From Escherichia coli (lineage in GTDB: Bacteria; Pseudomonadota; Gammaproteobacteria; Enterobacterales; Enterobacteriaceae), in the NCBI RefSeq assembly GCF_013315695.1, contig NZ_CP054353.1: 64,000 bases of DNA, one strand, 5' to 3'. The position numbers were made by a program, and so were the translations under genes. Each line of letters starts with the position of its first letter. The first letter of the stretch is position 1. The notes under the pieces are model-generated. The model was given only the letters and a program-made list of their open reading frames with translations. It was not told the origin of the DNA and did no database searches. This document shows, one piece after another, positions 1-64,000 of this stretch.

Positions 1-15372: not shown

Positions 15373-16259
15373 TGGTTCGGCAAAATCTTCCAGAACGCCT
15401 CAATCAGCGGCTCATGAAGCCGCTTTTTTTGTACGCACACGCCCAGCTCAAACGGCGTTTTCTCATCGCTACGCTCCAGAATCATTACGCGGTTGCGCAC
15501 GGGTTCCGGGCTGTTTTCCAGCACCACCTCTGGTAGCAGCGCCACGCCGCAGCCGAGCGCCACCATCGATACCATTGCTTCATGCCCGCCAACCGTGGCG
15601 TAAATCATTGGGTTGCTGATTTTGTTGCGTCGAAACCACAGTTCAATGCGGCGGCGTACCGGTCCCTGATCGGCCATGATAAACGGCACTGTAGACCAGT
15701 CGGGCTTTTCGACAGATACCTGATTACGCACCGGGCAGGGCAGCGCGGGAGCAATCAGCACCACCGCCAGATTCTCCAGCATCGAAAACGCCACTGCGCC
15801 CGGCAAGGTTTCCGGTTTCCCGGCAATCGCCAGATCCGCTTCGCCAGTGACGACCTTTTCCATCGCATCTGCCGCATCACCAGTCGTGAGTTTAATCTCC
15901 ACCGACGGGTGTTCCGCGCGGAAGCGATCGAGAATCGGCGGCAGATGGCTGTAGGCAGCGGTCACCGAGCAGAAGATATGTAATTCGCCAGAGAGCGACG
16001 GTCCTTGCTGATCGATGGTGTGGCGCAGCTGTTGATACTGCAACAGCGTTTGCTGGGCGAAAACGCGCAGTTCTTCGCCAGCTTCGGTTAGCGTTACCGT
16101 GCGGTTATCGCGCACAAACAGCGGCTGACCGAGATCGTCTTCCAGGCGCTGAATCTGCCGAGAGAGCGTGGACGGGCTAACGTGCATTGCCCGCGCGCTG
16201 CGGCCAAAATGGCGGCTTTCCGCCAGATGCAGGAAGGTTTTCAGATCGCGTAAATCCAA
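15369..16259 (-). CDS. ilvY: LysR-family regulator IlvY
   Basis: ORF 15369-16343; start placed at the TTG preceding [18 protein letters not shown] (no in-frame ATG nearby); convergent 4-nt overlap with the ilvA stop. Confidence 0.8.
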
Positions 16260-16408
16260 TGGCGCAGCCCTTAATGTTGACGTTGCAGAAATTGCAATGT
16301 GACGTTGTGAATATATCAATTTCCGCAATAAATTTCCTGTCATATAGTGAATTCAATCTCGCAAACGCGAACCGAACAATAAGAAGCACAACATCACGAG
16401 GAATCACC

Positions 16409-17884
16409 ATGGCTAACTACTTCAATACACTGAATCTGCGCCAGCAGTTGGCACAGCTGGGCAAATGTCGCTTTATGGGGCGCGATGAATTCGCCGATGG
16501 CGCGAGCTACCTTCAGGGTAAAAAAGTAGTCATCGTCGGCTGTGGCGCACAGGGTCTGAACCAGGGCCTGAACATGCGTGATTCTGGTCTCGATATCTCC
16601 TACGCTCTGCGTAAAGAAGCGATTGCTGAGAAGCGCGCATCCTGGCGTAAAGCAACCGAAAATGGTTTTAAAGTGGGTACTTACGAAGAACTGATCCCAC
16701 AGGCGGATCTGGTGGTTAACCTGACGCCGGACAAGCAGCACTCTGATGTAGTGCGCACCGTACAGCCACTGATGAAGGACGGCGCGGCGCTGGGTTACTC
16801 GCATGGTTTCAACATCGTGGAAGTAGGCGAGCAGATCCGTAAAGACATCACCGTAGTAATGGTTGCGCCGAAATGCCCTGGCACCGAAGTGCGTGAAGAG
16901 TACAAACGTGGATTCGGCGTACCGACGCTGATTGCCGTTCACCCGGAAAACGATCCGAAAGGCGAAGGCATGGCGATCGCTAAAGCGTGGGCGGCGGCAA
17001 CCGGTGGTCATCGTGCGGGCGTGCTGGAATCCTCTTTCGTTGCGGAAGTGAAATCTGACCTGATGGGCGAGCAAACCATCCTGTGCGGTATGTTGCAGGC
17101 TGGCTCTCTGCTGTGCTTCGACAAACTGGTGGAAGAAGGCACCGATCCGGCATACGCAGAAAAACTGATTCAGTTCGGCTGGGAAACCATCACCGAAGCG
17201 CTGAAACAGGGCGGCATCACGCTGATGATGGACCGTCTCTCTAACCCGGCGAAACTGCGTGCTTACGCGCTGTCTGAACAGCTGAAAGAGATCATGGCGC
17301 CGCTGTTCCAGAAACACATGGATGACATCATCTCCGGCGAATTCTCTTCCGGCATGATGGCAGACTGGGCCAACGACGATAAGAAACTGCTGACCTGGCG
17401 TGAAGAGACCGGCAAAACCGCGTTCGAAACCGCGCCGCAGTATGAAGGCAAAATCGGCGAGCTGGAGTACTTCGATAAAGGCGTACTGATGATCGCGATG
17501 GTAAAAGCAGGCGTTGAGTTGGCGTTTGAAACCATGGTTGATTCCGGCATCATCGAAGAGTCTGCTTACTATGAATCACTGCACGAACTGCCGCTGATTG
17601 CCAACACTATCGCTCGTAAGCGTCTGTACGAAATGAACGTGGTTATCTCTGATACCGCCGAGTACGGTAACTATCTGTTCTCTTACGCTTGTGTGCCGCT
17701 GCTGAAACCGTTTATGGCAGAGCTGCAACCGGGCGACTTGGGTAAAGCTATTCCGGAAGGTGCGGTAGATAACGCGCAGTTGCGTGATGTGAACGAAGCG
17801 ATTCGCAGCCATGCGATTGAGCAGGTAGGTAAGAAACTGCGCGGCTATATGACGGATATGAAACGTATTGCTGTTGCAGGTTAA
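16409..17884 (+). CDS. ilvC: Ketol-acid reductoisomerase
   Basis: ORF 16187-17884; start at the ATG giving [19 protein letters not shown]... (491 aa). Confidence 0.96.
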
Positions 17885-17900
17885 GTGCGATTCAGAGTTC

Positions 17901-17925
17901 AAGGCCTTCTCCCGGAGAAGGCCTT
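17901..17925. terminator. Hairpin between convergent ilvC and ppiC
   Basis: AAGGCCTTCT CCCGG AGAAGGCCTT palindrome. Confidence 0.7.
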
Positions 17926-17929
17926 GCTG

Positions 17930-18235
<306 letters not shown>

Positions 18236-18267
18236 TCAGTCAGGGAGGGGGGGACATATATGGCAAA

Positions 18268-18286
18268 AGCCCGGAAAATCCGGGCT
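18268..18286 (-). terminator. Possible terminator hairpin downstream of yifN
   Basis: AGCCCGG AAAAT CCGGGCT stem-loop about 80 nt past the yifN stop. Confidence 0.4.
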
Positions 18287-18363
18287 TCGCAGGTCCCTCA
18301 AGGGGAGAAAACTTAGGGCCTCTATGGGCTACAGAGTCATTATCGGGGATGGTGATTTTATTG

Positions 18364-18813
18364 TCAATTTATGAGCGATATGGCATTGATTGACTTGATG
18401 ACTGCCCTCTGTATGTCTGCAACCAACTCATGTGGCAAACATTGATTAAGATACCCCCGATAAGTCCTTGCTCTGTTTAATCGATTTCGACTGACTTGTT
18501 GTACCAGGTCGGCTTTAGCCCAACGTATCTGCTGATCAAAGAATTGCAGGTCATTGATAACATTACTGGCTATTTCAACATGCATTCCACGATTTAACTT
18601 GTCATGGTCGCGAGTGGTTGATAATGGAACGACGATACATGCGTTGCCATTAATTTTTCCGTTGAGCACGACAACCAACCTATTTTTTATCATCTCAGGT
18701 GGAATGCGGCCATCGTAATACGTCGTGCTGAACTGTCCATTCTGGCTAACAGGATAGTTACCAAAGTTGCATTCCAGTATTTCACCAACCTTGGGGCTGA
18801 AATTAATCGCCAC
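18364..18813 (-). CDS. yifN: PemK/MazF-like (toxin-fold) protein, YifN-like, with no adjacent antitoxin ORF
   Basis: ORF 18364-18855; GEI...RLVVVL...CIVVPLSTT pattern resembles the MazF/PemK fold; start placed at GTG 18813 preceded by TAAGGAGAGG RBS; the alternative GTG at 18855 lacks an RBS. Confidence 0.6.
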   Translation of the reverse strand: MAINFSPKVGEILECNFGNYPVSQNGQFSTTYYDGRIPPEMIKNRLVVVLNGKINGNACIVVPLSTTRDHDKLNRGMHVEIASNVINDLQFFDQQIRWAKADLVQQVSRNRLNRARTYRGYLNQCLPHELVADIQRAVIKSINAISLIN

Positions 18814-19030
18814 GAGTAAACCTCTCCTTAGTAAACTCTGAAAAAGTAATAACACAACGTTACGACCCGATATTTTCTAAGTCTAATGGATTCATGATGA
18901 ACTCCGGTTTCGGCCTTCCCTCTCTGATTTAAACATCCGCAGCCATCCGGTTAGCGGTTTTCACTCGGTCACATTCAAATGCGATTCTGCTACAATCCTC
19001 CCCCCCGTTCGAAGATTGAGCAATATACCT

Positions 19031-21052
19031 ATGCGTCTAAACCCCGGCCAACAACAAGCTGTCGAATTCGTTACCGGCCCCTGCCTGGTGCTGGCAGGCG
19101 CGGGTTCCGGTAAAACTCGTGTCATCACCAATAAAATCGCCCATCTGATCCGCGGTTGCGGTTATCAGGCGCGACATATCGCGGCGGTGACCTTTACCAA
19201 TAAGGCGGCGCGCGAGATGAAAGAGCGTGTCGGGCAGACGCTGGGGCGCAAAGAGGCGCGCGGGCTGATGATTTCCACCTTCCACACGCTGGGGCTGGAT
19301 ATCATCAAGCGTGAGTATGCGGCGTTGGGGATGAAAGCGAACTTTTCGCTGTTTGATGACACCGATCAGCTGGCGTTGCTTAAAGAGCTGACCGAGGGGC
19401 TGATTGAAGATGACAAAGTCCTCCTGCAACAGCTGATTTCGACCATCTCTAACTGGAAGAACGATCTCAAAACACCGTCCCAGGCGGCAGCCAGTGCGAT
19501 TGGCGAGCGGGACCGTATTTTTGCCCATTGTTATGGGCTGTATGATGCACACCTGAAAGCCTGTAACGTTCTCGACTTCGATGATCTGATTTTATTGCCG
19601 ACGTTACTGCTGCAACGCAATGAAGAAGTCCGCGAGCGCTGGCAGAACAAAATTCGCTACCTGCTGGTGGATGAGTATCAGGACACCAACACCAGCCAGT
19701 ATGAACTGGTGAAACTGCTGGTGGGCAGCCGCGCGCGCTTTACCGTAGTTGGCGATGACGATCAGTCGATCTACTCCTGGCGCGGTGCACGTCCGCAAAA
19801 CCTGGTGCTGTTGAGTCAGGATTTCCCGGCACTGAAGGTGATTAAGCTTGAGCAGAACTACCGCTCTTCCGGACGTATTCTGAAAGCGGCGAACATCCTG
19901 ATCGCCAATAACCCGCACGTCTTTGAAAAGCGTCTGTTCTCCGAACTGGGTTACGGCACAGAGCTAAAAGTTTTAAGCGCGAATAACGAGGAACATGAAG
20001 CCGAGCGCGTCACCGGCGAGCTGATCGCCCATCACTTCGTCAATAAAACGCAGTACAAAGATTACGCCATTCTTTATCGCGGCAACCATCAGTCGCGGGT
20101 GTTTGAAAAATTCCTGATGCAAAACCGCATCCCGTACAAAATTTCTGGTGGTACGTCGTTTTTCTCTCGCCCTGAAATCAAGGACTTGCTGGCTTATCTG
20201 CGCGTACTGACTAACCCGGATGATGACAGCGCGTTTTTGCGGATCGTTAACACGCCGAAGCGAGAGATTGGCCCGGCGACGCTGAAAAAGCTGGGTGAGT
20301 GGGCGATGACGCGCAATAAAAGCATGTTTACCGCCAGCTTTGATATGGGCCTGAGTCAGACCCTGAGCGGACGTGGTTATGAAGCATTGACCCGCTTCAC
20401 TCACTGGTTGGCGGAAATCCAGCGTCTGGCGGAGCGGGAGCCGATTGCCGCGGTGCGTGATCTGATCCACGGCATGGATTATGAATCCTGGCTGTACGAA
20501 ACATCGCCCAGCCCGAAAGCCGCCGAAATGCGCATGAAGAACGTCAACCAACTGTTTAGCTGGATGACGGAGATGCTGGAAGGCAGCGAACTGGATGAGC
20601 CGATGACGCTCACCCAGGTGGTGACGCGCTTTACTCTGCGCGACATGATGGAGCGCGGCGAGAGCGAGGAAGAGCTGGATCAGGTGCAACTGATGACTTT
20701 GCACGCGTCAAAAGGACTGGAGTTTCCCTATGTCTACATGGTTGGTATGGAAGAAGGATTTTTGCCCCACCAGAGCAGTATCGATGAAGATAATATCGAT
20801 GAGGAGCGGCGGCTGGCCTATGTCGGCATTACCCGCGCCCAGAAGGAATTGACCTTTACGCTGTGTAAAGAACGCCGTCAGTACGGCGAACTGATGCGCC
20901 CGGAGCCGAGTCGCTTCCTGCTGGAGCTGCCGCAGGATGATTTGATTTGGGAACAGGAGCGCAAAGTGGTCAGCGCCGAAGAACGGATGCAGAAAGGGCA
21001 AAGCCATCTGGCGAATCTGAAAGCGATGATGGCGGCAAAACGAGGGAAATAA
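19031..21052 (+). CDS. rep: ATP-dependent DNA helicase Rep
   Basis: ORF 19016-21052; start at the ATG giving [17 protein letters not shown]... (673 aa); UvrD/Rep helicase motifs. Confidence 0.96.
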
Positions 21053-21098
21053 TCAAGGCCGGAAAAGATGTGTCAGCATCGCATCCGGCACTTACTCA

Positions 21099-22583
21099 TT
21101 AATGCACTTCCAGCGGCCAGTGGACATAGCTCTGCCACTGGCTTTCCTGATCAATAATCTCTTTACCCAGCGGATGTTGGGTTAGCCAACCTTGCGGAAG
21201 CGTCAAGGTCAACAGTTCATGGTTAGCCTGTAATGTCATCTCTGGCACGAGATCGTCACGACGACGGCTGGCAAAAATGATAGCCAGGCGGAGTAAACGG
21301 CAGAGTTGTTCTGCGACGCGCGGTGGTACGGCATTTTGCTGATGCAGCGATGAGAGATCGACCGGATTAGTCTGGTTGAGCAGTAGCATCGCCAGCAATT
21401 TTTTCTGTGCGGGGGTAAAACCGGGAAGATCCAGATTACGCACCAGATAAGCAGCGTGTTGCGGCGCTTGTTTAAAGTCAACGCTCAGGCCGATTTCATG
21501 AAGCTGACAGGCGCTGATGAGCAAATCGCGGCTTATTGCTTCAAGATGCCATTCACTTTCCACCTGATCGAAGAAGTTAGCTGCAACTTTGGCTACGCGC
21601 TGTGCCTGATCAATATCGATCATAAAGCGGCGCTGAATATTACGTAGCGTACGGCTGCGAATATCCTGCTCGACGGCCAGATGCAACATGCCGTAGACCA
21701 GGCCTTCACGCAGCGCACCGCCCGCCAGGGTCATACACTGAATATTCAGTTCGGTAAAAATGGCTATCAGGATCGCCAGACCACTCGGGAACACTAACGC
21801 ACGTTCCAGCGTCAGCCCGTCAATCTCCAGTTCCTCCAGCCGACCGCAATGAATGGCGCGCTGTTTCAGTTGCTGCAACTTTTCCAGGGTAATGCGTTCA
21901 TCCATCCCCTGTGCCATCATGATTTCCTGTAACGCCTGCACGGTGCCGGAAGCGCCAACGCACACTTTCCAGCCGTGATACCGTAATTCATCGGCAACCG
22001 GACGTAACACTTTGCGTGCCGCTTTTTCTGCAGCATCAAAATTTTCCTGCCCCAGATTACGATCGGCAAAATAGCGTTCCAGCCAGGTGACGCAGCCCAT
22101 CGACAGGCTGAACAACGAGGTGGTTTGTGCACCCGTGCCGGTTACCAGTTCCGTACTGGCACCGCCTATATCCACCACCAGGCGCTGATCGGCACCGCCA
22201 GTTGTGTGAGCAACGCCCTGATAAATCAGACGTGCTTCCTCTTCACCGCTGATCACCTGTACCGGACAACCGAGGATTTCCTGTGCTTTGGCAATAAAAT
22301 CACCCGCATTGACGGCAAGTCGTAATGTCGCCGTAGCGACAACGCGAATTTGCGAGGGAGGGATATCTTGCAGACGTTCAGCAAACAGGCGCAGACATTG
22401 CCAACCGCGCTCCATTGCTTCATTAGAGAGGGCATTTTCGCTATTCAGGCCAGCAGCCAGACGCACTTTGCGTTTAATTCGCGTCAGCGTCTGGATGCTT
22501 CCAGCCATCTCGCGCACAACCAGCATATGAAAACTATTCGAACCGAGATCAATGGCTGCATACAGCGACGAGGTGGAACCCAT
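21099..22583 (-). CDS. gppA: Guanosine pentaphosphate phosphohydrolase
   Basis: ORF 21099-22592; start at the ATG giving [22 protein letters not shown]... (494 aa). Confidence 0.95.
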
Positions 22584-22718
22584 ACTCTTCATCCTTCAAT
22601 CTGTCTCTGCGTTGGCTGCATTCTTTCACCTGAATCACTTACTACAGTAAACTCATCGGGATTCATTCTCTTGCCATCTTGATACAGCTTGAATGATTTG
22701 GAGTATGACATTTTTTAT

Positions 22719-23984
22719 TTAACCTGAACGACGACGATTACGCGGAGTGCCAGTACGACGCGGACCATTGCCTGTGCGCGGGCGCGTGAGGCGCAGCGGT
22801 TTTGGCAGATCGGTCATCAATGCGTCCGGATTGTATTTGCTTACCGGAATTGAGTGACCAATATAGGTCTCAATAGCAGGCAAATTCAATGCATACTCTT
22901 CACACGCCAGGCTGATGGAATGACCACTTGCGCCTGCACGACCTGTACGACCAATACGGTGAACGTAATCTTCACAGTCATCGGGTAAATCGTAGTTAAA
23001 GACGTGCGTCACAGCCGGGATATGCAGACCACGCGCGGCAACGTCGGTGGCAACCAGAATATCCAGATCCCCACGGGTAAATTCATCAAGAATACGCAGA
23101 CGTTTTTTCTGCGCGACATCGCCTGTCAACAAACCGACACGATGACCATCTGCCGCCAGGTGGCCCCAGATCTCTTCACAACGGTGTTTGGTGTTGGCGA
23201 AAATAATCGCTCTGTCTGGCCACTCTTCTTCGATCAGCGTTTGCAGCAAACGCATTTTTTCTTCGTTAGAAGGGTAGAAAAGCTCTTCTTTAATACGGTG
23301 GCCCGTTTTCTGTTCCGGTTCCACTTCAATATATTCGGCATTGTTCATCTGCTCGAACGCCAGTTCACGTACCCGGTACGAAAGCGTGGCGGAGAACAGC
23401 ATGTTGAGGCGCTGGTTTGCAGGTGGCATACGGCGGAACAGCCAGCGGATATCTTTAATAAAGCCCAGATCGTACATGCGATCGGCTTCGTCCAGCACCA
23501 CCACCTGAATGGCTCCGAGGTTAATGTGGTTCTGCTTGGCGTAGTCAATTAAACGACCCGTGGTGCCAATCAGAATGTCAACGCCGCTTTCCAGCACTTT
23601 CAGCTGTTTGTCGTAGCCATCACCACCGTAAGCCAGACCCAGCTTCAGGCCGGTAGCTTGCGCAAGTGGCTCCGCGTCGGCGTGGATCTGCACGGCAAGT
23701 TCACGCGTCGGTGCCATAATTAAGGCACGCGGTTGATTCACCTTGCGATCGGCTATCGCAGGATGAGAGAGAAGATAATGAAACGTTGACGTAAGAAACG
23801 CCATCGTTTTCCCGGTACCGGTTTGCGCCTGCCCGGCTACGTCACGACCCGCCAGCGTCAGCGGAAGGGCCAGTGCCTGAATGGGCGTACAGTTATGAAA
23901 CCCTTTTTTTTCAAGGGCTTCTACAACCTTCTGATGCAGGGCGAAGTCGGAAAACTTCTGTTCTGTTAAATGTGTTTTGCTCAT
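22719..23984 (-). CDS. rhlB: DEAD-box RNA helicase RhlB
   Basis: 421-aa ORF with DEAD-box motifs (GTGKT, DEAD). Confidence 0.96.
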
Positions 23985-24114
23985 AGTGTGGTAGAATATC
24001 AGCTTACTATTGCTTTACGAAAGCGTATCCGGTGAAATAAAGTCAACCTTTAGTTGGTTAATGTTACACCAACAACGAAACCAACACGCCAGGCTTATTC
24101 CTGTGGAGTTATAT

Positions 24115-24444
24115 ATGAGCGATAAAATTATTCACCTGACTGACGACAGTTTTGACACGGATGTACTCAAAGCGGACGGGGCGATCCTCGTTGATTTCTG
24201 GGCAGAGTGGTGCGGTCCGTGCAAAATGATCGCCCCGATTCTGGATGAAATCGCTGACGAATATCAGGGCAAACTGACCGTTGCAAAACTGAACATCGAT
24301 CAAAACCCTGGCACTGCGCCGAAATATGGCATCCGTGGTATCCCGACTCTGCTGCTGTTCAAAAATGGTGAAGTGGCGGCAACCAAAGTGGGCGCACTGT
24401 CTAAAGGTCAGTTGAAAGAGTTCCTCGACGCTAACCTGGCGTAA
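24115..24444 (+). CDS. trxA: Thioredoxin 1
   Basis: ORF 24010-24444; start at the ATG giving [38 protein letters not shown]... (109 aa). Confidence 0.97.
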
Positions 24445-24584
24445 GGGAATTTCATGTTCGGGTGCCCCGTCGCTAAAAACTGGACGCCCGGCGTGAGTCA
24501 TGCTAACTTAGTGTTGACTTCGTATTAAACATACCTTATTAAGTTTGAATCTTGTAATTTCCAACGCTTCCCGTTTTATCTTAA

Positions 24585-24686
24585 ATGCGAAGTGAACAGA
24601 TTTCTGGCTCGTCACTCAATCCGTCTTGTCGTTTCAGTTCTGCGTACTCTCCTGTGACCAGACAGCGAAAAGACATGAGTCGATGA
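24585..24686 (+). CDS. rhoL: rho leader peptide (33 aa)
   Basis: Translated by eye: MRSEQISGSSLNPSCRFSSAYSPVTRQRKDMSR, upstream of rho. Confidence 0.75.
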   Translation: MRSEQISGSSLNPSCRFSSAYSPVTRQRKDMSR

Positions 24687-24770
24687 CCGTAAACAGGCAT
24701 GGATGATCCTGCCATACCATTCACAACATTAAGTTCGAGATTTACCCCAAGTTTAAGAACTCACACCACT

Positions 24771-26030
24771 ATGAATCTTACCGAATTAAAGAATACGCCG
24801 GTTTCTGAGCTGATCACTCTCGGCGAAAATATGGGGCTGGAAAACCTGGCTCGTATGCGTAAGCAGGACATTATTTTTGCCATCCTGAAGCAGCACGCAA
24901 AGAGTGGCGAAGATATCTTTGGTGATGGCGTACTGGAGATATTGCAGGATGGATTTGGTTTCCTCCGTTCCGCAGACAGCTCCTACCTCGCCGGTCCTGA
25001 TGACATCTACGTTTCCCCTAGCCAAATCCGCCGTTTCAACCTCCGCACTGGTGATACCATCTCTGGTAAGATTCGCCCGCCGAAAGAAGGTGAACGCTAT
25101 TTTGCGCTGCTGAAAGTTAACGAAGTTAACTTCGACAAACCTGAAAACGCCCGCAACAAAATCCTCTTTGAGAACTTAACCCCGCTGCACGCAAACTCTC
25201 GTCTGCGTATGGAACGTGGTAACGGTTCTACGGAAGATTTAACCGCTCGCGTACTGGATCTGGCATCACCTATCGGTCGTGGTCAGCGTGGTCTGATTGT
25301 GGCACCGCCGAAAGCCGGTAAAACCATGCTGCTGCAGAACATTGCTCAGAGCATTGCTTACAACCACCCGGATTGCGTACTGATGGTTCTGCTGATCGAC
25401 GAACGTCCGGAAGAAGTAACCGAGATGCAGCGTCTGGTTAAAGGTGAAGTTGTTGCTTCTACCTTTGACGAACCCGCATCTCGCCACGTTCAGGTTGCGG
25501 AAATGGTGATCGAGAAGGCGAAACGCCTGGTTGAGCACAAGAAAGACGTTATCATTCTGCTCGACTCCATCACTCGTCTGGCGCGCGCTTACAACACCGT
25601 TGTTCCGGCGTCAGGTAAAGTGTTGACCGGTGGTGTGGACGCCAACGCCCTGCATCGTCCGAAACGCTTCTTCGGTGCGGCGCGTAACGTGGAAGAGGGC
25701 GGCAGCCTGACCATTATCGCGACGGCGCTTATCGATACCGGTTCTAAAATGGACGAAGTTATCTACGAAGAGTTTAAAGGTACAGGCAACATGGAACTGC
25801 ACCTCTCTCGTAAGATCGCTGAAAAACGCGTCTTCCCGGCTATCGACTACAACCGTTCCGGTACCCGTAAAGAAGAGCTGCTCACGACTCAGGAAGAACT
25901 GCAGAAAATGTGGATCCTGCGCAAAATCATTCACCCGATGGGCGAAATCGATGCAATGGAATTCCTCATTAATAAACTGGCAATGACCAAGACCAATGAC
26001 GATTTCTTCGAAATGATGAAACGTTCATAA
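24771..26030 (+). CDS. rho: Transcription termination factor Rho
   Basis: ORF 24699-26030; start at the ATG giving [40 protein letters not shown]... (419 aa). Confidence 0.97.
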
Positions 26031-26045
26031 ATTTGTCTTATGCCA

Positions 26046-26080
26046 AAAACGCCACGTGTTTACGTGGCGTTTTGCTTTTA
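26046..26080 (+). terminator. Intrinsic terminator after rho
   Basis: AACGCCACGT GTTT ACGTGGCGTT hairpin followed by a T-rich tract. Confidence 0.8.
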
Positions 26081-26269
26081 TATCTGTAATCTTAATGCCG
26101 CGCTGGCGATGCTAGGAAAATTCCTGGAATTTGCTGGTGTGTTATGCAATTTGCATATCAAATGGTTAATTTTTGCACAGGACTGGTGGGTTCGGAACGG
26201 ACTTTCCCTTCTGAATAAAGGTCTTCGTGGTTATACTTCTGCTAATAATTTTCTCTGAGAGCATGCATT

Positions 26270-27373
26270 GTGAATTTACTGACAGTGAGTACTGATCTCA
26301 TCAGTATTTTTTTATTCACGACACTGTTTCTGTTTTTTGCCCGTAAGGTGGCAAAAAAAGTCGGTTTAGTGGATAAACCAAACTTCCGCAAACGTCACCA
26401 GGGATTGATACCTCTCGTTGGGGGGATTTCGGTTTACGCAGGGATTTGCTTCACGTTCGGAATTGTCGATTACTATATTCCGCATGCATCTCTCTATCTC
26501 GCTTGTGCCGGTGTGCTTGTTTTCATTGGCGCGCTGGATGACCGTTTTGATATCAGCGTAAAAATCCGTGCCACCATACAGGCCGCTGTTGGCATTGTTA
26601 TGATGGTGTTCGGCAAACTTTATCTCAGTAGCCTGGGTTATATCTTTGGCTCCTGGGAGATGGTGCTCGGACCGTTTGGTTACTTCCTGACGCTATTTGC
26701 CGTCTGGGCGGCAATTAATGCGTTCAACATGGTTGATGGCATTGATGGCTTGCTGGGCGGGTTGTCCTGCGTCTCGTTTGCAGCAATCGGTATGATTTTG
26801 TGGTTCGACGGGCAAACCAGTCTCGCAATCTGGTGCTTTGCGATGATCGCCGCCATCCTGCCATACATCATGCTTAACCTTGGTATCCTGGGTCGCCGCT
26901 ACAAAGTCTTTATGGGGGATGCGGGCAGTACGCTGATTGGTTTTACCGTTATCTGGATCCTGCTCGAAACGACCCAGGGCAAAACTCATCCCATCAGCCC
27001 GGTTACCGCTTTGTGGATAATCGCCATTCCACTAATGGATATGGTGGCGATTATGTACCGTCGCCTGCGTAAAGGCATGAGCCCATTCTCTCCTGACCGT
27101 CAGCATATTCACCATTTGATCATGCGTGCCGGGTTTACTTCCCGCCAGGCGTTTGTGCTGATTACCCTTGCCGCAGCACTGCTCGCTTCCATTGGCGTGC
27201 TGGCAGAATATTCTCATTTTGTCCCGGAGTGGGTCATGCTGGTGCTCTTTTTGCTAGCATTCTTCCTCTATGGATATTGCATCAAGCGTGCCTGGAAAGT
27301 TGCTCGCTTTATTAAGCGCGTAAAACGCAGACTGCGTAGAAATCGTGGTGGCAGCCCCAATTTAACCAAATAA
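26270..27373 (+). CDS. wecA: UDP-GlcNAc:undecaprenyl-phosphate GlcNAc-1-phosphate transferase
   Basis: 367-aa polytopic membrane ORF starting at GTG (MNLLTVSTDLISIF...). Confidence 0.93.
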   Translation: MNLLTVSTDLISIFLFTTLFLFFARKVAKKVGLVDKPNFRKRHQGLIPLVGGISVYAGICFTFGIVDYYIPHASLYLACAGVLVFIGALDDRFDISVKIRATIQAAVGIVMMVFGKLYLSSLGYIFGSWEMVLGPFGYFLTLFAVWAAINAFNMVDGIDGLLGGLSCVSFAAIGMILWFDGQTSLAIWCFAMIAAILPYIMLNLGILGRRYKVFMGDAGSTLIGFTVIWILLETTQGKTHPISPVTALWIIAIPLMDMVAIMYRRLRKGMSPFSPDRQHIHHLIMRAGFTSRQAFVLITLAAALLASIGVLAEYSHFVPEWVMLVLFLLAFFLYGYCIKRAWKVARFIKRVKRRLRRNRGGSPNLTK

Positions 27374-27384
27374 ATGAGGATGTG

Positions 27385-28431
27385 ATGACACAACCAATGC
27401 CTGGGAAACCGGCCGAAGACGCTGAAAATGAACTGGATATTCGTGGGTTGTTTCGTACCTTGTGGGCTGGGAAGCTGTGGATTATTGGCATGGGGCTGGC
27501 GTTTGCGTTAATCGCGCTGGCGTATACTTTTTTTGCTCGCCAGGAGTGGAGCTCGACAGCGATTACCGATCGTCCAACGGTGAATATGCTGGGGGGATAT
27601 TACTCACAGCAGCAATTTTTGCGTAACCTGGATGTCCGTTCAAACATGGCTTCTGCCGACCAACCATCGGTCATGGACGAAGCCTATAAAGAGTTTGTTA
27701 TGCAACTGGCCTCGTGGGATACCCGCAGAGAGTTCTGGCTGCAAACCGACTATTACAAGCAGCGGATGGTGGGCAACAGCAAAGCAGATGCGGCGTTGCT
27801 GGATGAAATGATCAACAACATCGTGTTTATTCCCGGTGACTTCACCCGCGCGGTCAATGACAGCGTGAAGCTGATTGCCGAAACTGCGCCTGACGCTAAT
27901 AACCTGTTACGTCAGTATGTTGCTTTTGCCAGCCAGCGTGCAGCCAGCCATCTGAATGATGAGCTGAAAGGCGCATGGGCGGCACGCACCATCCAGATGA
28001 AAGCTCAGGTGAAGCGTCAGGAAGAGGTGGCGAAAGCCATCTACGATCGCCGGATGAACAGTATTGAACAGGCGCTGAAAATTGCTGAGCAGCATAATAT
28101 TTCGCGCAGTGCGACAGATGTGCCTGCCGAGGAATTACCTGATTCAGAAATGTTCCTGCTTGGGCGTCCAATGCTCCAGGCTCGACTGGAAAATTTACAG
28201 GCCGTCGGTCCGGCCTTTGATCTCGACTATGATCAGAATCGGGCCATGTTAAACACCCTGAATGTTGGTCCAACCCTGGATCCGCGTTTTCAGACCTATC
28301 GCTATTTGCGTACGCCGGAAGAACCGGTAAAACGCGATAGCCCACGTCGTGCCTTCCTGATGATTATGTGGGGCATTGTCGGGGGGCTGATCGGGGCTGG
28401 TGTCGCATTAACCCGCCGTTGCTCGAAATAG
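27385..28431 (+). CDS. wzzE: ECA polysaccharide chain-length modulation protein
   Basis: ORF 27382-28431; ATG at 27385 after a GAGGA RBS (348 aa). Confidence 0.93.
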
Positions 28432-28441
28432 CAACACTGCT

Positions 28442-28467
28442 GCGGCGAGCGCAAAGGCGCTCGCCGC
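28442..28467 (+). terminator. Perfect 11-bp-stem hairpin between wzzE and wecB (possible intra-operon attenuator or partial terminator)
   Basis: GCGGCGAGCGC AAAG GCGCTCGCCGC followed by TTATT. Confidence 0.5.
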
Positions 28468-28486
28468 TTATTCGAAGAGAATCGAT

Positions 28487-29617
28487 GTGAAAGTACTGAC
28501 TGTATTTGGTACGCGCCCGGAAGCCATCAAGATGGCTCCGTTGGTGCATGCGTTGGCAAAAGATCCTTTTTTTGAGGCTAAAGTTTGCGTCACTGCGCAG
28601 CATCGGGAGATGCTCGATCAGGTGCTGAAACTCTTTTCCATTGTACCTGACTACGATCTCAACATAATGCAGCCAGGACAGGGCCTGACAGAGATAACCT
28701 GTCGGATTCTGGAAGGGCTAAAACCTATTCTTGCCGAGTTCAAACCAGACGTCGTGCTGGTTCACGGCGATACTACTACAACGCTGGCAACCAGCCTGGC
28801 GGCGTTTTATCAGCGTATTCCAGTTGGTCACGTTGAGGCAGGTCTGCGCACGGGCGATCTCTATTCGCCGTGGCCGGAAGAGGCTAACCGTACATTGACC
28901 GGGCATCTGGCGATGTATCACTTCTCTCCAACCGAAACTTCCCGGCAAAACTTACTGCGTGAAAACGTTGCTGACAGCCGAATCTTCATTACCGGTAATA
29001 CTGTCATCGATGCACTGTTATGGGTGCGTGACCAGGTGATGAGCAGCGACACGCTGCGTTCAGAACTGGCGGCAAATTACCCGTTTATCGACCCCGATAA
29101 AAAGATGATTCTGGTGACCGGTCACAGGCGTGAGAGCTTCGGTCGTGGCTTTGAAAAAATCTGCCAGGCGCTGGCAGACATCGCCACCACGCACCAGGAC
29201 ATCCAGATTGTCTATCCGGTGCATCTCAACCCGAACGTCAGAGAGCCGGTCAATCGCATTCTGGGGCATGTGAAAAATGTCATTCTGATCGATCCCCAGG
29301 AGTATTTACCGTTTGTCTGGCTGATGAACCACGCCTGGCTGATTTTGACCGACTCAGGCGGCATTCAGGAAGAAGCGCCTTCGCTGGGGAAACCGGTGCT
29401 GGTGATGCGCGATACCACTGAGCGTCCGGAAGCGGTGACAGCGGGGACGGTGCGTCTGGTCGGCACGGATAAGCAGCGAATTGTCGAGGAAGTGACGCGT
29501 CTTTTAAAAGACGAAAACGAATATCAAGCTATGAGCCGCGCCCATAACCCGTATGGTGATGGTCAGGCATGCTCTCGCATTCTGGAAGCGTTAAAAAATA
29601 ATCGGATATCACTATGA
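28487..29617 (+). CDS. wecB: UDP-N-acetylglucosamine 2-epimerase
   Basis: 376-aa ORF, GTG start ([19 protein letters not shown]...). Confidence 0.95.
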
Positions 29618-30876
29618 GTTTTGCGACCATTTCTGTTATCGGACTGGGTTACATCGGGCTGCCTACAGCAGCTGCGTTTGCCTCAAGGCAAAAACAGGTG
29701 ATTGGTGTCGATATCAACCAACACGCGGTTGATACCATCAATCGTGGCGAAATCCATATCGTCGAGCCTGATTTGGCGAGCGTAGTAAAAACTGCCGTAG
29801 AAGGCGGTTTTTTACGAGCGAGCACGACGCCAGTTGAAGCGGATGCCTGGCTGATTGCTGTACCCACGCCGTTTAAAGGCGATCATGAGCCAGATATGAC
29901 CTACGTTGAATCGGCTGCTCGCTCCATTGCGCCAGTGCTGAAAAAAGGCGCGCTGGTGATCCTTGAATCCACCTCGCCGGTGGGGTCAACCGAGAAGATG
30001 GCAGAATGGTTAGCAGAGATGCGTCCAGATCTCACTTTCCCACAGCAGGTGGGCGAGTTGGCGGACGTCAACATTGCTTACTGCCCGGAACGCGTGTTAC
30101 CGGGCCAGGTTATGGTTGAGCTGATTAAAAACGATCGCGTGATTGGTGGTATGACACCGGTTTGTTCGGCCCGCGCCAGCGAACTGTACAAAATTTTCCT
30201 CGAAGGTGAGTGTGTCGTCACTAACTCGCGGACGGCGGAAATGTGTAAGCTCACCGAAAACAGCTTCCGCGATGTGAATATCGCTTTTGCTAACGAACTG
30301 TCGCTGATTTGTGCCGATCAGGGAATTAACGTCTGGGAACTGATTCGCCTGGCGAATCGTCACCCTCGCGTTAATATTCTTCAGCCTGGTCCTGGCGTGG
30401 GCGGTCACTGCATTGCTGTTGATCCGTGGTTTATCGTGGCACAGAACCCGCAGCAGGCGCGGCTTATCCGTACCGCGCGCGAAGTGAACGATCACAAACC
30501 GTTCTGGGTTATCGATCAGGTGAAAGCGGCGGTTGCCGACTGCCTTGCTGCTACCGATAAACGCGCCAGTGAACTGAAAATCGCCTGCTTTGGTCTGGCG
30601 TTTAAACCGAATATTGATGACCTGCGCGAAAGCCCGGCGATGGAAATCGCTGAACTGATCGCCCAGTGGCATAGCGGCGAAACGCTGGTTGTTGAGCCTA
30701 ACATCCACCAGTTGCCGAAAAAACTGACCGGGCTTTGTACTCTGGCGCAGCTTGACGAGGCGCTGGCAACGGCAGATGTGCTGGTGATGTTGGTCGATCA
30801 TAGTCAGTTCAAGGTTATCAATGGCGACAACGTCCATCAGCAGTATGTCGTCGATGCCAAAGGAGTCTGGCGCTGA
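29614..30876 (+). CDS. wecC: UDP-N-acetyl-D-mannosamine dehydrogenase
   Basis: 420-aa ORF with N-terminal Rossmann GxGxxG; overlaps the wecB stop. Confidence 0.95.
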
Positions 30877-31943
30877 TGAGAAAGATTCTGATAACAGGTG
30901 GTGCCGGGTTTATTGGCTCAGCGCTGGTGCGTTATATCATCAACGAAACGAGCGACGCGGTGATAGTGGTCGATAAGCTGACCTACGCCGGAAATCTGAT
31001 GTCGCTGGCACCGGTCGCGCAAAGCGAGCGCTTTGCCTTTGAGAAAGTTGATATCTGCGATCGGGCAGAACTGGCGCGCGTATTCACTGAGCATCAGCCA
31101 GACTGTGTCATGCATCTGGCAGCCGAAAGCCATGTTGACCGTTCTATTGACGGCCCGGCAGCGTTTATTGAAACCAACATTGTCGGGACTTATACATTGC
31201 TTGAAGCGGCGCGGACTTACTGGAATGCGCTGACGGAAGATAAAAAATCAGCGTTCCGTTTTCATCATATCTCCACCGACGAAGTATATGGTGACCTGCA
31301 CTCGACGGATGATTTCTTCACCGAAACCACGCCGTATGCGCCGAGCAGCCCTTATTCCGCTTCAAAAGCCAGCAGTGACCATCTGGTACGCGCCTGGCTG
31401 CGGACCTATGGTCTGCCGACGCTTATCACCAACTGCTCGAATAACTACGGCCCTTACCACTTTCCGGAAAAACTGATCCCGCTGATGATCCTCAACGCGC
31501 TGGCGGGTAAACCGCTGCCGGTATATGGCAACGGGCAGCAAATCCGTGACTGGCTGTATGTTGAAGATCACGCCCGCGCGCTGTATTGCGTGGCGACCAC
31601 CGGGAAAGTCGGTGAAACCTATAATATTGGTGGTCACAACGAGCGTAAGAATCTCGATGTTGTGGAAACCATTTGCGAGCTGCTGGAAGAACTGGCTCCG
31701 AATAAGCCGCACGGCGTGGCGCACTATCGTGACCTGATCACCTTTGTCGCTGACCGTCCGGGGCATGATCTGCGTTATGCCATTGATGCTTCGAAAATTG
31801 CCCGTGAACTTGGCTGGCTGCCGCAGGAAACCTTTGAAAGTGGAATGCGTAAAACGGTGCAGTGGTATCTGGCTAATGAAATCTGGTGGAAGCAGGTGCA
31901 GGACGGCAGCTATCAGGGCGAGCGTTTAGGTCTGAAAGGCTAA
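30876..31943 (+). CDS. rffG: dTDP-glucose 4,6-dehydratase
   Basis: 355-aa ORF with [11 protein letters not shown]-binding motif. Confidence 0.95.
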
Positions 31944-31961
31944 TTTTCAGCGGAGGCAGAC

Positions 31962-32843
31962 ATGAAAGGTATTATCCTGGCGGGCGGTTCCGGCACCCGA
32001 TTGCATCCGATTACGCGCGGCGTATCGAAGCAACTGTTGCCGATTTACGATAAGCCAATGATTTACTATCCGCTGTCGGTGCTGATGCTGGCCGGTATCC
32101 GCGAAATTCTCATCATTACTACGCCGGAAGATAAAGGTTATTTCCAGCGCCTGCTGGGTGACGGCAGTGAGTTCGGTATCCAGCTGGAATATGCCGAACA
32201 GCCCAGTCCGGACGGTCTGGCGCAGGCCTTTATCATCGGTGAAACCTTCCTCAACGGTGAACCTTCTTGTCTGGTGCTGGGCGATAACATTTTCTTCGGT
32301 CAGGGCTTCAGTCCGAAGCTGCGTCATGTTGCGGCGCGCACGGAAGGGGCGACGGTATTTGGCTATCAGGTAATGGATCCGGAACGCTTTGGCGTCGTGG
32401 AGTTTGACGACAATTTCCGTGCGATCTCGCTGGAAGAAAAGCCAAAACAACCGAAATCAAACTGGGCGGTGACCGGGCTTTATTTCTACGACAGTAAAGT
32501 CGTGGAGTACGCAAAGCAGGTGACGCCGTCGGAGCGTGGTGAACTGGAGATTACCTCCATCAACCAGATGTACCTCGAGGCGGGTAACCTGACCGTTGAA
32601 CTGCTCGGGCGCGGATTTGCCTGGCTGGACACCGGTACTCACGACAGCCTGATTGAAGCCAGTACCTTTGTACAGACGGTAGAAAAACGCCAGGGCTTTA
32701 AGATTGCCTGCCTGGAAGAGATCGCCTGGCGTAACGGCTGGCTCGATGACGAGGGTGTGAAGCGTGCTGCCAGTTCATTAGCGAAAACTGGCTACGGCCA
32801 ATATCTGCTGGAGTTACTTCGTGCCCGTCCGCGCCAGTATTGA
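31962..32843 (+). CDS. rffH: Glucose-1-phosphate thymidylyltransferase
   Basis: 293-aa [21 protein letters not shown]... Confidence 0.95.
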
Positions 32844-33495
32844 GCCACTAACCTGGGAAAACGCCTTCTTTGGTGTTAACAGCGCCATTGTGCGTATTAG
32901 TCCTGACGCGGCACTCCTGACGCCAGACGCCTTAGCGCCGTGGTCACGGGTGCAGGCCAAAATTGCGGCATCAAATACGGGTGAACTGGATGCCCTGCAA
33001 CAGCTGGGATTCTCCCTGGTAGAAGGTGAAGTTGATTTGGCACTACCCGTGAACAATGTCAGTGATAGTGGTGCAGTAGTGGCACAAGAGACCGATATTC
33101 CCGCATTACGTCAGTTAGCCAGCGCCGCATTTGCGCAAAGCCGTTTTCGTGCGCCGTGGTATGCGCCTGACGCCAGCGGTCGCTTTTATGCACAGTGGAT
33201 TGAAAATGCCGTGCGCGGCACCTTTGATCATCAATGTCTGATTTTACGTGCGGCGTCCGGCGATATTCGCGGTTATGTCTCTTTACGGGAACTCAATGCG
33301 ACAGATGCGCGAATTGGCCTGCTGGCTGGACGCGGTGCAGGTGCTGAGCTAATGCAAACGGCGCTAAACTGGGCGTATGCTCGCGGTAAAACAACTTTGC
33401 GGGTGGCGACCCAGATGGGCAACACCGCCGCGCTTAAACGATACATACAAAGTGGTGCGAATGTAGAAAGCACCGCGTACTGGTTATACAGGTGA
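32821..33495 (+). CDS. wecD: dTDP-fucosamine acetyltransferase (GNAT)
   Basis: 224-aa ORF from GTG 32821, overlapping rffH by 23 nt; a shorter form from GTG 32950 is an alternative start. Confidence 0.75.
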
Positions 33496-33499
33496 TCAC

Positions 33500-34630
33500 A
33501 TGATTCCATTTAACGCACCGCCGGTGGTGGGAACCGAGCTCGACTATATGCAGTCGGCAATGGGTAGCGGCAAACTGTGCGGCGATGGTGGTTTTACCCG
33601 TCGCTGCCAGCAGTGGCTGGAGCAACGTTTTGGCAGCGCCAAAGTGTTACTGACGCCATCCTGCACCGCTTCGCTGGAGATGGCGGCGCTGCTGCTCGAT
33701 ATCCAGCCTGGCGATGAAGTGATCATGCCGAGCTACACCTTTGTCTCCACCGCCAATGCCTTTGTGCTGCGTGGCGCGAAAATCGTCTTTGTGGATGTTC
33801 GCCCGGACACCATGAACATCGACGAAACGCTGATTGAAGCGGCGATCACCGACAAAACGCGCGTTATCGTGCCGGTCCATTACGCGGGTGTGGCCTGCGA
33901 AATGGACACTATTATGGCGTTGGCGAAGAAGCATAATCTATTTGTGGTGGAAGATGCCGCTCAGGGCGTGATGTCCACTTACAAAGGGCGTGCGCTGGGA
34001 ACCATTGGTCATATTGGCTGCTTTAGCTTCCATGAAACCAAAAACTACACGGCGGGTGGTGAAGGCGGCGCGACGCTGATTAACGATAAAGCGTTGATCG
34101 AACGAGCCGAGATCATCCGTGAAAAAGGCACAAACCGCAGCCAGTTCTTCCGTGGTCAGGTCGATAAATATACCTGGCGCGATATTGGCTCCAGCTATTT
34201 GATGTCCGATCTGCAAGCAGCGTACCTTTGGGCGCAACTGGAAGCCGCTGAACGTATCAATCAGCAGCGTCTGGCGCTGTGGCAAAACTACTACGATGCA
34301 CTGGCGCCTCTGGCAAAAAATGGGCGTATCGAGCTGCCGTCGATTCCCGATGGCTGCGTGCAGAACGCGCATATGTTCTACATTAAACTGCGGGATATTG
34401 ATGACCGGAGCGCGTTGATTAACTTTCTGAAAGAAGCGGAAATCATGGCGGTGTTCCATTACATTCCGCTGCACGGTTGCCCTGCGGGGGAGCGCTTTGG
34501 TGAGTTCCACGGTGAAGATCGCTACACCACCAAAGAGAGCGAGCGCCTGCTGCGCCTGCCGTTGTTCTACAACCTGTCGCCCGTCAATCAGCGTACGGTA
34601 ATTGCGACCTTGTTGAACTACTTCTCCTGA
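33500..34630 (+). CDS. wecE: dTDP-4-amino-4,6-dideoxygalactose transaminase
   Basis: 376-aa ORF, DegT/PLP aminotransferase-like. Confidence 0.95.
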   Translation: MIPFNAPPVVGTELDYMQSAMGSGKLCGDGGFTRRCQQWLEQRFGSAKVLLTPSCTASLEMAALLLDIQPGDEVIMPSYTFVSTANAFVLRGAKIVFVDVRPDTMNIDETLIEAAITDKTRVIVPVHYAGVACEMDTIMALAKKHNLFVVEDAAQGVMSTYKGRALGTIGHIGCFSFHETKNYTAGGEGGATLINDKALIERAEIIREKGTNRSQFFRGQVDKYTWRDIGSSYLMSDLQAAYLWAQLEAAERINQQRLALWQNYYDALAPLAKNGRIELPSIPDGCVQNAHMFYIKLRDIDDRSALINFLKEAEIMAVFHYIPLHGCPAGERFGEFHGEDRYTTKESERLLRLPLFYNLSPVNQRTVIATLLNYFS

Positions 34631-34631
34631 T

Positions 34632-35882
34632 ATGTCGTTGGCAAAAGCGTCCTTGTGGACGGCGGCCAGTACACTGGTCAAGATTGGTGCCGGGTTACTG
34701 GTCGGTAAGTTGCTGGCAGTGTCATTTGGTCCGGCGGGGCTTGGGCTGGCGGCAAATTTCCGCCAGTTGATTACCGTGCTCGGCGTGCTTGCCGGGGCAG
34801 GCATCTTTAACGGCGTAACCAAATACGTTGCCCAGTACCATGATAATCCCCAACAATTGCGCCGCGTGGTCGGCACTTCATCAGCGATGGTACTTGGCTT
34901 CTCTATGCTAATGGCGCTGGTTTTTGTGCTGGCAGCTGCGCCAATCAGCCAGGGATTGTTCGGTAATACCGACTATCAGGGGCTGGTGCGTTTAGTGGCG
35001 TTGGTGCAAATGGGGATCGCCTGGGGCAACCTGTTACTGGCGTTGATGAAAGGCTTTCGCGATGCCGCAGGTAATGCGTTATCCCTGATTGTTGGCAGCT
35101 TGATTGGCGTTCTTGCGTACTACGTCAGTTACCGTTTGGGCGATTATGAAGGAGCGTTGCTGGGGCTGGCGTTGATTCCCGCGCTGGTGGTGATTCCTGC
35201 CGCCGTCATGCTAATTAAGCGTGGTGCAATCCCGTTAAGCTATCTGAAACCCAGCTGGGATAACGGCCTGGCAGGGCAGTTGAGCAAATTTACGCTCATG
35301 GCGTTGATTACGTCGGTAACCTTGCCCGTTGCTTACATCATGATGCGTAAACTGCTGGCGGCGCAGTATAGCTGGGATGAAGTGGGGATCTGGCAAGGGG
35401 TGAGCAGTATTTCCGATGCCTACCTGCAATTTATTACGGCATCGTTCAGCGTATATTTGCTGCCCACGTTGTCGCGGCTAACGGAAAAGCGCGATATCAC
35501 CCGGGAAGTGGTTAAATCGCTGAAATTCGTCTTACCGGCAGTGGCGGCGGCGAGTTTTACCGTCTGGTTGCTGCGTGATTTTGCTATCTGGCTGCTGTTG
35601 TCGAATAAATTTACCGCTATGCGCGATCTCTTTGCCTGGCAGTTAGTGGGTGATGTGTTAAAAGTGGGCGCTTATGTCTTTGGTTATCTGGTGATCGCCA
35701 AAGCGTCACTGCGGTTTTATATTCTGGCGGAAATCAGCCAGTTCACTTTATTGATGGTATTTGCCCACTGGCTAATCCCTGCGCATGGCGCACTGGGCGC
35801 AGCACAGGCCTATATGGCAACCTATATCGTCTATTTTTCTCTTTGTTGTGGCGTGTTTTTACTCTGGCGTAGGCGGGCATGA
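34632..35882 (+). CDS. wzxE: ECA lipid III flippase
   Basis: 416-aa multi-pass membrane ORF. Confidence 0.93.
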
Positions 35883-36958
35883 CTGTACTGATTCACGTAC
35901 TGGGATCGGATATCCCTCACCATAACCGAACCGTTCTGCGGTTTTTCAACGACGCGCTGGCCGCGACGAGCGAGCACGCGCGCGAGTTTATGGTTGTTGG
36001 CAAGGACGACGGCTTAAGTGATAGCTGTCCGGCGCTTTCTGTGCAATTTTTCCCTGGGAAAAAATCGCTGGCGGAAGCGGTCATCGCGAAAGCAAAAGCT
36101 AACCGTCAGCAGCGATTTTTTTTCCACGGTCAGTTCAATCCCACACTGTGGCTGGCTCTGCTGAGTGGTGGCATTAAGCCCAGCCAGTTTTACTGGCATA
36201 TCTGGGGGGCAGACCTGTACGAACTTTCCAGTGGCTTGAGATATAAGCTTTTTTACCCGCTACGTCGCCTGGCGCAAAAGCGAGTCGGCTGTGTATTTGC
36301 CACCCGCGGCGATTTGAGCTTTTTTGCCAAAACGCACCCAAAGGTGCGGGGCGAACTGCTGTACTTCCCGACGCGGATGGACCCTTCTCTCAATACGATG
36401 GCGAACGATCGGCAACGTGAAGGGAAAATGACCATTCTGGTGGGCAACTCCGGCGACCGCAGTAATGAGCATATTGCTGCCTTGCGCGCCGTTCATCAGC
36501 AATTTGGCGATACGGTAAAAGTGGTGGTGCCGATGGGATATCCGCCTAATAACGAAGCGTACATCGAGGAAGTTCGTCAGGCGGGGCTGGAGTTATTCAG
36601 CGAAGAAAATCTACAAATTCTGAACGAAAAACTGGAATTTGACGCCTATCTGGCACTACTTCGCCAGTGCGATCTCGGCTACTTTATTTTTGCCCGCCAG
36701 CAGGGCATTGGTACGCTGTGCTTGCTGATTCAGGCGGGCATTCCTTGTGTGCTTAACCGGGAAAATCCGTTCTGGCAGGATATGACAGAGCAACATTTGC
36801 CGGTGCTGTTTACCACAGACGATCTCAACGAAGATATTGTGCGTGAAGCGCAGCGCCAGTTGGCTTCGGTGGATAAAAACACTATTGCCTTCTTTAGCCC
36901 TAACTATCTACAAGGCTGGCAGCGGGCGTTGGCGATTGCCGCCGGGGAGGTCGCATGA
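35879..36958 (+). CDS. wecF: TDP-Fuc4NAc:lipid II Fuc4NAc transferase
   Basis: 359-aa ORF overlapping the wzxE stop. Confidence 0.93.
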
Positions 36959-38307
36959 GTCTGCTGCAATTCAGTGGCCTGTTTGTTGTCTGGCTGCTCT
37001 GCACGCTGTTTATTGCCACGCTGACCTGGTTTGAGTTTCGCCGTGTGCGCTTTAACTTCAATGTCTTCTTTTCATTGCTGTTTTTGCTCACCTTTTTCTT
37101 CGGCTTTCCGCTGACCAGCGTGCTGGTATTTCGCTTTGATGTTGGTGTCGCGCCGCCAGAAATCTTGTTGCAGGCGTTGCTTTCTGCAGGCTGCTTCTAC
37201 GCGGTTTACTACGTCACCTACAAAACCCGCCTACGCAAACGCGTTGCTGATGTACCGCGCCGTCCGCTGTTTACCATGAACCGCGTGGAAACCAATCTCA
37301 CGTGGGTGATCCTGATGGGCATCGCGCTGGTAAGCGTCGGCATCTTCTTCATGCACAACGGCTTTTTGCTGTTCCGGCTTAATTCTTACAGTCAGATCTT
37401 TTCCAGCGAAGTCTCCGGCGTGGCATTAAAACGCTTCTTTTACTTTTTCATCCCGGCGATGCTGGTGGTTTATTTTCTGCGCCAGGACAGTAAAGCGTGG
37501 CTGTTTTTCCTCGTCAGCACGGTCGCCTTTGGCTTGCTGACTTATATGATTGTCGGCGGCACTCGCGCCAATATCATCATCGCATTCGCTATCTTCCTGT
37601 TTATTGGCATTATTCGCGGCTGGATTTCGTTGTGGATGCTGGCGGCGGCGGGTGTGCTGGGGATTGTGGGCATGTTCTGGCTGGCGTTAAAACGCTATGG
37701 AATGAATGTGAGCGGCGATGAAGCGTTCTATACGTTTCTCTATCTCACCCGCGATACCTTTTCGCCGTGGGAGAATCTGGCATTGCTGCTGCAGAACTAC
37801 GACAACATCGACTTCCAGGGCCTGGCTCCCATTGTCCGCGATTTCTATGTCTTTATCCCTTCCTGGCTGTGGCCGGGTCGCCCGAGTATGGTACTGAACT
37901 CCGCCAACTACTTTACCTGGGAAGTGCTGAATAACCACTCCGGACTGGCGATCTCGCCTACGCTTATAGGCTCACTGGTGGTGATGGGCGGCGCGTTGTT
38001 CATCCCGCTCGGGGCGATTGTTGTTGGACTGATCATCAAATGGTTCGACTGGCTGTATGAGCTGGGCAACCGCGAGACTAATCGCTATAAGGCTGCGATA
38101 TTGCACAGTTTCTGCTTCGGGGCGATCTTCAATATGATCGTGCTGGCGCGTGAAGGGCTGGATTCGTTTGTCTCACGCGTGGTCTTTTTTATCGTGGTCT
38201 TCGGCGCATGTCTGATGATCGCAAAACTGTTGTACTGGCTTTTTGAAAGCGCCGGACTCATTCATAAACGTACAAAATCATCGCTCCGGACGCAGGTTGA
38301 AGGATAA
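36955..38307 (+). CDS. wzyE: ECA polymerase
   Basis: 450-aa polytopic membrane ORF. Confidence 0.93.
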
Positions 38308-38309
38308 CA

Positions 38310-39050
38310 ATGAATAACAACACCACGGCACCGACCTATACGCTGCGTGGCTTACAGTTGATTGGTTGGCGTGATATGCAGCACGCCCTCGATTATCTGT
38401 TTGCTGACGGGCAGCTTAAGCAGGGAACGCTGGTTGCCATTAATGCCGAAAAAATGCTGACCATTGAAGATAATGCTGAGGTCAGGGAGCTAATTAACGC
38501 TGCCGAATTTAAATATGCGGATGGCATCAGCGTTGTACGTTCAGTACGTAAAAAGTACCCGCAGGCGCAGGTTTCCCGCGTTGCCGGTGCCGATCTCTGG
38601 GAAGAGCTGATGGCGCGCGCAGGCAAAGAAGGGACGCCGGTATTTCTTGTGGGCGGTAAACCTGAAGTGCTGGCGCAAACTGAAGCTAAACTGCGCAACC
38701 AGTGGAATGTGAATATCGTTGGCAGTCAGGATGGTTATTTTAAACCCGAGCAGCGTCAGGCGCTGTTTGAACGCATTCATGCCAGCGGAGCGCAAATCGT
38801 CACCGTTGCGATGGGATCGCCAAAGCAGGAGATCTTCATGCGCGACTGCCGTCTGGTGCATCCGGATGCGCTGTATATGGGCGTTGGCGGGACTTACGAT
38901 GTTTTCACCGGTCACGTAAAACGTGCACCGAAAATCTGGCAAACGCTGGGACTGGAGTGGCTCTACCGCCTGCTTTCGCAGCCGAGCCGCATTAAGCGTC
39001 AGCTTCGTTTGCTGCGTTATTTACGCTGGCACTACACCGGCAACCTCTGA
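38310..39050 (+). CDS. wecG: UDP-ManNAcA transferase
   Basis: 246-aa ORF, WecB/TagA/CpsF glycosyltransferase family. Confidence 0.93.
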
Positions 39051-39240
39051 TTTTCCTCTCTTTGTAAAGCGACGGAGTGGTCACTTCGTCGCCTTCCTGC
39101 TTTTTTATTACACAAAGCATTCAAATTTTTAATGCTTTATTTGCCATTTCTCCTGAATTACGAAAACATTCGCAACACTCGATGTACCCATAACGATAAC
39201 CGGTAACACCGGAAAGCATGCAAACACAACACGAGGATTT

Positions 39241-40626
39241 ATGGCAGATAACAAACCAGAGCTACAGCGTGGGCTGGAAGCTCGACATATCGAACTCATC
39301 GCCCTGGGGGGCACCATTGGCGTCGGCCTGTTTATGGGGGCCGCCAGTACCCTGAAATGGGCCGGGCCATCTGTATTGTTGGCCTATATCATCGCCGGGC
39401 TGTTCGTCTTTTTCATCATGCGTTCAATGGGCGAAATGTTGTTCCTCGAACCGGTTACCGGTTCGTTCGCCGTTTACGCGCATCGTTATATGAGCCCGTT
39501 CTTTGGTTATCTCACCGCCTGGTCTTACTGGTTTATGTGGATGGCGGTGGGGATCTCAGAAATCACCGCCATTGGCGTTTATGTCCAGTTCTGGTTCCCG
39601 GAGATGGCGCAGTGGATACCCGCATTGATCGCAGTGGCGCTGGTGGCGTTGGCGAATCTGGCGGCGGTGAGATTGTACGGCGAAATCGAGTTCTGGTTCG
39701 CGATGATCAAAGTCACCACGATTATCGTGATGATTGTCATTGGCCTGGGCGTGATTTTCTTTGGCTTTGGCAATGGCGGGCAGTCGATTGGTTTTAGCAA
39801 TCTCACAGAGCATGGCGGTTTCTTTGCTGGTGGCTGGAAAGGGTTCCTGACCGCGCTGTGTATTGTGGTGGCGTCCTACCAGGGCGTGGAGCTGATTGGC
39901 ATTACTGCCGGTGAAGCGAAGAATCCGCAGGTGACGCTGCGCAGTGCCGTAGGCAAGGTGCTGTGGCGAATCCTGATTTTCTACGTAGGCGCGATTTTCG
40001 TTATCGTCACCATCTTCCCGTGGAATGAAATAGGCAGCAACGGCAGCCCGTTCGTACTGACTTTCGCCAAAATCGGCATTACCGCAGCGGCGGGTATTAT
40101 CAACTTTGTGGTGCTGACGGCTGCGCTCTCTGGCTGTAACAGCGGCATGTACAGTTGCGGACGTATGCTCTACGCACTGGCGAAAAACCGTCAGTTACCG
40201 GCGGCAATGGCGAAAGTTTCCCGTCACGGCGTACCGGTTGCGGGTGTGGCAGTATCTATTGCTATTCTGCTAATTGGCTCATGCCTGAACTACATCATTC
40301 CCAATCCGCAGCGTGTGTTTGTCTACGTCTACAGTGCCAGCGTGCTTCCGGGGATGGTGCCATGGTTTGTGATATTGATTAGCCAGTTGCGTTTTCGTCG
40401 TGCGCATAAAGCGGCAATTGCCAGCCATCCGTTCCGCTCAATCCTGTTCCCGTGGGCCAACTACGTAACAATGGCATTCCTGATTTGCGTTTTGATCGGC
40501 ATGTACTTTAATGAAGATACGCGTATGTCGCTGTTTGTCGGCATCATCTTTATGCTGACGGTGACGGCGATTTATAAAGTTTTTGGGCTTAATCGCCACG
40601 GTAAAGCGCATAAACTGGAGGAATAA
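39241..40626 (+). CDS. yifK: Amino acid permease (APC family) YifK
   Basis: 461-aa 12-[29 protein letters not shown]... Confidence 0.93.
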
Positions 40627-40678
40627 GCAGCAAAATGCACAAACCGTAACCAAACGCGCAATTTATTTAAAAAGGGAC

Positions 40679-40707
40679 TAGACAGAGGGGTGGGAAGTCC
40701 GTATTAT
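40679..40707 (+). promoter_or_regulatory. Sigma70 promoter of the tRNA operon (-35 TAGACA, 17-bp spacer, -10 TATTAT, GC-rich discriminator)
   Basis: Hexamers read directly; CCACCCCCGC discriminator typical of stringently controlled stable-RNA promoters. Confidence 0.65.
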
Positions 40708-40728
40708 CCACCCCCGCAACGGCGCTAA

Positions 40729-40805
<77 letters not shown>

Positions 40806-40862
40806 TTTAGTCCCGGCGCTTGAGCTGCGGTGGTAGTAATACCGCGTAACAAGATTTGTAGT

Positions 40863-40939
40863 GGTGGCTATAGCTCAGTTGGTAGAGCCCTGGATTGTGA
40901 TTCCAGTTGTCGTGGGTTCGAATCCCATTAGCCACCCCA
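40863..40939 (+). tRNA. hisR: tRNA-His (GTG), with the extra 5-prime G
   Basis: GGTGGCTATAGCTCAGTTGGTAGAGCCCTGGATTGTGATTCC...CCACCCCA. Confidence 0.95.
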
Positions 40940-40959
40940 TTATTAGAAGTTGTGACAAT

Positions 40960-41046
40960 GCGAGGGTGGCGGAATTGGTAGACGCGCTAGCTTCAGGTGT
41001 TAGTGTCCTTACGGACGTGGGGGTTCAAGTCCCCCCCCTCGCACCA
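40960..41046 (+). tRNA. leuT: tRNA-Leu (CAG), long variable arm
   Basis: GCGAGGGTGGCGGAATTGGTAGACGCGCTAGCTTCAGGTG...CTCGCACCA, 87 nt. Confidence 0.95.
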
Positions 41047-41088
41047 CGACTTTAAAGAATTGAACTAAAAATTCAAAAAGCAGTATTT

Positions 41089-41165
41089 CGGCGAGTAGCG
41101 CAGCTTGGTAGCGCAACTGGTTTGGGACCAGTGGGTCGGAGGTTCGAATCCTCTCTCGCCGACCA
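41089..41165 (+). tRNA. proM: tRNA-Pro (TGG)
   Basis: CGGCGAGTAGCGCAGCTTGGTAGCGCAACTGGTTTGGGACCAG...CGCCGACCA. Confidence 0.95.
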
Positions 41166-41171
41166 ATTTTG

Positions 41172-41196
41172 AACCCCGCTTCGGCGGGGTTTTTTG
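41172..41196 (+). terminator. Intrinsic terminator of the tRNA operon
   Basis: CCCCGC TTCG GCGGGG hairpin followed by a T-run. Confidence 0.85.
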
Positions 41197-41311
41197 TTTT
41201 CTGTGCATTTCGTCACTTTCCCTTCGCAATAAACGCCCGTAATAACGCATTGCGCCACGGTATGATTTCGCCCTTAACTTATTGAAGGATGACTTCAGGC
41301 AAGGAGCGACC

Positions 41312-42547
41312 ATGCTGCAACAGGTTCCAACGCGTGCTTTTCATGTGATGGCGAAACCGAGCGGTTCCGATTGTAATCTGAACTGTGACTACTGTTTTTA
41401 TCTCGAAAAACAATCCCTTTACCGCGAAAAGCCAGTCACGCATATGGACGATGACACGCTGGAAGCGTATGTCCGTCACTATATCGCTGCCAGCGAAACC
41501 CAAAACGAAGTGGCTTTTACCTGGCAGGGCGGCGAACCAACGTTACTCGGGCTGGATTTTTACCGCCGTGCCGTGGCGCTACAGGCGAAATATGGTGCTG
41601 ACAGGAAGATAAGTAACAGCTTCCAGACTAATGGCGTGCTGCTTGATGACGAATGGTGTGCATTTCTGGCAGAAAATCATTTTCTTGTTGGGTTATCGCT
41701 GGATGGTCCGGCTGAGATCCACAATCAATATCGCGTGACCAAAGGCGGCAGACCAACGCATAAGCTGGTGATGCGTGCCCTGACGCTCCTGCAAAAACAT
41801 CATGTCGACTATAACGTGCTGGTCTGCGTAAATCGCACCAGTGCGTTACAACCTTTGCAAATCTATGATTTTCTGTGTGATGCAGGTGTTGAGTTCATCC
41901 AGTTTATTCCTGTGGTCGAGCGCCTGGCTGATGAAACGGCTGCTCATGCTGGACTTAAGCTACATGCTCCCGGCGATATTCAGGGCGAACTGACGGAATG
42001 GTCGGTGTGCCCGCAAGAGTTCGGTGAGTTTCTGGTGGCGATTTTCGACCACTGGATTAGGCGCGACGTCGGTAAGATTTTCGTAATGAATATCGAATGG
42101 GCGTTCGCCAATTTTGTCGGCGCACCGGGCGCGGTTTGCCATCATCAGCCAACCTGTGGGCGCTCGGTGATTGTTGAGCACAACGGTGACGTTTACGCCT
42201 GCGATCACTATGTTTATCCGCAATATCGGCTGGGGAATATGCACCAGCAAACAATCGCAGAAATGGTAGATTCCCCGCAACAGCAGGCGTTTGGTGAAGA
42301 TAAATTTAAGCAGTTACCGGCGCAGTGTCGCAGTTGTAACGTGCTAAAAGCATGTTGGGGAGGCTGCCCGAAACACCGCTTTATGCTCGATGCCAGCGGC
42401 AAACCGGGGCTGAATTATTTGTGTGCCGGGTATCAGCGTTATTTCCGCCATCTACCGCCATATCTTAAAGCAATGGTTGATCTGCTGGCGCACGGTCGTC
42501 CGGCCAGCGACATTATGCAGGCGCATTTGCTGGTGGTGAAGAAGTAA
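41312..42547 (+). CDS. aslB: Anaerobic sulfatase-maturating enzyme homologue (radical SAM)
   Basis: ORF 41282-42547; start at the ATG giving MLQQVPTRAFHVMAKPSGSDCNLNCDYCFY (CxxxCxxC) with AAGGAG RBS; 411 aa. Confidence 0.93.
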   Translation: MLQQVPTRAFHVMAKPSGSDCNLNCDYCFYLEKQSLYREKPVTHMDDDTLEAYVRHYIAASETQNEVAFTWQGGEPTLLGLDFYRRAVALQAKYGADRKISNSFQTNGVLLDDEWCAFLAENHFLVGLSLDGPAEIHNQYRVTKGGRPTHKLVMRALTLLQKHHVDYNVLVCVNRTSALQPLQIYDFLCDAGVEFIQFIPVVERLADETAAHAGLKLHAPGDIQGELTEWSVCPQEFGEFLVAIFDHWIRRDVGKIFVMNIEWAFANFVGAPGAVCHHQPTCGRSVIVEHNGDVYACDHYVYPQYRLGNMHQQTIAEMVDSPQQQAFGEDKFKQLPAQCRSCNVLKACWGGCPKHRFMLDASGKPGLNYLCAGYQRYFRHLPPYLKAMVDLLAHGRPASDIMQAHLLVVKK

Positions 42548-42582
42548 AAAAGCGGCCATTTTGTTGCCGCCTGCGGTTGATT

Positions 42583-42612
42583 GCCGGATAAGGCGTTCAC
42601 GCCGCATCCGGC
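42583..42612. repeat. REP (repetitive extragenic palindromic) element
   Basis: GCCGGATAAGGCGTTCACGCCGCATCCGGC between convergent aslB and aslA. Confidence 0.85.
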
Positions 42613-42648
42613 AAGGTCAGTGTGGCCCGATGTAGCGATAGCGCCGGC

Positions 42649-44304
42649 TTAATCAGATTTAATCTGCGCGCGCGGCGGATATTTTTTCAGGATCTCCATA
42701 TACGCGTGCATTTCGGTCTGTAGCGGTACACCCATTGGGATATGGCGCACGCCGATAGAGTCGCTTTCCTGCGGATCGGTGTACAGGTTAAACACCGACG
42801 ATCCCGCCGTTTGCATTACTGTGCCGGTGAATCCACCCTGATACCCGCTCTGGGTATACGCGTACGGTTGCTGGATCAGGACGTGATACTTGAACTCATC
42901 CATACGCACAGCAGAAAGTTTACCGTTGAGGAAGTAGTGCTCGGCCTTACGGTTAGACTGACCATTTGTTCCCAGGAAGAAAGATGTCTGGTCCACACCA
43001 TCGATAAAGGTGGTTTTCGGTACTAAATTCGCTACTTTCGCCCCAGGATGCCCCGCCAGATCCAGCGCCGTAGGGAAGAGATCCGCCAGATCGACAATGC
43101 CGTCAGATTTACGCGGTTGGATCATGCCTTTCCAGTAAACGAAGGTTGGCACACGAACGCCGCCTTCCCATGTAGAACCTTTCGCACCGCGGAACGGCGT
43201 GCGACCGTGCGGCGGTACTTCCGCTTCCGGTCCGTTATCGGAGGTAAAGACGATTAGCGTGTTATCCAACTGACCATTTTTCTCCAGTGCTTTATACAGA
43301 TTGGCGAAGATATCGTTCATCTCCACCATGCAGTCGCCGTAAGAGGTGCGCGCCGGAGAGCTACCCGCATATTTCGCATTTGGGTAGTTATCGAAGTGAC
43401 AGCCGCGAGTGCCGTAGTAGAGGAAGAAAGGCTTATCGCTCTTCGCCATCTTGTCGAGGAACTTAACGCCATATTCCATCCAGCGTTGATCCAGGTCTTC
43501 CATATATTTCGGCGTAATGTCGGCAATGGCTTCCTGTTCACCGCCGCGCACGGCATGAACGTCATCTTTGCTGAATGGCAGTTTTTGGATGTATTCAGAA
43601 CGATCCGGGCTCAGGGCGACTTCCGGGTTGACGTGAACATCACGCCATTCGGTATACATATCGGATACCGAGTTAAAGCCGCGGAAATCATCAAAGCCAA
43701 CGTTCTGCGGCTGCGACTCTTTGTTTTCCCCCATATGCCATTTCCCGATGGCCTGAGTGACGTAGCCCTGATCGTGCAGCAACTGCGGCAGAGTGGTTAA
43801 CCCTTGCAGACCGCCCGGTTGCCCGTACATTGGCGGCATCAGAATGCCGTGGTGGATGGAGTATTGTCCGGTAAGAATCGTGGCGCGGGTTGGGGAAGAA
43901 CTCGGTTGAGAATACGCCGAAGTTAAAATCAGCCCCTGGCTGGCAACGGCGTCGATATCTGGTGTAGGGTTACCCACCGCCACGCCGCCGCCGTTAAAGC
44001 CAACATCCATCCAGCCCACATCATCCAGCAAGAAAACAACCACGTTCGGTTTCTTACCGGTTTTTTTCTCAAGTTCTGCCAGCTTCTGCTGGGTTTCTTT
44101 GTCTTGTGCAGGATGCTGCATCACCGGCATCATGTTGTCGGCAATAGTGGTCGCCGGTTTAACCAGATACTGGTTTGGGTGATCGTATCCGGCAAAGCCT
44201 TTGCGTGCGGTGGCGGTTGACGGGGTATCTGCTGCGTTGGCCATGAGTGGAAGAGCGGCGGCGACAGCTACAACAAGAAGTTTGGGTGAAAACGAAAATT
44301 CCAT
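42649..44304 (-). CDS. aslA: Arylsulfatase, Ser-type (SxPxR formylglycine motif), with signal peptide
   Basis: 551-aa ORF; SSPTR sulfatase signature; N-terminal signal peptide. Confidence 0.93.
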
Positions 44305-44712
44305 GCAAAATGCTCCGGTTTCATGTCGTCAAAATGTTGACGTAATTAAGCATTGATAATTGAGATCCCTCTCCCTGACAGGATGATTGCATAAATAATA
44401 GTGATGAAAATAAATTATTTATTTATCCAGAAAATGAATTGGAAAATCAGGAGAGCGTTTTCAATCCTACCTCTGGCGCAGGTGATATGTAAGGCGGTGA
44501 TGTTATATCGCGTTGATTATTGATGCTGTTTTTAGTTTTAACGGCAATTAATATATATGTTATTAATTGAATGAATTTTATTATTCATTATATATATGTG
44601 TAGAATCGTGCGCAGGAGAAATATTCACTCAGGAAGTTATTACTCAGGAAGCAAAGAGGATTACAGAATTATCTCATAACAAGTGTTAAGGGATGTTATT
44701 TCCCGGTTCTCT

Positions 44713-44722
44713 GTGGCATAAT
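44713..44722 (+). promoter_or_regulatory. Extended -10 element (TGg CATAAT) of the glmZ promoter
   Basis: TG at 44714-44715 and CATAAT at 44717-44722, 6 nt upstream of the glmZ 5-prime end; overlaps a degenerate sigma54-like TGGCA. Confidence 0.55.
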
Positions 44723-44728
44723 AAACGA

Positions 44729-44935
44729 GTAGATGCTCATTCCATCTCTTATGTTCGCCTTAGTGCCTCATAAACTCCGGAATGACGCAGAGCCGTTTAC
44801 GGTGCTTATCGTCCACTGACAGATGTCGCTTATGCCTCATCAGACACCATGGACACAACGTTGAGTGAAGCACCCACTTGTTGTCATACAGACCTGTTTT
44901 AACGCCTGCTCCGTAATAAGAGCAGGCGTTTTTTT
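44729..44935 (+). ncRNA. glmZ: Small regulatory RNA GlmZ
   Basis: GTAGATGCTCATTCCATCTCTTATGTTCGCCTTAGTGCCTCATAAACTCCGGAATGACGC... ending in the CGCCTGCTCCGTAATAAGAGCAGGCG T7 terminator; about 207 nt. Confidence 0.9.
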
Positions 44936-45533
44936 ATGACCGGATAAAGAACTGGTTACGTCGCTCCTGGGTCATCGGTTGCGCGTTTAACACTCTTACA
45001 AGAGAGCCTACCGTGACGATGGGAAGAAACGGATTCTCTTCTATTCCGCATAGATCGCGCCCGCAACGAGCAGCGGTATCTTCAACCAGCTCTTCTAACT
45101 CGACTGCGTCGCTCACCAAATCCAGATCATCGTCCAGTATATCATCGGCTTTCAGTGGCAGTGGGTAATCGATATAGCCGTTTCCTTGCAAGGTATCCCA
45201 CACCGCACGAATCACCCATGTATCTACGGTGTAGGTGTCAAATTCGCGGGCGAACTGGCAAATGGAGCGTCCCCGACGTTTATCTGCCATGATTCGGTAC
45301 TTCTTGAGGATCTTGATTTTTTCCTGCTTCGCCGCAGCTATCAGATATCCAATAAAAAGTGTTAACCAGAAGATGAATGTATTGCCCGTACGTACAAAGG
45401 AAATAATCAACCAACTTACGCCAGCCAGAGCGGCACATATCAACAAGATTAAAAAGAGCGTTGCCCGAAAAGGAGTAATTTCATGCGATGGCAAGCGGAA
45501 AAGATAGCGGGACGGCGTGCGCAATTTTGACAT
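44934..45533 (-). CDS. Hypothetical two-TM membrane protein with acidic C-terminal domain (199 aa), function unknown
   Basis: ORF with ATG start at 45533; two hydrophobic helices (about residues 24-46 and 52-68); weak RBS; stop overlaps the glmZ terminator T-run; start lies 6 nt past the hemY terminator. Confidence 0.45.
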   Translation of the reverse strand: MSKLRTPSRYLFRLPSHEITPFRATLFLILLICAALAGVSWLIISFVRTGNTFIFWLTLFIGYLIAAAKQEKIKILKKYRIMADKRRGRSICQFAREFDTYTVDTWVIRAVWDTLQGNGYIDYPLPLKADDILDDDLDLVSDAVELEELVEDTAARCGRDLCGIEENPFLPIVTVGSLVRVLNAQPMTQERRNQFFIRS

Positions 45534-45538
45534 CCTGG

Positions 45539-45573
45539 TAAAAAAATATCGCCTCTGAACGAGGCGATATAGA
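45539..45573 (-). terminator. Intrinsic terminator of the hemCDXY operon
   Basis: ATATCGCCTC / GAGGCGATAT hairpin followed on the minus strand by a 7-T run. Confidence 0.8.
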
Positions 45574-46770
45574 TTACTGTGACGGGTTATTCTGTAAGGT
45601 CAGCATCAAACCGTCGCGGCGCATCGCTGCAGCTTCTTCTGGTTTGTGCAGTCTGTCCAGCGCGTCGGCAAGCCATGCGTAATCGTAGGCGTCCGGACGT
45701 TGTTTCAGCGCCGCGCGGAAGGCGAGCGATGCTTCCTGCCATTCGCCGTGCTTCATCAGCGACTGACCCAGTGTGCTCCACAACAACGGGCGATCGCCCA
45801 CGTTTTTGATCTGTTGGCGCAGCACTTTTTCCAGCTGTTCCGGGTTATTGGTTTTCAGACGCGGGATCGGCAGCAGCAGGCGATCGTCATACTGGCGTTT
45901 CAGGCCGTCGATGATAATTTGCTGGGCGGTGTCATGGTCATCACACTCAATAAGGTGTTCCGCCATTGCCACCTGTAACGCCACCTGATGACGCGTTTTC
46001 CGGCTTTGGTTTTTCCACCAGTTACGCAAACCTTCGCTACCGTTATCGGCACGCGCCTGATCCATCAGGCCAATCCATGCCTGTTGTTCCAGCATTGCAC
46101 GATGTTCTTCATCGCCAACGTGGGCTTTCGCCATTGATGGGATGATATCCAGCAGCGAACTCCATGCACCAGTGCGGATATACGCCTGTTCCGCCAGACG
46201 TAATACTTCCGGATGGCGTGGCGTAACTTCCAGCAGCTTATCCACGCCGTGGCGTGCAGCATGGTTTTCATTACGGGCCAGTTGCAGACGTACACGGGTG
46301 ATTTCTACCGGAATTGTGTCGTTGCCGGCCAGCTCCGCTGCGCGTTCCAGATGTTGGTTGGCGCGTGCTTCATCACCGCGTTGTTGCGCGGCTTCGGCAG
46401 CCAGCAGATAGTTCACCACCGGTTGTTCAGCGTGATCGGCATTTTTCGCCATCAGCTTTTCAACTTGCTGATAATCGCCTTCCGCTAGTTTCAGCAGCGC
46501 CTGTTCGGTCTGCTTACGGGCACGGCGACGCTTACGTCCGACAAACCACCCACGGGTGTGTGCGCCTGTGCGGAAGATCCGCCGCAGTAGCCACTCAATG
46601 GCAAACAGCACTACCATCGCCAGAATCAAAATAATCGCCAGGCCAGTGACGCTGGTTTCGATATTGTAGTTGTCGGTCTGAATCAATACGTACCCCTGAT
46701 GACCGGCAATCATCGGGCCAACCACGATCCCCGCAATCAGCAAAACAAAGAGCAATAACACTTTTAGCAT
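45574..46770 (-). CDS. hemY: HemY (TPR-containing membrane protein of the hem operon)
   Basis: 398-aa ORF MLKVLLLFVLLIAGIVVGPMIAGHQGYVLIQTDNYNIE... Confidence 0.95.
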   Translation of the reverse strand: MLKVLLLFVLLIAGIVVGPMIAGHQGYVLIQTDNYNIETSVTGLAIILILAMVVLFAIEWLLRRIFRTGAHTRGWFVGRKRRRARKQTEQALLKLAEGDYQQVEKLMAKNADHAEQPVVNYLLAAEAAQQRGDEARANQHLERAAELAGNDTIPVEITRVRLQLARNENHAARHGVDKLLEVTPRHPEVLRLAEQAYIRTGAWSSLLDIIPSMAKAHVGDEEHRAMLEQQAWIGLMDQARADNGSEGLRNWWKNQSRKTRHQVALQVAMAEHLIECDDHDTAQQIIIDGLKRQYDDRLLLPIPRLKTNNPEQLEKVLRQQIKNVGDRPLLWSTLGQSLMKHGEWQEASLAFRAALKQRPDAYDYAWLADALDRLHKPEEAAAMRRDGLMLTLQNNPSQ

Positions 46771-46772
46771 GG

Positions 46773-47954
46773 TTATTCTCCTTGCGGCGCGGCTGCCGGA
46801 GTATCAGCTTGCGGTGCAGGTGCAGGTTTAGCTTCCGTTGCCCCCGCTGCCGGTTGTGCCAACAGGTTACGCACGCGAGTCTGCATCAGTTTTTCCAGCA
46901 TCGCCTGGCTTTGCAGGGTTTCGGGGAGATCCATCGAGATATTTTGCTGGCTTAACTGGTCCACCTCGTCGAGGAACGCTTTGGTGGTGGCATCATCAGT
47001 ATCGTAGTAAGCACGTACCCAGGTGGAGACGTTCTCCAGCGCCTGGCGATAAGTCTCTTCCTGATGACGCGGTACGGCTTGTGCCGCGACCAGCAGGCGA
47101 GAGCGAATATTTTCGCGCAGATAGATATCCTGATTTGGCGCTAACAGCGGTACGGCGGTGTCATCACGACGGCGAATCGTAATGAAGTTGTCCATAAAGT
47201 TCTGCCAGCTTTTTTGCAGATTGATACGCCATTCGCTGATGGAACTGGAAAGCTCTTCACCGTCGGAATCCATCGGCGAACCATCGCTGTCATTATCAGC
47301 CAGACGCAGGTTATCTACCTGATTTGAAAGCTGATTAAGCTTAAGGATAATGCCGTCATAATCCACCTGCGATACCGCAGAAAGGCTGGCGATATCATCG
47401 GTAATTGCCCGGCGAACGGTAATCAGACTCGGGTCATTCATATCCGCCAGGCTGGCGTCTGCACTTTTCAGCAACGCTGCAGCGGTCGTGACGTCCTGAT
47501 CGCTCCACAGCTTCCGTCCGGCGAGTTTCACCAGGAAATCAGCCTGAGCCAGCAGCCAGGTTTTAGCATCGCTGCCGGAAATAGTCGCGACCTTTTGTTG
47601 GACTTCATCCAGCTGTTTTGCCAGCGTTTCTTGCTGACGATTCGCCTGCTCAAGCTGTACAGCTTGTTGCTTGATAATGCCTTCCAGCTCGGCTTTTTGG
47701 CTCTCCTGGGCTTTTTGCAGTGCCGTAAGTTGGTTAGCCAGGGCATCGCTGGTGGCAGTCTGATTGACGGCCTGTTGTTTACCCCAGCCATACAAACCGA
47801 CGCCCGCCGCCAGAGCAATAGCGATAGCCACCGCGCTGAGAATCAATGCGGTATTGTTCTTACTCTTTTTTTCTGTTGCGACAGGTTGTGACGTGGTGTC
47901 CACGGCCTCCCTGGTCTCTTCAACCACGGCGGAGGTTTTTTCTTGTTCCGTCAT
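46773..47954 (-). CDS. hemX: HemX membrane protein
   Basis: 393-aa ORF with coiled-coil and Q/A-rich region. Confidence 0.93.
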
Positions 47955-47975
47955 TATGGCTTCCTGTTATGAGAG

Positions 47976-48716
47976 TTATTGTAATGCCCGTAAAAGCGCA
48001 TCGTTGTCAGCGTTATCGGCGACCTTAATGTCTTGCCAGCCCAGTTCCCGGGCGAGTTTCGCCAAACGCTCACTGACGACCAATAGTCGACAGCGTAGTA
48101 ACCAGTGCTCACGATACCATTGTGGGATCAGCGACCAGAGTTGCTGCAACATTTCACCGCTGGTAACAACGACTGTCGTCACCTCGCGGGATTGCCAGCG
48201 CATCGCTTCTTCTGCACCATCGTAATGGATTGCGCATCGTTGATAACATTCACAAAAAGTGACCTCAGCACCGCGCGCCGTCAGGGTATCCCCAATTAGC
48301 TCACGACCGCCATTGCCACATAATATCAGCGCACGTTTGCCCGCAATATTTTGTAATTCAGGTAATTGTAGCAAGACTTCGCTGATTTCCCGATCCTGCG
48401 GGTAGAGAATCTTCTGTCCGCTTACGGTATGTAATGCCAGTGCGGTGGTGCGTCCAATGGCGAAATAATCAGGTAGTCGGGGCCATTTACGATCTTGCTG
48501 ATGTAGCTGTGATTGGGCAAAAGCAACCGCGTGTTGCGAGAGGGCAAACAACAGATCGCTCTCCCCCAGCGCTGCCAGTTGATCAGCAAGTTGCGGTAAT
48601 TGTCGACCCGGAGAAAACTCAATCAGCGGAAAATGCCAGGCCACCTGCCCCAGTGTGCGCAGACGGCTCACTAACTCTTCTCCAGCGGGAGACGGGCGGG
48701 TGACCAGGATACTCAT
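47976..48716 (-). CDS. hemD: Uroporphyrinogen-III synthase
   Basis: 246-aa [23 protein letters not shown]... Confidence 0.95.
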
Positions 48717-49654
48717 GCCGGGGCGTCTCCGTTATAGACTTCAGCGAGGATCTCGCGCGCGCCGTTATTCAGTAGCTCTTCTGCCAGCGAAATCCCCATT
48801 TGTTCGGCATCTTGCGGCGCACCGCGGCGTTCACCGCGAATAATCTGCGAACCGTCCGGCGCGCCGACCAGCGCACGCAGCCAGATTTCGCCATCAATAA
48901 GCTCGGCGTAGCTACCAATTGGCACCTGACATCCGCCTTCGAGACGGGTATTCATGGCGCGTTCTGCGGTAACGCGCAGTGCAGTTTCGTGGTGATTCAG
49001 CGCGGCAAGCAGCTCGCGAGTGCGTGTATCATCAAGGCGGCATTCAATACCGACCGCACCTTGTCCTACCGCCGGAAGAGAAATCTCGGGTGGTAACGCG
49101 GCGCGAATACGTGACTCCAGACCTAAACGTTTTAGTCCGGCTACGGCAAGAATGATGGCATCGTATTCGCCGTTATCCAGTTTACTCAGGCGAGTGCCGA
49201 CGTTGCCGCGCAGGGAGCGGATAATCAGATCCGGGCGGCGTTCAGCCAGTTGGCACTGGCGACGTAAACTGGACGTCCCGACGATACTGCCTGCCGGTAA
49301 CGCATCCAGACTTTCATAGTTATTGGACACAAAGGCATCGCGAGGATCTTCACGCTCACAAATAGTGACCAGCCCCAGACCTTGCGGGAATTCAACCGGC
49401 ACATCTTTCATTGAATGTACGGCGATATCGGCGCGATTCTCCAGGAGCGCGACTTCCAGCTCTTTTACAAATAAGCCTTTTCCGCCTACTTTCGCCAGCG
49501 GCGTATCAAGAATCACATCGCCGCGCGTCACCATCGGTACCAGTTCAACGACCAGGCCCGGATGGCTCGCCATCAACTTGTCTTTGACATAGTGTGCCTG
49601 CCAGAGTGCAAGTGGGCTTTGGCGTGTGGCAATTCTTAAAACATTGTCTAACAT
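48713..49654 (-). CDS. hemC: Porphobilinogen deaminase
   Basis: ORF 48713-49675; start at the ATG giving [20 protein letters not shown]... (313 aa). Confidence 0.95.
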
Positions 49655-50040
49655 GCTTGTTACCGTCATTATCATCCGTGGTCCATCCTAACATCCTTGC
49701 CAGAGCGATGTCAGTGTTGTGGTGAAACGTAGACGCCTGCGCAAACCGTAAAATGAGGTCTGGCAGTGGATCCTGACAGGCGTTTCACGCCGTCGTAATA
49801 AGGAATTTACAGAGAATAAACGGTGCTACACTTGTATGTAGCGCATCTTTCTTTACGGTCAATCAGCAAGGTGTTAAATTGATCACGTTTTAGACCATTT
49901 TTTCGTCGTGAAACTAAAAAAACCAGGCGCGAAAAGTGGTAACGGTTACCTTTGACATACGAAATATCCCGAATGCCGCGTGTTACCGTTGATGTTGGCG
50001 GAATCACAGTCATGACGGGTAGCAAATCAGGCGATACGTC

Positions 50041-52587
50041 TTGTACCTCTATATTGAGACTCTGAAACAGAGACTGGATGCCATAAATCAATTGCGTGTG
50101 GATCGCGCGCTTGCTGCTATGGGGCCTGCATTACAACAGGTCTACAGTCTACTGCCGACATTGTTGCACTATCACCATCCGCTAATGCCGGGTTACCTTG
50201 ATGGTAACGTTCCCAAAGGCATTTGCCTTTACACGCCTGATGAAACTCAACGCCACTACCTGAACGAGCTTGAACTGTATCGTGGAATGTCAGTACAGGA
50301 TCCGCCGAAAGGTGAGCTTCCAATTACTGGTGTATACACCATGGGCAGCACCTCGTCCGTAGGGCAAAGTTGTTCCTCTGACCTGGATATCTGGGTCTGT
50401 CATCAATCCTGGCTCGATAGCGAAGAGCGCCAGTTACTACAACGTAAATGCAGCCTGCTGGAAAGCTGGGCCGCCTCGCTGGGTGTGGAAGTCAGCTTCT
50501 TCCTGATTGATGAAAATCGCTTCCGTCATAATGAAAGCGGCAGCCTGGGGGGCGAAGATTGTGGCTCCACCCAGCATATACTGCTGCTTGACGAATTTTA
50601 TCGTACCGCCGTGCGTCTCGCCGGTAAGCGTATTCTGTGGAATATGGTGCCGTGCGACGAAGAAGAGCATTACGACGACTATGTGATGACGCTTTACGCG
50701 CAGGGCGTGCTGACGCCAAATGAATGGCTGGATCTTGGTGGCTTAAGCTCACTTTCTGCTGAAGAGTACTTTGGTGCCAGCCTTTGGCAGCTCTACAAGA
50801 GTATCGATTCCCCGTACAAAGCGGTACTGAAAACACTGCTGCTGGAAGCCTATTCCTGGGAATACCCGAACCCACGACTGCTGGCGAAAGATATCAAACA
50901 GCGTTTGCACGATGGCGAGATTGTATCGTTTGGCCTCGATCCATACTGCATGATGCTGGAGCGTGTTACGGAATACCTGACGGCGATTGAAGATTTCACC
51001 CGTCTGGATTTAGTACGCCGCTGCTTCTATTTAAAAGTGTGCGAAAAACTCAGCCGCGAACGCGCCTGCGTAGGCTGGCGTCGTGAAGTGCTAACCCAGT
51101 TAGTGAAAGAGTGGGAATGGGACGATGCGCGTCTGGCAATGCTCGATAACCGCGCTAACTGGAAGATTGATCAGGTGCGTGAGGCGCACAACGAGCTGCT
51201 CGATGCAATGATGCAGAGCTACCGTAATTTGATCCGCTTTGCGCGTCGCAATAACCTTAGCGTCTCCGCCAGTCCGCAGGATATCGGCGTACTGACACGT
51301 AAGCTGTACGCCGCGTTTGAAGCATTGCCAGGTAAAGTGACGCTGGTAAACCCGCAGATTTCGCCCGATCTCTCGGAACCGAATCTGACCTTTATTTATG
51401 TGCCGCCGGGCCGGGCTAACCGTTCAGGTTGGTATCTGTATAACCGCGCGCCAAATATTGAGTCGATCATCAGCCATCAGCCGCTGGAATATAACCGTTA
51501 CCTGAATAAACTGGTGGCGTGGGCATGGTTTAACGGCCTGCTGACCTCGCGCACCCGCTTGTATATTAAAGGCAACGGCATTGTCGATTTGCCTAAGTTG
51601 CAGGAGATGGTCGCCGACGTGTCGCACCATTTCCCGCTGCGCCTGCCTGCACCGACGCCAAAAGCGCTCTACAGCCCATGTGAGATTCGCCATCTGGCGA
51701 TTATCGTTAACCTGGAATATGACCCGACAGCTGCGTTCCGCAATCAGGTGGTGCATTTTGATTTCCGTAAGCTGGACGTCTTCAGCTTTGGCGAGAATCA
51801 AAATTGCCTGGTAGGTAGCGTGGACCTGCTGTACCGCAACTCGTGGAACGAAGTGCGTACGTTGCACTTCAACGGCGAGCAGTCGATGATCGAAGCCCTG
51901 AAAACCATTCTCGGCAAAATGCATCAGGACGCCGCACCGCCAGATAGCGTGGAAGTCTTCTGTTATAGCCAGCATCTGCGCGGGTTAATCCGTACTCGCG
52001 TGCAGCAACTGGTTTCTGAGTGTATTGAACTGCGTCTTTCCAGCACCCGCCAGGAAACCGGGCGCTTCAAGGCGCTGCGCGTCTCCGGTCAAACCTGGGG
52101 CTTGTTCTTCGAACGGCTGAATGTATCGGTACAGAAACTGGAAAACGCCATCGAGTTTTATGGCGCTATTTCGCATAACAAACTGCACGGCCTGTCAGTG
52201 CAGGTTGAAACCAATCACGTCAAATTACCGGCGGTGGTGGATGGCTTTGCCAGCGAAGGGATCATCCAGTTCTTCTTCGAAGAAACGCAAGACGAGAATG
52301 GCTTTAATATCTACATTCTCGACGAAAGCAACCGGGTTGAGGTGTATCACCACTGCGAAGGCAGCAAAGAGGAGCTGGTGCGTGACGTCAGTCGCTTCTA
52401 CTCGTCATCGCACGACCGTTTTACCTACGGCTCAAGCTTCATCAACTTCAACCTGCCGCAGTTCTATCAGATTGTGAAGGTTGATGGTCGTGAACAGGTG
52501 ATTCCGTTCCGCACCAAATCGATTGGCAACATGCCGCCTGCCAATCAGGATCACGACACGCCGCTATTACAGCAGTATTTTTCGTGA
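50041..52587 (+). CDS. cyaA: Adenylate cyclase (class I)
   Basis: 848-aa ORF with TTG start ([23 protein letters not shown]...). Confidence 0.96.
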
Positions 52588-52626
52588 TGAGCGTGCCGGA
52601 AAGCGAGGCTTATCCGGCATGCAATC

Positions 52627-52947
52627 TTAGCGGAAACTGACTGTTTCATCCGCCTGCTGCGTTGCCGCCTGTTCCAGCAAATCCCAGAAGGTTTCGCCGC
52701 TACGATCGCAAATCCACTCATCGCCTTTCATATCAAAATGGTAGCCGCCCTGTTTGGTTGCCAGCCATACCTGGTGCAGCGGTTCCTGGCGGTTGATAAT
52801 GATTTTGCTCCCGTTTTCAAAGGTAATGGTCAGCACACCGCCGTTGATTTCGCAGTCGATATCGCTATCGCCATCCCAGTCGTCCAGACGCTCTTCAATG
52901 GTCAGCCACAGTTGATCAGCCAGGCGATGAAATTCACTGTCGTTCAT
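52627..52947 (-). CDS. cyaY: Frataxin homologue CyaY
   Basis: 106-aa [44 protein letters not shown]... Confidence 0.95.
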
Positions 52948-52994
52948 TGTTGTATCCTGTTTTTAAGTGATGGCGGCAGTATAGCGGTATGGGG

Positions 52995-53228
52995 TCAGGG
53001 CTTCAAAGTTTGCCCGTCTGCGGCTGCGTTACGGCATGATTCATCCGTCAACGGAATAATAATATCTCTATATAGCGAAAGATTGGTCTTTTCATAAGGG
53101 CGCAGGTACACCACGCCTTTTCCCTGTTTCTGGTAAATATTATGTTCCGGCTCATCAAGCCGACATCCCCATGCCGATGATAAAAACAACGAACAAGACA
53201 ACAAACAAACCACATTGCGATAGTGCAT
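52995..53228 (-). CDS. Hypothetical small protein (77 aa) with hydrophobic N-terminus, upstream of cyaY
   Basis: ORF 52995-53258; ATG at 53228 preceded by AGGA RBS; N-terminus MHYRNVVCLLSCSLFLSSAWGC resembles a signal peptide. Confidence 0.4.
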   Translation of the reverse strand: MHYRNVVCLLSCSLFLSSAWGCRLDEPEHNIYQKQGKGVVYLRPYEKTNLSLYRDIIIPLTDESCRNAAADGQTLKP

Positions 53229-53416
53229 AAAGCCATCCTGGCGCGAGGTGCCGATCACGAAACTACCAGCAAAACATAAATCGCCACGTGTAAGCGTTAT
53301 ACTCGCAGCATTTCCTCACTTTTCAGACTTCATAAAGAGTCGCTAAACGCTTGCTTTTACGCCTTCTCCTGCGATGATAGAAAGCAGAAAGCGATGAACT
53401 TTACAGGCAATCCATA

Positions 53417-53620
53417 ATGAAAAACGTGTTTAAGGCACTCACTGTATTACTTACTCTCTTCAGCCTGACGGGCTGCGGTCTGAAAGGTCCGCTCTATTTC
53501 CCGCCTGCAGATAAAAACGCACCGCCGCCGACCAAACCGGTAGAGACGCAAACGCAATCCACAGTGCCGGATAAAAACGACCGCGCCACTGGCGATGGTC
53601 CATCCCAGGTGAATTACTAA
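53417..53620 (+). CDS. yifL: Small lipoprotein YifL
   Basis: 67-aa ORF with lipobox LTGC (MKNVFKALTVLLTLFSLTGCGLKG...). Confidence 0.9.
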   Translation: MKNVFKALTVLLTLFSLTGCGLKGPLYFPPADKNAPPPTKPVETQTQSTVPDKNDRATGDGPSQVNY

Positions 53621-53656
53621 AAGTCAGTTTCTGTACCCGCGTGATTGGAGTAAATG

Positions 53657-54481
53657 ATGCAGTTCTCGAAAATGCATGGCCTTGGCAACGATTTTATGGT
53701 CGTCGACGCGGTAACGCAGAATGTCTTTTTTTCACCGGAGCTGATTCGTCGCCTGGCGGATCGGCACCTGGGGGTAGGGTTTGACCAGCTGCTGGTGGTT
53801 GAGCCGCCGTATGATCCTGAACTGGATTTTCACTATCGCATTTTCAATGCTGATGGCAGTGAAGTGGCGCAGTGCGGCAACGGTGCGCGCTGCTTTGCCC
53901 GTTTTGTGCGCCTGAAAGGGCTGACTAATAAGCGCGATATCCGCGTCAGCACCGCCAACGGGCGGATGGTTCTGACCGTCACCGATGATGATCTGGTTCG
54001 CGTAAACATGGGCGAGCCCAACTTCGAACCTTCCGCTGTGCCGTTTCGCGCTAACAAAGCGGAAAAGACCTATATTATGCGCGCCGCCGAGCAGACAATC
54101 TTATGCGGCGTGGTGTCGATGGGAAATCCGCACTGCGTGATTCAGGTTGATGATGTCGATACTGCAGCGGTAGAAACGCTTGGTCCTGTTCTGGAAAGCC
54201 ACGAACGTTTCCCGGAGCGCGCCAATATCGGTTTTATGCAAGTGGTTAAGCGCGAGCATATTCGTTTACGCGTTTATGAGCGTGGGGCAGGAGAAACCCA
54301 GGCCTGCGGCAGCGGCGCGTGTGCGGCGGTGGCGGTAGGGATTCAGCAAGGTTTGCTGGCCGAAGAAGTACGCGTGGAACTCCCCGGCGGTCGTCTTGAT
54401 ATCGCCTGGAAAGGTCCGGGTCACCCGTTATATATGACTGGCCCGGCGGTACATGTCTACGACGGATTTATTCATCTATGA
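53657..54481 (+). CDS. dapF: Diaminopimelate epimerase
   Basis: ORF 53654-54481; second ATG gives [19 protein letters not shown]... (274 aa). Confidence 0.95.
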
Positions 54482-55185
54482 AGCAACCAGGGGAAGAACT
54501 GCAGGAAACACTCACGGAGCTTGATGACCGGGCGGTTGTCGATTATCTGATTAAAAATCCTGAGTTTTTTATCCGCAATGCGCGCGCAGTTGAAGCGATA
54601 CGTGTGCCGCATCCGGTACGCGGCACCGTTTCGTTGGTCGAATGGCACATGGCCCGTGCACGTAATCATATTCATGTTCTGGAAGAGAACATGGCGCTGT
54701 TGATGGAACAGGCTATCGCCAACGAAGGCCTGTTTTATCGCTTACTCTACTTGCAGCGTAGTCTCACCGCCGCCAGCAGTCTCGACGATATGCTGATGCG
54801 CTTTCACCGCTGGGCGCGCGATCTCGGCCTGGCGGGTGCGAGCCTGCGCCTGTTCCCGGATCGCTGGCGTTTAGGTGCGCCGTCGAACCACACTCATCTG
54901 GCATTAAGCCGTCAGTCTTTCGAACCGCTGCGTATTCAGCGTCTGGGGCAGGAACAGCACTATCTGGGGCCGCTTAACGGACCGGAGCTTCTGGTGGTGC
55001 TACCGGAAGCGAAAGCGGTGGGATCGGTGGCGATGTCGATGCTGGGAAGCGATGCTGATTTGGGTGTTGTGTTGTTTACCAGTCGCGATGCCAGTCACTA
55101 TCAACAAGGGCAGGGAACGCAGTTACTTCATGAAATTGCGCTGATGTTGCCGGAGCTTCTGGAGCGTTGGATTGAACGCGTATGA
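54478..55185 (+). CDS. yigA: DUF484 protein YigA
   Basis: 235-aa ORF, stop/start overlaps with dapF and xerC. Confidence 0.9.
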
Positions 55186-56078
55186 CCGATTTACACACCG
55201 ATGTAGAACGCTACCTACGTTATCTGAGCGTGGAGCGTCAGCTTAGCCCGATAACCCTACTTAACTATCAGCGTCAGCTTGAGGCGATCATCAATTTTGC
55301 CAGTGAAAACGGCCTGCAAAGCTGGCAGCAATGTGATGTGACGATGGTGCGCAATTTCGCTGTACGCAGCCGCCGTAAAGGGCTGGGAGCTGCAAGTCTG
55401 GCGTTACGGCTTTCTGCGCTACGTAGCTTTTTTGACTGGCTGGTCAGCCAGAACGAACTCAAAGCCAACCCGGCGAAAGGTGTTTCGGCACCGAAAGCGC
55501 CGCGTCATCTGCCGAAAAACATCGACGTCGATGATATGAATCGGCTGCTGGATATTGATATCAACGATCCCCTCGCTGTACGCGACCGTGCAATGCTGGA
55601 AGTGATGTACGGCGCGGGTCTGCGTCTTTCCGAGCTGGTGGGGCTGGATATCAAACACCTCGACCTGGAGTCTGGTGAAGTGTGGGTGATGGGAAAAGGC
55701 AGCAAAGAGCGCCGCCTGCCGATTGGTCGCAACGCTGTGGCGTGGATTGAGCACTGGCTTGATTTGCGCGACCTGTTTGGTAGCGAAGACGACGCGCTTT
55801 TTCTGTCGAAACTGGGCAAGCGTATCTCCGCGCGTAATGTGCAGAAACGCTTTGCCGAATGGGGCATCAAACAAGGGCTGAATAATCACGTTCACCCGCA
55901 TAAATTACGTCACTCGTTCGCTACGCATATGCTGGAGTCGAGCGGCGATCTTCGTGGTGTGCAGGAGCTGCTGGGTCATGCCAACCTCTCCACCACGCAA
56001 ATCTATACTCATCTTGATTTTCAACACCTTGCCTCGGTGTACGATGCGGCGCATCCACGTGCCAAACGGGGGAAATAA
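55182..56078 (+). CDS. xerC: Tyrosine site-specific recombinase XerC
   Basis: 298-aa ORF with R..HxxR..Y catalytic signature ([12 protein letters not shown]...[14 protein letters not shown]). Confidence 0.96.
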
Positions 56079-56794
56079 TGCGTTTTTACCGGCCTTTGGG
56101 GCGCATCTCGGCGCTCACCTTTGACCTGGATGATACCCTTTACGATAACCGTCCGGTGATTTTGCGCACTGAGCGAGAGGCGCTTACCTTTGTGCAAAAT
56201 TATCATCCGGCGCTGCGCAGCTTCCAGAATGAAGATCTGCAACGCCTGCGCCAGGCGGTACGGGAAGCGGAACCCGAGATTTATCACGACGTGACGCGCT
56301 GGCGTTTTCGTTCGATTGAACAAGCCATGCTCGACGCCGGGCTGAGTGCCGAAGAAGCCAGTGCAGGCGCACACGCAGCAATGATCAACTTTGCCAAATG
56401 GCGCAGCCGAATCGATGTCCCGCAGCAAACCCACGACACCTTAAAACAGCTGGCGAAGAAATGGCCGCTGGTGGCGATCACCAACGGTAACGCCCAGCCG
56501 GAGCTGTTTGGTTTAGGGGATTATTTTGAGTTTGTGTTGCGCGCTGGCCCGCACGGGCGCTCAAAACCGTTCAGCGATATGTACTTCCTGGCGGCGGAAA
56601 AACTCAACGTGCCGATCGGCGAGATCTTACATGTCGGGGACGATCTCACCACTGACGTGGGTGGGGCAATTCGCAGCGGAATGCAGGCCTGTTGGATCAG
56701 ACCGGAAAATGGCGATCTGATGCATACCTGGGACAGCCGTTTACTCCCGCATCTGGAAATTTCCCGGTTGGCATCTCTGACCTCGCTGATATAA
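56078..56794 (+). CDS. yigB: HAD-family FMN phosphatase YigB
   Basis: 238-aa ORF with N-terminal FDLDDTL HAD motif. Confidence 0.93.
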
Positions 56795-56819
56795 TCAGCA
56801 AATCTGTATATATACCCAG
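56790..56819 (+). promoter_or_regulatory. uvrD promoter -10 (TATAAT 56790-56795) with overlapping LexA SOS box (CTGTATATATACCCAG 56804-56819)
   Basis: CTGT-N8-CAG palindrome-like LexA operator about 60 nt upstream of the uvrD ATG. Confidence 0.8.
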
Positions 56820-56877
56820 CTTTTTGGCGGAGGGCGTTGCGCTTCTCCGCCCAACCTATTTTTACGCGGCGGTGCCA

Positions 56878-59040
56878 ATGGACGTTTCTTACCTGCTCGA
56901 CAGCCTTAATGACAAACAGCGCGAAGCGGTGGCCGCGCCACGCAGCAACCTTCTGGTGCTGGCGGGCGCGGGCAGTGGTAAGACGCGCGTACTGGTGCAT
57001 CGTATCGCCTGGCTGATGAGCGTGGAAAACTGCTCGCCATACTCGATTATGGCGGTAACGTTTACCAACAAAGCGGCGGCGGAGATGCGTCATCGTATCG
57101 GGCAGCTGATGGGCACCAGCCAGGGCGGCATGTGGGTCGGCACCTTCCACGGGCTGGCGCACCGTCTGCTGCGTGCGCACCATATGGACGCCAATCTGCC
57201 GCAGGATTTTCAGATCCTCGACAGCGAGGACCAGCTACGCCTGCTCAAACGCCTAATCAAGGCGATGAACCTCGACGAGAAGCAGTGGCCGCCGCGCCAG
57301 GCAATGTGGTACATCAACAGCCAGAAAGATGAAGGCCTGCGTCCACATCATATTCAAAGCTACGGTAATCCGGTGGAGCAGACCTGGCAGAAGGTGTATC
57401 AGGCGTATCAGGAAGCGTGTGACCGCGCGGGCCTGGTGGACTTCGCCGAGCTGCTGCTACGTGCTCACGAGTTGTGGCTTAACAAACCGCATATCCTTCA
57501 GCACTATCGCGAACGGTTTACCAATATCCTGGTGGACGAATTCCAGGATACCAACAACATTCAGTATGCGTGGATCCGCCTGCTGGCGGGCGATACCGGC
57601 AAAGTGATGATCGTTGGCGATGACGATCAGTCAATCTACGGCTGGCGCGGAGCGCAGGTGGAGAATATTCAGCGTTTCCTCAATGATTTCCCCGGTGCTG
57701 AAACTATCCGTCTGGAGCAGAACTACCGCTCTACCAGCAATATTCTGAGCGCCGCGAACGCCCTGATTGAAAACAACAACGGGCGTTTGGGTAAAAAACT
57801 GTGGACCGATGGCGCGGATGGTGAGCCTATTTCCCTCTATTGCGCTTTTAACGAACTCGATGAAGCGCGTTTTGTGGTTAACCGTATCAAAACCTGGCAG
57901 GACAACGGCGGGGCGCTTGCCGAGTGCGCCATTCTCTACCGCAGCAACGCCCAGTCGCGTGTGCTGGAAGAAGCACTGTTACAGGCAAGTATGCCGTACC
58001 GTATTTACGGCGGGATGCGCTTCTTCGAACGCCAGGAAATCAAAGACGCGCTCTCGTATCTGCGCCTGATTGCCAACCGCAACGACGACGCGGCCTTTGA
58101 GCGTGTGGTTAATACGCCAACGCGGGGTATTGGTGACCGGACGCTGGACGTGGTACGTCAGACATCGCGTGATCGCCAGTTAACACTCTGGCAGGCATGT
58201 CGTGAACTGTTGCAGGAAAAAGCCCTCGCCGGACGTGCTGCCAGTGCCTTACAGCGGTTTATGGAACTGATCGACGCCTTAGCGCAGGAAACTGCCGATA
58301 TGCCGCTGCATGTACAGACTGACCGGGTAATTAAAGACTCCGGCTTGCGCACCATGTACGAGCAGGAGAAGGGCGAAAAAGGTCAGACGCGTATCGAAAA
58401 CCTGGAGGAACTGGTGACGGCAACGCGCCAGTTCAGCTACAACGAAGAAGACGAAGATTTAATGCCGCTGCAGGCATTCCTCTCCCATGCGGCGCTGGAA
58501 GCGGGCGAGGGGCAGGCGGATACCTGGCAGGACGCGGTGCAGTTGATGACGCTACACTCGGCGAAAGGCCTGGAGTTCCCGCAGGTGTTTATCGTTGGTA
58601 TGGAAGAGGGCATGTTCCCAAGCCAGATGTCGCTGGATGAAGGCGGACGTCTGGAAGAAGAACGCCGTCTGGCCTACGTTGGCGTAACCCGCGCGATGCA
58701 GAAACTGACGCTGACCTACGCGGAAACTCGCCGTCTGTATGGCAAAGAGGTTTACCATCGCCCGTCGCGCTTTATCGGTGAGTTGCCGGAAGAGTGTGTG
58801 GAAGAGGTGCGCCTGCGCGCTACGGTAAGCCGCCCGGTCAGCCATCAACGGATGGGTACGCCGATGGTCGAGAACGACAGCGGCTACAAGCTCGGCCAGC
58901 GCGTACGCCACGCTAAGTTTGGTGAAGGCACCATCGTCAATATGGAAGGCAGCGGCGAGCATAGCCGTTTGCAGGTGGCATTCCAGGGCCAGGGTATTAA
59001 ATGGCTGGTGGCGGCTTATGCCCGACTGGAGACGGTGTAA
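56878..59040 (+). CDS. uvrD: DNA helicase II UvrD
   Basis: ORF 56692-59040; start at the ATG giving MDVSYLLDSLNDKQREAVAAP... (720 aa). Confidence 0.96.
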   Translation: MDVSYLLDSLNDKQREAVAAPRSNLLVLAGAGSGKTRVLVHRIAWLMSVENCSPYSIMAVTFTNKAAAEMRHRIGQLMGTSQGGMWVGTFHGLAHRLLRAHHMDANLPQDFQILDSEDQLRLLKRLIKAMNLDEKQWPPRQAMWYINSQKDEGLRPHHIQSYGNPVEQTWQKVYQAYQEACDRAGLVDFAELLLRAHELWLNKPHILQHYRERFTNILVDEFQDTNNIQYAWIRLLAGDTGKVMIVGDDDQSIYGWRGAQVENIQRFLNDFPGAETIRLEQNYRSTSNILSAANALIENNNGRLGKKLWTDGADGEPISLYCAFNELDEARFVVNRIKTWQDNGGALAECAILYRSNAQSRVLEEALLQASMPYRIYGGMRFFERQEIKDALSYLRLIANRNDDAAFERVVNTPTRGIGDRTLDVVRQTSRDRQLTLWQACRELLQEKALAGRAASALQRFMELIDALAQETADMPLHVQTDRVIKDSGLRTMYEQEKGEKGQTRIENLEELVTATRQFSYNEEDEDLMPLQAFLSHAALEAGEGQADTWQDAVQLMTLHSAKGLEFPQVFIVGMEEGMFPSQMSLDEGGRLEEERRLAYVGVTRAMQKLTLTYAETRRLYGKEVYHRPSRFIGELPEECVEEVRLRATVSRPVSHQRMGTPMVENDSGYKLGQRVRHAKFGEGTIVNMEGSGEHSRLQVAFQGQGIKWLVAAYARLETV

Positions 59041-59059
59041 TTTACAACTCCGTTGCAGG

Positions 59060-59080
59060 ATGCGGTGCGCCACACCGCAT
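59060..59080. terminator. Inverted repeat between convergent uvrD and the downstream minus-strand gene (possible terminator, no clear U-run)
   Basis: ATGCGGTG CGCCA CACCGCAT. Confidence 0.35.
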
Positions 59081-59094
59081 TCGGCATCAGCACC

Positions 59095-59997
59095 TTACTT
59101 AGCGCACTTCTTCACATCAATATTCCAGTCAGCACCAGACGCAACCTGATGTTTCTGCGCAAAATTATCCATATTCAGCGCCACGGAAACATTCAATAAG
59201 CTGTTCAGATACACCATCGGCTGGCCTTCCGGCACATCGCCGAAGCTTGCGACATATGGCATTTTCCCTGCGTATTTTTGCTGGGAACCTTCGGAAATGG
59301 TCACACACAACGTGTCGTTGAGTTTGATTCCTGCCTGATTCAGCAACTCGTCGCTGATATTGCTCCAGACGTTGCCGTACTGAATATCGAGAATTGGGAT
59401 ATTGCCCTTCACTTCACCTTTTGTTGCTTTTGCTTTCTGATAAGAAAGTTCGACAACTTTTGCAGGAAGCTCTGGCCCCACCTGTTCGAACGTGATCACT
59501 CCGGAAGCCAGACGCGCACCGGTGTAGGCATATACATCGCGACCATGGAAGGTATATGACTTTTCAGAACCTTTCAGGCGGTTAGCTTTTTCGTCGATTT
59601 CCCGGACGCTATCAATACCCAGAGTTTGTGCCACCAAAGTGAGCGTACCGTTATCTGGTGAAACGAAGTATTGACCGTTTTTGGTTTTCAGCACTACCGA
59701 TTTACGGTCAGTGCCTACGCCCGGATCGACCACGCTAACCAACACCGAACCTTGCGGCCAGTAACTGGCAGTCTGATACAGGCGATAAGCGCCTTCCCAG
59801 ATGTTATACGGTGGAATTTCGTGTGTTAAATCAAAGATTTTAAGATTATGGTCAACGCCGAATGCGACCCCTTTCATCGCCGAGACGGCACCATCTTTCA
59901 GGCTAAAATCAGTTTGTAAAATCAAAGCGTTATCCGCATAGGCGGATGATGATCCCAGACACGTTAATAAAAATAACGTTGCGAGCGTTTTTTTCAT
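59095..59997 (-). CDS. Secreted SAM hydroxide adenosyltransferase-family protein (DUF62; fluorinase/chlorinase-type fold) with N-terminal Sec signal peptide
   Basis: 300-aa ORF, ATG with AAGGGA RBS; signal peptide MKKTLATLFLLTCLGSSSAYA; blocks LTHEIPPYNIWEGA, VDPGVGTDRKSVV, SPDNGTLT, IQYGNVWSNI, QPMVYLNS align with SalL/FlA-type proteins. Confidence 0.8.
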   Translation of the reverse strand: MKKTLATLFLLTCLGSSSAYADNALILQTDFSLKDGAVSAMKGVAFGVDHNLKIFDLTHEIPPYNIWEGAYRLYQTASYWPQGSVLVSVVDPGVGTDRKSVVLKTKNGQYFVSPDNGTLTLVAQTLGIDSVREIDEKANRLKGSEKSYTFHGRDVYAYTGARLASGVITFEQVGPELPAKVVELSYQKAKATKGEVKGNIPILDIQYGNVWSNISDELLNQAGIKLNDTLCVTISEGSQQKYAGKMPYVASFGDVPEGQPMVYLNSLLNVSVALNMDNFAQKHQVASGADWNIDVKKCAK

Positions 59998-60508
59998 TTT
60001 TGTTTCCCTTCATTTATCTGATGATTTTCCAGCTGTGTAGCCAGTCCCAGTTTGTCTGGCCTCCTCGAGTGTACAATGCTTAACCTTTCCGCTCGACGGA
60101 AATCATGGTGACAAAAGGATAGCGTTGCCACGGGATTGCCCCGCCTTTCATATACATATGTGAAATTGTGCCATCAAGATAAAGCAGCTGCTCAACGTTC
60201 AGTTTCGCTTTGGCATAGCAGGCAAAATCATAAAAATTTGTCGCCTGCTGGCTCAACAAAAACACGGCGTTCCCTTGTTTATTAATCCCTACACCGTTAC
60301 GAATTTTACGCGAGGCGACGTTGGGATGAATACGCGGATTAATTACACCGTTTTCCATCAACAATGGCCCTGACTGCACCGCAAACTGAATCTCTTTACT
60401 GGTTTTAAAGGCATCCAGACGAACGATGCCGACTTTATCTCCCGCGACATAAAACACGCCGCCAGGACGAATAAAGAAATTCCCTTCACCTGAAGCGAAA
60501 TTTAACGC

Positions 60509-60520
60509 CACCTTCTGCTG
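60509..60520. repeat. IS4 target-site duplication, left copy (CACCTTCTGCTG)
   Basis: Identical 12-mer immediately flanks both IS4 ends. Confidence 0.9.
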
Positions 60521-61946
60521 TAATGCCAGTCAGTTAAGCAACTGACTGGCTCTTTTTCGGGGCTGTGGGGTATTTCCAGGGCCTCTCCTTTACCACTCTC
60601 GGGAAGGCCCTTTCCCTTCTTGTCGGTAATTTCACAAGTTGTCCCATACTTGCAAGATCGCGCATCAGCTCCGGTATACGTCCCGGTGAAGCGCCCTGCA
60701 ATGTCATCAGCATTCTCATCACCATTCCGCATGATTCTGAGAAACTCAGTTGATTCGGCCAGTAACCTTTCAGATGTTCCGCCATTTTAATCATCTGATA
60801 TCTCACCAGATTATAAGCCAGTAAGACACCCCACAGCTCTTGCTCCACAAGCTCCGGTTTTTTACTTCTCAGCGTCAGCCTGCTCAGTTGCATCGTCTGT
60901 TTTATCTCCCTGTATCCCAGTTCGATTTCCCAGCGATGACTGTACAGATCCGCCATTTCTCCTCCGGGGAAGCGCATGGCGTCCGTCATCGACGTCAGCA
61001 GATGGCAGACTTTTCCTTTGCGCGTCACGGTCAGCAGGCGGGCTGTCACTTCATTTCCCAGTCCCGGCCACTTTTTTCGTGCCTGCGGGCTGGTTTTCAG
61101 CTTCACCAGATGATCGCCTTTACCCAGTTTTCTGATCTCTTCATATTGCGCTCCCTTTCTGAGAGGTATCATCCAGTGGCGGTGTTCTCCCGCCAGGCTC
61201 CAGGCATTTAACAGTCCCAGTGAGTAATAACCTTTATCCATTAACGTCAGAGTGTTATCGCCGGTTTGTTCTATAAGTTGCTCAGCAAGCTCATTTTCGC
61301 TGTTCTTCATCGTGCCGAAGGCTGCAGCCGTCAGCAGATGGCTGGTCAGTTCCATCTGGCAGACCATTTTGACCTGCGGGTAGAGCGCCGGGTTCCCGGC
61401 ATGTGTCTGGCGGGGGAAGGCTGCATCGTTCTCTGGTGTATCCGGTGTGCGCCAGAACACACCATCGATGGCCAGCAGGGTCAGGCCGCACCAGTGCGGA
61501 TGCGGCGTGGCGTTATGCCAGAGCTGCGCTGTTTTCGTGAACACGCGGCGGACAGCCTCACTTCCCAGGCGCTGGCGGGCCTGAATAACGGCACTGGGGG
61601 CAACGAAGGGGCGATTGCCCGGCAGCATGATGTCCAGGCGATTCACAATCTGGTGAAGAGGTTCTTTACGCTCAAGCGCCATGCCAACAATACACCAGAC
61701 CATCATTTCGAGGGGAAGACGGCGCTTGCGTAGCGTTACAGTACCTGATTCGGCAAGGCAACGAGAGATGAGTTCGGGGTCGAGGTAATCCCCCAGAGAA
61801 GTCAGTGGGTTACGCAGAGAATCGTAACGGGATACCAGATCAAGAGCCTGTCCAATGTGCATAAAAAAATCCGGAAACAAGTGAGCGTTTCCGGATTCTT
61901 ACACAGCCACTGGATCGGTCAACTGATCCTTAACTGATCGGCATTA
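60521..61946 (-). mobile_element. Insertion sequence IS4, complete (1426 bp)
   Basis: Terminal inverted repeats TAATGCCAGTCAGTTAAG... and ...CCTTAACTGATCGGCATTA; single transposase ORF; flanked by a perfect 12-bp direct repeat. Confidence 0.95.
60534..61862 (-). CDS. insG: IS4 transposase (DDE family)
   Basis: ORF 60534-61880; ATG at 61862 gives [20 protein letters not shown]... (442 aa). Confidence 0.95.
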
Positions 61947-61958
61947 CACCTTCTGCTG
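61947..61958. repeat. IS4 target-site duplication, right copy (CACCTTCTGCTG)
   Basis: Identical 12-mer immediately flanks both IS4 ends. Confidence 0.9.
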
Positions 61959-62651
61959 ACCGTTTTCGATGTACAAACCGAGCGGCGCATAGCTTTCATC
62001 ATAGATGCCGCCGTTCATCGCCATCTGCACCTGACCCTGACTATTCATATCCGCCAGCAGAGCATGTAACGTTCCCCACGCTTCGCCATTGGCTTTTTGC
62101 CAGTACATTTTCACCCGCTCTGTTTGAGGATTAACGGTATACGCCTGTACGGTCAGCGTCGGATCTGAGAGTGCGCAATCTTCAGCGGCAACAGCAAACA
62201 AGGGAAGTAAGGTGAGGGTGAGAAAAATCCGTTTGAGATTCAAGGTGATCATTCCTTTACCAATGAGTAGCCGATGCGCCATTATAGGTCCTGGATGTGG
62301 GATTTTTTTATCCTGTTAGCGACCTTGACGAGTACCAAAAAGCGCGAAGTTCAACTATTGTTCTGTGGTGTTCTGTTGCGTGTTGACGGCAAAATTTTGC
62401 TGGCGTAACATGCGCGCACGATCACTCTAAGAGGACATTCGCCTTGGACACACCCAGTAGATACTGGCTCACTATCCTGTCATCCAGGATCAACTCCTAA
62501 GGCTATCCCTTTTTGCTGATAGCCTTAGCGGTTGTCAGCGACCTCAATTTTTCCCGTCGCGCTGAGTCAGGCTGTTTAATGGTCTGAAACCCAATTTGTT
62601 TCTGTGTGCCCACCGAACTGTCCGATATTTTAAGCATTGGGAGTCCCGGTC

Positions 62652-63602
62652 ATGCTGAGCGCATTTCAACTGGAAAATAACCGACTGACCCGGCTGGAAG
62701 TCGAAGAGTCACAACCCCTTGTAAATGCAGTATGGATTGATCTTGTCGAACCGGACGACGACGAGCGACTGCGCGTACAATCTGAACTTGGTCAGAGCCT
62801 GGCAACCCGCCCGGAACTGGAAGACATCGAAGCATCGGCACGTTTCTTTGAAGACGATGACGGCCTGCATATTCACTCCTTCTTCTTCTTTGAAGATGCG
62901 GAAGATCACGCCGGTAACTCCACTGTGGCATTTACCATCCGTGATGGTCGTCTGTTTACTTTGCGTGAGCGTGAACTGCCCGCTTTTCGTCTGTATCGTA
63001 TGCGTGCCCGTAGCCAGTCGATGGTAGACGGTAACGCCTACGAGCTGCTGTTGGATCTGTTCGAAACCAAAATCGAACAGCTGGCAGATGAAATTGAAAA
63101 TATCTATAGCGACTTGGAGCAGTTGAGCCGGGTGATTATGGAAGGGCATCAGGGCGATGAGTATGACGAAGCGCTCTCTACGCTGGCGGAACTGGAAGAT
63201 ATCGGCTGGAAAGTTCGCCTGTGTCTGATGGATACCCAGCGTGCGCTCAACTTCCTGGTACGCAAGGCGCGTTTACCGGGTGGGCAACTGGAGCAGGCGC
63301 GTGAAATCCTGCGAGATATCGAATCCCTGCTGCCGCATAACGAATCCCTGTTCCAGAAGGTGAACTTCCTGATGCAGGCGGCGATGGGCTTTATCAATAT
63401 CGAGCAGAACCGCATCATCAAAATCTTCTCGGTGGTATCCGTGGTGTTCCTGCCGCCAACGCTGGTTGCTTCCAGCTACGGGATGAACTTTGAGTTTATG
63501 CCAGAACTGAAGTGGAGTTTCGGCTACCCAGGCGCGATTATCTTTATGATCCTCGCGGGCCTGGCACCGTATCTGTACTTTAAGCGGAAGAACTGGTTGT
63601 AA
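62652..63602 (+). CDS. corA: Magnesium/cobalt transport protein CorA
   Basis: ORF 62637-63602; start at the ATG giving [20 protein letters not shown]...; C-terminal YGMNF motif; 316 aa. Confidence 0.96.
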
Positions 63603-63626
63603 CTTTACGATGTCGCTGTGAGTAAG

Positions 63627-64000
63627 TTAGTGTGCTGACAGCGACATTTTAGCCGAGGGAATCGCAGATAACATAATTGTTGTGAATAATATCCATGCTA
63701 CGTTGAGTTGGACGCTTAATGAATCACATCTCACCCCTTCAATTACTGCCGAGATAATAGAAAAAAGTGTCAAACCCAATGAAATCAATACAAAATAGAT
63801 TGCCTTACATCCAGTATCTCTTATTCTTTTAGCTCCGATATTGATATTCGCATACGTATTAGTGATGACCAGAATGAAACTCAAAGCCAGGTTGATATCA
63901 TTCAAAGTTATTAATATTGTCCATGATGTTAATGTGTAGATTATAAACTGCAAACGTGATAAATGCTCAAGCCTGGATGGGTATAATATATTTCTAATAG
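63627..64000 (-). CDS. Small hydrophobic membrane protein (yigF-like position), probably 5-prime truncated by the window end
   Basis: AT-rich ORF open to the right edge of the window (no in-frame stop upstream of the reported TTG at 63953). Confidence 0.4.
   Translation of the reverse strand, partial: IRNILYPSRLEHLSRLQFIIYTLTSWTILITLNDINLALSFILVITNTYANINIGAKRIRDTGCKAIYFVLISLGLTLFSIISAVIEGVRCDSLSVQLNVAWILFTTIMLSAIPSAKMSLSAH

What the first reader, a model, noticed from the sequence alone, without database searches (positions are those of the whole stretch)
63603..64000. AT-rich segment after corA with a hydrophobic ORF running off the window edge
Base composition changes sharply after the corA stop, and the minus strand carries an ORF for a small very hydrophobic protein with no in-frame stop before the window ends. 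This is consistent with small membrane proteins known downstream of corA in E. coli, but cannot be completed here.
Basis: seen in the sequence. Interest (0 to 1): 0.2.

Follow-up and report, generated by a model that had tools for sequence, protein, structure and literature searches.

The report
Divergent yigG-like membrane gene after corA
The AT-rich stretch after corA carries a real but unstudied gene for a small four-helix inner-membrane protein, a distant relative of E. coli YigG, sitting in a gene cassette that differs between strains; this is ordinary accessory-genome content, not a new kind of system.

Summary
GC falls from 0.52 in corA to 0.36 after its stop codon. The minus strand is stop-free from 63998 down to a TAA at 63629-63627.

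The window matches E. coli MSB1_4I (NZ_LR898874.1) exactly over 59501-64000. That record shows an ATG five codons past the window edge and an in-frame stop nine codons further up. The complete ORF is 128 aa.

The gene looks real. It is intact in seven alleles of about 93% nucleotide identity, with dN/dS of 0.12-0.15. Salmonella has a same-length orthologue (48% identity) at the same locus.

The protein is a distant YigG homologue (24-30% identity, collinear, shared motif IN..(K/Q)R(I/L)RD(S/T)G). It has no similarity to YigF, which is corA's neighbour in K-12. It scores below the YigG NCBIfam and Pfam DUF805 cut-offs. AlphaFold predicts a four-helix bundle (pLDDT 83).

RefSeq does not annotate it in the source genome. 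GenBank holds the exact protein as a hypothetical protein (EFK18716.1).

The corA-rarD interval is a cassette hotspot:
- yigF-yigG, as in K-12: at least 2962 of 5426 genomes.
- This ORF plus a divergent 99-aa gene: 1429 genomes.
- A DUF3289/DUF943 toxin-immunity pair, as in UTI89.

Function is unknown and interest is low.

The parts
62652..63602 (+). corA (magnesium/cobalt transporter), the conserved gene whose stop codon marks the left boundary of the variable AT-rich cassette
   Evidence: Annotated as corA, WP_000947159.1, in the identical records. Homology among the three interval haplotypes breaks immediately after the corA TAA.
63603..64000 (.). In-window part of the AT-rich corA-rarD cassette. 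The full cassette is 961 nt in the source genome and runs to window-equivalent 64563.
   Evidence: GC 0.357 against 0.523 in corA. The interval is present at >=80% coverage in 1429 of 5426 complete E. coli genomes and is replaced by other cassettes in the rest.
63609..63652 (+). Stem-loop (11-bp stem GAUGUCGCUGU/ACAGCGACAUC, positions 63609-63648) followed by UUUU. Candidate intrinsic terminator of corA. It overlaps the last seven codons and the stop of the minus-strand ORF.
   Evidence: RNA fold gives -22.6 kcal/mol, z = -4.1, with 0 of 200 shuffles folding as well. The opposite strand folds more weakly, at -15.1 kcal/mol. The same hairpin follows the corA' fragment in O157. The consensus terminator scan did not flag it because the loop exceeds 8 nt, so its function is inferred.
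63627..64000 (-). 3' 374 nt of a 387-nt gene (128 codons plus stop) for a YigG-like small inner-membrane protein. The stop TAA is at 63629-63627. The ATG lies 13 nt beyond the window, at window-equivalent 64013-64011.
   Evidence: Open frame and extension in identical genomes. Intact in 7 alleles with dN/dS 0.12-0.15. Homology to YigG. Salmonella orthologue at the same locus. AlphaFold2 model with pLDDT 83 and four long helices.

Best explanation
The segment is the corA-proximal part of an AT-rich accessory two-gene cassette. In this E. coli lineage the cassette fills the corA-rarD interval in place of the K-12 yigF-yigG pair.

Its minus strand encodes a genuine 128-aa protein. The protein is a fast-evolving, locus-bound member of the YigG family, which is itself a sub-threshold offshoot of the DUF805/YhaH-like small membrane proteins.

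Inferred architecture:
- A short N-terminal amphipathic helix.
- Four transmembrane helices (about 20-37, 42-66, 72-92 and 99-117).
- N-terminus and C-terminus in the cytoplasm, by the positive-inside rule.
- The family's one strongly conserved motif, IN-x2-(K/Q)R(I/L)RD(S/T)G, in the cytoplasmic loop after helix 2.
- A conserved E-x3-C in the periplasmic loop after helix 3.

The gene converges on corA and shares corA's terminator hairpin. It is transcribed divergently from a second small membrane-protein gene (99 aa) that lies beyond the window.

By analogy with the K-12 cassette, it is probably kept largely silent by H-NS. The K-12 cassette is a promoter island with H-NS-repressed intragenic promoters and an extended protein occupancy domain.

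The most likely role is as an accessory envelope protein that alters cell-surface properties. This rests on the only phenotype reported for any family member, Salmonella yigG, whose deletion reduced attachment and chlorine tolerance.

Shown: gene reality, family relationship, locus polymorphism. Inferred: topology, silencing, physiological role.
For: Gene reality:
- The complete ORF has an ATG start and an upstream in-frame stop in the identical source genome.
- No frameshift or stop occurs in 7 alleles at about 93% nucleotide identity. They differ from the window allele by 16-18 synonymous and 8-9 non-synonymous changes, giving dN/dS 0.12-0.15.
- A same-length Salmonella orthologue (126 aa, 48% identity) occupies the same position, while the flanking CorA, YigI and RarD are 97.5%, 96.8% and 90.5% identical.
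- A stop-free run this long arises in 0.6% of shuffles.
- AlphaFold2 on the 12-sequence family alignment gives pLDDT 83.1 and pTM 0.76, with four long helices.

Family:
- BLASTP against K-12 YigG gives E 3e-5, and NF008474 matches at E 2.9e-6 over residues 12-120.
- The end-to-end alignment is collinear, with invariant S19, R20, T53, Y54, I57, N58, R63, E92 and C96.
- A joint profile finds only 34 proteins among 1.84 billion representatives.
- Every relative whose context was read lies between rarD and corA.

Cassette and hotspot.

Silencing analogy: PMC3661553, PMC7229825 and bioRxiv 10.1101/2020.01.29.924811.

Phenotype of Salmonella yigG: PMC3579871.
Against: - RefSeq/PGAP annotates no CDS here in the source genome or in most others. 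It annotates only a 92-aa TTG-start version in a few.
- There is no Shine-Dalgarno sequence upstream of the ATG in any allele.
- 2 of 7 alleles have ATA in place of ATG, and some strains carry IS insertions in or next to the gene. The gene is therefore dispensable and decaying in part of the population.
- No expression data were available.
- Scores against curated families are all below cut-off: NF008474 27 bits against 217, and DUF805 14.2 bits against 25.7.
- hhalign against YhaH/YhaI aligned only the motif, at probability 0.8%.
- The attachment phenotype comes from the K-12-type YigG (82% identical to K-12 YigG), which is only about 25% identical to this protein.
- H-NS binding was never measured on this cassette.
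Confidence: 0.8

Rival explanations
1. The ORF is not a functional gene. It would be a chance or decaying open frame in AT-rich, xenogeneically silenced spacer DNA, which is why NCBI's pipeline does not call it.
For: - No CDS is annotated in RefSeq for most genomes.
- There is no Shine-Dalgarno sequence.
- The start codon is ATA in 2 of 7 alleles.
- IS1 insertions and truncated versions exist.
- Long open frames arise in 0.6% of shuffles.
Against: - dN/dS is 0.12-0.15 with dS about 0.21-0.24.
- The frame and length are kept in Salmonella at 48% amino-acid identity.
- Motifs are shared with YigG.
- The AlphaFold model from the family alignment is confident.
- Other gene callers and GenBank do call it: EFK18716.1, seen on 182 contigs.
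Confidence: 0.1
2. It is the orthologue of YigF (DUF2628), the gene that lies directly downstream of corA on the minus strand in E. coli K-12.
For: It has the same position, strand and size class as K-12 yigF (126 aa), immediately after corA.
Against: - There is no BLASTP alignment to YigF at E <= 100.
- There is no DUF2628 hit, whereas YigF hits it at 3.7e-10.
- DNA homology with K-12 ends at the corA stop codon.
Confidence: 0.01
3. It is part of an inter-bacterial competition or immunity-type module. The small membrane proteins at this hotspot would be orphan protective (immunity-like) factors under diversifying or balancing selection, not housekeeping envelope proteins.
For: - The same interval carries a DUF3289 (colicin M-like toxin) and DUF943 (immunity) pair in UTI89. 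In O157 that pair sits alongside this ORF, with a duplicated 147-nt corA 3' end (PMC11148199).
- The cassette proteins diverge far faster than the flanks: 48-59% against 90-97% between E. coli and Salmonella.
- Both cassette types are found in both species.
- dS in the ORF (0.22) exceeds that of corA (0.11) and yigI (0.03).
Against: - No toxin gene accompanies this cassette in the window lineage.
- There is no hit to PADLOC or to DUF943.
- dN/dS within E. coli is low (0.13), not elevated.
- Co-location at a recombination hotspot does not imply a functional link.
Confidence: 0.07

Closest known systems
YigG of E. coli K-12 (b3818; NCBIfam NF008474/PRK11371), inner membrane protein of unknown function
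   Same: - Similar length (128 aa against 126 aa) and an end-to-end collinear alignment.
- Shared motif IN-x2-(K/Q)R(I/L)RD(S/T)G and E-x3-C.
- Same corA-rarD interval and same strand.
- AT-rich context, hydrophobic, multi-helix.
   Different: - Only 24-30% identical, and 27 bits against a 217-bit equivalog cut-off.
- It abuts corA instead of rarD.
- Its partner is a divergently transcribed 99-aa gene instead of a co-directional yigF.
Pfam DUF805 (PF05656; E. coli YhaH/YhaI, COG3152)
   Same: - Small multi-span membrane proteins with a basic motif after the second helix (RRLHDT in YhaH, KRIRDTG here).
- A basic SR/RR patch before helix 1.
- DUF805 is the only Pfam family hit by this protein and by YigG.
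- Outlying hits of the YigG/ORF profile (P0086, P0088) pass the DUF805 cut-off.
   Different: - Scores are sub-threshold: 14.2 bits against 25.7.
- hhalign against YhaH/YhaI aligns 15 columns only, at probability 0.8%.
- This protein has a fourth helix and lacks the G-W-rich third-helix signature of YhaH/YhaI.
Salmonella enterica hypothetical protein (cluster of P0072/P0121, 126-157 aa) between corA and rarD
   Same: It is the orthologous cassette: rarD, then a 98-aa gene on the opposite strand, then this gene, then corA. Identity is 48% over 122 aa, the length is the same, and the interval has GC 0.34.
   Different: It is strongly diverged relative to the flanking genes. It is also uncharacterised.
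DUF3289/DUF943 (colicin M-like toxin and immunity pair; Geller et al. 2024, PMC11148199)
   Same: It occupies the same corA-rarD hotspot in UTI89. In O157:H7 it lies next to this ORF.
   Different: There is no sequence relationship. The pair is absent from the window lineage.

Membership tests
YigG (NCBIfam NF008474 equivalog) | Whole-protein score at or above the curated cut-off (217 bits) | tested here: not met
   27.4 bits, E 2.9e-6, over residues 12-120 of the protein and positions 19-133 of the 138-position model. K-12 YigG scores 255.6 bits.
YigG (broad family, homology) | Significant full-length collinear similarity to YigG proteins, with shared conserved residues | tested here: met
   BLASTP E 3e-5. 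MAFFT alignment of 11 sequences shows invariant S19, R20, T53, Y54, I57, N58, R63, E92, C96, F110. A joint profile retrieves both subgroups and intermediates in 1.84e9 proteins.
YigG (broad family, homology) | Location in the corA-rarD interval of Enterobacteriaceae | tested here: met
   Every context examined, for this ORF, its Salmonella orthologue and the YigG-like proteins of Buttiauxella/Pseudescherichia and others, lies between rarD and corA.
Pfam DUF805 (PF05656) | Score at or above the gathering threshold (25.7 bits) | tested here: not met
   14.2 bits, E 0.062. Close relatives score 14-20 bits. Only distant profile hits P0086 (27.0 bits) and P0088 (31.4 bits) pass.
Pfam DUF805 (PF05656) | Profile-profile similarity to bona fide members (YhaH, YhaI) | tested here: inconclusive
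   hhalign of A5 against a two-sequence YhaH/YhaI alignment gives probability 0.8%, E 0.073, and only the RxRD/RLHD motif aligned. The template alignment was very thin. 14 of 19 family members hit DUF805 at E <= 0.1.
YigF / DUF2628 (PF10947) | Sequence similarity to YigF or to the DUF2628 model | tested here: not met
   No BLASTP alignment at E <= 100. No DUF2628 hit, whereas YigF hits at 3.7e-10.
Known anti-phage defence or T6SS immunity families (PADLOC models; DUF943) | Match to a curated model | tested here: not met
   No PADLOC hit at E <= 1. No DUF943 hit in Pfam. PHROGs gave only noise-level hits, E 0.026.
H-NS-silenced horizontally acquired island | H-NS occupancy and low transcription | not testable with these tools
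   Only the composition (GC 0.32-0.36) and literature on the K-12 cassette are available.

The most novel reading that the evidence does not exclude
The corA-rarD interval would be a long-lived, trans-species polymorphic cassette site. At least three alternative modules are exchanged there by recombination in the corA 3' end: yigF-yigG, this YigG-like gene with its 99-aa partner, and a colicin M-like toxin/immunity pair. On this reading, the fast-evolving YigG-family membrane proteins are protective or immunity-like factors against envelope-targeting toxins or phages, maintained by balancing selection, and not neutral accessory genes.
Probability: 0.07. Interest if true: 0.55.

Novelty: new member of a known kind. 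Interest (0 to 1): 0.18.

Why it matters
The practical value is modest.

- A conserved 128-aa membrane-protein gene under purifying selection is missing from the RefSeq annotation of the source genome. It went unannotated or appeared only as a truncated 92-aa call in all the carrier genomes whose annotation was inspected; about 1400 complete E. coli genomes hold the cassette.
- The protein links the orphan YigG family to a second, very divergent subgroup found in both E. coli and Salmonella.
- The corA-rarD interval emerges as a cassette-swapping site. It also hosts a validated toxin-immunity pair, which makes it a reasonable place to look for the function of YigG-like proteins.

None of this is surprising to a specialist in enterobacterial accessory genomes.

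Tried and rejected
- **YigF identity:** rejected.
- **First AlphaFold run:** on the 11-sequence alignment A3 it gave pLDDT 56 and was not used. The second run, on A5, gave pLDDT 83.
- **DUF805 link:** hhalign against YhaH/YhaI aligned only the motif.
- **Other libraries:** PADLOC, PHROGs and Rfam gave nothing.
- **Species representatives:** the GTDB scan returned only four E. coli-like loci. Three of these are on contigs labelled as Clostridium, Alistipes and Collinsella MAGs, probably contamination.
- **The 99-aa partner gene:** it could not be tied to DUF805 or YigF by BLASTP or Pfam, although one source labels it 'YhaH (DUF805 family)'.
- **Promoter scan:** 8 sigma-70-like sites were found against 5.5 expected, so no promoter can be assigned.
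- **Terminator scan:** it did not flag the corA hairpin because of its long loop. The hairpin rests on folding alone.

Full report
**Observation**

The window ends with corA (62652-63602, + strand), which is annotated as corA in identical public records. GC is 0.523 in corA and 0.357 in 63603-64000. Only 0.3% of all 398-nt windows in the 64 kb are this AT-rich.

On the minus strand, the frame read from 63998 is open for 123 codons, down to TAA at 63629-63627. The other two minus frames are full of stops. The product is hydrophobic, with GRAVY +0.80. Both parts of the observation are correct.

**Extending the sequence**

Megablast against 5426 complete E. coli genomes found NZ_LR898874.1 (strain MSB1_4I, human rectal swab). 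It matches window 61700-64000 at 100%, including an IS4 insertion in yigE. A direct string comparison shows identity over window 59501-64000.

In that record, and in strain MS 21-1, the frame continues for only five more codons to an ATG. A TAA lies in frame nine codons further upstream. The gene is therefore 128 codons, and its start lies 13 nt beyond the window.

**Is it a gene?**

RefSeq annotates nothing between corA and a + strand 99-aa hypothetical protein. A few genomes carry a truncated 92-aa TTG-start call. The sequence evidence nevertheless favours a real gene:

- Seven alleles from diverse strains (O157:H7, O111, environmental and animal isolates) are 93.0-93.8% identical in DNA to the window allele. 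None has an indel or a stop.
- They differ from the window allele by 16-18 synonymous and 8-9 non-synonymous changes, giving dN/dS 0.12-0.15.
- A stop-free run of at least 128 codons arises in 0.6% of dinucleotide shuffles of the interval.
- The exact protein is in GenBank as EFK18716.1, a hypothetical protein of E. coli MS 21-1, and was seen on 182 contigs.
- Salmonella enterica carries a 126-aa orthologue (48% identity) in the same position, next to an orthologue of the 99-aa gene (59% identity). The flanking CorA, YigI and RarD are 97.5%, 96.8% and 90.5% identical.

Some points count against it. No allele has a Shine-Dalgarno sequence. Two of seven alleles have ATA instead of ATG. Some strains carry IS insertions. 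The gene is dispensable and is decaying in part of the population.

**What family?**

There is no similarity to K-12 YigF. Evidence for a relationship to K-12 YigG is as follows:

- BLASTP gives 30% identity over 82 residues, E 3e-5.
- The YigG NCBIfam model matches residues 12-120 at E 2.9e-6. The score is only 27 bits against a 217-bit cut-off.
- A multiple alignment with YigG homologues from Escherichia species is collinear end to end. It shares a motif IN-x2-(K/Q)R(I/L)RD(S/T)G after the second helix and an E-x3-C after the third.
- A profile of that alignment, searched against 1.84 billion representative proteins, found only 34 hits at E <= 1e-3. These include intermediates from Salmonella, Buttiauxella/Pseudescherichia and unnamed enterobacteria.
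- Every relative whose context I read lies between rarD and corA.

The family is thus tiny, confined to Enterobacteriaceae, bound to this locus and fast-evolving.

Pfam's only hit is DUF805, below threshold at 14 bits against 25.7. YigG itself scores 17 bits. Two outlying profile hits pass the DUF805 cut-off. hhalign against YhaH/YhaI aligns only the motif. I treat DUF805 membership as plausible but unproven.

**Structure**

AlphaFold2 on the 12-sequence family alignment gave pLDDT 83 and pTM 0.76. The model has a short N-terminal helix and four long helices at 20-37, 42-66, 72-92 and 99-117. PDB searches returned nothing specific.

The positive-inside rule places the N-terminus, the KRIRDTG loop and the C-terminus in the cytoplasm. 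This topology is inference.

**Surroundings**

An 11-bp stem-loop followed by UUUU lies at 63609-63652. It folds at -22.6 kcal/mol with z = -4.1, and it is the likely corA terminator. It overlaps the last seven codons and the stop of the ORF, so the two convergent genes share it.

DNA homology between haplotypes stops exactly at the corA stop codon, and each haplotype brings its own hairpin.

The corA-rarD interval has several haplotypes:

- **K-12 type (yigF-yigG):** at least 80% coverage in 2962 genomes, of which about 550 have a 79%-identical variant.
- **Window type:** 1429 genomes. Only 5 are at least 99% identical to the window allele, and 1420 fall in the 90-95% band.
- **UTI89 type:** DUF943 plus DUF3289/YPO3983. 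Published work identifies this as a colicin M-like toxin and its immunity protein (PMC11148199).
- **O157:H7:** it has the toxin pair and the window-type cassette in tandem, separated by a 147-nt duplicate of the corA 3' end. This points to recombination in corA as the means of cassette exchange.

Salmonella LT2 'yigG' is reported as 82% identical to K-12 YigG and absent from Enteritidis (PMC3579871). Other serovars carry the window-type orthologue. Both cassette types therefore appear to occur in both species.

Between the window lineage and O157, dS differs by gene:

| Region | dS |
|---|---|
| ORF | 0.22 |
| rarD | 0.14 |
| corA | 0.11 |
| yigI | 0.03 |
| 99-aa gene | 0.016 |

The spacer between the ORF and the 99-aa gene is only 77% identical.

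**Mechanism**

No member of the family has a known biochemical function. The available evidence on relatives is limited:

- The K-12 cassette is a 'promoter island' (PMC3661553).
- It contains H-NS-repressed intragenic promoters (PMC7229825).
- It is covered by an extended protein occupancy domain with low transcription.
- Salmonella yigG deletion reduced attachment and chlorine tolerance.

By analogy, I take this gene to encode an accessory four-helix inner-membrane protein. It is probably H-NS-silenced under laboratory conditions and probably affects envelope or surface properties.

The alternative is that the YigG-like proteins are immunity-like factors at a toxin-immunity hotspot. The evidence does not exclude this, but it has no direct support: there are no PADLOC or DUF943 hits, no toxin gene in this lineage, and dN/dS is low.

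**Verdict**

The ORF is an under-annotated, divergent member of the YigG family in a strain-variable AT-rich cassette. It is ordinary accessory-genome content and of low interest.

Noticed in passing
window 60080-62282 (IS4 transposase ORF 60534-61880, minus strand): An IS4 element is inserted in yigE (phosphodiester glycosidase family). It splits yigE into a C-terminal piece (about 60080-60520) and an N-terminal piece (61947-62282). This junction identified strain MSB1_4I as the only complete genome that matches exactly.
   Followed up: partly
L011 5520-5819 (window-equivalent 64219-64518, + strand, beyond the window): This is the partner gene of the cassette: a 99-aa, two-helix hydrophobic protein (WP_001330510.1), transcribed divergently from the ORF. 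It is conserved in Salmonella at 59% identity. One source labels it 'YhaH (DUF805 family)', but BLASTP and Pfam give no support.
   Followed up: partly
L010 4328-5997 (E. coli O157:H7 OK1): In O157 and O111-type genomes, a DUF943 plus DUF3289 (colicin M-like toxin/immunity) pair lies between the full corA and a 147-nt duplicate of the corA 3' end (139 of 147 identical). The YigG-like ORF follows the duplicate. This looks like a footprint of cassette insertion by recombination in corA.
   Followed up: partly
L007 708 and L008 711 (start codon of the ORF in strains EC052 and CKJ_1000_3.1): The ATG start is ATA in 2 of 7 alleles, while the rest of the frame stays intact. O157-type alleles also have a minimal ATG-TAA start-stop just upstream of the start. 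The frequency across all carrier genomes is unknown.
   Followed up: no
window 62444-62500, + strand: An 18-codon TTG-start ORF sits upstream of corA. It corresponds to the annotated small protein YsgD.
   Followed up: no
window 59095-59997, minus strand: A SAM hydrolase/SAM-dependent halogenase family gene lies between uvrD and yigE in this lineage and in O157. It is absent from K-12. This is another strain-variable insertion near the finding.
   Followed up: no
window 8367-9060, 25913-26416, 44180-44951: Three other segments have GC <= 0.40 in 398-nt windows. The one at 44305-44933 is the intergenic region upstream of an arylsulfatase-like gene.
   Followed up: no
L019, L020, L022 (GTDB species-representative MAGs labelled Clostridium, Alistipes, Collinsella): Short contigs in these MAGs encode the ORF at 92-93% identity to the E. 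coli protein. This is most likely E. coli contamination of the bins.
   Followed up: no
window 63627-63953: the ORF listing reported this ORF as a complete 108-aa TTG-start ORF, although the frame is open to the window edge. The listed start is an artefact of the window boundary and not the real start.
   Followed up: yes
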